From Octopus vulgaris (Eukaryota), in assembly GCA_951406725.2 (NCBI GenBank), contig OX597814.1, forward strand, positions 203,422,001 through 203,486,000: 64,000 nt of DNA. Reading direction: 5' to 3'. This document shows positions 1-64,000 of this stretch, one piece after another. The position numbers and the translations under genes are program-made. Position 1 is the stretch's first letter; every line of letters begins with the position of its first letter. The notes under the pieces were generated by a model, which ran no database searches, was not told the DNA's origin, and saw only the letters and a program-made list of their open reading frames with translations.

Positions 1-13
1 AAATATTATCAAA

Positions 14-3000
14 CCTTCTCTCAGAAATACAGTTAGTCCTTCTCTCAGAAATACAGTTAGTCCTTCTCTCAGAAATACAGTTAATCCTTCTCTCAGAAAT
101 ACAGTTAGTCCTTTTCTCAGAAATACAGTTAGTCCTTCTTTTTGAAATATAGTTAGTCCTTTTCTCAGAAATATAGTAAGTCCCTCTCTTAGAAATACAG
201 TTAGTCCTTCTCTCAGAAATACAGTTAGTCCCTCTGCTAGAAATACAGTAAGTCCTTCTCTCAGTACTACAGTAAGTCCCTCTCTTAGAAATACAGTTAG
301 TCCTTCTCTCAGAAATACAGTTAGTCCCTCTCTTAGAAATACAGTTAGTCCCTCTGCTAGAAATACAGTAAGTCCTTCTCTCAGAAATACAGTTAGTCCC
401 TCTCTTAGAAATACAGTTAGTCCCTCTCTTGGAAATACAGTTAGTCCCACTCTTGGAAATACAGTTAGTCCTTCTCTTAGAAATACAGTTAGTCCCTCTC
501 TTGGAAATACAGTTAGTCCTTCTCTTAGAAATACAGTTAGTACCTCTCTTGGAAATACATTTAGTCCTTCTCTTAAAAATACAGTTAGTCCCTCTCTCAG
601 AAATACAGTTAGTCCTTCTCTCAGAAATACAGTTAGTCCTTTCCTCAGATATACAGTTAGTCCTTCTCTCAGAAATAGTTAGTCCTTCTCTCAGAAATAC
701 AGTTAGTCCTTTCCTCAGATATACAGTTAGTCCTTCTCTCAGAAATAGTTAGTCCTTCTCTCAGAAATACAATTCGTCCTACTCTCAGAAATACAGTTAG
801 TCCCTCTCTTAGAAATACAGTTAGTCCCTCTCTTAGAAATACAGTTAGTCCCTCTCTTAGAAATACAGTTAGTCCTTTTCTCAGAAATACAGATAGTCCT
901 TCTCTCAGAATACAGTTAGCCCTTCTCTCAGAAATACAGTTAGTCCCTCACTCAGAAATACAGTTAGTCCCTCTGCTAGAAATACAGTAAGTCCTTCTCT
1001 CAGAAATACAATTAGTCCCTCTCTTCGAAATACAGTTAGTCCCTCTCTTGGAAATACAGTTAGTCCTTCTCTTAGAAATACAGTTAGTCCCTCTCTTGGA
1101 AATACAGTTAGTCCCTCTTTCAGAAATACAGTTAGTCCTTCTCTCAGAAATACAGTTAGTCCCTCACTCAGAAATACAGTTAGTCCCTCTGCTTAGAAAT
1201 ACAGTAAGTCCTTCTCTCAGAAATACAATTAGTCCCTCTCTTAGAAATACAGTTAGTCCCTCTCTTGGAAATACAGTTAGTCCTTCTCTTAGAAATACAG
1301 TTAGTCCCTCTCTTGGAAATACAGTTAGTCCTTCTCTTAGAAATACAGTTAGTCCTTCTCTTGGAAATACAGTTAGTCCTTCTCTCAGAAATACAGTTAG
1401 TCCTCTCAGAAATACAGTTTGTCCTACTCTCAGAAATACAGTTAGTCCCTCTCTTAGAAATACAGTGAGTCCCTCTCTTAGAAATACAGTTAGTCCTTCT
1501 TTTTGAAATATAGTTAGTCCTTTTCTCAGAAATATAGTAAGTCCTTCTCTTAGAAATACAGTTAGTCCTTCTCTCAGAAATACAGTTAGTCCCTCTGCTA
1601 GAAATACAGTAAGTCCTTCTCTCAGTACTACAGTAAGTCCCTCTCTTAGAAATTCAGTTAGTCCTTCTCTTAGAAATACAGTTAGTCCCTCACTCAGAAA
1701 TACAGTTAGTCCCTCTGCTAGAAATACAGTAAGTCCTTCTCTCAGAAATACAGTTAGTCCCTCTCTTAGAAATACAGTTAGTCCCTCTCTTGGAAATACA
1801 GTTAGTCCTTCTCTTAGAAATACAGTTAGTCCCTCTCTTGGAAATACAGTTAGTCCTTCTCTTAGAAATACAGTTAGTCCCTCTCTTGGAAATACAGTTA
1901 GTCCTTCTCTTAGAAATACAGTTAGTCCTTTCCTCAGATATACAGTTAGTCCCTCTCTTAGAAATACAGTTAGTCCCTCTCTTAGAAATACAGTTAGTCC
2001 TTCTCTCAGAAATACAGTTAGTCCTTCTCTCAGAAATACAGTTAGTCCTTCTCTCAGAAATACAGTTAGTCCTTCTCTCAGAAATACAGTTAGTCCCTCA
2101 CTCAGAAATACAGTTAGTCCCTCTGCTAGAAATACAGTAAGTCCTTCTCTCAGAAATACAATTAGTCCCTCTCTTCGAAATACAGTTAGTCCCTCTCTCA
2201 GAAATACAGTTAGTCCCTCTCTTAGAAATACAGTTAGTCCCTCTCTTGGAAATACAGTTAGTCCCTCTTTCAGAAATACAGTTAGTCCTTCTCTCAGAAA
2301 TACAGTTAGTCCCTCACTCAGAAATACAGTTAGTCCCTCTGCTAGAAATACAGTAAGTCCTTCTCTCAGAAATACAATTAGTCCCTCTCTTAGAAATACA
2401 GTTAGTCCCTCTCTTGGAAATACAGTTAGTCCTTCTCTTAGAAATACAGTTAGTCCCTCTCTTGGAAATACAGTTAGTCCTTCTCTCAGAAATACAGTTA
2501 GTCCTTCTCTCAGAAATACACTTAGTCCTTCTCTCAGAAATACAGTTAGTCCTTCTCAGAAATACAGTCCTTCTTTCAGAAATACAGTTAGTCCTCCTCT
2601 CAGAAATACAGTTAGTCCTTCTCTCAGAAATACAGTTAGTCCTTCTCTCAGAAATACAGTTAGTCCTTCTCTCAGAAATACAGTTAGTCCTTCTCTCAGA
2701 AATACAGTTAGTCCTTCTCTCCCAGAAATACAGTTAGTCCTTCTCTCAGAAATACAGTAGTCCTCTCTAAATACAGTTAGTCCTTCTCTCAGAAATACAG
2801 TTAGTCCTTCTCTCAGAAATACAGTAGTCTTAGTCCTTCTCTTCTCAGAAATACAGTTAGTCCTTCTCTCAGAAATACAGTTAGTCCAATCTCTCAGAAA
2901 TACAGTTAGTCCTTCTCTCAGAAATACAGTTAGTCCTTCTCTCAGAAATACAGTTAGTCCTTCTCTCAGAAATACAGTTAGTCCTTCTCTTAGAAATACA

Positions 3001-5367
3001 GTTAGTCCTTCTCTCAGAAATACAGTTAGTCCTTCTCTCAGAAATACAGTTAGTCCTTCTCTCAGAAATACAGTTAGTCCTTCTCTTAGAAATACAGTTA
3101 GTCCCTCTCTTAGAAATACAGTTAGTCCCTCTCTTAGAAATACAGTTAGTCCCTCTTTCAGAAATACAGTTAGTCCCTCTCTGAGAAATACAGTTAGTCC
3201 TTCCCTCAGAAATACAGTTAGTCCTTCTCTCAGAAATACAGTTAGTCCCTCTCTTGGAAATACAGTTAGTCCCTCTCTCAGAAATACAGTTAGTCCCTCC
3301 CTTAGGAATACAGTTAGTCTCTCTCTCTCTCAGAAATACAGTTAGACCTTCTTTCTGAAATATAGTTAGACCTTCTTTCTGAAATACAGTTAGTCCTTCT
3401 CTCAGAAATACAGTTAGTCCTTCTCTCAGAAATACAGTTAGTCCTTCAGAAATACAGTTATCCTCTCTAGAAATACAGTTAGTCCTTCTCTCAGAAATAC
3501 AGTTAGTCCTTCTCTCAGAAATACAGTTAGTCCTTCTCTCAGAAATACAGTTAGTCCTTCTCTCAGAAATACAGTTAGTCCTTCTCTACAGAAAATACAG
3601 TTAGTCCTTCTCTCAGAAATACAGTTAGTCCTTCTCTCTTAGAAATACAGTTAGTCCTTCTCTCAGAAATACAGTTAGTCCTTCTCTCAGAAATACAGTT
3701 AGTCCTTCTCTCAGAAATACAGTTAGTCCTTCTCTCAGAAATACAGTTAGTCCTTCTCTCAGAAATACAGTTAGTCCTTCTCTCAGAAATACAGTTAGTC
3801 CTTCTCTCAGAAATACAGTTAGTCCTTCTCTCAGAAATACAGCTAGTCCCCCTTCAGAAATACAGTTAGTCCTTCTCTCAGAAATACAGTTAGTCCTTCT
3901 CTCAGAAATACAGTTAGTCCCTCTCTCAGAAATACAGTTAGTCCTTCTCTCAGAAATAAGTTAGTCCTAGAAATACAGTTAGTCCTTCTCTCAGAAATAC
4001 AGTTAGTCCTCTCTTTCAGAAATACAGTTAGTCCTTCTCTCAGAAATACAGTTAGTCCTTCTCTCAGAAATACAGTTAGTCCTTCTCTCAGAAATACAGT
4101 TAGTCCTTCTCTCAGAAATACAGTTAGTCCTTCTCTCAGAAATACAGTTAGTCCTCTCTACAGTAGTCCCTCAGTTAGTCCTCTCTAGAAATACAGTTAG
4201 TACAGTAGTCCTTCTCTCAGAATACAGTTAGTCCTTCTCTCAGAAATACCTTCTCTCAGTTAGTCCTCTCTTAGAAATACAGTTAGTCCCTCTTTCAGAA
4301 ATACAGTTAGTCCCTTCTCTACAGTTAAATACAGTTAGTCCTTCTCTCAGAAATACAGTTAGTCCTTCTCTAGTGCCTCTTTGGAAATACAGAAATACAG
4401 TTAGTTAGTCCCTTCTCTCAGAAATACAGTTAGTCCCTCTCAGTTAGTCCTCTTCAGAAATACAGTTAGTCCCTCCTAGAATACAGTTAGTCCCTCTCTC
4501 AGAAATAGTTAAATACAGTTAGTCCTTCTCTTGTCCTTCTCTCAGAAATACAGTTAGTCCTTCTCTCAGTTAAGATACAGTTAGTCCTCTCTCTTAGTCA
4601 GAAATACAGTTAGTCCTTCTCTCTCAGAAATACAGTTAGTCCTTCTCTCAGAAATACAGTTAGTCCTTCTCTCAGAAATACAGTTAGTCCTTCTCTCAGA
4701 AATACAGTTAGTCCTTCTCTCAGAAATACAGTTAGTCCTTCTCTCAGAAATACAGTTAGTCCTTCTCTCAGAAATACAGTTAGTCCTTCTCTCAGAAATA
4801 CAGTTAGTCCTTCTCTCAGAAATACAGTTACAGTACAGTAGTCCTTCTCTCAGAAATACAGTTAGTCCTTCTCTCAGAAATACAGTTAGTCCTTCTCTCA
4901 GAAATACAGCTAGTCCCTCTCTCAGAAATATAGTTAGTCCTTCTCTCAGAAATACAGTTAGTCCTTCTCTCAGAAATACACTTAGTCCTTCTCTCAGAAA
5001 TACAGTTAGTCCTTCTCTCAGAAATACACTTAGTCCTTCTCTCAGAAATACACTTAGTCCTTCTCTCAGAAATACACTTAGTCCTTCTCTCAGAAATACA
5101 GTTAGTCCTTCTCTCAGAAATACAGTTAGTCCTTCTCTCAGAAATACAGTTCGTCCTTCTCTCAGAAATACAGTTCGTCCTTCTCTCAGAAATACACTTA
5201 GTCCTTCTCTCAGAAATACACTTAGTCCTTCTCTCAGAAATACAGTTAGTCCTTCTCTCAGAAATACAGTTAGTCCGTCTCTCAGAAATACACTTAGTCC
5301 TTCTCTCAGAAATACAGTTCGTCCTTCTCTCAGAAATACACTTAGTCCTTCTCTCAGAAATACAGTT
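14..5367. repeat. 24-bp minisatellite array, consensus AGAAATACAGTTAGTCCTTCTCTC, roughly 220 units
   Basis: Directly visible tandem repeat. The ORF track gives 8-aa periodic translations (EIQLVLLS / RNTVSPSL), confirming the 24-nt period. Probably lies in the long SETD2 intron upstream of 12524. Confidence 0.98.
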
Positions 5368-5642
5368 AATTATTCTCTTAGAAGTGTAGAATATCTATGG
5401 TCAGTGCACACTTTTAGAAACATGGGTATAAGTTTTTATGAATAAGGAAATAAACTGGTAATATATGTTGGTAAATAGTGATAGTATGGTGGAAACTGAT
5501 GGAAATAGTGACATTTAGAAATTTGGGTAAGTTTTGGGAAGAAGAGAACTGAGACATTTTGGAATTGACACTTTACCATCTGAAAAATATAGTTAGTTCT
5601 CATTTCAGAAACAGATCGTCCCAATTTCATTTATGCCATTAC

Positions 5643-5977
5643 TTACTCTCTTTACTTGTTTCAGTCATTTGACTGCATCCATGCTGGGCTGGAGCACCAC
5701 CTTTAGTCGAGCAAATTGACCCCAGGACTTATTCTTTGTAAGCTTAGTACTTATTCTATTGGTCTCTTTTGCCGAACTGCTAAGTTACAGGGACGTAAAC
5801 ATACCAGCATCAGTTGTCAAGTGATGTTGGGGGGACAAACACACACAGACATACATATACATGGTGGGCTTCTTTCAGTTTCCATCTACCAAATCCAATC
5901 ACAAGGCTTTGGTCGGCCTGAGGCTATAGTAGAAGACGCTTGCCCAAGGTGTCATGCAATGGTACTGAACCCGGAAC
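5643..5977 (-). mobile_element. SINE family A (5'-truncated copy)
   Basis: Near-identical to other copies, with body GGGCAAGTGTCTTCTACTATAGCC...GACTGAAACAAGTAAA. Further copies near 7292, 8740, 17910, 23690, 25040, 32160, 33995 and 46190. Confidence 0.85.
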
Positions 5978-6977
5978 TTAGTTAATCTTTATTCCAAAAA
6001 TATACATAGTTCACATATCAGATATATAATTAGTCTACACGTAAGAGATGTAGTTAGTCCTAATTTCATTTTGTTGGTTCTTTTGGAAATCTATTGAAAA
6101 TATATTTGATTCATGTTGATTCATTTGTAATTAGATCCTTTTGTGTGAGGGGGTATCGTCCTCTTTGTGTCTTTGTAGGATTTTGATTAGAGGGTCTCTT
6201 TAATCTCTGAGGTAGAGCTTCTTTTGCTCACACAGGTTTGTTTATTGTTGTTTTCATTGCAACAAATGCTTTTTTTTATCTGGCAGTGCTGCTAACTTTA
6301 GAGGCAGTTCCAACATGGAGTAACAGGCCTGTGTTTGGCTATCTTTACTATCTCATGTCTATGGTCTAGTGATTAGACTGTTCAGTTCACAACTACAAGG
6401 TCATAGGTTCGATTTGTGGACCAAGCAGCACATTGTGTGCTTGAGCAAGGCACTTCATTTTATACTACTCCAATCTACTCAGCTAACAATGCATAATCAG
6501 CCAAGTGCTGGTGCAGTCCTCTCTCTTCTATCTGTCATATCTTCAATTGTTCTGTCGGTTTATGGGTAGGAAGGCCAAGAGGATGTTTATGTTTGCTCAT
6601 GGATATATTGTTGGTACCTAAAAACAATCTGTATGAGTATGATTATACTATCAAGCTATACTTGCTGATAAGCAGGAAGAAGTGTGTGGAGAGAGCTCTT
6701 GCAACTATCAAAAGACATAATTATGAATTTGATTCTTTCTCAAATATAGAATTTCATAATAAAAGGCAGGCAAAAGATTGTTAATAGAGAGTTGACTTAA
6801 AAGATGGTAGTAAATAATTTGAAAGGTGAAGTACAGATGGCATTTAAAGGATAATGGGGAAGAACAAAGGTTTGTTCATAGTTTGTGAATGGCTTTAAGT
6901 TCTCTATTAGAAGTTTTCCACAAAGTTGTGTTAGATCTTTCATTGGCGAAATCCATTCCTTATTATTTGTCAGAGAC

Positions 6978-7204
6978 ATCTTTGAATATCTGTTGGGGAA
7001 GATATTATGAAGCATTTTCAGTCTACTGGATACAGTGGTATTATTCTATTTTATTTTGGATTTAGTTAATGATATCAGATGAACTGAGTCAGAATATCTT
7101 TGAATATCTGTTGGGGAAGATATTATGAAGCATTTTCAGTCTACTGGATACAGTGGTATTATTCTATTTTATTTTGGATTTAGTTAATGATATCAGATGA
7201 ACTG
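6978..7204. repeat. Direct duplication of a 109-bp segment (6978-7086 and 7096-7204)
   Basis: Two identical copies of ATCTTTGAATATCTGTTGGGG...GATGAACTG separated by 9 nt. Confidence 0.92.
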
Positions 7205-8159
7205 TTTTGTTGTTGGGACATCCTTGTTTGAGTTAGGTTCTATATAAACATTACCTATAGTTAATGTTGGTTTTGTACTTTTACTGTATTTTATCTTTTA
7301 CTTGTTTCAATAATTGAACTGTGGCCATGCTGGAACACTGCCTTGAAGGCTTTAGTCAAATTGATTCAGTACTTATTTTATCAGTATTTTATTGCTAAAC
7401 TGGTAAGTTACTGGGACATTATCCAACACCAGTTATCAAGTGGTAGGGGTATCAAACACAAAGCCACACATACACATATACAACAGGCTTCCACACAATT
7501 TCCATCTACCAAATTCACTCGCAAAACATTGTTTGGCCCAGGGCTATAGTAGAAGAAACTTGCCCAAGGTGGGCTGCACTGTTGGACTGTTCCCAGAACA
7601 ATGTTGTTGGGAAGCAAGCTTCTTAACCATACAGCCAAAGTCAAGGGCTTAAATTGGGTTTTGTTTCTTGCAAAAGAGACATATCAATCCCGTTTTGGTC
7701 TGGATTGCAATCATCCGTTAATTCTTCTTTGTACTACTTTTACCAAAACTACGTGGAATATGTAACAGTTCCACTATACTGTTATGTTTCTGCAAAAATA
7801 GTTTATGTGAAAAATAAACAGATGAAGTAAAATGAAAAGCAATTCTAACAACTGCCATTCTCATTAGTTAGTCTGATGAAACTTGATTCATGTTTTGTGT
7901 TGGTAAATTCACACAAGCTAGATATGGAGTTAAAAAAAGCCAGTTGTAAATTAAAAATCAGTGTGAAATCACTATTGCAGAATGAAATTGAACTTTTTCT
8001 CTGCACATTTATCTGAAGTAGTGTCACATGGGCTGTGTTTAAGCATCTCTGACCTGGCATGTGTATAGGAACTTTCCCTTAATGTCGACCTTTGTGCTGA
8101 TCTTTTACACTTGTTATACAAGATTGTCCTTATTTTTTTTTTTATTTATCACAAGAAAT

Positions 8160-8520
8160 GTGTCCTCGTCGTTTCTTGTGATCAGCAAAGAGTAAATCTC
8201 TAGTCGGCAATTTTGTTGTTTTTCAGTCAATTCAGGAGGCGCCCATTTGTTGAACTTCTTCACCTTGGCCGATTACATCACGATACCGGGAAGCAGTTGC
8301 AATGCTATGCCAAGCACTTCTGTAATTTCTCGTACCATTTTTCTTGGATCGGCTTCAAGTAAGGTTTTCAGATAATAAGGCTGTCATTACACCAGTCGAA
8401 TGGACATTTACTACATTCTTTATATTCAAGGCCTACCTCTCCGGAAGGAAACATTCAAATCGGCATTTTACTGTGAGTCTATTAGCAGTGTTCTTGCTCT
8501 ATGCTTGATGCAAGTTGCTT
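8160..8520 (-). mobile_element. Degraded mariner transposase fragment
   Basis: The minus strand translates to LKTLLEADPRK and, after frameshifts, KVKKFNKWAPPELTEKQQNCRLEIYSLLITRND. This corresponds to the mariner WVPHEL linker region. Confidence 0.8.
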
Positions 8521-9436
8521 TGCTTACATTCAGAACTGGTTTGAATTTTTGTAGTAAAACTTGGCACAGTTTTGCTTCAAATAAACACTTCAGAATTTTC
8601 AGTTTTGCATCACAAACTAAAGCACATATTACAAAACAAATGATTTAAGTTGGGTTCAACAACTGTTTTTGAAAACATAAATAGCATTTTTTTAAAAACT
8701 GTCAAAATAAAATTTCCCCATATTGTTTTATTCTTCCACGTGTTTCAGTCATTGGACTGGAGCAATGTCTTGAAAGGTTTTAGTTGAACAAATCAACTGC
8801 AGTTCTATTTTTAAGTTCAGTATTCTATCAGTCTCTTTTGCCAAATCACTAAAATTACAGGGACATAAACCACTAACATCATTTGTTAAAAGGGGCAGGG
8901 GATAAGACAAACATGCACACATGACAGGCTTCAACACAGTTTCTGTACACCAAATTTATTCACAAGACAATTAATTAGCCTGGAGCTATAGTAGAAGACA
9001 CTTGCCTAAGGTGCTACATAGTGGGACTGAACCTGAAATTATATGGTTGCAAACCAAACTTCTTAATCACACATCCATGCCTGCACCTATATAAATCAAT
9101 TATATTATCTACATATTAACTGGGAATAATAGATTTTTCCACTTATTCTTATTGTAGAGTAATTTAGCTCCACAAACTATGCCCAGACTGACTTAGATAT
9201 TAAATTTCTAGTAAGTACAAGATTCCAGATTCTTAGTGTAATTCTTTCAATGTTACAGTTTTCTAAGTATTTCATTTGGCAATAAAGTATCTTGGCTTAT
9301 TCCTGCCTTTTATTATATAACTATTGTGTCATCATGTTCGTCTATCGCATCGTATTTAAATATTTCTAAGATTCATCAAGCTGTCTGTCTTTTCTCTGTA
9401 CTAAGGGAAGTGTTTATTAGTCACTTATATGTAGAA

Positions 9437-9676
9437 TAAGGCAGCGAGCTGGCAGAATCGTTAGCATACCGGGCGAAATGCTTAGCGGTATTTCGACTGT
9501 CGTTACGTTCTGAGTTCAAATTCCGCCGAGGTCGACTTTGCCTTTCATCCTTTCGGGGTCGATAAATTAAGTACCAGTTACGCACTGGGGTCGATATGAT
9601 CGACTTAATCCGTTTGTCTGTCCTTGTTTGTCCCCTCTGTGTTTAGCCCCTTGTGGGTAGTAAATAAATATAAATA
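9437..9676 (+). mobile_element. tRNA-derived SINE family B with target-site duplication
   Basis: A-box-like TGGCAGAATCGTTAG and B-box GAGTTCAAATTCC; flanked by TATATGTAGAA (9426-9436 and 9677-9687). Diverged relatives near 9885, 10110, 25500, 27115, 48890-49260, 50660-51400, 51860 and 55280. Confidence 0.88.
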
Positions 9677-10464
9677 TATATGTAGAACCTAGGTGTCTTC
9701 CCTAATAAGGTTTACTGAAGAAAGTTAGAGAGTTAAACACTCTACTCAGTGATATGTCAGTCACATTTATAGTTCTTACTACATAATGTGTTTGTTTTTT
9801 GATACTGTGGATTCAGTAATTTTAGTTTCCCTGTTCATATAAGATTCTTTCCAAGATAGTTCTGCAAATCATTATTATGACAAGCTGGCAGGATCGTTAG
9901 TGTGTCAAACAAAATGTGAAGTAATATTTCTTGTGGCTCTTTGTGTTCTGTGTTCTAATCCAGTCTAGGTCAACTTTACCTTTCATCCTTTCATGGTAGA
10001 TAAAATAAAGTACCTGTGAGGGACTGGGGTTGAAGCAATCGACTTGACCCCTCTCACTAAAATTTCTGATCTTATGCGAAAATTAGAAAGAGTTATTTTT
10101 ATTATTAAGGAAGTTAGCACGCAAGACAAAAAATGCTTAGCAGCATTCTGCCTGTCTTTGTTTTGAGTTCAAATTCCACCAAGGCTGACTTCACCTTTCA
10201 TCTTCTCAAAGTCAATAAAATGAGTACCAGCTGAGCGCTGGAGTCAATGTAACCAACCCCCTCCCTCGAAATCGCTGGCCTAGTGTCTGAATTTGAAACC
10301 ATTATTATTATTATTATTATTCAATAAATACGATAAAATCCAGATGAAGCAGTGATAGTCAATCTATTTACTTCAATAGAACATAATATCAATAAATTAT
10401 CTAACTAGTTTTAGCCATGGATATCAAAGTCATTTCAAATTTTATCTCAGATGTTCTGAGTTCA

Positions 10465-10615
10465 TTCTTTTACTCATTTACTTGTTTCAGTCATTTGACT
10501 TATTCTTTGTAAGCCTAGTACTTATTCTAGAGGTCTCTTTTGCCGAACCGCTAAGTTACGAGGACGTAAACACACCAGCATCAGTTGTCAAGCGATGTTG
10601 GGGGGACAAACACAG

Positions 10616-10654
<39 letters not shown>

Positions 10655-10820
10655 CTTATATACGATAGGCTTCTTTCAGTTTCCGTCTACCAAATCCGCT
10701 CACAAGGTTTTGGTCGGCCCAAGGTTATAGTAGAAGACACTTGCCCAAGGTGCCACGCAGTGGGACTGAACCCGGAACCGTGTGATTGGTAAGCAAGCTA
10801 CTTACCACACAGCCACTCCA
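10465..10820 (-). mobile_element. SINE family A, near full length
   Basis: tRNA-like head GGAGTGGCTGTGTGGTAAG...GGTTCAGTCCC on the minus strand; internal (CA)n. Confidence 0.88.
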
Positions 10821-11612
10821 AACTGAATAATTGTCTTTATTAAAATTAGATTTTTCCTAAATTGTAAGCTACTTCCTTGTTTAATAGTTTCTACTTGTAA
10901 TAATAGTAATTTTGAAGGCAAATGAATAAGACTGTACTCCACATTAGTCCTCCACCACCTCTTTATTCTCAAGTATAATCTTGCTGGGATGGACTTTACA
11001 TTTGATTCCTCTTGGAATAACATCAATATTAGTAATTCTTATACATCATTTGTTGCCATTGACTATATGTGCCCTCTGCCCACCCCTACATTCTACTGCA
11101 ATGATAAGTTAATTTATACAGAAATATTTGTATGAGCTAAATCAATAGCTGGGTTTTCAGATTTACATCTTTATTTTACAAGAATGAAGAATGTTATAAA
11201 ATTGTTTGCAAACATCTGAAACAAAAAGTCAGTACAATGTAAATATGTACATGGTACAGTTCATTGTTTTTAACCCTTTTGTTACCGTATCTCTGTTGAA
11301 ATCGTTTTAATTAATTTTGAAAATAACGAAGAATTTAGCAAAATAACTTAGTCATTATTAAGCTGGTGTTTGGAGCATAAATTAACGTAAAAGTTTGTAT
11401 TAGAAAATCAGAGGGGCAGCTTCAGACACGTTGATATTAAAAGTATTAAATGCTAACATAAACATATTGTTAGAATGGCTTGACTTTGAAGAATGGATAA
11501 GGTTCAACATTGAAATATTTCCTTGAAAACAATGTTTTTTTTTTAATTCAACTGAATGTTTTTTTTAAAAAAGGATCTAATAACTTAGCAACACCAAACA
11601 AAACCTAACTGT

Positions 11613-11615
<3 letters not shown>

Positions 11616-11678
<63 letters not shown>

Positions 11679-11917
11679 TAGATAGATAGAAAGATATATA
11701 TATAGATAGATAGAAAGATATATATAGATAGATAGAAAGATATATATAGAAAGATATATAGATAGATAGAAAGATATATATAGATAGATAGATAGAAAGA
11801 TATATATATATAGATAGAAAGATATATATATATAGATAGATAGATAGAAAGATATATATATATAGATAGATAGATAGATAGAAAGATATATATATATAGA
11901 TAGATAGATAGATAGAA

Positions 11918-11950
<33 letters not shown>

Positions 11951-12062
11951 TAGATAGATAGAAAAATATATATATAGATAGATAGAAAAATATATATAGA
12001 TAGATAGAAAAATATATAGATAGATAGATAGAAAGATATATATATATATATAGATAGATAAA
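11616..12062. repeat. Compound (TA)n/(GATA)n microsatellite
   Basis: Directly visible; explains the IYLS-rich spurious ORFs. Confidence 0.97.
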
Positions 12063-12523
12063 TATTTATATATGATGAAAGTGATTGAGACCTTAGCAAT
12101 AGCAAATAGTATTTTATTGTTAAATTCTGAAGTTTGCATTCCAACAAGGTAATAATTGTCATTGATAATACAGACTTATACATGTCTGTGTGTGTGTATG
12201 TGCATATGCATTCATGTATACACCCACATATACATATCTATGGTATTTGTGCATAAATTTCACAAACACATTCGCTTTTAGCTATTGATAAAATAGAAAA
12301 GATTATATTAATGACAAGTAAACAATTTTATTTTATACAAGATATTCAAATACAGATTTGATAGTGATAGATCTCCAGCCAGTAAAAATAGTTCAGATTA
12401 ATCTTTAGTGAACTAGGAGTCCTGCAGCTAATAATGTTGCTGTATATCTATGCTTTGATAGTCCTGTAATTAACAGAAATTTTTTGAGCCTGTTTTTATC
12501 ATGTAATTTTCTGTAATTTTCAG

Positions 12524-12575
12524 TGGTTCCCGTTGTCCATGTGGGGAATACTGCAACAACAAAAGATTCACTCGA
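12524..12575 (+). CDS. SETD2: SETD2 exon, end of AWS domain: (C)[17 protein letters not shown]
   Basis: Acceptor ttttcag, donor gtaagt. Matches human CSSRCPNGDYCSNRRFQR as recalled. Confidence 0.92.
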
Positions 12576-14691
12576 GTAAGTTAATGAGTTCAATTTTTGT
12601 ATCCAGTTTTAGATAACATATCTATTAAAAATTAAAAAATTGCAAAAACTCCAAACATTAACTGCATTCATTCATTCTCACACATACACGCACACTGAAT
12701 ATTAGATTGTTTTTACAATCTTCAGTTAATGATACAAATATCTCTGTGGTGTTCATGCAAATGACATGTAAAAGCACCCATTACACTCTTGGAGTGGTTG
12801 GAGTTAGGAAGGGCATCCAGCCATAGAAAACCATGGCAAATCAGACTGGAGTCTGGTGCATCTCTTCGTCTTGTCAGCCCTGGTCAAACCGTCCAACCCA
12901 TGCCAGCATGGACAATGGACATTAAATGATGATGACGATGATGAATTTTATACAAAAATGTTATTGCGTGTCTGGTAAAGCAACAAAGGTAATTATAATC
13001 ATGATGATGATTATGGCAGCTGTGTTGCAACACCCCAGTATTTGTTATGGCTGTAGTTAATGATGTGGAGGCTGATGTCACCTTTTACTACTACGAATGT
13101 GGCCACCACAAACACAATTATTACTACTATCACTACTAACATGACGACAACCGCTGACATACTCATTGCTAATTTGATACCCTTGACATGATGCAATATT
13201 AAGGCTATGTTGGGTGTGGTGGTAATAATGATGCTGACTATGACAAATGTGTTTACCATCTAACTCATACTCCTCCTTGGCAAGGCATTTTAAACATTTT
13301 TATCAATTGATGGAAGTTTTTCATTAAAAAATTTTCTTCTACTACACAACAGACAATGTGATTGACTAGTTTAACTTTGTGAAGCTAGCTTGGCTAGTAA
13401 ACTTTGTTTAGAATTTTACTTTACTCTGGAGATATGCTTTGACTGAGAAGACCCAGCAAACAAAGTGAGATCATAGCTGTAGCCTATGCCAGTGTCGCAT
13501 AACCAGCTCACTCAAAAGTACCTTTGGATTGTAGGGCGACATGCCATGCTTGAGGTGACCTATTAAGTCAAGTACATCATTAACATCAAAATCAAATCAA
13601 ACCACAATCAAATGGAAATTGTAGTTGTGGCTGATGCCAGCGCCGCCTGTGCTGGTGGCACGTAAAAAGCACCATCCAAACGTGGTTGATGTCAGCCTCC
13701 TCACCCTGACCGTCTCCTGTGCTGGTGGCACATAAAAAGCACCATCTGAATGTGGCTGATGCCAGTGCTGCCTTGACTGGCTTCTGTGCCGGTAGCATGT
13801 AAAAGCACTATCCAAACGTGGACAATGTAAGCCCCATCTGGCCCCTGTGCTGGTGGCACGTAGAAAGCACCTACTATACTCTCAGAGTGGTTGGCGTTAG
13901 GAAGGGCATCCAGCTGTTGAAACACTGCCAGATCAGATTGGAGCCTGGTGCAGCCAGTCAAACCATCCAACCCATGTCAGTATGGAAAAAGTGCTTTCCT
14001 GTATAGTCTCCGAGCAGCAGTTTTGGATGTGAGATTTGGTAGAAAGAAACTGTCTGGAAATTTATAGGAGGTTCCATTCCTGTTTTGAGGTGGTAGATTT
14101 AATCTGGCCCATGAGTACTTTTCACAGAGGTTACTGTGTTGCTAGTGTCTGGATAAGGTCACGGATATGAAGATAACTTCCTCTCTCCTGTCAGTCTTGG
14201 AGACTCTAGAAAAGGTTATAGATGCTGCTGTTTATCATTTGGCTGAGTTGTAAGAAAAATATGGGCTAGATTAATGCACCCTATGCTCTACTTACCTCAA
14301 ATAACTTAAGATGCTTTCTTTAGTCATTAAAAGTTGTTGATCTTAAAGGAAATATCTTTTGATTGTATTTGTCCTTGTTTATGATTGTTGACATTTTAGG
14401 AAATGTAAGGGGTGTGTATGTATAGATCATCATCATCATCATCATCATTTAATGTCTGCTTTCCATGCTGGCATGGGTTGTACAGTTTGACATGGAACTG
14501 GCTAGCAAAGCTGTCCTGACTCTCAGCACCTGAAAAGACAAGCCTGTATGTGTGGAAGATGGTGATTTTGCTTAGCTTGACACGTCTTATCAAGTACAGC
14601 AAATAATCACATCCCCTGGTCCCTTGTCATTTCCTCAGTGAGGCCCAGTGTCTGAAGATCCTTTCTCATATATATATATATGTACATGTGC

Positions 14692-14787
<96 letters not shown>

Positions 14788-17700
14788 GTGTATAATGATG
14801 CAAGACTTTGAACCTCATGAAGGAGCAATAAACGACCAGGATGGGATAACTGGCAAATGTTATGCTTCAGAAGACCTGCCCATCTCATGGCATGGGTTAA
14901 GCAGTTTGACAAGATCTTATGAATTTAAAGTCTGCATTGGGCTTTAATGTCTGTATTGATATGGTTTCTGTACAACTGTGTGCCCTTCCTAACATCGATA
15001 ACGTCAGAGTGATATGTGTTTTTGTTTGTGGCACTAGCTCTAGTGAAGATTGCCTTACATCTTACTAGACTAAGGGCCCAAGATGGCTCCTAAGTGACTC
15101 CTGCTATGAAAATATAACATTTGAAACAAATGTATAAATTCTAGTAACGCTTTTTGATTACAGCTGACACTCAGGAATTAAATGTAATAATAATAATAAT
15201 ATTTTGTACTTTTTAGCATCAATATGTAAATGTCACAACATTCCAGACAGAAAACAAAGGACTTGGATTGATGACTCTTGAAGATGTCCTACCGTAAGTA
15301 ATCTTACTTAGAAACTATTGTTTTTAACCATCATCCTCATTGTTTTAAGTCTACTTTTCCATGCTTCTTTGGGTTGGATAGTCATTATTGCACTTGCAGA
15401 TAGATTGGAGGAGCAATCTCACAGTTTTCATTTTTGGCTTGATTTTTGTGGTTGGATGCTCTTCCTATGACCAACATCTCTATACAGTGCACTGAATGCA
15501 TTATGGCACCAGTAACAGAAGAAATTAGGGATAAGAGCATGACAGATAGCATGCAATGGATAAATGGTAGGGATAAATAAATGTTGATACTAAATTGCAA
15601 GGTGTGGAATATAGCTAGAATCCTTACCTGGGGTGGTCCCCTTAACTCTTTTGATACCAACATGCTTGAGACTACTCCTGATTCTATGATACAAACCTCC
15701 TGTTTTAAAATATTTAACACTTCCCATCAGACTTTCATGTTCATTTATGTTCCCAACTCTAGCTTAATAATACTGAGTGTTTCCTCATTTTTCAATGTGG
15801 TTAAAGCACATGTTTCAAGGTGAGTGAGAGGTCAAGGACGATGAAAAGCTATGTGAACAAATGAAACTATTGCCATTCTTACTCACACAGACAGAATATT
15901 ACAGTGAGATTGAGAAAAGAAGAAAGTGATTGAGTAGACTTAATGGTGGTGAACTGGCAGAAACGTTAGCATGCCGGGTGAAATGCTTAGCGGTATTTCG
16001 TCTGCCGTTACGTTCAGAGTTCAAATTCCGCCGAGGTCGACTTTGCCTTTCATCCTTTCAGGGTTGATAAATTAAGTACCAGTTACGCATTGGGGTCGAT
16101 ATAATCGACTTAATCCGTCTGTCTCTCATTGTTTGTCTCCTCTGTGTTTAGCCCCTTGTGGGTAGTAAAGAAATAGTTATGCAGATATACATGCATGCAT
16201 GTGTGTGTGTGTATCTACTGGTATTTCCCTTCAAACCACTTCTCCATTCTTGTTCTTCACCCTCTCTATTCACCTCTACTCTTATCTCTAACTATCTGCT
16301 ACTCTTTTCTCTCACTTTTATAAACCACCCACTCCTGATCCACTGTCCTTAACTTCCTCACAGATACCACCATTCACTCTGATATAAATGTCAGGTAGCT
16401 ATGTATCTTATCTGTAGCAAGTTGGCGAAATAGCAGAAACGTTAGCACACCAGGCGAAATGCTTAGTAGTATTTCATCTGACTTTATGTTCTGAGCTCAA
16501 ATTCTGCCGAGTTTGACTTTGCCTTTCATCCTTTCAGGGTCAATAAATTAAGTACCATTTACGCACTGGGGTCGATATAATCGATTTAATCCCTTTGTCT
16601 GTCCTTGTTTGTCCCCTCTGTGTTTAGCCCCTTGTGGGCATTGAAGAAATAAGATGCTTGTCCCTGACATAAAAATATCACCTCTCCCTCATCTCAAGTA
16701 CCATCATCGCCACCACTTAGTTGAAGGGCTTTTCCCTTTCTGCCTTTATTTGTCTTCCCCTTTTTTTGTCCTTTCCTCTCTTGCAAGATACTTGGCAACT
16801 CTAGTAGTACTGGTGGCATGAAAAAAAAAAAAACAGCTCCCAGGACACATTATAAAATGGTTGGCATTAGAAGGGCATCCAGCTTTAGAAACCATGCCAA
16901 AGCTGACATGGTACACAATGCAACTCTGTTTCACTGGATCATGTCAAACTGTCCAAAATGGACGTTAAATGATGATGATGATTACATACACACACACGCA
17001 CACCTAACGATACATACTTTAGTATACATTTAATAAATGTAATTTTGAAGATTTAAAAAAAAAAGAATTGGGTGTGATTGTTTCCAAAGCAAGCTGGCCT
17101 CCGTGCCAATGGCACATAAAAAGCACCATTTGAGCATGGCCATTGCCAGTACCGCCTGACTGGCCCTTGTGCCGGTGGCACGTAAAACACCTACAACACT
17201 CTCGGAGTGGTTGGCATTAGGAACGGCATCCAGCTGTAGAAACTCTGCCAGATCAGATTGGAGTCTGGTGCAGCCATATGGTTCGCCAGACCTCGGTTAA
17301 ATCGCCCAACCCATGCTAGCATGGAAAGCAGACGTTAAATGATGATGATGCTGATATTCCTTTAAACAGTTTTTTTAGTTCTATCAAAGCAATTAATCTT
17401 TTGTTTACTTTCTTTTGTAGGCATACATTTGTCATGGAGTATGTTGGAGAAGTTCTTGACTATAAGCAGTTCAAGAATCGGACAAAGCAGTATGCTAAAA
17501 ATGGCCAGGAGCATTATTATTTCATGTCCCTGAATGCTGATGAAGTGATTGATGCCACATACAGAGGAAATAAATCTCGTTTTATTAATCATAGCTGTGA
17601 TCCAAATTGTGAAACTCAAAAGGTGAGTTTGTGAGAAGGAACTGGTTTTTTTTTTCCTATACTTCCTCTATGTTAGCATAAGTCTTGTAATTTGTCAGAA

Positions 17701-20700
17701 TTGATCATATGCATACTATTATAACAGTTTGTTTTTACAGCCATATGTTGTTCCTTATGCAAACTGCTTGGTGTTAAATCAGGGTGCAGCCTCTTTGTAA
17801 ACCAAGTAAACTGGAGCAAACAGTGTTATGTGCCTTGTCCACAATCATTACACATTGGCTACTGTGAGGTTTGACTCGTGGCAGATTAATTGATTTCATT
17901 TTCATTTGATAGGTGCTGGCATGGCTGTGTGGTTGAGAAGTTTACTTCCCTACCAAATGGTTTCTGGTTCAGTCCCACTGCATAGTACCTTCAGCAGGTG
18001 TTCTTCTACTATAGCCCTGTTTTGGAAGTTGATTTGGTGGAGAGAAACACCTCAGATCTTTTGTAATCTTATAGAAATTCAAACTAATATTTAGTTAAAT
18101 CAGTTTGACTTTGTTTCACTGTACATTCGTTATAAATAGAAATTTTCATATATTATCTGCAAAATCAATTGTAATGCTCAGCTTATTTATTTATTTTTTC
18201 TTTAGTGGACAGTAAATGGAATGCTGCGAATTGGATTTTTCACCAAAACGTTTATTAGTGCTGGGCAGGAGATGACATTTGATTATCAGTTTGAAAGGTA
18301 AATCTGATATCTAGGTATATTATTTCATTCCTTTGTTACACTACTTAACAAGAGAGTTAACCTGACATATGATGGAGCTAAAGCTTTGATATTAAGCTAG
18401 TACTTTTATCTATTAAAGTCAAGTATGTGTTTCAGTTTTATTATTTAATCAAATATATTACAGTATTATTAAGTAACAAGATCGTTTGACATAAGATCTG
18501 GCTACTGATGCCCTACTCCATTGTATTTAATATTCTTTATTAAATTTTTTTTTAAATATTTTTTTTTGAAGTTCATGAATAATAGAACAAGTAGAAAGAT
18601 ATATTTTTCAACACATAAATACTGAACAGTATATATAAAGGATAAAATCTTTTTAAGAGCAGAAAAATTTGCTGGCAAATTTTTCTGCTCTTAAAAAGAT
18701 TTTATCCTTTATATATACTGTTCAGTATTTACTTGTTGAAAAAAATCTTTCAACTTTCTTTGTTGTAATCATGGTTCTCATAAATGACCACATCTTGATA
18801 GTTTAACATCGACTTAGATCTTTTCTTTTTAAATTCCAAATATATGAATAGTTAGAAAAGTCTTTCAGTGGCATTTTATATTATTTGTGCAGCAAACAAG
18901 CACAAAAATGTCACTGTGGCTCAAGTTGTTGTCGAGGAACAATAGGTGGTAAGAAGAAGTCTACAGTGAAATCCAAGAAGAAAAGTGTTTCCTCAGAAAA
19001 GAAAAAGAAAGAGTTTGAAGATGAATCTGTGAGTTTACTAATTCAAAATATTGTGCTATATTCCACTTTAAAAAATTGTTCTGTTGGATAATTATGGCCA
19101 AGATGATTTCAGAAATAAAAGCTTTTGGTCAAATTACTTAATCTTTTCGTAAAATACCACTTCTCTGATTTATTTCTAATTTGTTACTGGAATATGGGTA
19201 GTCTGGTTTTTTATTTTCCTTTTCTTTATCATAACATTTTTGCTTATAAATAACCAAATAAGTGGTATAACTTAAAGATTAGGAATACATTTGACATTCT
19301 TTAAAAATTAAAATGAAATAATGAATTATTTTATACTAATTTGTTCTCATTTTAATTGGCTAGCCATTTAGTTACAGAGCTTGGTTTGTTGCCTAAAAGC
19401 TGCCCTTGCAATCTCGGCTTATCTATATAGATTGGTTAATGCTTTATAATGTGATTCAAGCAATTCTATCAGAGCCATTAACTCAATTAATTTTATTTGG
19501 ATTTTTGGTACTAATCATGCTTCTAAGTTAAAATATTAATGCTGCTGTGGATATTTAAAAACTCTTAAAATTAATTCACTATTTTTTTTTGGTTTATATT
19601 GTTCTAAAAGCTTCTCTGTAAGCTTTTGTTTAGGTCCCAAGTTCTATTCTACTTTATTATTAGACACAAATATATATGTTATAGATTACAAGGAAGAATA
19701 TTTTTTTATTATTATTTTGGTTTTTATCAGAAACAAAATTTTTATTTTCTAATTTTACCAATGATTTTGATCTGGCCATCCACCAATTGCACAGGTCTTT
19801 AATAATTAAAAATCAACATCACAGATTCTGTCACTGATCAAATATGTTAATTAGCCAAGTACAAAAATATAGGTTGGAGATATAAAATTCTGACTTAAAA
19901 GTTCTAAGTTTCCTTTTGGATACCCTTTTTGTTTGCTTTTCTTTGTTTTTGAAAATTCTAATTTCTGTTTACATTTTCATTCCATTTTTCCTCTTTTTTT
20001 TTTTTTTTGCAATTGAAATTTTCAAATTATTTTTATCATGTCTGGCAAAATTTATTATCTGTTAATTCTTTTTGTAAATTGAATTTTTAAAACCTTTTCT
20101 AAAACAAAAGGTTTTCTAATTTTGTAACTTGAAAAAAAAAAAAGTATTTTATTTTCTTCAAGTTCTGAATTCTAGAACTTTATTTTATTTTACAATGTTC
20201 TGTAACCATGGCTTTCTTCAAATCTAACACTGACAGTGTAGCATCTTATGAAATTTTATGTAGAATGTAATTGATATATTGATTATTGGAATAATATATT
20301 TAAGTGACAACTTAACTGAAATTCATTTTGATGGCTAGTGGAAATAATATTTGTCCAATAAAAGGACTTCTATTGCTTTTTCTTAGCCAAAGTTTCGTCA
20401 AAACTATATTATTTCATAAAGGCTTAATTAGCTTTGTAGTTGTTAAAAAGAAATTATACATGTTTTACCACTAAGTTTAAAATGAGAAAAGAATTAGAAT
20501 AAGAGCATAGTGTTGAGGATATACGTATTTTGTATCTATTGTCTTTGAACTAAAAATACTTAACTCGAATTCTTGCTTTTTTGAGTTGTATAACCAAATT
20601 CCTCTAAATATCTTGAAGTCAGCTGTTCCATCATATGCCTGAAATCAGTTGTTGGAATTCTGTAGAAAGCCTGTGATACTGGAATGGAATTTTCAAAACC

Positions 20701-21112
20701 TTTTCCCCTGACCCTATTTCCAGAATATCCTAAAGCTCAATAAGCAATGGAACAACATGTCGCAGAGTGATGATGATGGTGATGACGGTGACGACAATGG
20801 TGGTGACAACGGTGATGAGGAGGACGACGGCGATGACGAACAAGGCGCCGTTAAGAAGCAACCAGATGGCCAGATAAAACTACTCATGGTAAAATTAGAA
20901 ACTAACCTCCTGCTAGTATTCAGACTAGGCAACAAACTACAGCAGCAGATGTGTCATGTGTCACTAACCATCTGTAGGCTATGATACCTAAATTTCAGGG
21001 GTTCGTTCGCCACCCTTAACCCCCATATAATGTTCAGTCCCTTCCCCAGCTTTCGTTTACTTTTTATATAAAGTGAAAAACTATCAGCTTCTTTGCATTT
21101 CTATTTTCACTT

Positions 21113-21145
<33 letters not shown>

Positions 21146-24100
21146 TTCACTCTATCTTTTCTCTCTCACACACATACATATACATTACTCACACATTACT
21201 GCATATCTAAAAATCTGACTTTAATTATACTAAGTCTTTAAATAATCATGCATGTTGACAGCATTTATACATATTTTCAGTGTATGTATTTATGTGTGTG
21301 TGTTTGTGTGTGTTTATAGACACACAAACACACCCAGATACTTATTGATGTCTATTTGTATGTATTAATTGTTGGATGTTTTCTGTTTTATTAATTTACG
21401 TTTCACATTATCTACTGTCATTTCTACTTTCAGTGTTTTAATTAGTATCCAATTTATTAGAGCACTTTATTAAATTATAATTTTTATTACTTGATTTTGA
21501 GATTCATCATAAATTACTAATAGTTAACATTTTCAAAATCAAAGAAAATGAAGACATTTTAGTAAGATGTTTTTTTCAATTAATCTATTATCCAATTAAT
21601 TAGTTTTATATATAGCCCAAGATTGAATTTTGTTGGGGCTGGTTAATTATTGCCTTAAAGTTGCATTATTGTAGCTTTAATATATTATTATAATTATGGA
21701 GGCAGATATGTTGCATTACCATATATAAATCTCATCATTTAACATATTTTCCATGCTGGTGTGAGGCAGATAGTTCAGTAGGATCCAACAATCCGGAGGA
21801 CTGTGCCAAGCTCTACTATCTGCTTTGGGATGGTTTCTACAGTTAAATGCCTTTCCCAATGCCAACCACTTTAAAGTATACTGGATGCTATTTATGTGAC
21901 GCCAGCACAAGTGAGGTTACCATGTAATAACTCACAAAACTAAGATTCCGCTTGACTAGTATCATAGAGTAGGAGGTAGCTTTGTGCTAGATGTTCAGAA
22001 ATTAAAATATGGTAAGGCAAGAACTAAGTTTTTTGTTGTAGAGGAGATACATAGCTATATGAGGGTGAATGCAGGTAATTGGTGGAGCTGAAAAGAAACT
22101 TAAAGATGATGAGTTGTTAGAGCGTACCCTCAAAGTACAAGAAGGTGACTAGAAGGGAGTGTGGGGATAGAAGATTAGAAGGAGGGGATAAATCTCTGCC
22201 TCACAATTCTGAGGGCCAAAACTTCCTTCTTTATTTTACAGACCATGCCAGAGTGCAAAATAACTGCTGGTAAGATAATGGTTGGCATCAGTACAGGCTT
22301 TCCTCTTTCTTCCTTCTTAGAATATAGTCCTCTATGTAACCAAAAGAGATAATTATCATCTGTGAAGTGGTTTGTGTTGTGGTGAACTGAGCCTGTTTCC
22401 TCTACCATATATCTTTCAATTTCCTTCCTTCTCTCCTATCTTAACAAATATAAGGTTTAAAACCTCTCCAAGAAACCATTGTTATTGTTAGAGATATTGT
22501 GGTGGGGTTGTCAAGCTTTTGGGAAATGAATTTCTCCACCTGAGGCATTTCGTATATTTTGCAAGAACATTGCCAATTTCTTTGTACTTTTTGTTTGCTG
22601 AATTAAGAAAATATTTTCTCTGCTACACTCGTAAAGTATTTTGTCAATATTCTGTTTTAAACTATCCGCTCAATTAAAACAAAAAAAATTCTTTTTTGTC
22701 TCTTGTTTTTGTCTCTGTTATAAAAGTGAATAAATGCTGTCTGATGCTAATGTGTTAATTTATTTTTAAAATAGTTTTCTTGCATTGTAATGATATTCAG
22801 TTTCCCTAGGAAAATTTTCTTTTGTTTTATATAACTTTATATCTATCTTCATGTACATATATATAATATATACAAACACTTATATACATAAAAACTAGAT
22901 TCCTATGAATTTTCCACTTTTTTTAATGATAAAAAATTTTTTTTTAGATCACGTTTAGTGTGATAACTATATTACCTTACCTAATTTCATTAACTTAGCT
23001 CTCTTTCTGCCATCAGGCTTATTGATTTGATTGCAAATCCACAAAATGCCTTTCTGTGTTGCCTTAATATCTTCTTGCCTTAAGGCAAATTATCTGAGTT
23101 TCATTTTGTTTTTCCATTTATAATACTATAGAAAATCTACATTTTAAATGCCTTTCTTTTTCATTTTTCCTTTTCTCTATATCCTGATTTTGCTTTTAGT
23201 TGGAAGAAGAAATGGAACGAATGTCCCAGTTGGAAGGATTAAAGAATAAAGAACATGTACTTAACCTGTGCAGGTTAATGGTTAGAGCAGAAAGTAATGA
23301 CCATCGATTGTCCATATTGCGCATATTGCAGGTAGGTGAATCAGACTTTAAACCTTGTCACAAAAACCAGTCTTGTTTCCAGTAAAAATGGATTTATTTT
23401 ATATATTGTACAACACTCCATCACCATCTTCATTAAATGTCCACTTTTCCATGCTTGCATGGGTTTGATGAAACTCATTGAAGCAGATTTTCTACAGTTG
23501 GATGTTCTTATCATGAAACCGTACCTGTTCCAAGCAAGGTAATATTTTCCCTCGTCCTTTGAACATGAACAATAGCAAGTCATGTTTCATGGAAGATTGC
23601 AGACGAATAACACCATTTCCCCAAGGTGTGGATGGTTCTATGACCAGTAGTTTTGTTTATAGTGTACAAATATCAAGACCTTGGGACACAAACACAGACA
23701 TAGACACACATACATACGTACATTCACACACACACACACACACACCTGGCTTTTTGGTTTCCATTTAACATACTCTCTCATAAGGCATTGGTCAACTCTT
23801 GGCAGTTACCCTAGCTGCAATACAGTGGTATTGAACGCAGAGCCATGTAGCTGTAAAGCAAGCCTCTTGGCCACACAGCCTTGTCTTATGTCAGTTGTTG
23901 CTGCTACAAAAAAATTATGAAGTAAAATGGATTCTATCATGATATCATATTTTCTGAATTTTTATCTATAAATAATCTGTCTTTCATTTTGATCTGTTTC
24001 TGTTTCATTCAACTTTTTTTCCTCCTTTCTCATTCTTAGGGCACAAATGAGCAGGCTTGTTTGCGTCTATTCTTGGACTATCATGGCCTACCTTTACTGT

Positions 24101-26714
24101 GGAGCTGGATGGCTGATATTGGTGATGGGGCTCCCTATTTAAAATTACAGGTATTATTTGCTGTTTATAGCTATAAATATATTTTTATATTATATGTAAT
24201 GGGTTCTAATAAGCATTGCAATAATATGAAACCCTTTTATTTCTTTTGTAGATCTTGGACACTTTGAAGATGCTTCCCATAACTAACAAGACAATTCTGC
24301 AAGAAAGTAAAATTTTACCTATGGTTTTAAAATGGGCTACTGAACTTAAATTGACGGCAGATCCCGAAATTGAAACAGAACAAAGCAATGATAATTCGTC
24401 ACAAGCTGGCACTCCTTCATCAGTGGCAAGTCGAGATGAACGACCACCGAAGAAGAAGGTTAAATTTGCTGACGAAACTAGTTCGGACAGTGAAATGTCA
24501 GAGTGTAGCCGGTTGAGCGGCATGATATATGTCAATGAACCTACAACTAAAAATGGACTGAATGAAGTTGCCGACAGCTCTGATATGACATATACAGATT
24601 ATTCTACCCCAGGAGGAAATTTGTACATAGACGATTTAGATGAAACCAGATCTTCTAAATCACCTTCTAGTGGAGTGCCTAAAAGTGGAATTCTTATTAA
24701 ACCAGAACTGCAAAAAGAGTTATCAAGTGAATCTTCCTCTTCACCTGTTGTTGACGACAAAATCCAGTCTAATGAGGCTGAATCTTCCTCTCCAGATATA
24801 CTTGAGAAATCAACGAAAGAAAAGTCAGAAGACGATACTTTAACAAAAGACGATGACAGCAGCAATGAGGTCAAGGTAGCAGCGGACGAGAAGAACTTTG
24901 ATTCAAGCAAGTTGTCATCAGTGGTTTCTCTCGCCACTGACCTACTCAAGCACTGGAGTGATTTAAAGGTAACACTTTAAGTAAACATTTAAAAGAACTT
25001 GTTTTAATGTTACATCACAGGCATGGTTGTTTGGAGAAATAGGCATGGCTGTATGGTTAAAAAGTTTGCTTCCTGACTATACGGTTTGGTTTCAGTCCAG
25101 CAGCAGAGTACATAGGGCAAGTCACTTCTACCACAACCTTGGGCCAATCAAAGCTTTGTCTGAAACTGAAAGAAGCCTATTGTGTATAGTTGTGTGTGTG
25201 TGCATGCACCTGTATATGTGTGTTGACGTTCGCACTCTATAAAAGTTGCTGACTGTGAGCAATTTTGTTGTCGCTTCTTTCAACTAATTGTCCACTCACT
25301 TCATTCCTATGAAGATGTATGAAACAGGAGGTCCTTTATTTGAAAAACAGATAAAGGTTGGCAACAGGAGGACAGCCAGCTAAAAGGATACTGATCTAAC
25401 CCATGAAATGGGGGGAAATTGAGAATAGAAACAAACGAAGTTCAGTGGCTAAAAGGTACTATGTAAACAGATTATTCTTATTAAGGAAAAAAACCCAAGG
25501 TGATGAGCTGGAGGAATTGTTAGCATATTAAACAAACTGTTTGGCAGCCTTTCTTCCACCTCTTTCTATTCTATGTTCAGATGCCACCAAGGTCAACTTT
25601 GCTTTTCATCCCCTTGGGATCAATAAAAGAAGTACTAGTTCAGTACTTGGGTTGGTGTAATCGACTAGCCCCTCCCCTGAAATTTCAGGCCTTATGCCTA
25701 TAGTAGAAATAATTGTTAATAATAAATGTATTGTGTGTGTGTGTGTGAATGTCTGTAATCTATAAATGAACTTGTATGTATAGGAGATCCATCCTGTAAC
25801 ATTCTGAAAGAAGCTCATGTACTCCGTTGCTTGTGCTATTAACTTCTACATCAAGCTAACAAAAGAGCATCTTTGTAGGTGCGTAATTTGCTAAAGAATA
25901 GCAGCTGAGTTCCCTTGAAACCACACCTTGCAAGTTTAAAATAAGAAGGACACATCAAATAATGTAGCCCTAGATACATTGAATTGAAAATAAAATGGGG
26001 CTAATCATTGCAGGGTTTCTTTGATCAGGGCCGACCTTGACCAAACAGACTTCTGTATCATCATTTCACAATCTATGCCCCATGCTGATAAAGAAACTTA
26101 TGCATTTTCTTTATATGTGCATAATGTTTGGAACTGAATGCAGCTTGTTTTTGAAAAGCAACAATTATTTTTACTAATTAGGTGTAAGAGAGTAGTTTGT
26201 TTATTTAGTCACTGGACTTATGTTAGTAAGTCAAATGTGTTTGTACACATGTACATAGTTGTGTGTGTGTTGAATTATTTTTGAAGCTGAAAATATTTAT
26301 TCAGGAGTTTGAGTTTTGGTGTTTAACACTTTATAAGCATTTGAAATGTGGTGCACACAAGGCTCAAGGCTTTGAGCCACACCTGGGGTGTTCCCAGCTT
26401 CAAAAATAATAAATCATTTAAACTCCGTGTTGTGAGCTATTTTTTTTGTTGTAAACCCATACACACCCACACAAAAATACTTAATGTCTTTTTGTTTTTT
26501 TTTAACAGGAAGTTTTCAAAATCCCAAAGAAAGAAAAGGTTGAAGAGCGGAAAAGAACAGAAAGAGAATTAGGCAAGTTTATAACTTTTAATTGTAATTA
26601 AACTGATTGCTTCTCAGCAAATATTCAGCTTTTTTATTTTCTATTTTAAATACATATATCTTTTGTATTCAAAACTGTAATTGTTCTTTTCCTTCCTTCA
26701 AACAAGTAAATTAT

Positions 26715-26757
<43 letters not shown>

Positions 26758-27298
26758 TATATATATATATATATTGAAGCTATATTTCCTAAGTTATGTT
26801 TAAGATTGAGTGTGGAGTTTGTTTTTGCATTGCTTTATCATGTTGATATTTTTATATTTTTTACAGAAAGAGATCGTAAGCGTAGATATGAGGCATCACC
26901 TGATAAAAATCATAATCGATTTAGAACACGCTCAGATCGAAGGCGGGATGATGTTCAAGAATTGCTCAATCCCAATAGGCCTAGGTATTTTGTTTTATTT
27001 CTTGTATTCAATTTAATGTCATTTGTAGTATGAGCCTTTAAATCTGGGATGGGTGTCGAATTGTGAAATTTAATTCACAGGGAATTTTATTTCTGTAATA
27101 ATCATCTAATTTTGGCACAAGGCCAGCAGTTGTGTGGGGAGCTGCAGATCTATTACATTGACTTCAGTACTTTACTGATAGTTTATTTTATCAGCCCCAA
27201 AAACATAAATGCTAAGTTTATCTTCATGGGTTTTGAACTCAGAAGAAATGCTGCTATGCATTTTGTCCAATGCACTACTGATTCTGCCAGCTCACCAC

Positions 27299-27363
<65 letters not shown>

Positions 27364-30300
27364 TAATAATAATAATAGAAGTAGTAGTAGTATAATAATA
27401 ATAATAATTTCCACTATAGGCATAAGGCCTGAAATTTGGGTAAGTGGGACTAGCTGATTATATTGACCCCCAACACCTGACAGTGATAACAAATGATGTG
27501 CATGGTACATGGGATAAAAAGACAAAAAAGTGAACTGTAAAAGATCTATAAAGATGAAAGAATGCCTATGGCAAATTACAGATTAAATAATCATAAAACC
27601 ATCAGTTATTGCAAAGAAATAATGAATTATATTTTCGGGAACGAAAAAATATTAATAATAAGAAAAAACATGACTATAAGAAATACCAGTTTGTTTTGAA
27701 ATACTTTAAATCAAAATATGTTGTGAGGCAAAGAATTATTGTGTATATTGCAAACAACTCTTATAATTAATTTTAGTTGAAATATTAAATCTCAATATTA
27801 TTGCAATATAGTTTTTTAAATATTTTGTTTTTGTGAGGTAATTATATGTTTATTGGTAATAATCTATAGATGAAATTAATGAATCTGTGAAATACAAATT
27901 TTATCTTCTATTGCTGAGTATAAGCTTAAGTGTGGCTGTGTGGTTAATAAGCTTCCCACCCATGTGGTTTCAGGTTCAGTCCCAATCTATAGCAGTTGCT
28001 TTCTACTATAGCACCACAGTGTTATCTCCTGCTTCATGTTTAAGTCACTTTAGCCATTGGCTTGCCTATCCTTGAACTGACACTAGTTCACTTTCACTCC
28101 CCTTAAATGGGTATTGTAGAGGCAAAGGTAGTTCACTGCTACTAGCAGCAAAGACAAAGCAGACATAATGTTTTGTTAATGTTTAATCCTTATTTCCAAT
28201 GCACCCATAGCCAGAAAAAGGCAATGGGAAATCTATTCGGTGTGTTTCTACATATGGAATCTTCACATCTTGATAGTTCTTCAATGGATCACCAAATAAT
28301 TCATTGAGTTACAATGTTAATGTCTTTCTTTAATGTAGTTAGATGTTGAAGCTACATATTAAAGAACACGCACACATGTACTTAATTCTAATACTATTAT
28401 AATAATTGTTAATATAAATATGAATAGTTATGATGTCTTTCTCGTATTTTTTATCTCAAATGTATTTATTGTTTGTTTTTATGTTTTATATATGCCTTGT
28501 TTCTTTCATGCAATTCATTTAAGTGTTATATTTTGCATTTTACATATATAGAATTTATGGTTTCAACAGGCGTGTTCTGCTACCTACACCGCCCAAGCTG
28601 AGCAAAGAAGAACGGCGCCAACAGTTTGAGGCCCAAGTAAGAGCAGAAGATGAACGTGCAGAATTTCAAAAGCAACAAGAAGCAGCTTACATTCAACAAC
28701 AACAAGAATATATGCAACAATACAATATTTCTGGGGAAGGCAATGGCTATGATTACTATGCACAGCATGACCCAAATATTGCTTACCAACAAGATCCAAA
28801 CATGGTTTACCAGCATGATCCGAATGTAGCATATACACAAGATCCTTCAGCAGTGGTAGCTTACCAAGCAGACCCAGTGACTGGAATGTTTCCAAATCCT
28901 GCTACATACCCACAAGATCCAAATGCTCAGTATCAAGACCCCAACAGTGTTTACCATCTATCCAATTATCTCATACCACCCCCTACAGATCCAGCTGCCT
29001 ATGCAGTGTCAACAGCTGATCCAGCTGTATACCCAGTGCCACCCCCAACAGATCCTAATGCTTATCAAATACACCCAACTGACCCAAATGCTTATCAAAT
29101 ACAACCACCTGATGCAAATGCTTATTCTGTAACCCCTACGGACCCAAATGCATACCAGGTCCCTGCACCTGAACAAACGACTTTCCAAACCACCACAGAA
29201 CAGACTAGTTATCAGACTGAAAGCAACAACTATCAGATATCTGTTCCACCACCTGTTACGCCTGTACCTGCTGAGCCTAGTTATCCAAAACCAAGTGTAG
29301 CAGTAACAGCTGCTACTTCACCAGCAGTTACTCAACAACCATCAGGTAAGAAAACATGTACACTTACAAAATACTCACACAAACAGGCACACATATTCAC
29401 ATATATACACAGACATGACAGAAGTAAATAGACACCCTTATAATCAAAATTTATTTAAATCTGAAATTATACATTGAAATTATTTATTAATTCTTAAATT
29501 ATAATGCCCTTTGCATTTTTCAATGCAAGGACCCCATTAGGTATGTTACTGATCAGATGACAAATATTCTCTCGTGGAATTTCTTGCCAAGTTTCATGTA
29601 GTAATCTCAAAAGATCTGGCTTTGAAGATGCTTTCTTGTTCTTTTTATGAAGTGTCCTGTCCATTATGCCCCAGAGGTGTTCAATAGGGTTCATATCTGG
29701 TGACTGGCTTGGCCATGGAAGCTTTTTAATGCCATTCTCATCCAACAAATCTTGGGTCATTTTAACCGTGAAACAAGGAGCCCTTTCTTCCATAAATAAA
29801 GAGTCTTTAATCATTTCACCTCTGGAGAAGATTGGAACGAGTCCTTTCTGCAATATGGACACAAATTTATCTTGAGTTTGTTTCCCTCACTCTCCACCAG
29901 CTCTGATCAATCATTGTTCCCCAGACCGTCACAGAGTAGCTGTTGTGTTGCATTTTTGGCTGCAATCTTTTCACACCAAATTCTTGATTACAGAGTCTCC
30001 AGACCCACAATCGACCACTGTTAGGAAATACAGTAAATCTGGACTCATTAGAGACTATGACAGTGTCCAAAAATGCTAACGACCTCTCCACCATCTCACT
30101 GGCCCAATCTTTTCTGGGACTGACATCAACTTGTTCTGCTATGTCAAGCCTTGCAACAAGAATTATCCTCCACACTTCTCTTAACAAAGAGAAGGGTCCT
30201 GTCAGAGGGCCCTGGTTGATCTGGGCGAGGTGATGTGGACTCCTTCTTCTCTCTGGTGAATTACACAATCATTCTGTTAACTGTTGAAAGTGGGATCCCA

Positions 30301-33300
30301 AGGTTTTCTGCGATTTTACACTGACTATACCCACCTTCAGAATGACCTACAATATGGCCTCTTTGAAATTCAGACAGTTCCAAGGATTCTTTTGAACATG
30401 GCGTGATTAAACAGTCACGTATAGAACCTGAAACATAAAAATGTCAATTAATAAAAAATATAAAATCATTACAAGTTAGAATCAGCATAAAATAATGATG
30501 TTTTATGGAGTTAATAAAAATAAAATCAATCTAGAGTAGTGGATTGGAAGTACTATAAGAATGCCAGATGAGATGGCTTGCAGTATTTTCTTCCAGGCCT
30601 TTGCATTCTGAGTTCAAATCCTGTCATACCTACTTGGGTGGTAGACTACACCCATCACCCACTTTCATCCCACTGTCTGACACCTTTAGTGTCTTTACTG
30701 GAATTATTTCTGTCACAAGCATCCAGACTTGGTTTCAATTTTGAAGATAGCTTCTTCCTTTCCTTCCACTGGCTTCAAAGGCTCTGCATAAAGTCATGAT
30801 CACTGCCCTTCTGCCACCATTATCAGAGGACTGTGTTGTGCTCCACTGTCTACTTTGGTTGGATTTCTATGGCAGGATGCCCTTCTTAATGTCAGACACT
30901 TTAGAGAGAGTGTTGGGTAGACTTTTTCTCTTTTTTGTGGCACCAGCACTTGTGAGGTTGCCAATGCAGCTTGCAAGACAAGACTCCTCAGCTGAGTCTT
31001 GGTGCAGTATTGAGAGTGGTGGCTTTGTGCCAGGTGTTGAGATACTCAATTATGATGGTTACCCTCTACACATGGTGACGATCAAAAGTGTGTGTGTCCC
31101 CATCATCATTGTTTAATGTTCCTTTTCCATGCTGGCATGGGTTGGACAGTTTGATAGGAGCTGTCCAGATTCCAATTGTCTGCTTTGGCATGGCTTCTAC
31201 AGCTGGATGCCCTTCCTAATGCCAACCACTTCACAGAGTGTGCTGGATGCTTTTTATGTGGCACTGGCACCGGCCAGACAGACCTCTCAGCTGGGAGAGG
31301 GAGTGGCAGCATGGCCATCAAGGACATGTCTGTGTGTGTATATATTATAAACACATTTTCTTTCTAGAATTTAAATACTGAATCTTTCGTTGAACTCTTG
31401 TTTTTGAATTTAATTGTATTAAGATAGTATATAGTGTCTACATTGTCTTACAGTTTAAGCTACACTCTATAAATGAAATAAACGGATAACTTTGGTGTTA
31501 AATACACATATATTTAAAATTTTTAAATGAAATGTTGAAATATTGTTAAATTTCAGTTGCAGAAGCTCTTTCAGAACATTGCTTTATGCCAGCACCAAGT
31601 GTACCAGTTGTACTTGAAACAGGCACCCCTCAGACAACACCTAATCATAGTGTTCTACCAACAATGACACCAACATATATAGAACCTGGGAGCTCTGTAC
31701 CTACTTTGTATTCTAATACACCTGCTTTTTCTGTAAGTTTATATCCTAAATTTCCTGTTCTTATTATTTATAGTTTTTATTCTTTTAATACTATGCTGAT
31801 AAATGTTTACATCTTCACAATTAATAAATTGTCTTTTTCTTCTATATTACAACAATACAATTGTTATATAAGTAAATAGAATTTATTAATGAAAGTATTA
31901 TGCTGCAAAGACTTCATGGTAAATATCATGTCTGGTTTACACATCAAAAGTAATGTAATTGGGCTTTTAACAAAGAAAACTATGATATCCATTTATGCTT
32001 TACTTAATTAATTCCAGAGAAACTTGTGTTGTTTTATAGTAAACTTTCCAGGTTAAAGAAAATTTGGGTTTTGCAGTTTTGTTGTTGCGAATTTTCTGTA
32101 GAATTGAAAGTGGGTTTACTGTAAATATAAAACATGTATTCTATGATGAGTAGAGCTTCAGGCTGGCTCTATAACTAAGAAGTTTATTTCCCAACCACAT
32201 TGGTTCAGTTTCTATCTCACTCCATGGCACCTTCGGCAAGTGTCTTCTAATAACAGACTAGAGCTAACCAAAACCTTGTGAGCAGATTTTGTTGATGGAA
32301 ACTGAAAGACGGCTGTTGTGCCTGTGTTTGTGTTCTTCTGGTAATTGTAAATTAGTATCCCTGTTAGAGTGCCCTTCATTTCCAATCTTCTGTGAAAACA
32401 TGTCTGTCTATGGGGAAATATTACCACCTTAGTTGGCAACAGAAAGGGCATCAGGCTGTAGAAAAATCTGCCTCAGTAAACACCAGCAGCCCCATGCCAG
32501 CATGAGAAACTGGATGTTAAAATGACATTGATAACATTGATGATAATATTTCCGTTTGAATTATTTCCGTTAGCATAAACCAGTGGTTCTCAGCTGGGGT
32601 ACATATGGTCTCTGGAACTCCATGTGACCTGGGTGTCCACTTAAGAAAAATAGTAAATTGGGTCCACATTATCATCATCGTTTAATGCCTGTTTTCCATG
32701 CTGGACAGTTTTTCATGTTGGATGGTTTGACTGAGGTCTGGAGAGCTAGTGGCTGTACCAGGCTCCAATCTGAACTGTCAATGTTTCTATGGCTGGATGC
32801 CCTTCCTAATGCCAACTACTCCGAGAGTGTAGTGGGTGCTTTTTACATGTCACTGGCACAGGAGCCTGGCATTCATCACGTTCAGATGGTGCTTTTTACA
32901 TGCCACTGGCAGAAGAGCCAGTCAGGGGGTACTGGCATCAGCCACGATTGGTTGGTGCTTTTTACGTGCCATTGGCACATGAGCTGGTCAGGTGGACATG
33001 GTATCAACCACATTCAGATGGTGCTTTTTACGTGCCATCGGCCACGTTCGGTTGGTGCTTTTTTATGTGCCACCGACATCAGGGCCAGTCAGGCGGACCT
33101 GGCATCGACCATGTTCTGATGGTGCTTTTTACGTACCACTGGCATGGGAGCCAATTGGGGCACTGGCCACAGCTACGATATTGGTTTTACTTGACAGGGT
33201 CGGTGATTTTAAGGGCTGTAGATGTATTTATTGTAAGAAACATTAGGTTTCTTTCTCTAATGTTTTATGGTGTCCAAACTGTGCAAGTGAATGTGTAAAT

Positions 33301-35750
33301 AGCAAAATAGGAATTTTGGAAGAAGTATCTATAAAATTAGCTTTTACACATCAAATCACTATGGGGTCCATCAGAATAAAATAGTAATCAAAGGGATCCA
33401 TAGATAAAAAATAGTTAAGAACTGTTGGTCTAAACACAGATACCCATCATAATTAGACCATGATTATCTGATTTTCTTCCATGAACTACTCTACTAAAAC
33501 AAATACTTAATGTACATCTTTTCTTTCTCTTCAGGTTCAATCCAAGTACATGACTACACCTCAAACAAGTCAGACGACATCCTACCCACAAACAACACCT
33601 CCTCAATCCAGCACTCTACCTCAGCTACCCCCTCAGCCTCCGCAGCTGCCTGCAGCTTCTCTTGTTAATGTTCCTCCTCCGACTCCATCATCAACTCCGC
33701 AGACACCATTATTTGTGCAAGGCCAACAAGGCCAGCCGCCACAGCAGCCACCAGCAGCACCTCCTCAGGTTTTCTATCCTCCAACACCACAAGCACTGGT
33801 TGTACCTCCTCCACAGCATTTCTCTCAGCCCCAGGCCTCAACTCCAGCCGTTGCTAGCTCACAAGTTGTACAAATTAACCAAGGATTGTTTGCTTGTCAA
33901 CAGGTAAATTGCTTTAGATTACATTGTGGTTAGGAAGACAATATTGTGATTACCTATTAGTTTTTTTTTGTTTTTTTTTTAATCTGAACAGCTGCAAACA
34001 TGGTTGTGTGGTTTGTGCAAAGTTCACTTTGCAACCATGCAGTTTCAGGTTCAGTCCCACTGCATGGCTCCTTGGGTGTGTGTCTTCTACTATAGCCCTT
34101 GGCCAACCGGTGCTTTTTGAGTGGAAGCTCAGCATATGTATGTATGTTTCAGTTTGTTTAAATCCCTGTAACTTAATGGCTCTGCAAATAGAGACCAGTT
34201 TAATAAGTAGCAGACTTAAAGATAATGATGGAGGTTGATTTGATCAGGTAAAACCCATCAAGGTTGTGCCCCAATATGGTCTTAGTTCAGTGACTGAAAC
34301 AAATGAAAGAAAAATGTTCAAAATTTTGCTAATGCTGTACCTTTGCTGGCGCCACATAAAAAAAAAACCAAGTACACTCTAAAGTGGCTGGCATTAAGAA
34401 GGGCATCCATCTGTAGAGTCTACACCAAAACTGAGAATTGGAGCCTGGTGCAACCCTTCATCTGGCCAGCTCCTGTCAAACCATCCAACCCATGTCAGCA
34501 TGGAAAAGGACTTCAAATAATGATGATTACAAACAGTGACATTTTGATATTTTAAACGTGAATTTAGTGGAGTGCTAAGATTACCATATGAGTGAGATCA
34601 TTGCCAGAGCAACAAGATGGCACGTTAAACACACCATTCGAGTGTGATCATTACTGCGTCACCTTACTAGCACTTGTGTTGGTGGCATGTGAAATATTCG
34701 GGCAAGGTCGTCACCAGTGCCGCTGGACTGGTTCCTGTGCAGGTGGCACATAAAAAGCACCATTTGAGCATGGCCGTTGCCAGTACCACCAAACTGGCCC
34801 TCATGCCAGTGGCATGTAAAAACAGCCACTACACTCTCGGAGTGGTTCGCGTTAGGAAGGGCATCCAGCTGTAGAAAGTCTGCCAGATCAGATTGGAGTT
34901 TGGTTCGCCAGACCTCAGTCAAATCGTCCAACCCATGCTAGCATGGAAAGCAGACATTAAATGATGAATTTCTAAATTCTCACCACTTGTTTTCACTTTG
35001 TTTAACCTCAATTCAAACTGTCCACTTCCAGGTTGACCAATTACAACAGCTACAAATGCAAAACATTGTTTTACCATCAACAACTTCAACTAATGCAGCA
35101 ACCGATGACGAACCTCCTCCACCACCCTCACCTCCAAAGCCAAAAGTTACCAAGCTTCCAGCCAACTGGAAGATAGCTAAAGATGCTGAAGGAAAACAGT
35201 ATTATTATCATACCCTAACGAGGTGATTAAAATTCATTGCTCTTTTTAATGTTTGTTTTTCCTCTTTCTAAATTATACATTTTTTTAGTGGTAGCATATG
35301 TTGCAAATTGCCTGCAAATTAACATATATATTTTCTCGTTAACTAAACTGATGTGAATAATGTTGACACAGCTTATTTTGGTGGTAATTCTAGAATAATG
35401 TTGTTCTATGTGTTTTGGTCTTTTATTTAAAACTGCCATATCTGGACTAAATATTCCACCCGCTTAATGTTCAAACTGGCCCACTCTGACCCCTCACACC
35501 TACTCTACAATGTCATTCTAAAAATTAATATGGTTTGAAGGAGATTTGGCTGCTATTTCTGGCAGCTCTACATAATGGAGACTATTGGAAACAGGTAGTG
35601 TAAAAACAGAAATCCAAATTTAACCTTGTTTGTTCAATTTTTTTATATCTCTCAATAGAAAATTTATTCAGTTTGAATAAAGAAACCAAAAATGAAAGAA
35701 AAAAATTTAGAGCAGTAATCCTAGTTATGATTTAGTTTCGGTGGCCATAA

Positions 35751-35794
<44 letters not shown>

Positions 35795-38700
35795 TATATT
35801 AACAAACTGTATTTTATTACCATGTAATTGGCTTGTTTAGTTACTGTCATCATTATCTTTTCACCGACAGACATGTTCCTTGCTTGGCATAGGTTAGATC
35901 AGTGGTTCTCAGTCAGGGTCCGCATAAAATTTGTTGTTAAAATCTATGTGTAATAAATTGGTTATACTTCTAAAAATATTTAAATTTTTGTTTACAATTC
36001 CTAATATTTAATTATAAAAATACAGTAAGGTTTTTTTATATAGGCACAGGGGTGGCTGTGTGGTAAGAAGCTTGCATCCTAACCACATGGTTCTGGGCTC
36101 AGTTCCACTGCATGGCCTCTTGGGCAAGTGTCTTCTACTATAGCCTTGGGCCAACCAAAGCCTTGTGAGTGGATTTGGTAGACGGAAACTGAAAGCAGCC
36201 CGGTGTGTGTGTATTTGTGTGTCTGCTTGTCGCCCCATCACTTGAGAACCGATGTTAAAGTGTTCGTGTCCCTGTAACATAGCGGTTCAGCAAAAAAAAA
36301 AAAAACCTATAGGATAAGTACTAGGCTTACAAAGAATGAGTCCTGGGGTTGATTTGTTTGACTAAAGGCGGTGCTCCAGCATGGCCACAGTCAAATGACT
36401 GAAACCAGTAAAAAAAAATAATAGAATATACATCAAATGGTTATGGAGGTCCAGCAGAGTAAAGTAGGGATAAAAAGGGTCCAGTGGTAAAAAAATGGTT
36501 GAGAACCACTGGGTTAGATAGAGAGTGTTGTTATACAAATATTATTGAAGCATATTTCTGACTGGGTTTTTAAAAAACTTTTTCTCTCTCAGGCAAACAC
36601 AGTGGGATCTCCCAAAATGGGACCAAAGTGATCAAGATGATATGGATCTGGGAACACCAACTCACGATGAACCACAAAACAAGGTATATAAATAAACATC
36701 GTTCAATTCATTTCTGTATTTGAGAGATGAGGAATTATGTACATTATTTACATTTGACGGATATTTGTCCTCATCTTGTTTGTTGTAAACACAATGTTTC
36801 TGCTGATGTACTCTCCAGCCTTCATGAGGTGTACTGGGGGAATTTCGAACCTGAGTTCTCATTCCTAAGGTATTTTTCTGATGTTGTTATTATTCAGGTC
36901 ACTGCTTGGAATCGAACTCGAAATTTTGTGGTTAGTAGCCCGTGCTCTTAACCACAAGATTCTGAGTTCAATTCCAGGCAGTGATCTAAGTAATAATAAT
37001 AATAATAACATCGGGAAAATACCTTGTGAATGAGAACCCAGGTTCGAAATTCCCCCAGGACACCTGATGAAGGCTGAAACGTGTTAACAACAAACAAGAT
37101 GAGGACAAATATCTATCAAATGTAATTAATGGTCATTCACTTCCTCTCTCTCTTTCTCACTCTGTCTCTCTGCCTGTGACTTGTTATAGGGTCTCTAAAA
37201 CTGGTAGGAGGTGAGAGGAAGTATCCTCATGTCTCCATGTCTACTCTGGCTTGGTGCGGTTCTATGGCTTGATGTCGTTCCTAATGCCAACCATTTTACA
37301 GTGTGTACTGGGTGTTTGGGTTTTTTTTTCATAGCACCAACATTATTGAGGGAGTGTGAATGAAGATGGTGGGAGGAGGGACAACTGGTTCTTGTAGAGG
37401 AGCTGCAAAGAGATAAATAGTGGGGTTAGGTGAGGTATGGTGGGGGTATCCAGATGGCCCCCTGAAGGTGAGAGGTGAGTAGAAGTGGGAGGAGGAAGTT
37501 TGGGAGATTGTATGGGGGGAAAGGAGGTGAGGGGATGAGAGTGGGGGGAAGTAGCAGCTGTAAATATTGGATGGGATTGAAGGGTGGTTGTAGGAGTGGT
37601 TGATGACTAATGAGTTGGCAAAGGTAGAGGATGCAGAAAAGAATGGGGTGGCGGAGATGATATGAGGTTGGGTAGGCTGCAGGAGTGGAGGTTGGGAAGG
37701 AGGGTAGTGAATGATGAGATAATTTAGTTAGTGGGAATTAATCGATGTAATTAGTGGGTGGAAAGAACAATATTAGAATGTCTGACAAGTAAAATGGTAC
37801 AGGTCACAGATAAAAGAAAGTGGTACAAAAGATGAGTGGGGAAGGGGTAATATGAGAAGGAGATAGAGTGAGGTGCCTATTTGTGCTTCTGTGCACACAC
37901 ACACTGCTTTCAGAACTCATTTTTGCTGAAGTGGACTTTTTGAGGACCATGCATTGCTAGTCATTTCAGTCCTTTATCATTTCGTCTGTGAGGTTTAGCA
38001 TTTTGAGGTCAGTCTTCACCACTTGAACCAATGTCTTCTTGTGCTCCCTTGTCCACAAGTTCAATTGGCACTTCTGTATACTGCTGTCCTCATTCATAGA
38101 TCCCATATATATATCATCATCATCGTTTAACATCTGCTTTCCATGCTGGTATGGGTTGGATGGTTTGACTGAGGTTTGGCAAGCCATTGGGCTGCACCAG
38201 GCTCCAATCTGATCTGGCAAGGTTTTTACAGCTGGATGCCAACCACTCCAAGAGTGTAGTAGGTGATTTTTACGTGCCACTTGCATAGGAGCCAGTCAGG
38301 CAGCACTGGCATTGAATATATATGAGAGAGAAAAAGGGAGACCTTACCTCTCCTTTGTTGTATCTTCTGTTATCTAACAATGCTATTTACATTTTAGTTC
38401 TTTAATTAATTATGGACTTAAATGTGAAATTGACGTTATTATTCTAAAGCAAGTTTAAGAATAACAGAAGATTTACTGATAGTGGTTGTTGACTCAAAAC
38501 TGAGAGTAGAATCAAATTCATTGTTAAATTCATGTTGACTGGGACTTATTCTCTCAAACCTGAGCCTTTGTATCTAACTACCCTCCACCTAGGGTCTTCA
38601 GCAAAAAATAAATAAATAGTTGCACACACAGCTCAAGAGTAACAATTGCAGGCAAACTAATAGGCAAGATTAAAAAAAAATTCAAGGGAATAACAATAAT

Positions 38701-40173
38701 AAGCCTATCTCTCAACTACCATATTTGTTCACCCAAATTGCTACTTTCCTCATCACTTTCACCAGTTTGATTGTGCAAAACTCTTTTTCTGTTCTGTCAA
38801 TACATTTTAATGTAGTGGGTAGACTTCTGATTTATTTTTTCAGTCAAAAAGAAAAGCCACAACCACAGCAGCAGCTGATACTTCCAGTGAACTTGCCAAA
38901 AGAAGCAAGGAAGCATTCCGCAATAAGGTAAGTTGCATCTCTATTTGAATTCTGCTATTATCTGTCCTGATTTAAAAACTGAAGATCAATTTTTTTTTTT
39001 CAAATATGTGGGAATTTTAATTGCCTTTTTCTCATATTTTCTGATTTTTCTCTCTTCCTTTCTTATCCCAGATGTCCCAATGGATTGTTGCCTGCTTGAA
39101 TCCCTATCGGAAACCAGATTGTAGACTCGGTCGAATATCTAGCACAGATGACTTCAAGCATTTGGCAAGAAAGGTATGCATTGTTATTATCTCTACCCCC
39201 AACTCTCTCTCTCTCTCTCTCACAATAATGTTAATGGTAAATGAGAGTTCATACAGCAGTTGCAGAGCTGTAAGACACATAGATACTTTCCTACAACACA
39301 GGTCCAGTTTGAAATTGTCCTTTCAACCTGCAGAAATCATTGGAGAGCCATTCCTGTAGAGTCCTCCATTGAAACACCACATGGGCTTTCTTTTGTCTCA
39401 TAACAACCAGATTGACTTATTGAAATAAGCAACATGATGTGTGTGTGTTGGTGTTGGGTGGAGTGACTAAACAGTTTCTCTTTGCACAAACTATTACTAC
39501 CACCCCATAACTGCATGCTTGACCACAGTATCAACAAAAATACTAGTTGAGCACTGGGGCCAATGTAATCAACTTAACCCCTCACCTGAAATTGCTGGCC
39601 ACATACCAAAATCTGAAACTGATATTACAAAATTGAACAGTCTTTTGGATACTAGAGAGAGTTTACGAAAAAAACAAAAGACGAAGACAGGTGGTGTACA
39701 AAACAAACAGATGTATTAGTATAATGCTCAGGAATAGAAAAAGTCTTTTACGTTTCGAGCCTATGCTCTTCTACAGAAAGGGATACAGAAAAAACAAGGA
39801 GAGAAAAAAATGTGTGTAGTGAACCAGCATTAGTACAAGCATGGTATAAAGTAATGGTTTGGAAATGGTCATTATTGCCATGAAAATGTTGCTATCATAA
39901 TCCATCCATGTGTATTCCTAAAGTTTATGAATTAATACTATCATCATTTGAAATATTTGCTTTGTGTAAATAATCTACAAATATTTATTTTTCTGTTTCT
40001 TTTGTCAGTTAACTCACCATGTGATGGCCAAGGAGTTGAAACATTGTAAACATCCTGAAGATTTAGAAGTCAATGAAAATGTAAAAGCAAAGGCAAAAGA
40101 CTATATTAAAAAATACATGTGTAAGTTTGGAGCCAATTATAAAAAAGCCCAATCACCTACACCAGATGATTGA
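12524..40173 (+). CDS. SETD2: SETD2/Set2 histone H3K36 trimethyltransferase, 3' portion (18 spliced exons; 5' exons outside window)
   Basis: Exons 12524-12575, 15217-15293, 17421-17622, 18206-18297, 18893-19028, 23200-23331, 24040-24150, 24252-24968, 26509-26572, 26867-26984, 28570-29345, 31557-31732, 33535-33903, 35032-35222, 36593-36683, 38844-38927, 39072-39173 and 40009-40173 join with consistent phases. The domain order AWS-SET-postSET-AID-SHI-WW-SRI is diagnostic of SETD2. Confidence 0.97.
13424..13990 (+). mobile_element. RTE-type LINE 3' end (family C) with internal subrepeats
   Basis: Begins with [14 protein letters not shown] (RTE C-terminus), then repeats of TGGCACGTAAAAAGCACC and GGCGTTAGGAAGGGCATCCAGCTG. 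More than 20 related fragments occur in the window, usually ending in (GAT)n. Confidence 0.75.
15217..15293 (+). CDS. SETD2: SETD2 exon, SET N-terminus: [25 protein letters not shown](P)
   Basis: Acceptor tttttag, donor gtaagt. SET motif I (KGxGL); phases 0/2 fit the neighbouring exons. Confidence 0.92.
15944..16175 (+). mobile_element. SINE family B
   Basis: High similarity to 9437-9676. Confidence 0.87.
16420..16652 (+). mobile_element. SINE family B
   Basis: High similarity to 9437-9676. Confidence 0.85.
17090..17350 (+). mobile_element. RTE-tail repeat (family C)
   Basis: Same 3' module ending GACGTTAAATGATGATG. Confidence 0.8.
17421..17622 (+). CDS. SETD2: SETD2 exon, SET core: [11 protein letters not shown]...[16 protein letters not shown]
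   Basis: Canonical SET signatures EYxGEV and RFINHSCxPN; tgtag acceptor, gtgagt donor. Confidence 0.97.
18206..18297 (+). CDS. SETD2: SETD2 exon, SET C-terminus: [30 protein letters not shown]
   Basis: E-x-T-F-D-Y catalytic motif; tttag acceptor, gtaaat donor. Reading through the donor hits TAA at once. Confidence 0.95.
18616..18731. repeat. Perfect inverted repeat with 57-bp arms and a 2-nt loop
   Basis: 18616-18672 is the exact reverse complement of 18675-18731; imperfect pairing extends to about 18595-18750. Confidence 0.95.
18893..19028 (+). CDS. SETD2: SETD2 exon, post-SET: [22 protein letters not shown]...EDES
   Basis: CxCxxxxC post-SET zinc ligands; gtgcag acceptor, gtgagt donor. 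Confidence 0.95.
20724..20888 (+). CDS. Candidate alternative cassette exon of SETD2 (55 codons, Asp/Gly-rich)
   Basis: CTGAC branch point, pyrimidine tract and CAG at 20708-20723; 165 nt open in frame 0; ATG|GTAAAA donor; phase 0/0 inside a phase-0 intron; ACTAAC motifs downstream. Confidence 0.55.
23200..23331 (+). CDS. SETD2: SETD2 exon, autoinhibitory (AID) region: [31 protein letters not shown]...LQ
   Basis: Similar to human EGLSDKNQVLSLSRLMVRIE; ttttag acceptor, gtaggt donor. Confidence 0.94.
24040..24150 (+). CDS. SETD2: SETD2 exon: [37 protein letters not shown]
   Basis: Similar to human CLKSFLERHGLSLLWIWMAELGDG; canonical splice sites. Confidence 0.94.
24252..24968 (+). CDS. SETD2: SETD2 exon: [23 protein letters not shown]...[13 protein letters not shown]
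   Basis: 239 codons. Both ends resemble human (KTLEHLPIPTKNMLEESKVLP; LATKLLDSWKDLK), with a Ser/acidic linker between. Confidence 0.95.
26509..26572 (+). CDS. SETD2: SETD2 exon: [21 protein letters not shown], followed by a GC donor
   Basis: Similar to human EVYRIPKK. The AG|GCAAGT donor gives phase 1, matching the next exon. Confidence 0.88.
26867..26984 (+). CDS. SETD2: SETD2 exon: (E)[13 protein letters not shown]...NPNRP(R)
   Basis: ttacag acceptor, gtattt donor; Arg-rich; phases 1/2 fit both neighbours. Confidence 0.85.
28570..29345 (+). CDS. SETD2: SETD2 exon: SHI-like helix [15 protein letters not shown] plus Tyr/Gln/Asp-Pro repeats
   Basis: Similar to human KLSTEERRKLFEQEV; long ORF; caacag acceptor, gtaaga donor. 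An in-frame alternative acceptor would start the exon at 28552. Confidence 0.93.
29494..30120 (-). mobile_element. Degraded Tc1-family transposase
   Basis: Motifs VIVSNESRF (from DESRF), VTVWG and [15 protein letters not shown]...LKNAKG. Frameshifted, with catalytic Asp residues lost. Confidence 0.9.
31557..31732 (+). CDS. SETD2: SETD2 exon, Pro/Thr-rich: (V)[16 protein letters not shown]...PAFS
   Basis: tttcag acceptor, gtaagt donor. Phases 1/0 are required to bridge the neighbouring exons. Confidence 0.87.
32581..33428. mobile_element. hAT-type MITE with a nested RTE-tail repeat (about 32670-33200, minus strand)
   Basis: Starts CAGTGGTTCTCA; degenerate right end TTAAGAACTGTTG; diverged 8-bp flanks GCATAAAC/GTCTAAAC; body similar to 53346-53841. 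Confidence 0.7.
33535..33903 (+). CDS. SETD2: SETD2 exon, Pro/Gln-rich low-complexity region (123 codons)
   Basis: Strong pyrimidine tract plus cag acceptor, gtaaat donor; phase 0/0; open frame. Confidence 0.88.
34560..34966 (+). mobile_element. RTE-tail repeat (family C)
   Basis: Same module as 17090-17350 and 59390-59866. Confidence 0.8.
35032..35222 (+). CDS. SETD2: SETD2 exon, WW domain N-half: [33 protein letters not shown](R)
   Basis: Similar to human [34 protein letters not shown]. Confidence 0.96.
35900..36511. mobile_element. hAT-type MITE with a nested full-length SINE A (36041-36418, +)
   Basis: TIRs CAGTGGTTCTCA/TGAGAACCACTG; perfect 8-bp TSD GGTTAGAT at 35892-35899 and 36512-36519. 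Confidence 0.92.
36593..36683 (+). CDS. SETD2: SETD2 exon, WW C-half: [30 protein letters not shown]
   Basis: Similar to human QTQWDPPTW...MDLGTPTYDE; ctctcag acceptor, gtatat donor. Confidence 0.95.
36705..37131. mobile_element. Head-to-head pair of a tRNA-headed element with a Penelope-type hammerhead-like tail
   Basis: 36705-36955 (-) and 36949-37131 (+) are reverse-complement homologs. A-box GTGGTTAAGAGC and B-box GAGTTCGATTCC are present. Hammerhead-like cores at 36789-36832 (-) and 37060-37084 (+). Confidence 0.75.
37925..38312 (-). mobile_element. RTE LINE C-terminal fragment plus family C tail
   Basis: Minus-strand peptide [24 protein letters not shown] resembles the RTE ORF C-terminus; compare [16 protein letters not shown] at about 14620-14670. 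Confidence 0.7.
38844..38927 (+). CDS. SETD2: SETD2 exon, SRI start: [28 protein letters not shown]
   Basis: Similar to human [18 protein letters not shown]; tttcag acceptor, gtaagt donor. Confidence 0.95.
39072..39173 (+). CDS. SETD2: SETD2 exon, SRI domain: [34 protein letters not shown]
   Basis: Very close to human [34 protein letters not shown]. Confidence 0.97.
39745..39780 (-). ncRNA. Minimal hammerhead-ribozyme-like motif (variant core), probably within a Penelope-like repeat at about 39650-39820
   Basis: Minus strand reads CUUU-CUGUAGA-A-GAGC-AUAG-GCUC-GAAAC-GUA-AAAG. Stems I and II pair perfectly; the core has U at position 6. Confidence 0.5.
40009..40173 (+). CDS. SETD2: SETD2 last coding exon, SRI end: [54 protein letters not shown]
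   Basis: Similar to human LTHGVMNKELKYCKNPEDLECNENVKHKTKEYIKKYMQKFG; TGA at 40171-40173. Confidence 0.97.
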   Translation, partial: LTHHVMAKELKHCKHPEDLEVNENVKAKAKDYIKKYMCKFGANYKKAQSPTPDD

Positions 40174-42360
40174 AGACATTTTGTTGGTTAGCATCTACAT
40201 TTCACATGGGAATTTTTATCATTGTCACTTATGATATATACTAACAACTTGGTGCTGTTCTCTTAGCTTTGTTCGAAAGCTTTGAACACTACATGAATGT
40301 AAACACCTGACAAGAGGAAGAGTTTTAATTTATCATCTGGTTTGTTAAGTTACCTCCTCCAATTAGGAAAACGCACAAATCTATCTTTCCTCTTTCCGTC
40401 CTATGGACGTAACTGACGTGACAATAGGGCTAGTTGTGAAAAGAGACGAATTTTCATGAAACTCCCTGCAAAGAAAATCCAATGAAATCATTGTAAATTG
40501 ATTTTCATTAACGATCTCAAGTGCATTTCATAACAGTATACACACACATATTATATGCATTTAGAGGTTAAGTCTCCACTGTTTGTTGGCGTTTCTGTTT
40601 TTTTTTTTTCTTTGTTTTATTTTCCTTGATGTCCTGGCTGTCGTTCTGTGTAAACAGCATTGAGACACTGTACATAGAAAGTGAATGGGACCATGGGAAA
40701 TCTTCCCTTCTAACAAGCCAAATAGCAGTTCCCTGAAACTGAGGAAAAGCAGGCAGGCAGGGATGGGGAGGCTATCTTCTGACTCAGTTCTCATTCAACT
40801 TCCATTCCATCAACCGTAATTCTTTCACCTTTCCTTTCTCATTTTTTTAACTTTTTTTAATTTACATGCCATAAATAGTTGAATGAAGTTGGATTACACT
40901 TGTTCCTTGTTTTTAAATATGCATACACTTCTAAGTTATTCAATTATCAAATTACCTATTTGGTACCCATAATTTTACCTGCTTAATGTTTACGAACAGT
41001 GTATGCTGATCTCACTTTACCTAAAGGGACACACTCATCCTTAAACAAGCAGTGAATCAATAGCTTCACTGGTCAAGAATCCCTTCTGCTGACAATAAAA
41101 TGCTATCATTTCAAAAATTGGTCATATTAAAAATGTCTTTATCTCTGAAAGAGTTTAAGATTTAAAACATTTTTATTCAATGTTTTACCACTATGTGGCT
41201 ACTATTTATGTTCAAAATTTGCTAAGTATTTTATCAATGAAATTTTTAAATTGTAAATTTTCTTTATTACAAGAATTCATTGTAAAATAAGCCTAATCAT
41301 GTTTTAATGAAATCATTTTTTTTAATTAATTAATTAATTAATTTCAAACACAAAAGTGGGGGTTAGAATATTTGTAAATCCTGCCATCATTCTTTTTAGC
41401 ATTGTTTTTTTTTAATACATCATGGAAATTAAATTAATTTTTTTTTTTTTTTTAAACAAAACCATTTTAAAAACTGTGAATGTGGAGACAATACTGATAT
41501 TATTGGGTGCTCTGAATTCTTTAAAATATATTAGATAATCAATTTGCATTCAGAACTTTCAACAACAAATCACTGAATTTTACCTCCAACTAAGATCTAA
41601 TAGGAGTTTTTTAGTTTAATGCATCTGATGGGTTAATATATGAAGAAGAAAAAAAGGTCTGATATAGATATATATGTATATATATGTATGTATATATAGA
41701 TATATAATGAGAGAATATTTTCCAACTGCCTCTGTAGAGTTCTTTCTACGATCCATTGAGGTAATCACAAGGTATCTAGCAACAGGATTTTGTTTTTAAC
41801 ACATAAACTGATTCACAAAATACAGCGTTGTTACAGCCTTTTATGCTAATCTAACAGTTATATTTTTCAAAACTGTGAAGAAACCGTTCATCTACATTGG
41901 TAAAAAAAAAAAGAAAAAAGCAACAAAAAACGTAGCTATGGCAGCAGATACTTGTTAATGTAAATGTTAAAACAGTTATTTATTAAACTATGAACTGGTA
42001 TTAAAAGAGATGAACCAATTGTGTAATTTATCCCATTTTTTTTTTATCTTTATTTTTTAGATTTTAATTTTTTTTGTTATTGTGTTTTGGTTGAAATAAA
42101 TAGTTAACAGATAACATTGTCATTTATTTATCTATTAATTACTACAAGTAAAAGACACAATGTTTTCGATATGTGCCATCTCATCAAATGTTTTATCGAA
42201 CATCCCTACTACTAACACGTAACTTTAATGCATGCATACCAGTGAGAAATGCATTTAGATGGAAAATGCTTTATTTTTAGTTTTCAACCTATTTATGGAC
42301 ATAGCTACTTGTTTCTGATTATGTAAATACATGAATAAAGCATACCGAAGAACTAGTCGG
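40174..42360 (+). other. SETD2: Probable SETD2 3' UTR (about 2.2 kb)
   Basis: AU-rich stretch after the stop codon with no recognisable transposon; AATAAA at 41094, 42095 and 42334. The end point is inferred. Confidence 0.6.
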
Positions 42361-42375
42361 ATCTGTGTTGATTTT
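42322..42375 (+). terminator. Putative distal polyadenylation signal
   Basis: TGTA at 42322, AATAAA at 42334-42339 and a GT-rich ctgtgttgatttt element about 25 nt downstream. Confidence 0.5.
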
Positions 42376-43072
42376 ACATTGAAAATATCTTCTAATAATT
42401 TGCAAATGTATCAATGTAATTCAAGAGAACCATTCCACTATGAAATCTTGTAAATTAAAAGAAATAACATTTTATTTTATTTTATTTTATTTTTTTGTTT
42501 TTTTATCTTCCTCTCTCTCATTATTGTAACTTCATATTTAATAAGAGTTCACTTATGTTTACCACTTGTTTTATAGTCTTATTTCCTCCTGCTCTCCATG
42601 GAGCCCTGGGCGACTCATTTCTCTTGTAATTTTGAGTTCTGAAGGCAAGGTCACTCGCCTCAAACTCAATTACTCTTTCTTTCTCACCATAGGCCTAGGA
42701 TGTTTGGAAGTCGAGGAGAAGGCATTCATAATTCTGCCTAGGGGTCCCATTATACATACTCTCTGCCAGGACCAGCAGAATGTGGAACATATGTAAAGTA
42801 GGGTTGTCATGTGTTTTAGATAATTGTCACTACCCACGCTATTTACTGTGACATTGCTTACAAGTTTCACAACTCAAAGAAATGTTTAGTTTGATATATT
42901 AAATATAGTTGGCTTACACTGAACTGTAGCTTTAAACATTATTTGAAATAATATTTCTGATATTTTTATCATAACAGTGATCGAGAAGGGGGAAAAATGA
43001 AGGCAGTGTTTGATACAACAGTAAATAAAAACAGAGTTAGACACTCGTTATCCACCCTTTAACTGTCTTTAA

Positions 43073-43277
43073 CCCTTTTGTTATAACATTTCTGTTGAAG
43101 TACACTTTGTTTCAGTTAATAATGGAAATAAAGTAACTTAGTGATTATTAAGTTGGTATTTGAAGCATAAATTAACATGACATCCTTGTGCAAGGTTTTA
43201 ATTAGCATCACTTTTAAACAAGAAGTATGTATTGTAGGACCAGGGATGACTTCAAATGGGGGTTGTTATGAAAAGGG
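43073..43277. mobile_element. piggyBac-type MITE
   Basis: TTAA|CCCTTTT...AAAAGGG|TTAA termini. Related copies near 11270-11448, 15642-15800, 50803-51032 and 54286-55221. Confidence 0.8.
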
Positions 43278-43986
43278 TTAAAATGCATCAGTGGCCAGAA
43301 AGAAAAAAGACAAGATCTGCATATCATCAATACACCTGAAAATATCTTAACGAAGTAGGTGAAATTTGTTAAGATTTTATACATGCATAAAACTACAGCT
43401 GTAACTCAAGTGTGTAGTGACTTGGTAGCATATATCATACTTTTGCTAATGGTTTTAGATGACTAGGAGACAAACGTAGACTGCCTCTCAACCCTACCAG
43501 CTAACCAGTTGGAGGGAGAGAGGTCCGCACCAGTACTTGGCTGGTATTAATTTACTAATTTTCTTCTGAGTTAATTGAAGCAATGTGAAAAGAAGTGCCT
43601 TGTTCGGTGAGATATTCTGAAGGATAGCCATTGAATTGTTCACAGTAGCATTTCCCTATTGCTACTTAGAAGAAAAAATTGGCCATCACTTTGCAAGCAA
43701 GCATAACCAAGTAGCTTGTACCACAATTTCACTAATTGTTTTAGGTATCTGTGTAGTTACAAGTTAACATAGACCTCCCTTGGACCCAGTACAATACTGA
43801 TGATGTGACAAGTGGAGAAGAAAGAGACTTCGTTCACAGCTGAGTAAACTGGGGCAGCATGAGACGATGTGCCTTGCTCAAAGACACCTGCCCAATCTAA
43901 AAATCAAACCCACTACCTTAGGATAGCAAATCCATCAGTCTAACAACTAGGCCAAATGCTCTCAGACAGCTGTCCTTTGCCTATGC

Positions 43987-44103
43987 CAGGGGTCCCCAAA
44001 CTTTTTAGACCATCGACCCCTTCATGAAATCATTGACCCCCCAGGCATGTACAAGAAAATAAATACGTAGATGTGCATATATCGACCACTTTGGAGACCC
44101 CTG
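43987..44103. mobile_element. 117-bp hAT-type MITE
   Basis: TIRs CAGGGGTCCCCAAA/TTTGGAGACCCCTG; 8-bp TSD GCCTATGC/GCCTATAC. Confidence 0.85.
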
Positions 44104-45864
44104 GCCTATACTGTTATCATTATGAGGGCTTCATGTAGCTTTATTTAGCTGTTTGATTAAATCTTCATATCTTTCACCACAAGGACTCTTGTCATCATAT
44201 CAATGTGACAATATTCCCTCTCATGCTACAATTCAAGTTCAGAATTCTTCTTATCCGTGACTTCCTTCTCTCTCTCTCTACTCATTGGGTAAAGCTCAGC
44301 AGCTCCAGGAAACATTTTTACCAAACTTTCATACGTTCTTAGTTTTTGGACCTGTAACAACTAATTCTTCCCATTGATTACTGTTAAATACTGTTTCCAA
44401 TAATCAGTCAGTTTCCCTTGGATCAACGAGGGAGCCTCTAAGTGGCTGCATGACCTGCTAGAAATAGCAGCCAAATAGACCATAAATTAGATCCTGTCTT
44501 TTAAAGAAATCTCTCTTAAAATTTATATTGGATAACATAGGAATAATGATGCGTGATACATGAAAAAATAAGCTTTCAAGGTTGGTCTGCTTTTTGATCA
44601 GAAGTTTGATCCATCAGGGCTGACCCAGGGTTAAACAACAACTGTTATCTTTCGGAAAATAACACATTACCTTGTAAATAATAAATTTGTTCAAAATCTA
44701 CCTCTGTGTGCTTGTCAGTTTTTCTATATGTAATGATGAATACTCAATGTTGAAACTTAGTTTCTAAGTAAATTGGATAGAGTTCCATAACATAAAAAAG
44801 CTAAACGTTGCAACAGTGACAGACGACGACATTCTCTAGATTGTATCTTAATCACCAAGGGAGATAACTCTGAAGTATTTTTACATCAATTATGCAACCA
44901 TTGATTACAATCTATTCGACCCCCCAGCCAAGTAATATAGGTATGAGTGTGTAATTCCAAAGATTTGCCGTAATTACTTTAGCTCTCTCATTTGTTTAAA
45001 GAAGCAATATTCTGTCACACTGAGACGTGTATGGTACTATCGTAAATTAGAAAGTCTGAAAATTAAAACATCCCCCACCCTCAAATCAACAGATATACTT
45101 GTTTACATCATCATTATCATCATCATCATCGTTTAAAGTTCGCTTTCCATGCTAGCATGGGTTGGACGAATGACTGAGGGCTGGCGAACCAGATGGCTGC
45201 ACCAGGCTTCAATCTTGATCTGGCAGAGTTTCTACAGCTGGATGCCCTTCCTAATGCCAACAACTCCGAGAGTGTAGTTTTACATGAAAACATTAAATTC
45301 CTTATTGTTGGATCTGAAATGAGAAAGTTGAAATTAAATGTTTTCTATGGTGGGTGAGCAACGTGGATATAAACTTGTTATGGTAGGCTGTATTCCCACG
45401 AAAATTGCCAAAGTTTCTTATCTTGTTTTTATAATAAACCCAACAGTGTAAAAACAAATATTTCTAGTTTCTCATGGATTCTTACTGTAACATGTAAAAA
45501 TTAGCAAAGTTTATGCGAGATACTTATCAGCAAATGTGATTCAAAGACTCCCCTTTTGATGTCTGCTATATAAATATAAAGGATATCATTTTTCAAAGGT
45601 ATCTAAAGTCTAATATTACCTGCTCTCAGGATAACAATGCCACACACCAACATGAAACTGATGAAAATAGCAGTGTATTATGTAACTAATACAGAATAGA
45701 ATCAGGGCTGATAAGTTAAAGCTTCATCTTCAGTTTATCTTCTGATGATGTAAATAACAAAACTATGGTGGTATTTAGTGGCAATCGATGGAAGTGAATT
45801 AAAATTCTTATGTTTGCTGATAGTAAGGAAAAACAAAAATGTCTTCATAGCTTTTCATGCTATG

Positions 45865-46170
45865 AAGAGGAGCAGAGTCTCTAAACCATTAGCAGATTCT
45901 CCAAGGGAAGAGGCTGCATGTATAAATATTTTGCAAGATCTCTAACAGAAAGTGGCAACATCTATAAACCCTTTTGTCTGATCTCCAAGAGGAGTAGCAG
46001 CATCTAAAAGCTATTTACAAGGTCTCTAAGAGGAGGGGAAGTGAATATAATTTATTTTCAGGTGTTTCAAGAAAAGGGCAAAACTCTATAAATCCCCTGC
46101 AGTATCTCCAAGTGGAATCCCAGCATTTGTAAATCATTTGCAGGATCTCTGAGAGAAGGGGCAATGTTTG
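45865..46170. repeat. Degenerate minisatellite of about 41 bp, 7-8 units
   Basis: Recurring AAGAGGAG...CATCTATAAA...TTTGCAGGATCTCY pattern at about 41-nt spacing. Confidence 0.7.
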
Positions 46171-46489
46171 TAGTATCACCAAGATTAACAACATGACTGA
46201 ATGACTAAGAGGTTTGCTTTGTAATCATGAGATCCTGGTTTCAATTCCACTGTAGTATTTTGGACAAAGGATATTTTTTTTTACTATAACTTTTAAGGGA
46301 TTCAAGCTTTCTGTGTGAAATTGGTTAGATGGAAACTGTGGAGATGCCAGTTGGATGGATGTATAAAACATGTAATTCTATGATCCAATCTATTTCCACA
46401 AGACAAGGTGCAGGAAATTGGTGGTGGTGGTGATGGTAATGGTACTACTTGTATCTTCTTCCAATCAGAACTTACTCCATTAGCCACAA

Positions 46490-46920
46490 AGAATAATCTC
46501 TAATTCGAGCCTACTCTAAGCTACTAAGAATGCATGTGGCAACTTGAAGAGCCACCCACCACACGCGATAGACTGGCGGTTGCACGGGTGTGAAAGCCAC
46601 ACTGTTATCCTCATTTTGTAAGCAGTGGCTTTTAATGGGTGGAGAGCTGAACCATCCTGGGGTACAGAGGATTCACAATCTAGACTAGGGTCTGAAAGTT
46701 TACCACACCATAGTGGGTTACACCATGGTTCCTCTGCTTTGTGGAAGAAGTAGGAAGAAAGAGTGAAGAAAGTTGTGGTGAAAGAGTACAGCAGGGTTCA
46801 CCACCATCCCCTGCTGGAGCTTAGGTGTTTTTGCTCAATAAACACTCACTATGCCCGGTCTGGGAATCGAAACCGTGTTCTTACAACCGTGAGCCCTAAC
46901 CACTGTGCCATTGCGCCTCC
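46490..46920 (-). mobile_element. tRNA-derived SINE family D, tail type 1
   Basis: Head GGAGGCGCAATGGCACAGTGGTTAGGGC...GGTTTCGATTCCC on the minus strand. The 3' boundary is approximate. Confidence 0.75.
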
Positions 46921-47804
46921 ACTACTGCTGGTGTTGGTTGTATTGGTACAATTGAACACACCATTCCTCAGGATTACATTTAAACTGTCTGACCAATGAA
47001 TTTCACTGTGACCTGGTAAATATAACAGGACACAATTTAGAATGCCTGAGACTGCATAGGTTTTAAATGAAAAACAATTCACTGATAAGATAATTTTAAA
47101 TAATGATGTGGTAGGGATTTCTCTGCGTAAACGAATATATAGGTAAGTGGGAGCTGATATATTAAACATAGAGAACCAAAAAACTTGTTTGGAGCAATTG
47201 AAATTACATCTGTAATGGAAAAAAATCATTAGCATTGATAATAATTCTTGTCAAGGCAGTTAAGGCAGATAACTCTGAAAGCCAAATTAATTTTAATTAA
47301 AGTTTAAATGGAAGTAAGCAGTAGGGGATTAATCTTTCTATGGTAAGTATGGTGACAAACCCCTGAAAAGAATAGGGTTGAAATGGCTTCTCAGATATGC
47401 TCTGAAAATACTGAGCCCACAGAAATTCATGAAATGTATGTAGTATGTAATGTAGACCTAGTCAACCCACACAAATGTAGAAGGATAAATAGTTGTTAAA
47501 ATAATGATTATGATACCTTCAAGGCCAAAGTCAAGGAAACTAAGAATTATGACAACACCCACCAGCAGCAACGATAAGGATGAAGACGAGGATGATGATG
47601 ATGATGATGACAATTATGATGATACTGAAAATGACTATCATGTAGATGACGATGATAGTGGCAATGATTATGATGATGACGATAATGAGGAGGAGGAGGA
47701 GAGTTCAGGAAAATATTGTTTGCAGTGACAGCAGCAACGGTGGTAGTGATGTTGATGCTGATGATGGTGATGGTATCGCTGTTGCTACTGCTGCTGCTGC
47801 TGTT

Positions 47805-48330
47805 GTTGTTGTTAAGCAACAAGACGGGTATGGGTGATTAGGTGATGGTCTAGGGCTTAGGGGCGGGAGACCCCAGAACTTGGAAAAAAAAAACTTTGGT
47901 CGTCTTGTTGTAGTCGAGGGCTCTTCGTTGACGCCCGACACCACTGGGAGGTGGCCCTCGAAGTCGCTGGAAATGGTGATCTCCAGGTCCAGATTCTAGG
48001 ACGGCTGCTGTTGCTGCTGTTGAGTGGTCCTTTGCTATTCGTAAGACCCGCAGAAGAGAAAGCAGGTCAACCCCCGACACCGAGAGCATCGACGGATGGA
48101 TGAATGCGCATCAAGGTTAAGCGGTTGCGTAGGAAGTCGGGGACAAGAAAGAGTGACAGAAAGTTGGAGTGAAAGACTACAACAGGAGTCGCCACCACCT
48201 CCCTGCCGGAGCCTCGTGGAGCTTTAGGTGTTTTCACTCAATAAACACACACAACACCCGGTCTGGGAATCGAAACCACGATCCTCCGACTGCGAGTCCG
48301 CTGCCCTAACCACTGGGCCATTGCACCTCC
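47805..48330 (-). mobile_element. tRNA(Arg)-like SINE family D, tail type 2, ending in (AAC)n
   Basis: Head GGAGGTGCAATGGCCCAGTGGTTAGGGCAGCGGACTCGCAG...GGTTTCGATTCCC; CpG-rich body suggests a young copy. Confidence 0.8.
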
Positions 48331-48853
48331 TGCTGTTGCTGCTGAAGCTGGTGGTGGCACTAATGCTTGTACTCATGCTGTTGGTACTGGTGCTGGTTGT
48401 GGTGTTTGCGGTAGTGGAGACGGTAGTGATGGTATTGGTGCTGATGCAAATGCTGGTAGTGTTAGTGCTGCTGTTGGGTGAGGTGGTGGTGGAGGTGGTG
48501 GTAGTGCAGGTGATTACACCATCTGTGAAATAAGTACAAATACTGCTTGCTATTGTCCGACTGTAAATACACGGACTGTTTTTAACTGTTCACTACTAAG
48601 TGTGACTACAGATATTACAACAATCTTTAGACATAAGCTTTATTGTATTACAAGTTTCATATATTTAATCTATTAAAAGCTTTTCAGACAAATTGATTCG
48701 TGATATTTTGATGTTAGGAAAATAATAATAATATAATGATAAAAAAATTTTTTTTAAATAGAAAAAAAAAAACAATCATTGTCTCCTTTTTAATATGGGT
48801 GCTTTCCAGGAGGCAAAGCTAGAATTTAAGCAGACTATTTTAAACCTTTGAAA

Positions 48854-48891
<38 letters not shown>

Positions 48892-49264
48892 GCTTCGAGT
48901 TTTGGCACAAGACCCGCAAATTAAGATGTATGGGTAAGTCAGCTACATCAGCCCCAAAGGGATGAAAGGCAAAGTTGATCTTGGCAGAATTCAGAATGTA
49001 AAGAGCCAGCAGTTATGCCACTAGGCATTTATATCTGGTGCTCTAATGATTCTGCCAGCTTACCATTTTAATAATGATAATAATAATAATCATAATAATT
49101 CTTTCTAATTTTGGCACAAAGCCAGCAATTTTAAGGGGAAGGGCAAGTTGATTACATCCACACCAGAATTTGACTGAAACTATTTTTTTGTCCCCAAGAA
49201 GATGAAAGGCAATGTTGACCCGACAGAATTTGAATTCAAAATGTGAACAACCAGATGAAATAAT

Positions 49265-49542
49265 ATAATATAATGAAAAATATTGTATACAGTGCTCAGG
49301 TGCACCACAACTTGTCAGAAAGTGCATATAAAGCATGTGCAGTAATGTACAAATGTCTGGGAAGTGAACAATGTATGAGTCAGATACATGTTTGCGTGTG
49401 TATGGAGGGGAGAAAATCAGGTGTAGTGTTGGCGAATCTCAGAAAGCATGGAAGTTTTGAAGGATGCAGTGCTCCGACAACTAACAACTGATGCCGGCAG
49501 TTTGTTCCATGCTTCAGCAACTCTGAGCGTGAAAAAATATTT
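49265..49542 (-). mobile_element. CR1-type LINE 3' fragment
   Basis: Peptide FFTLRVAEAWNKLPASVVSCRSTASFKTSML matches the CR1 ORF2 C-terminal FF-xx-RV-xxx-WN-x-LP motif; (TTA)n tail. Confidence 0.8.
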
Positions 49543-49612
49543 CTGTTCGGTGTTCCAACAATTCTGCTTGTTCATCACTTTAATAATAATGATAATAATA
49601 ATAATAATAATA

Positions 49613-49978
49613 ACAAGAGCACTCAGAGAGCCCAAACCTCTGCCAAGGCAACACCAACGTCCTCTCAACGATTAGCCAGAGATGATTTTTGAAATGAGAA
49701 TATCTGAAGTAAACTCGACTGCTCTCACAAACAAGAATACTAAAAATTAACTTGACCACTCTCAAAAATTAAATAAAAAAACAGGAAAAATAATCTAGAA
49801 TCCTTGTACCAGATTGATCCCAAAATCTAATCAGTTCATGCCAGTCATGAATCCAAACATCCCTGAAAGTTTCATCTGAATCCATCCACCAGTTCTTGAG
49901 AAATCTTGTCCACAGACAAACAAACAAGCAAACATGACTGAAAGCAATACTTCTGACTTCACTAAGGCAGAGGTAATA
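49613..49978 (-). mobile_element. Non-autonomous Helentron (DINE-1/HINE-like) element
   Basis: Subterminal inverted repeats ACCTCTGCC (49636-49644) and GGCAGAGGT (49966-49974); (GTTT/GTCT)n microsatellite near the 5' end; short terminal stem-loop; T-rich flanks. Confidence 0.75.
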
Positions 49979-50039
49979 AGGATAATGATGGACTCTACAC
50001 AAGTGATTTGTTTATAGTGATCAAATGTATGTGATGTAC

Positions 50040-50238
50040 ATTAGCTCACGCTCTCTCCATCAAATCGATGTTGCCTGAACAGATGCATGGTGTGCCACAC
50101 TTCAGGTGTTAAAGTGATTGCACAGCAATGTGAGATGAAGTGCTTGCTCAAGAACACAATGCACCACCCAGTCAAGAAACTGAAACCATGATCTTGAGAT
50201 CGTGAGTGCAACACCCTAATTACTAAACCATGCATCCT
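50040..50238 (-). mobile_element. MIR/CORE-like SINE family E
   Basis: tRNA-like head plus TTGAGCAAG(G)CACTTCAT core. Relatives near 6355, 17800, 43840 and 62535. Confidence 0.65.
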
Positions 50239-50247
50239 CGTAATAAT

Positions 50248-50610
50248 CATCATCATCGTTTAGCGTCCGCTTTCCATGCTAGCATGGGTTGGACGGTTCA
50301 AATGGGGTCTGGGAAGCCAGAAGGCTGCACCAGGCCCAGTTTGATCTGGCAATGTTTCTACGGCTTGATGCCCTTCCTAACGCCAACCACTCCATGAGTG
50401 TAGTGGGTGCTTTTTACATGCCACCGGCACAGGTACCAGACGAGTCTGGCAAACAGCCACGATCGGATGGTGCTTTTTATGTGCCAGGCGAGGCTGGCAA
50501 CGGCCATGAACGGATGGTGCTTTTTACATGCCACTGGCACGAGGCCAGTCGGGGCGGCACTGGCAACGGCCACATTCGGATGGTTCTCTTACGTGCCACC
50601 GGCACTGGTA
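50248..50610 (-). mobile_element. RTE-tail repeat (family C)
   Basis: Reverse complement of the family C module with subrepeats. Confidence 0.8.
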
Positions 50611-51409
50611 ACTCAGCATCCTCGTAATAATAATAATAATAATAATGTTAATAATCCTTTCTAATTAATGCACAAGACCTGGAATTTGAGGGGAGAAGGG
50701 ATAGTTAATCACATCAACTCCAGTACTTGACTGGTACTTAATTTACTGACCCCCAAAAGGATGAAAGGCAAAGTCAACCTCAGCAGAATTTGAACTTAAA
50801 ACGTTAGCCCTTTTGATACCCACCTAACTGAAACCGCTTCTGGCTCTGTAGTACAAATGTCTTGTTTTTATAAGTTTTGAATTAAAATCTTCCACCAAAC
50901 CTTAGTCACAATTTATGTTCCCAACACTAGCTGAATGGTAACTAAGTTATTTTACTAAATTCTTTGTTATATTTAATGTAATTGAAAGAAACACAGAACA
51001 TCTCAACAGAAATTTGGTAAGAAAAGGGTCAAGATGAATGAAATACTGCTGGGCAATAATAATAATCCTTTCTACAGGTGGCATAAGGCCTCAAATTTGT
51101 GGGGAGGGGACTAGTCAGTTATATCGACCCCAGTGTTTCACTGGTACTTAATCTATTCACCCCAAAACGATGAAAGGCAAAATAATAATAATTTTTTCAA
51201 ATTTTGGCACAAGGCCAGCAATTATGAGGGGAGAGGCTAATCAATTACATCAGTGCCAGAACTTAACTGGTGCTATATTTCATTGTCCCCAAGGGGATGA
51301 ATGGTAAAGCTGACCTGGCAGAATTTGAACTCAGAATACAAAGAGCCAAAGGAAATGCTGCTGAGCAGCTTTGTCCAATGAGCTAACAATTCTACTAGTT
51401 TACCACTCT

Positions 51410-51573
51410 TTTGCTTGATTCAGTCATCTGACTGTGGCCATGCTGGAGCACCACCTTTAGTTGAGCAAATTGACCCCAGGACTTATTCTTTGTACTTTAT
51501 TCTATTGGTCCTTTTTGCCGAACCGCTAAGTTACAGGAACGTAAACACACCAGAGACAAACACAGACACACAA

Positions 51574-51611
<38 letters not shown>

Positions 51612-51795
51612 ATATATATATATATATATATATACGACTGGCTTCTTTCAGTTTCTGTCTACCAAATCCACCCACAAGGCTTTGGTTGGCCCGAGGCTAT
51701 AGTAGAAGACACTTGCCCAAGGTGCCACACAGTGGGACTGAACCCGCAACCATGTGGTTCGTAAGCAAGCTATTTACCACACAGCCACTCCTACA
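51410..51795 (-). mobile_element. SINE family A
   Basis: High similarity to 10465-10820. Confidence 0.87.
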
Positions 51796-52054
51796 CCTTT
51801 AAGAATCTAAGCAGAATATTTTAAATTCTTTACAGAAAAATATCCTAATAATCCTACCTCCTTAGGCACAGGGCTTGAGATTTTATAGGGGACTTGCTGA
51901 TTATGATGACCCCAGTGCTCAACTGGTGCTTATTTTATTAACCCCAAAAGGTTGAAAGGCAATTTCTGCAGGATTTGAACTCAAAATATAAAGCTGGAAG
52001 AAATGTGTGATGTGTTTTGTCTGACATGCTAACAATTCTGTCAACTCATTGCCT

Positions 52055-52073
52055 TAATAATAATAATAATAAC

Positions 52074-52122
<49 letters not shown>

Positions 52123-52296
52123 GCAATAATAATAATAATAATAGCAATGATGATGATGATGATGATGACGACGACGACGACGATGATGATGATTTGATAA
52201 CGATGATGATGATGATGACGACGACAACGATGATGATGATGATGATGATTGATGATGATGATGATGATGATGATGATAATGATGATATGATGATGA

Positions 52297-52344
<48 letters not shown>

Positions 52345-52375
52345 GCAGTGGCGGCGGCGGCGACGGCGGTGGTGG

Positions 52376-52404
<29 letters not shown>
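52055..52404. repeat. Compound (AAT)n/(GAT)n/(GGC)n microsatellite
   Basis: Directly visible. Confidence 0.96.
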
Positions 52405-52407
<3 letters not shown>

Positions 52408-53345
52408 TTTGTGAATTCAGTACTTAGGTGCACTATAAACTTGCCAGAAAGTTAAAGGAGGGGACAGAAAGCAGACGTATAAGTTAGGTAAAGAAAGAAC
52501 AGCAATGAAGGCTGGAAGTATCCATGCACAGAACACCAGAATAAGAAGTTAAATGGCTGATCAGATAAAGACTCCAATGAAATTTGCAAAGATTCATAAT
52601 TTATACATTAAGAAAACAAAAAACAAACAAAAACACTTGATTTTGTTTTGTCTTCTATCAAAGAAATTATTTTCTTTCTAAATAAATATGGAAGGAAAAC
52701 AGGATGCTGAAAGCATCTGAGATGATAAGGCAGCTGGAATAGACTGGTTAAATAGAAAGAAGTGTTACAGTCAAGACAAATACCATTATTTTCCTCATTC
52801 TAGTTATGAGAGAAAGAAAACTTGGCAAGGTTTTCCAGGCCTGATAAAGATCTATTTTATACTCAATGGAAATGAAGAATGTTCATATATATTTGTGTAT
52901 TATGAATTGTTTGTGGAGGAAAGTAAGCTCATATAATTGTCTAGTAAATCACAGTCAACTTGCTGTGTATTGCTACCCAAACTAATGTAACATAATCAGT
53001 TGTTTCGGTTCAAATTCTAACTGGAATAATCTTTGCTATTCGAATTGTTTGGTAAAAATTCATGCAAAACTTATACTTGAGTTTAGTCCCAAGATACACT
53101 TCACAGTTGTTCTGGGATGCATCATCAATGAGGTTTGCAAGGTCTTGTTGGGGATTTTGAATCATTCAATATCAGACTCCCTCGCCCAGTTGACCCAGGC
53201 AGGATTAATCAAGTCCCAGCTTGCATCCCAGTGGCAGCAAACCCCTGGTCTGTTTTCTTTATCCAAAGTCACCCTGTGGCCTTCTCTGCAGCTTTAGTAA
53301 TGGAATTTACGACCCTCTTCTTTACTACAACCAGTAACTCTAAAC

Positions 53346-53841
53346 CAGTGGTTCTCAACCAGAGTCCATATAGCCCCTGAAGGTCCATGTAAAACTTTTG
53401 AGGGTCTACACAACAAAATAGTAGATCAGGCATCTACAATAATATTCTAAGGGTCACTGAAAACATTTTGTTTCAGATAAATGTATTGCAAGACTGCTAG
53501 GTTGCTTTCACTAGCATTTTACATAGTTCAACCGACACAAATTAATGCATGAAAAGTTAAAATAGGAATTTTGAAAGAAGTATGTATAAAACTAGTTTTC
53601 AAACATAAAAAGGGCTATGGGGTGGGGAGAGGGCATTAGGAAGGGCATCCAGCTGTAGAAAACCATGCCAAATCAGACTGGAGTCTGGTGCAGCCTTCCA
53701 GCATGGACAACAGACATTAAATGATGATGATGATGATGATGACTTGTTTGATTCTTCCAATCCCTCATCTCAATCATTTCTAGCTAAAATAGATCATGAA
53801 ATGAAGGGGATCTATACATAAAAAATGGTTGAGAACCCCTG
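53346..53841. mobile_element. hAT-type MITE with a nested RTE-tail repeat (about 53630-53742)
   Basis: TIRs CAGTGGTTCTCAACCA/TGGTTGAGAACCCCTG; perfect TSD CTCTAAAC at 53338-53345 and 53842-53849. Confidence 0.92.
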
Positions 53842-55988
53842 CTCTAAACCCAGTCAGAACTTTGCAGAATGAATGCCCCACAAAATTTTAGCAGCCAACT
53901 TCAATTGACTCCCAACATGTCTGCCAGCTCTGGCTTCTGTACTACACCACAGTTTGGCAAACTTTCTCTCATAAGTCTGTAGTTATGATGATCTTCCCAC
54001 TAGCAGAAATTATATTACATCTAAATACAACTAAACAATTATGTTTTCACTTCCTAATGAACTAAATTACATTTAGTATTATGGAAGTGATTTGAAACTG
54101 TATCTTTGGATATGCAGTCAGACATCATAAGCAAACCACCATAGTTCATGTGATTGGTTTATTAACCGACCAATCATCATGAAGCAATGGTGTGGACAGG
54201 TTTTCTCAAACATTCTAGGATTTGAAACCATTTGGTATGCATTTTTATTGGCCTGACAACCGGCACTCCGTAGATCTTAAGTGTATTAACCCTTTTCATA
54301 CCAATCCACCCAAGACTGCCCTTGGTTCTATGATACAAATTTCTTGTTTTAAAGTGATCTAAATTAATGCATTCCATCAAAATTTCATGTTGATTTGTAT
54401 TTCAAACACCAGCTGAATAATGACAGCCATCTTAAGTTCTTCCCTATTTTCATAATTGATTGAAATACTATGGTTTGCAGCGCAGAAGATGCTGCATAGT
54501 GGAAGACACATCCTGATTTTGGAATTCTAATCAAAAAGGATTTTAAAACTCACTTTAGTTGGTATGAATTTGGTTACATGTGCTTCAACAACAGGAACAA
54601 AATGACATGACATAGCTTCCTGGAAATTCTCGCCTCACTGGCAAAAACAGGAAAACTTCTCTTATCTAAAGATAAAATGATGTTCATAGAGGCATTTGAT
54701 TGTGCCATGCTGGTTGGTCTATCATACAATGTGATTGGATACAAAAGTGCATCCTGTGTAAAACTAGACCAATCCAAGAAAGGGACTCAGTTAAGTATAA
54801 CACCATCACATGACTGGTTTATGTGACCAATTGTTAGAAACATGCAGGGTGAACTGTTTTCCTAAATGATGTGACAATTTATAACAACAGTCTTGCCACA
54901 TCACTAAAGCCTTGTTCACATTTTGAAGTAGTACCAAGCAGGCATACACTAAATGTCTGTTATCAAACAAAAATGGCAGACAAACCAGCCAAGTGCTCCT
55001 GCCTGTCGTTAAGTGAAATTGTCAAACAATGGTTACCTAAATGGTGCTTTGCTGCTCTTTACTGTAACTATCCTGCAATTCTCAGCATCGGGGAAGATGC
55101 ATGGTAATTGATTTTCAAGGCTATTTTGTCAAGGTATTTCAAAGTATTTGGCATCTTCTATCCCAAAAGATTATGGTAAATGTAAGATATTTCAACAAAA
55201 ATATGGTAAGAAAAGGGTTAAGTTTCTGTTTTCCTCTTTTTTCACTATTTCCATGTATATACATTACAAGTATTGATTTCAAATTTTGGCACAAGGCCAG
55301 CAACTTCAGAGGAGGGGATAATTCAATTACATCAACCCCAGTGCATAGCTGGTACTTATTTCATTGACCCTAAAGGATGAAAGGTAAATTTGACCTCAAC
55401 AGAATTTGAACTTAGAACATAAAGACGGACAAAATGGCACTAGGCATTTTACCTGGTGGGCCAAAGATTCTGCCAGCTTGTAGCCTTATCACAAATATTA
55501 ATTCACACATTTGAGTGGCAACAGCCATTTAGCACAGTTTTAGAAAAGCAGAAATTTGCACCAAGTTTTTCAGACAAGAAAAACTCTTTTCTAAACAAAT
55601 TCAGATAAAGAAAATAAAATTATTCAGTAGAGTGTTAGAGGAAAACAACTTTGGAAGAAAATATTTTCAAAATGATAAATCCAATTTTTTTTATGTTTAA
55701 GATATAATTTAATTTAGATTTTTTAATTTAGTTCAACAACAGAAATAGAAAGTTTATTTCAGAAGCTCAGCAAAAGAAGTCGGTGAGAAAAAGTAAATGT
55801 TTACATGTCATTTTTAATTTATTCTTTGTATTTGCTTTATTCTTTCAACTTTACAAAATGTATGTAGTGTAAGCATGCATTTCTGTTTATTTCCATTTTC
55901 TTTTTGATGTCCGATATATATTATTCTTAAACAGGAACATTATTGATAGTGACTTCGAAGTTTCAGCCAGCTAAGCCATTTTCGGACT

Positions 55989-56480
55989 CATCATCATCAT
56001 CAGCATCATCGTTTAACGTCCACTTTCCATGCTAGCATGGGTTGGATGATTTGACTGAGGACTGGTGAGCAAGATGGCTGCACCAGGCTCCAATCTGATT
56101 TGACAGAGTTTCTACAGCTGGATGCCCTTCCTATTGTCAACCACTCTGAGAGTATAGTGGTGATTTTATGTACCACTGGCACAAGGGCCACTCAGGTGGT
56201 ACTGTCAACGGCCACACTCAAATGGTGTTTTTTATGTGCCACCTGCACAGGAGCCAGTCCAGTGGTACTGGCAACAACCTCGCTCCCATGCTGGTGCTGT
56301 ATAAAAAAACACTCAGTGCACTCCACTCTGTAAAGTGGTTGGCATTTGGAAGGGCATCCAGTTGTAGAAGCCATGCTAAAACAGACAAGTGGAGCCTGGT
56401 GTAGCTCTCCAGCTTGCCATCTCCTGTCAAACTGTCCAATCCATGCCAGCATGGAAAATGAACATTAAATGATGATGATG
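55989..56480. mobile_element. Two family C RTE tails in head-to-head orientation
   Basis: (CAT)n-led minus copy at about 55989-56285 abuts a plus copy at about 56290-56480 ending in (GAT)n. Confidence 0.8.
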
Positions 56481-57105
56481 GTGGTGGTGGTGGTGGTGGT
56501 GGTGGTGATGATGATGATGGTGATGAACAACTAGCTTAATTTAGTAATCCATTAGTAAGTGTCAGCTGCTTTATTTCCTGCGATAGTACAACATCCCAAG
56601 ATGTATACTTTCAAAGATTCAAGAGGGATGTTCAGGGCATCAGCTCAACCAGTCAAGAATAGCATAGTGGCCATGGTCACTGCTCCCTCTTTCAAACCCT
56701 GCAAGTACACAGAATTTTAAATTTAATTGTCACCTCCAAAGTTACTCATTTCATCCTTTAGCACTGAAACTGACAATGTTTGGCCCAAAGATTCTACCTA
56801 TTTTATGTTGAAACTGGCTGGATCCAGCCTCTCACATCTAAAAATAAACAGTCTCAAAATAAACAGTCACATAATCAAAATCTTGAAGATGCAAGGTAAT
56901 GCATGATACTGGTGTCATGCAAATGGCACCCGTGCCAGTGGCACCAAAAAGCACCCATTACATTCTCAGAGTGGTTGGCATTAGGAAGGGCATCCAGCCA
57001 TAAAAAGAACCATGCCAAATCAGACTGGAGTCTGCTGCAGCCTTCTAGCTTGCCAGCCCTGGTCAAATCATCCAACCCATGCCAGCATGGACAACGGATG
57101 TTAAA

Positions 57106-57108
57106 TGG

Positions 57109-57139
<31 letters not shown>

Positions 57140-57170
57140 GGTGGTGATGATGGTGGTGATGGTGATGATG

Positions 57171-57241
<71 letters not shown>

Positions 57242-57301
57242 GTGATGGTGGTGGTGGTGGTGGTGGTGGTGGTGGTGGTGGTGGTGGTGGTGGTGATGAT
57301 G
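57106..57301. repeat. (GAT)n/(GGT)n microsatellite extending an RTE tail (56910-57110)
   Basis: Directly visible. Confidence 0.95.
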
Positions 57302-57887
57302 AAATTCAAAACTGTGAATAAATAAGCATTACATTTGACAGAGTTATGAGAATGCAAAAGGGTTGAAAACTCTTTGCAATTTAATCAAAATATTTGGAAT
57401 TCCACCATTAGAAATATCTTCAGACTCTTACCTTCTTCCATCACATTAACCAAACCATTGTGAAAGAACATACAAAATAGAATTGAAAATGAAATTCAGA
57501 CTGAATTTTAACTAAGATACTTGAATTTTATAAATTCTTAGTTTTGTAGGAAATTTAAGTAATTATCTTTGCTAACACATTGCATTGATCTCATGAATTC
57601 TTTTAATTTCATATTTCGTTAATAATTATAATTAAAACTATGATTATTACTGGTGTCACTCTTGTTATTTTTCTTCCCAAAATAACATTAAGCAGATGAT
57701 CAAACCTTTGAAATGGTTGCTCAGCAGATGGTGCCCAAGCTTTAAACCATTCTTTTATTTTCATTATTTAAAAAAAAATATTTGTCTTAAAATTTTTTTT
57801 GTTGTTTTGTCTTGATTAAAATTAAATAATATAGGAGTAAATTGCATAATGAAATGTCTTTAAAACAATCATTTAAAAAAATAAATT

Positions 57888-57896
57888 TGTGTGTAA

Positions 57897-57931
<35 letters not shown>

Positions 57932-58100
57932 TGCATGTATTAGTATGTGTATGTTTATGTATATGTGCAGGTGTGTGTGTGTGTGTATTCATGCATGCGT
58001 GTGTTTGTGTTTGTATGAGTGTGTATATCTGTGCATGTGTGTGCTTGTATGTCTGTTTGTGTGTGTGTGTGTATGTGCATGTGCATGCATACATATATGT
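57888..58100. repeat. Imperfect (GT)n microsatellite
   Basis: Directly visible. Confidence 0.93.
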
Positions 58101-59389
58101 GTTGTTAGGTGCATTGATGAGCTGATTAAAGTACTGTTTCAGGGAATAATGCAAATAATAATTATTGATTGATTGCTAAATTGAGCTATTTCGGAATACT
58201 TTATCCAAATTTTAAAATGATGCCTAGAAATATTTATTTGACTCTCCCCACTCCTCAACTAATCTTATTCAATTAAACTAGATAATAATTTCAATTAGAT
58301 AAGCTAGAACATCATCATCATCATCTTCCATGCTTCCATGCTGGCCTGAGTGGAATGGTTTGATAGGTGCTGGCCAAGCAGAAGCCTGCACCAAACTTCT
58401 GTGACTGTTTTGGCAGGGTTTTTACAGCTGGATGCCCTTCCTAACACCAATCACCCAGCAGAATGGACTTAATGTGTTTTATGTGGCACAAACACCGGTG
58501 AGGTCAGTTTTGGTAAGGTTTTTACTACTGGATGCCCTTGCAAATGCCAACCACATTACAGTGTGGATTGGATGCTTTTTACATGGCACTTGCACTGACA
58601 GGGTTCATCAAGTACTTGCAAGACAAAGAAAAAAAAACTTTTAAGATGGGAGTGGGCATTGGAGGAGGTGATCTTGTGTCGGAGGATGAAAGGTTATAGT
58701 TGGACAGAGGGACAGAAGTAGGTGTCTTGCAGTAGAGGAGGTACAAGGTTACCCAGCTGGAGAAAGAGAAAGATCAGGAATGAAAACAGAAACAGGTGCA
58801 CAACTGCAAAGGAAATACATGGTTACCCAACTTGAGGGAAGTGCAGGAGGAGAGAGAGAGTGGGAGACAGTAGGATAGAGATTGTGGCATACTGACAAGG
58901 GACAGGGATCAGAATATAAATGGGATGGTTGAGTAAAGGCAGAGAGAGATATAGATGGTGGGCAAGTGCCAGGGCATACCCTTGAGGTTTGAACGTCATG
59001 TTATAAGTGGCAGGATATTGACAAACATGCATGATTAGGGAGTGCAGAGGGGAAGTGAGTGGTGAAGACCTGGGTATATATAGAGTGGGGGTCTACCAGA
59101 TAACAGTGATACAGTAAGACAGGGCCAAGAGGACAGGGTTGTTATAATCTTGTGCATGTGCATAACTCAAAATCCTGATGTGCTAGAACAATTCTGAGTG
59201 CAGATTCGGAATCAGCATCCTTGATTTAGTCTAAACCATATGCTTTTAATCCAGTAGCAAAATCTTTGTTGTCCAGATTGCCTATAATACATAATAGGAT
59301 GCATAATTATTTAGGATGCATAATTATTCGCATCTAGTTCGGTTCATGATCCATCTTTTCTGTCCAGGAAAATATTGTATATAATGACA

Positions 59390-59866
59390 GAGCGGCTAAC
59401 TGGCTTCCATGCCAGTGGCACATAAAAGGCACCATTCAAGCGTGATCGTTACCAGTGTCACCTTACTGGCACTTGAATCCCATGCTAGTAGGGTGCTAAG
59501 AGCACCATCTGAGCGTGATCGTTGCCAGAGCAGCTAACTGGCTTCCGTGCCAGTGGCATGTAAAAAGCACCATTCGAGCGTGATCATTACCAGCATCGCC
59601 TTACTGGCACCTGTGCCGGTGGCACATGTAAAAAGATTTGAACGAGGTCGTTGCCAGTACCGCATGACTGGCACCCGTGCCGGTGGGATGTAAAAGCACC
59701 CACTACCCTCTCGGAGTGGTTGGCGTTAGGAAGGGGATCCAGCTGTAGAAACTCTGCCAGATCAAGATTGGAGCCTGGTGCAGCCATCTGGTTCGCCAAC
59801 CCTCAGTCAAATCGTCCAACCCATGCTAGCATGGAAAGCAGACGTTAAACGATGATGATGATGATG
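59390..59866 (+). mobile_element. RTE-tail repeat (family C) with duplicated subrepeats
   Basis: CpG-rich copy ending GACGTTAAACGATGATGATG. Confidence 0.82.
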
Positions 59867-60863
59867 AATGACAAGGTGTTTATTTCTGCCTCGTACATAT
59901 AGTGTTGACTAAAACCTATAGATACATTCTGTAGTACAATGTAACATTAAGAGAAAACACTGCTAACACATTTTTTTAGGGATTATGGTTGCTATATTCA
60001 GCAGGTCTAGTGACCATATAAGGCCTTTTTCATTAGTTTACTAGAATCCTTTGCTAGGTGGGTTGATAGATAAATGGGTAGATGATAAAATGAGTGAGAG
60101 TATCAAAAATATGTTGTGGTATTTTATTAGGTCTGTAGGGTAAATCAGATACACTACAGGTCCCATTATGTTCTAAGTTCAAATCTTGCTGAGATCAAAT
60201 TTATCTTCTATCATTCCAGGGACAATAAGGTAAGTACCCTTCAAATTACTTGAATATTTCAGTAGAATAGGCAGATAACTGGCTCAAAATTAACTTGCAT
60301 TCATTTACGGTATAGTTAGTTCGTTAGCTCAATCCATTATAAATGATAATCAAATACAACCATTAGAATTTTAATGAGGAAGAGATACTCTGTGGAACTG
60401 ATTTGCTTGACCTGCTAGAAATAACAACCAAATTTCCCTCAAATCACAATCTATCTTTTATAAAATAGGAATGAGTCACTGATTATAGCCATGCTAGATA
60501 TATTGTGTCTGATCACAAAGATAGGAGAATTGGTTTGTGTTTGAATGCGATTGCTCATAGACTTATTGAACCAGGTTGACTTGAGACTAAGCAACAACAA
60601 TAACAACAGCTATAATTCTAAGAAGGTGCTCTATAAAAAAAAACACATGTTCAGGTATATATTATCTCACTCTCTCTCTCTCTCTTTCTCTCTGTATCTC
60701 TCTCCCTGTCAATGTATTGGTTAGTCTTTCTCTGTTTCTTTATCTGTCAATCTAATCTCTCTCTCTCTCTCTCTCTCTCACTATCAATCTGTCTACATCT
60801 CCTTTATACATAAGTGCACACTGTTTACACATATGCATACACACACACACACACACACACACA

Positions 60864-60902
<39 letters not shown>

Positions 60903-61956
60903 TCACATGCAATCTGGCATAATCCAATCTCAGTATAATAATGTAGTCTCTATCAACATACAGCATGTCTTTGTGTCTATGTATGCACTGTTTTCTCTTT
61001 CCAACAATTTCCCCCAGCATATTTCATTTAAACTGTATTCCATGTCTTAATAATAAGTCACCTTCACTCTGGTTAGCACTTTTATAACCTCCAAATTTAT
61101 ATAACAACAACAACACTAACAAAATAACACAAATATACTGTATACTACAACAATATGCAATCTTTGTGTTTTAATGTTAAAAAATAATCAAGAATTATGA
61201 AAGGCTCAGCAAAATATCTTCAACCAAATTTCAACTTAATAAAAGACATGTTTACCAATTGAAATCTAATATTATCTTTCATGTAATAATGAAATTTTTG
61301 CCTGAAATTTGAAATTAAATTTCTGTGCTTTATTAGAAGTGGCTCTCGGCAACTTGATGTACAAAGTGTTATTTCTTTACTTTTTTCTTTCTTTATTTAT
61401 TTAATAAATGTTAGTGTCCATGTAAAGCTGATATTCCATGATTGATTATGGAAAATGTATAATAAACCTTATGTAAAAGAATAAACTAAACCAAAAAAAA
61501 AGATATTAACTAGAAAGAAGAAAGAAAGAAGAGGAAGAAATATAGATAAAGAACGGTTAAATGTTTCTGTTGTTTAAATCTTTTTTTATGCCCTCATATG
61601 TTGGAAGATCTTGCTTACAGCTGAAGGATCCTTGATTAAAAATGACACCTCCAGCCTTGGTAGTCTTTTAAAAATCATTTTCAAAAATGCCCTCCCTACC
61701 TCTCTCTCTCTCTGAATGCTAATTTTTATATTAGAACAAATATTGCCATAAAGTTTCTCAGTAGTTTGCCACAAGAGTATAAATGGTGATTCTATATGAC
61801 TTCGTCCATTAAAAAAAAATAATTAAAAGAAACATAACCATCGCAAAGCCAACAAAGTCTCTGCTTAAAGTACAAATACAATATTATCTTCATCATTGAC
61901 TCTCAAAAGAGGAGACACAATGATGACACAACTGGGTTTGAAGTAGGATTTTTATA

Positions 61957-62066
<110 letters not shown>

Positions 62067-62764
62067 TTTACATCAGCTTCCCATGCTGGTATCAGCTGAA
62101 TGTGTTGTCATAGTCCCAATTGCCTCCCTTTAGGAGCTACCCCGCCTCCCAAAGAAGTGGTGCTCATACACGTCACTTAGTTTGTGCTCTATAGCTGGAT
62201 GCCCTCCCTAATGCCAACCACTTTACAAAATGTGTTGGGTACATTTTGAGGCATCAACACCAGAGAAACTGAATAGTTCTTGGTGAGACAGGATCAGAGA
62301 AACCTTATAACCTTACACTTTCTCTGCTTCTTCAGCCAACCATTTTACAGTATGAACTGTAGGTGTGAAGGTATCTTGAAATCCCACCAAGGTTTCTGAA
62401 CAGTCTCCACAATACAATCTGTTCATGATAGAATATTCTTTTCTGCTCTAGGCACAAGACCCAAAATTTTGGTGAAAACTGGAAAGAAAGAATACAGTAC
62501 CAACAATGTGCTGGCACTAAATTACACTATGGTAGACTAAAGCAATGTGAAATGAAGTGCCTTGCTCAAGAATACTATGTACCACCCAGTTATGGAATTG
62601 AAATCACAAATTTATGATTGTGAGGGCCAACAGCCAACCACTCAGCCACATGGTTTACATGGGTACCCCACCCTATCCCATTCCTTTATTGAGCACCCTT
62701 TGAAAATGTTATGAAAGCAGTGTTTAGTTGGTTTTCTTTTTTCGTTTTTTCATTTTTGTTATTG

Positions 62765-63223
62765 GGTTCGGCAAAAAGAGACCGATAGAATAAGTATTGG
62801 GCTTACAAAGAATAAGTCCCGGGGTCGATTTGCTCGACTAAAGGCGGTGCTCCAGCATGGCCGTAGTCAAATGACTGAAACAAGTAAAAGAGTAAAAGAG
62901 TAAAGAGTAATATAGATAAGCATTAAATGCTTATCTATATTACTCTTTACTCTTTTTGCCGAACCGCTAAGTGACGGGGACGTAAACACACCAGCATCGG
63001 TTGTCAAGCAATGCTAGGGGGACAAACACAGACACACAAACATACACATACATATATACGATGGGCTTCTTTCAGTTTCCGCCTACCAAATCCACTCACA
63101 AGGCATTGGTTGGCCCGAGGCTATAGCAGAAGACACTTGCCCAAGATGCCACGCAGTGGGACTGAACCCGGAACCATGTGGTTGGTTAGCAAGCTACTTA
63201 CCACACAGCCACTCCTGCGCCTA
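62765..63223. mobile_element. Rearranged SINE A: 5' part on the minus strand (62950-63223), 3' part inverted on the plus strand (62765-62910)
   Basis: GGTTCGGCAAAAAGAG occurs in both orientations; a palindrome with 31-bp arms is centred on 62925. Confidence 0.85.
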
Positions 63224-63299
63224 TATTGTCTGAATAGCCAAATACATTGACAGAAAAAATAGAGGGACAAATTGATAAATAGTTAAATAGGTGGGTCAA

Positions 63300-63533
63300 T
63301 AGACAAACAGGCAGGTAGGAAGACAGATAGGCGGACAGACAGACAGACAGACAGACAGACGGATAGACGGACAGACGTACAGACAGACCGACAGACGGAC
63401 AGACGGACAGACAGACAGACAGGCAGACAGACAGATAGACGGACAGACAGGCAGGCAGACAGTACTGACAGACAGTCAGACAAACAGACAGACGTACAGA
63501 CAGACAGACTGACAGGTAGATAGATAGACAGAC

Positions 63534-63596
<63 letters not shown>

Positions 63597-63605
63597 CAGA
63601 TAGAT
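63300..63605. repeat. (GACA)n/(GATA)n microsatellite
   Basis: Directly visible. Confidence 0.95.
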
Positions 63606-63846
63606 TGATGAACTCAAATGAAATTTAAAAAATGAAGATAATCTTGATTGCAAATAACTTGGACTGAACCAGGTAACTCGTAAGTATAATGGGGATGGTG
63701 ATGGTGGTAGTGTTAGGATATTGGTTAAAGGTGGTGGTAAAATGGGGCATTTAAAACTTTTTATAGCGTCCATGATTTTACGCATGCGCTTTAGTACAAT
63801 AAATTATCGTCTGCTCAATCAAAACTTTTATTTTTTTTTATAAAAG

Positions 63847-63897
63847 ATGGACACCAACAGACGACATCAGTGGAACGGGAAGAATAAAAGTTTTAGG
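63847..63897 (+). CDS. Possible first coding exon of a downstream gene (MDTNRRHQWNGKNKSFR)
   Basis: AAGATGG start context, open frame to an AGG|GTAAGA donor, local CpG enrichment and an NRF1-like ACGCATGCGC at 63780-63789. No homology recognised. Confidence 0.3.
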
Positions 63898-64000
63898 GTA
63901 AGATGTTTTTATAGATTTATTTTAATAACCGTATTGAAATTTCTCAAAACTTTACCAACGTACTGTAGCAGAATAATATTATAGATAATGTCTATGGTTT

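Follow-up and report, generated by a model that had tools for sequence, protein, structure and literature searches.

An optional, in-frame acidic cassette exon at the SET-AID junction of SETD2 in Octopus vulgaris and a cuttlefish

The SETD2 gene of Octopus vulgaris contains a real, optional, in-frame cassette exon, and its splice junctions are exactly those predicted from the sequence. Both mRNA forms, included and skipped, exist. The exon is a conserved, alternatively spliced cassette of coleoid SETD2, and it likely tunes how SETD2 engages nucleosomes. No printed description of an optional acidic exon in cephalopod SETD2 was found in the literature. The window, which is the whole stretch of DNA analysed here, is 64,000 nucleotides long (GCA_951406725.2, contig OX597814.1, positions 203,422,001 to 203,486,000).

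The host gene is SETD2/Set2, with AWS-SET-post-SET, AID, WW, and SRI in this order. By tblastn, the exons in the window correspond to cuttlefish SETD2 from residue 184 through to its C-terminal end. The cuttlefish protein contains PF17907, PF00856, PF00397, and PF08236, and matches human SETD2 with an E-value of 6.7e-203. The predicted structure model of the protein also has SETD2 as its best match. The features around the cassette are listed in Table 1.

Table 1. Features of the cassette exon and its surroundings (positions in the window).
Feature	Position	Strand	Evidence
Upstream constitutive SETD2 exon with post-SET cysteines and Lys-rich tail, ending in phase 0	18893..19028	+	tblastn to cuttlefish SETD2, edges; contig cover in 4/4 runs
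Upstream intron, AT-rich, with ACTAAT at 19037 just past the donor	19029..20723	+	joint 19028>20724
Cassette acceptor: CTGAC, C-rich pyrimidine tract, CAG	20700..20723	+	used in 3/4 runs
Cassette exon, 165 nt in frame, 55 residues, 17 D/E, 5 K/R, pI 4.05	20724..20888	+	frame, contig joints, cuttlefish
Conserved exon start, 17 codons, 16/17 residues shared with cuttlefish; low-confidence helix predicted for residues 1-10 of the exon	20724..20774	+	
Acidic D/G/N/E tract, imperfect GAY/GGY repeat, predicted disordered	20769..20840	+	
Conserved exon end, 8 codons, 8/8 residues shared with cuttlefish; predicted extension of AID helix 1	20865..20888	+	
Weak 5' splice site GTAAAA	20889..20894	+	spliced in 3/4 runs, read through in contigs of 2/4 runs
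ACTAAC, candidate QKI/STAR site 1	20901..20906	+	unchanged in contigs of organisms B and D
ACTAAC, candidate QKI/STAR site 2	20963..20968	+	unchanged in contigs of organisms B and D
TGCATG, Rbfox-type, at chance level	21249..21254	+	
Downstream constitutive exon, start of helical AID	23200..23331	+	contigs, alignment, model

The positions given in the original prediction are all correct: CTGAC at 20708, CAG ending at 20723, the 165-nt frame with its 55 residues, the donor ATG/GTAAAA at 20889, ACTAAC at 20901 and 20963, and TGCATG at 21249. The intron 19029-23199 is indeed phase 0 and the cassette in it phase 0/0, and inclusion keeps the frame. The proposed GC- and CpG-richer island is seen as well, with GC 0.48 and 10 CpG in 165 nt for the exon versus GC 0.25 and 5 CpG in 1572 nt upstream; the GC of the exon flanks is 0.40 and 0.44. 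The donor was described as weak. It has the lowest score, with 6/9 matches to MAG/GTRAGT, but this is not special to the cassette, being common to 4 of the 15 SETD2 donors including the upstream one. CTGAC is not established as a branch point, because its A lies only 13 nt 5' of the exon and the window contains 47 copies. The upstream 1695 nt were said to carry no recognisable SINE, and a search against the own genome, which skips very common words, found no repeat match there except one 36-nt hit.

The inclusion junctions 19028>20724 and 20888>23200, both GT..AG, are present in transcript-like contigs of three out of four runs, representing three studies and three coded organisms. All four runs contain the skip joint 19028>23200, and one of them shows skipping only. 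No run is recorded as RNA; their RNA nature is deduced from the GT..AG joints and the empty intron bins. The ratio of the two forms differs between runs. Rough inclusion shares are 0.36, 0, 0.46, and 0.59, based on contig depth, which is a poor measure, in runs without tissue or library labels. In X21, a 4608-nt contig joins across the exon, and X13, which has the same sample code, includes it.

The original prediction named a decayed GAT/GAC microsatellite as the outcome if inclusion was not seen. Here the splice-like flanks would be fortuitous, or the inclusion would be splicing noise. The middle of the exon does have 89 weaker matches to microsatellites at other places in the genome, and only this GAY tract matches them, while the non-repeat parts and the flanks match only themselves. 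However, the junctions are exact in all three studies at depths close to those of the skip form, and an orthologous insert is annotated in cuttlefish. These two facts refute the microsatellite or noise reading, which retains practically no probability. An origin from a transposon or a retrocopy was also rejected, as the unique parts of the exon match only their own locus.

It can also be speculated that the exon acts at the RNA level. The donor would often stay unspliced after the upstream joining, and this would set the amount of full-length SETD2 through intron detention or decay, or would yield a short protein with SET alone that lacks AID, WW, and SRI; the insert as such would be nearly neutral. 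Contigs of two of the four runs read through the donor: 20859-21011 in X10, at depth 8.5 versus 5.2 for the spliced form, and 20888-21050 in X13, at depth 2.7. The read-through frame past the donor meets a stop at 20982, after 31 codons. In X10, the intron is covered only downstream of the exon. The contigs of organism C have no base differences in the exon, versus 11/311 in intron pieces (Fisher P 0.01) and 8/450 in constitutive exons (P 0.12). Against this, the fully spliced in-frame form predominates among the included transcripts of X8 and X13, and cuttlefish keeps the frame, the charge, and the end residues. The read-through contigs may be pre-mRNA, and in X8 and X21 it is the upstream intron that is covered instead. 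Such an RNA-level role appears improbable.

Conservation in other cephalopods had been proposed as a check on the exon. In cuttlefish (Acanthosepion/Sepia pharaonis), an orthologous insert of 56 residues, versus 55 in octopus, is found at the same SETD2 junction, and the database entries are annotated both with and without it (CAE1308226.1 vs CAE1308227.1). The skip form is represented among the cuttlefish proteins by P0003 and P0005. Octopus and cuttlefish diverged about 275 Mya. The two ends of the insert are identical at 16/17 and 8/8 residues, in comparison with 36/45 in the neighbouring constitutive exon; thus, the ends are more conserved than the constitutive exon beside them. The acidic middle is reshuffled in order, with charge and length kept (17 vs 19 D/E, both pI 4.05). 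Both cuttlefish isoforms have an aberrant AWS stretch relative to CAE1308229.1, and the annotation is imperfect. Searches with the 55-residue exon alone returned none among 573 candidates, none among the 50%-cluster representatives, and none among 595 metagenome-contig pattern matches; these searches missed even the known insert-bearing cuttlefish protein, so the blanks say nothing on absence. Horseshoe-crab isoform pairs with a 34-residue difference differ at the N-terminus, not at the SET-AID junction.

The original prediction put the insert after the Lys-rich post-SET tail and before the AID, and alignment of the junction upholds this. The exon junction coincides with the point where the SET-AID linker of human SETD2 ends, and the exon falls at the first helix of the AID. 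As stated in the original prediction, human SETD2 has no insert here; it is absent from the human chain in the solved structures. With the exon included, the post-SET linker grows from 30 to 85 residues and its net charge goes from +6 to -6. In the AlphaFold prediction, in which the insert occurs in only 1/44 alignment rows and the model lacks AWS and the first part of the SET domain, the last eight residues of the exon extend AID helix 1. This helix starts at the junction in a mussel model without the insert, and eight residues earlier in the insert model. The exon middle is without secondary structure and is predicted to be disordered (pLDDT 48-59). The first ten residues are predicted to form a loose helix (pLDDT 53-58) without confident packing on the AID. 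The conserved, non-acidic exon ends thus coincide with predicted helices, a point missing from the original prediction. A long, low-confidence insertion inside the AID is also kept in cephalopods. Swapping between the first helix of the exon and the last AID helix, suggested by a loose L-x-K-x-W likeness, was rejected; in the model the native helix is kept at high confidence and the exon helix is unpacked.

The exon could be a docking module, in which the conserved N-terminal helix and the Ser-acidic residues bind a histone dimer, an elongation factor, or a kinase, giving SETD2 a new partner in some cells. The 16/17 identity over about 275 My falls in this helix, which is not confidently packed on the AID. 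Besides, the serines right before the acidic run resemble acidophilic kinase sites. On the other hand, a similar motif is absent in 117/119 stored proteins, and the conservation of the ends could reflect RNA splicing signals instead. A docking role is considered quite unlikely.

The exon could also act as a spacer. With the SET-AID tether nearly tripled and AID helix 1 re-capped, the catalytic domain would escape the AID more easily, depend less on SPT6, or reach substrates such as tubulin. In cryo-EM, the short linker of human SETD2, only 20 unstructured residues, keeps the AID beside the SET domain (PMC12572195), and tubulin and actin are also methylated by SETD2 (PMC9167812). However, a spacer need not hold pI 4 in two lineages, nor near-invariant ends. 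The isolated domains bind in trans, in both human and yeast, so a longer tether might not by itself separate them. A spacer role is considered unlikely.

As for regulation, two downstream ACTAAC hexamers had been noted, and they are both present and enriched over background. They lie at +13 and +75 and account for two of the nine plus-strand copies in the window; none of the 14 other SETD2 donors has ACTAAC in its first 100 nt. P for the pair is about 1e-4 at the window rate and 1.4e-3 in shuffles; the motif was picked after the fact, and about 1.2 hexamers of some kind are repeated in the shuffles. A UAAY half-site, as defined in PMC9786888, was not seen by eye within 20 nt of either ACTAAC core. 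Downstream binding of QKI favours exon inclusion (PMC9786888), and a STAR dimerisation domain is found in the genome. From these motifs, control of the exon by QKI via the two sites is plausible. The proposed control by Rbfox is unsupported, as the single downstream TGCATG, at +361, is at chance level (P about 0.15; 4 of 15 introns carry one within 400 nt).

The favoured reading, with a somewhat less than even chance of being correct, is that the exon adds a second acidic decoy in the SET-AID linker that dampens nucleosome engagement. The acidic tract would fold back on the Lys-rich tail and the basic faces of the SET domain and there, like the insertion within the human AID, compete against nucleosomal DNA. 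Pol II and SPT6 would then exert tighter control over the long form. With its weak donor the exon would be skipped by default, and its inclusion in some cell types would be promoted by a QKI-type protein bound to the pair of ACUAAC sites. In human SETD2, removal of the AID acidic insertion (pI 4.2) raises activity and nucleosome binding, and AID-SET binding is salt-sensitive (PMC12572195). In yeast, the catalytic domain and the AID are in direct contact (PMC13228609). Several points run against a decoy. Acidic linkers are tolerated elsewhere, as the linkers of leaf-beetle-type, mite, and crustacean SETD2 are net acidic. The human insertion lies inside the AID, and the octopus exon before it. 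A longer tether could loosen autoinhibition instead. Finally, the near-invariant hydrophobic ends are left unexplained by a pure charge model. Combining these elements, a QKI-driven, cell-type-specific coleoid exon might rebuild the SET-AID hinge with a docking helix, an acidic decoy, and a longer AID helix 1, resetting gating or substrate choice, for example nucleosome versus tubulin in neurons; this composite is rather doubtful.

Structural work of 2025-2026 leaves open how SETD2 is freed from its autoinhibition, a question to which the short SET-AID linker is central. At this linker, an insert that is optional and reverses the charge has persisted in one lineage for about 275 million years. 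Both natural forms can be compared directly in the nucleosome and co-transcriptional assays already in use. Should inclusion prove cell-type specific, the H3K36me3 output of cephalopods would be set by splicing. If the exon is a hinge-rebuilding switch, it would offer a natural and switchable means of probing autoinhibition in metazoan SETD2.

The octopus exon can be compared with several known systems. The acidic insertion of the human AID (Walshe et al. 2025, PMC12572195) is likewise disordered and acidic (pI 4.2 vs 4.05), contains serines in an acidic context, and is in cis to the SET domain. It is about 170 residues long, lies inside the AID, and is not described as optional, whereas the octopus exon has 55 residues, is optional, precedes AID helix 1, and has conserved helical ends. 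The octopus exon may work like the human insertion but is not that insertion.

A weak donor and ACUAAY in the near downstream intron are also features of exons activated by QKI, for example Capzb exon 9 (review PMC9786888). Unlike them, the octopus exon is without a half-site within 20 nt, and its two ACTAAC hexamers are candidate QKI sites.

G9A exon 10 and SUV39H2 exon 3 (Mauger et al. 2015, PMC4330376) are conserved cassettes of histone lysine methyltransferases whose inclusion varies across tissues. Both enzymes are H3K9 enzymes and neither exon lies in a SET-AID linker, unlike the octopus exon. For SUV39H2, stability, localisation, and activity depend on exon 3. For G9A exon 10, a section heading of that paper gives activity as unchanged, which is a caution for the SETD2 exon.

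The long net-acidic linker between post-SET and AID is shared with leaf-beetle SETD2 (P0044, P0054, P0068, and P0072). In five leaf-beetle-type sequences, the linkers have 94-105 residues and a net charge of -12 to -20, with no sign of optionality. Their acidic block precedes the basic tail, and no motif is common with the octopus exon. These apparently constitutive acidic linkers argue for a tuning role of the octopus exon and not for an off-switch.

The 165-nt exon lying between the post-SET exon and the exon opening the autoinhibitory domain (AID) of SETD2 is almost certainly real, optional, and conserved across coleoids. At least half of 21 sampled words from 20690–20920 are contained in 20 of 24 sequencing runs (11 studies, 7 coded organisms). 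No run of the 24 is recorded as RNA. The contigs of four were compared with the window, and these four behave as RNA, based on GT..AG joints at the neighbouring SETD2 introns and on depth confined to 13, 13, 16, and 13 of 30 bins. Both inclusion junctions of the original prediction, 19028>20724 and 20888>23200, are present in three of them (X13, X8, and X10; organisms B, C, and D; three studies), and the expected skip junction 19028>23200 is present in all four. In X21, a single 4608-nt contig at a depth of 29.7 joins straight past the exon; X13, which shares its sample code, contains both forms. The inclusion shares of the four runs are ~0.36, 0, 0.46, and 0.59, based on contig depth, which is a poor measure; contigs also drop rare variants. 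These shares indicate that inclusion differs between the runs, which carry no tissue labels. The exon may be regulated by tissue.

Coordinates of the cassette exon and surrounding features in the window
Feature	Position	Remark
24-bp satellite array	14–5383	~5.4 kb; upstream of the matched SETD2 exons
Constitutive exon	18893–19028	post-SET, Lys-rich tail
ACTAAT	19037–19042	8 nt past the upstream donor
Cassette exon	20724–20888	+ strand; 55 residues; phase 0/0
Read-through frame	20889–20984	31 codons open, then stop
ATTAAA	21469, 22001, 22673	could end a short read-through transcript
AATAAA	22729	could end a short read-through transcript
Constitutive exon	23200–23331	start of AID
Apparent GC-AG intron in SETD2	26573	TAG/GCAAGT

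All features named in the original prediction are found in the window sequence exactly where it placed them. Based on the protein-versus-window comparison, the host gene is SETD2: exons of the window align to cuttlefish SETD2 from its AWS region through to the C-terminus, and human SETD2 is hit by the cuttlefish protein with E 6.7e-203. In a search of the own 2.8-Gb assembly, this locus is the sole match for the unique parts of the exon and its flanks, and microsatellites are hit by the GAY tract alone. A single 36-nt stretch elsewhere matches the 1695 nt upstream. The single-copy state of the exon speaks against the presence of a processed copy within the assembly.

The annotated SETD2 forms of the cuttlefish (Acanthosepion/Sepia pharaonis) include one that carries a 56-residue insert at the identical junction position (CAE1308226.1) and one that lacks it (CAE1308227.1). 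Between octopus and cuttlefish, 16 of the first 17 residues and all of the last 8 are identical, while identity is lower in the upstream constitutive exon (36/45). The middle is reshuffled in cuttlefish with its acidity retained (17 versus 19 D/E, pI 4.05 in both). The octopus-decapodiform split is placed at ~275 Mya in a passage of PMC9068888. In organism C, the 165 nt of the exon are free of differences, compared with 8 differences across 450 nt of constitutive exon (P 0.12) and 11 across 311 nt of intronic pieces (P 0.01). As judged from the sequences, the exon is old and constrained. Its end motifs are seen in two of 119 stored proteins (mostly arthropod, one named bivalve, usually one isoform per cluster), those of the window and of one cuttlefish entry; on these sequences, the exon is likely coleoid-specific. 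In two cuttlefish entries, P0005 and P0006, the AWS stretch (residues ~187–264) is aberrant when compared with P0003; a frameshift introduced in annotation or assembly is the probable cause.

SETD2 isoforms of the crab Eriocheir sinensis (P0115 versus P0064) differ by three residues at the linker-AID junction, where the exon inserts. This suggests an ancient intron position, with alternative use in other protostomes as well. In the scorpion Centruroides, P0027 and P0091 differ from P0090 by a 10-residue duplication just before this junction, present in a single species; it is either a real variant or an assembly error.

The exon junction aligns to the end of the human SETD2 linker, immediately before the AID. 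According to passages of PMC12572195, the helical AID follows the last modelled SET residue after just 20 unstructured residues in human cryo-EM, AID-SET binding is salt-sensitive, and an acidic insertion within the human AID reduces activity and nucleosome binding. In yeast, the catalytic domain binds the AID directly and is released by Spt6 (passages of PMC13228609). Inclusion changes the linker from 30 residues (11 K/R, 5 D/E) to 85 (16 K/R, 22 D/E). The leading reading is that the exon would supply a second acidic decoy adjoining the Lys-rich tail, and that the long form would be gated more tightly; we hold it tentatively, at somewhat less than an even chance. An effect on the enzyme is itself something we infer. 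That the longer linker is a spacer loosening autoinhibition is unlikely. The post-SET linkers of five leaf-beetle-type SETD2 sequences (P0044, P0054, P0059, P0068, and P0072) span 94–105 residues with net −12 to −20, possibly a convergent change, and a net acidic linker is also present in several SETD2 sequences from mites and crustaceans. Acidity is thus tolerated at this linker, which counts against the decoy, as does the failure of charge alone to account for the conserved hydrophobic exon ends. A docking motif for a partner protein in the exon is also unlikely. For the cuttlefish long form, AlphaFold modelling from the C-terminal part of SET to the AID (44 rows, the insert in only one) gives a helix of low confidence for the first 10 exon residues (pLDDT 53–58) and a disordered acidic tract, and the last 8 residues run on into AID helix 1 (block mean 89). 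This helix begins at the junction in a mussel model that lacks the insert.

The donor is weak, as predicted: 6 of its 9 positions agree with the consensus, and none of the 15 donors scores lower, with three others scoring the same. An RNA-level role via this donor is rather unlikely; in its favour, contigs cross the donor into the intron in two of the four runs (X10 and X13), and the read-through frame hits a stop at 20982. The two downstream ACTAAC hexamers of the original prediction lie at +13 and +75 and are enriched (P ~1e-4 to 1.4e-3, for a motif picked after the fact). None of the 14 other donors has ACTAAC within 100 nt, and organisms B and D carry the two sites without change. QKI binding downstream of an exon favours inclusion (passages of PMC9786888), and a STAR dimerisation domain is present in the genome. 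No QKI half-site lies within 20 nt of either hexamer, and QKI control via these candidate sites is plausible, at slightly less than even chances. Across the 15 donors, the sole further ACTAAY within 100 nt is the ACTAAT past the upstream donor, which may be part of the same control. TGCATG, proposed as an Rbfox-type signal, occurs at chance level, not above background.

No published description of the exon was found in a literature search, with most subscription journals outside its scope. SETD2 does not occur in the main text of PMC9699675 or PMC9068888, and three supplementary files of PMC9699675 give no match; the isoform annotation of PMC9699675 may list the exon. The passages of two reviews (PMC9167812 and PMC9116022) contain no SETD2 isoform of this type. 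The exon sequence is already deposited, without comment, in a cuttlefish database entry. A cassette exon in a histone methyltransferase is of a known kind, as seen in G9A exon 10 and SUV39H2 exon 3 (PMC4330376). The cephalopod exon may act like the acidic insertion of the human AID, but it is a different element.
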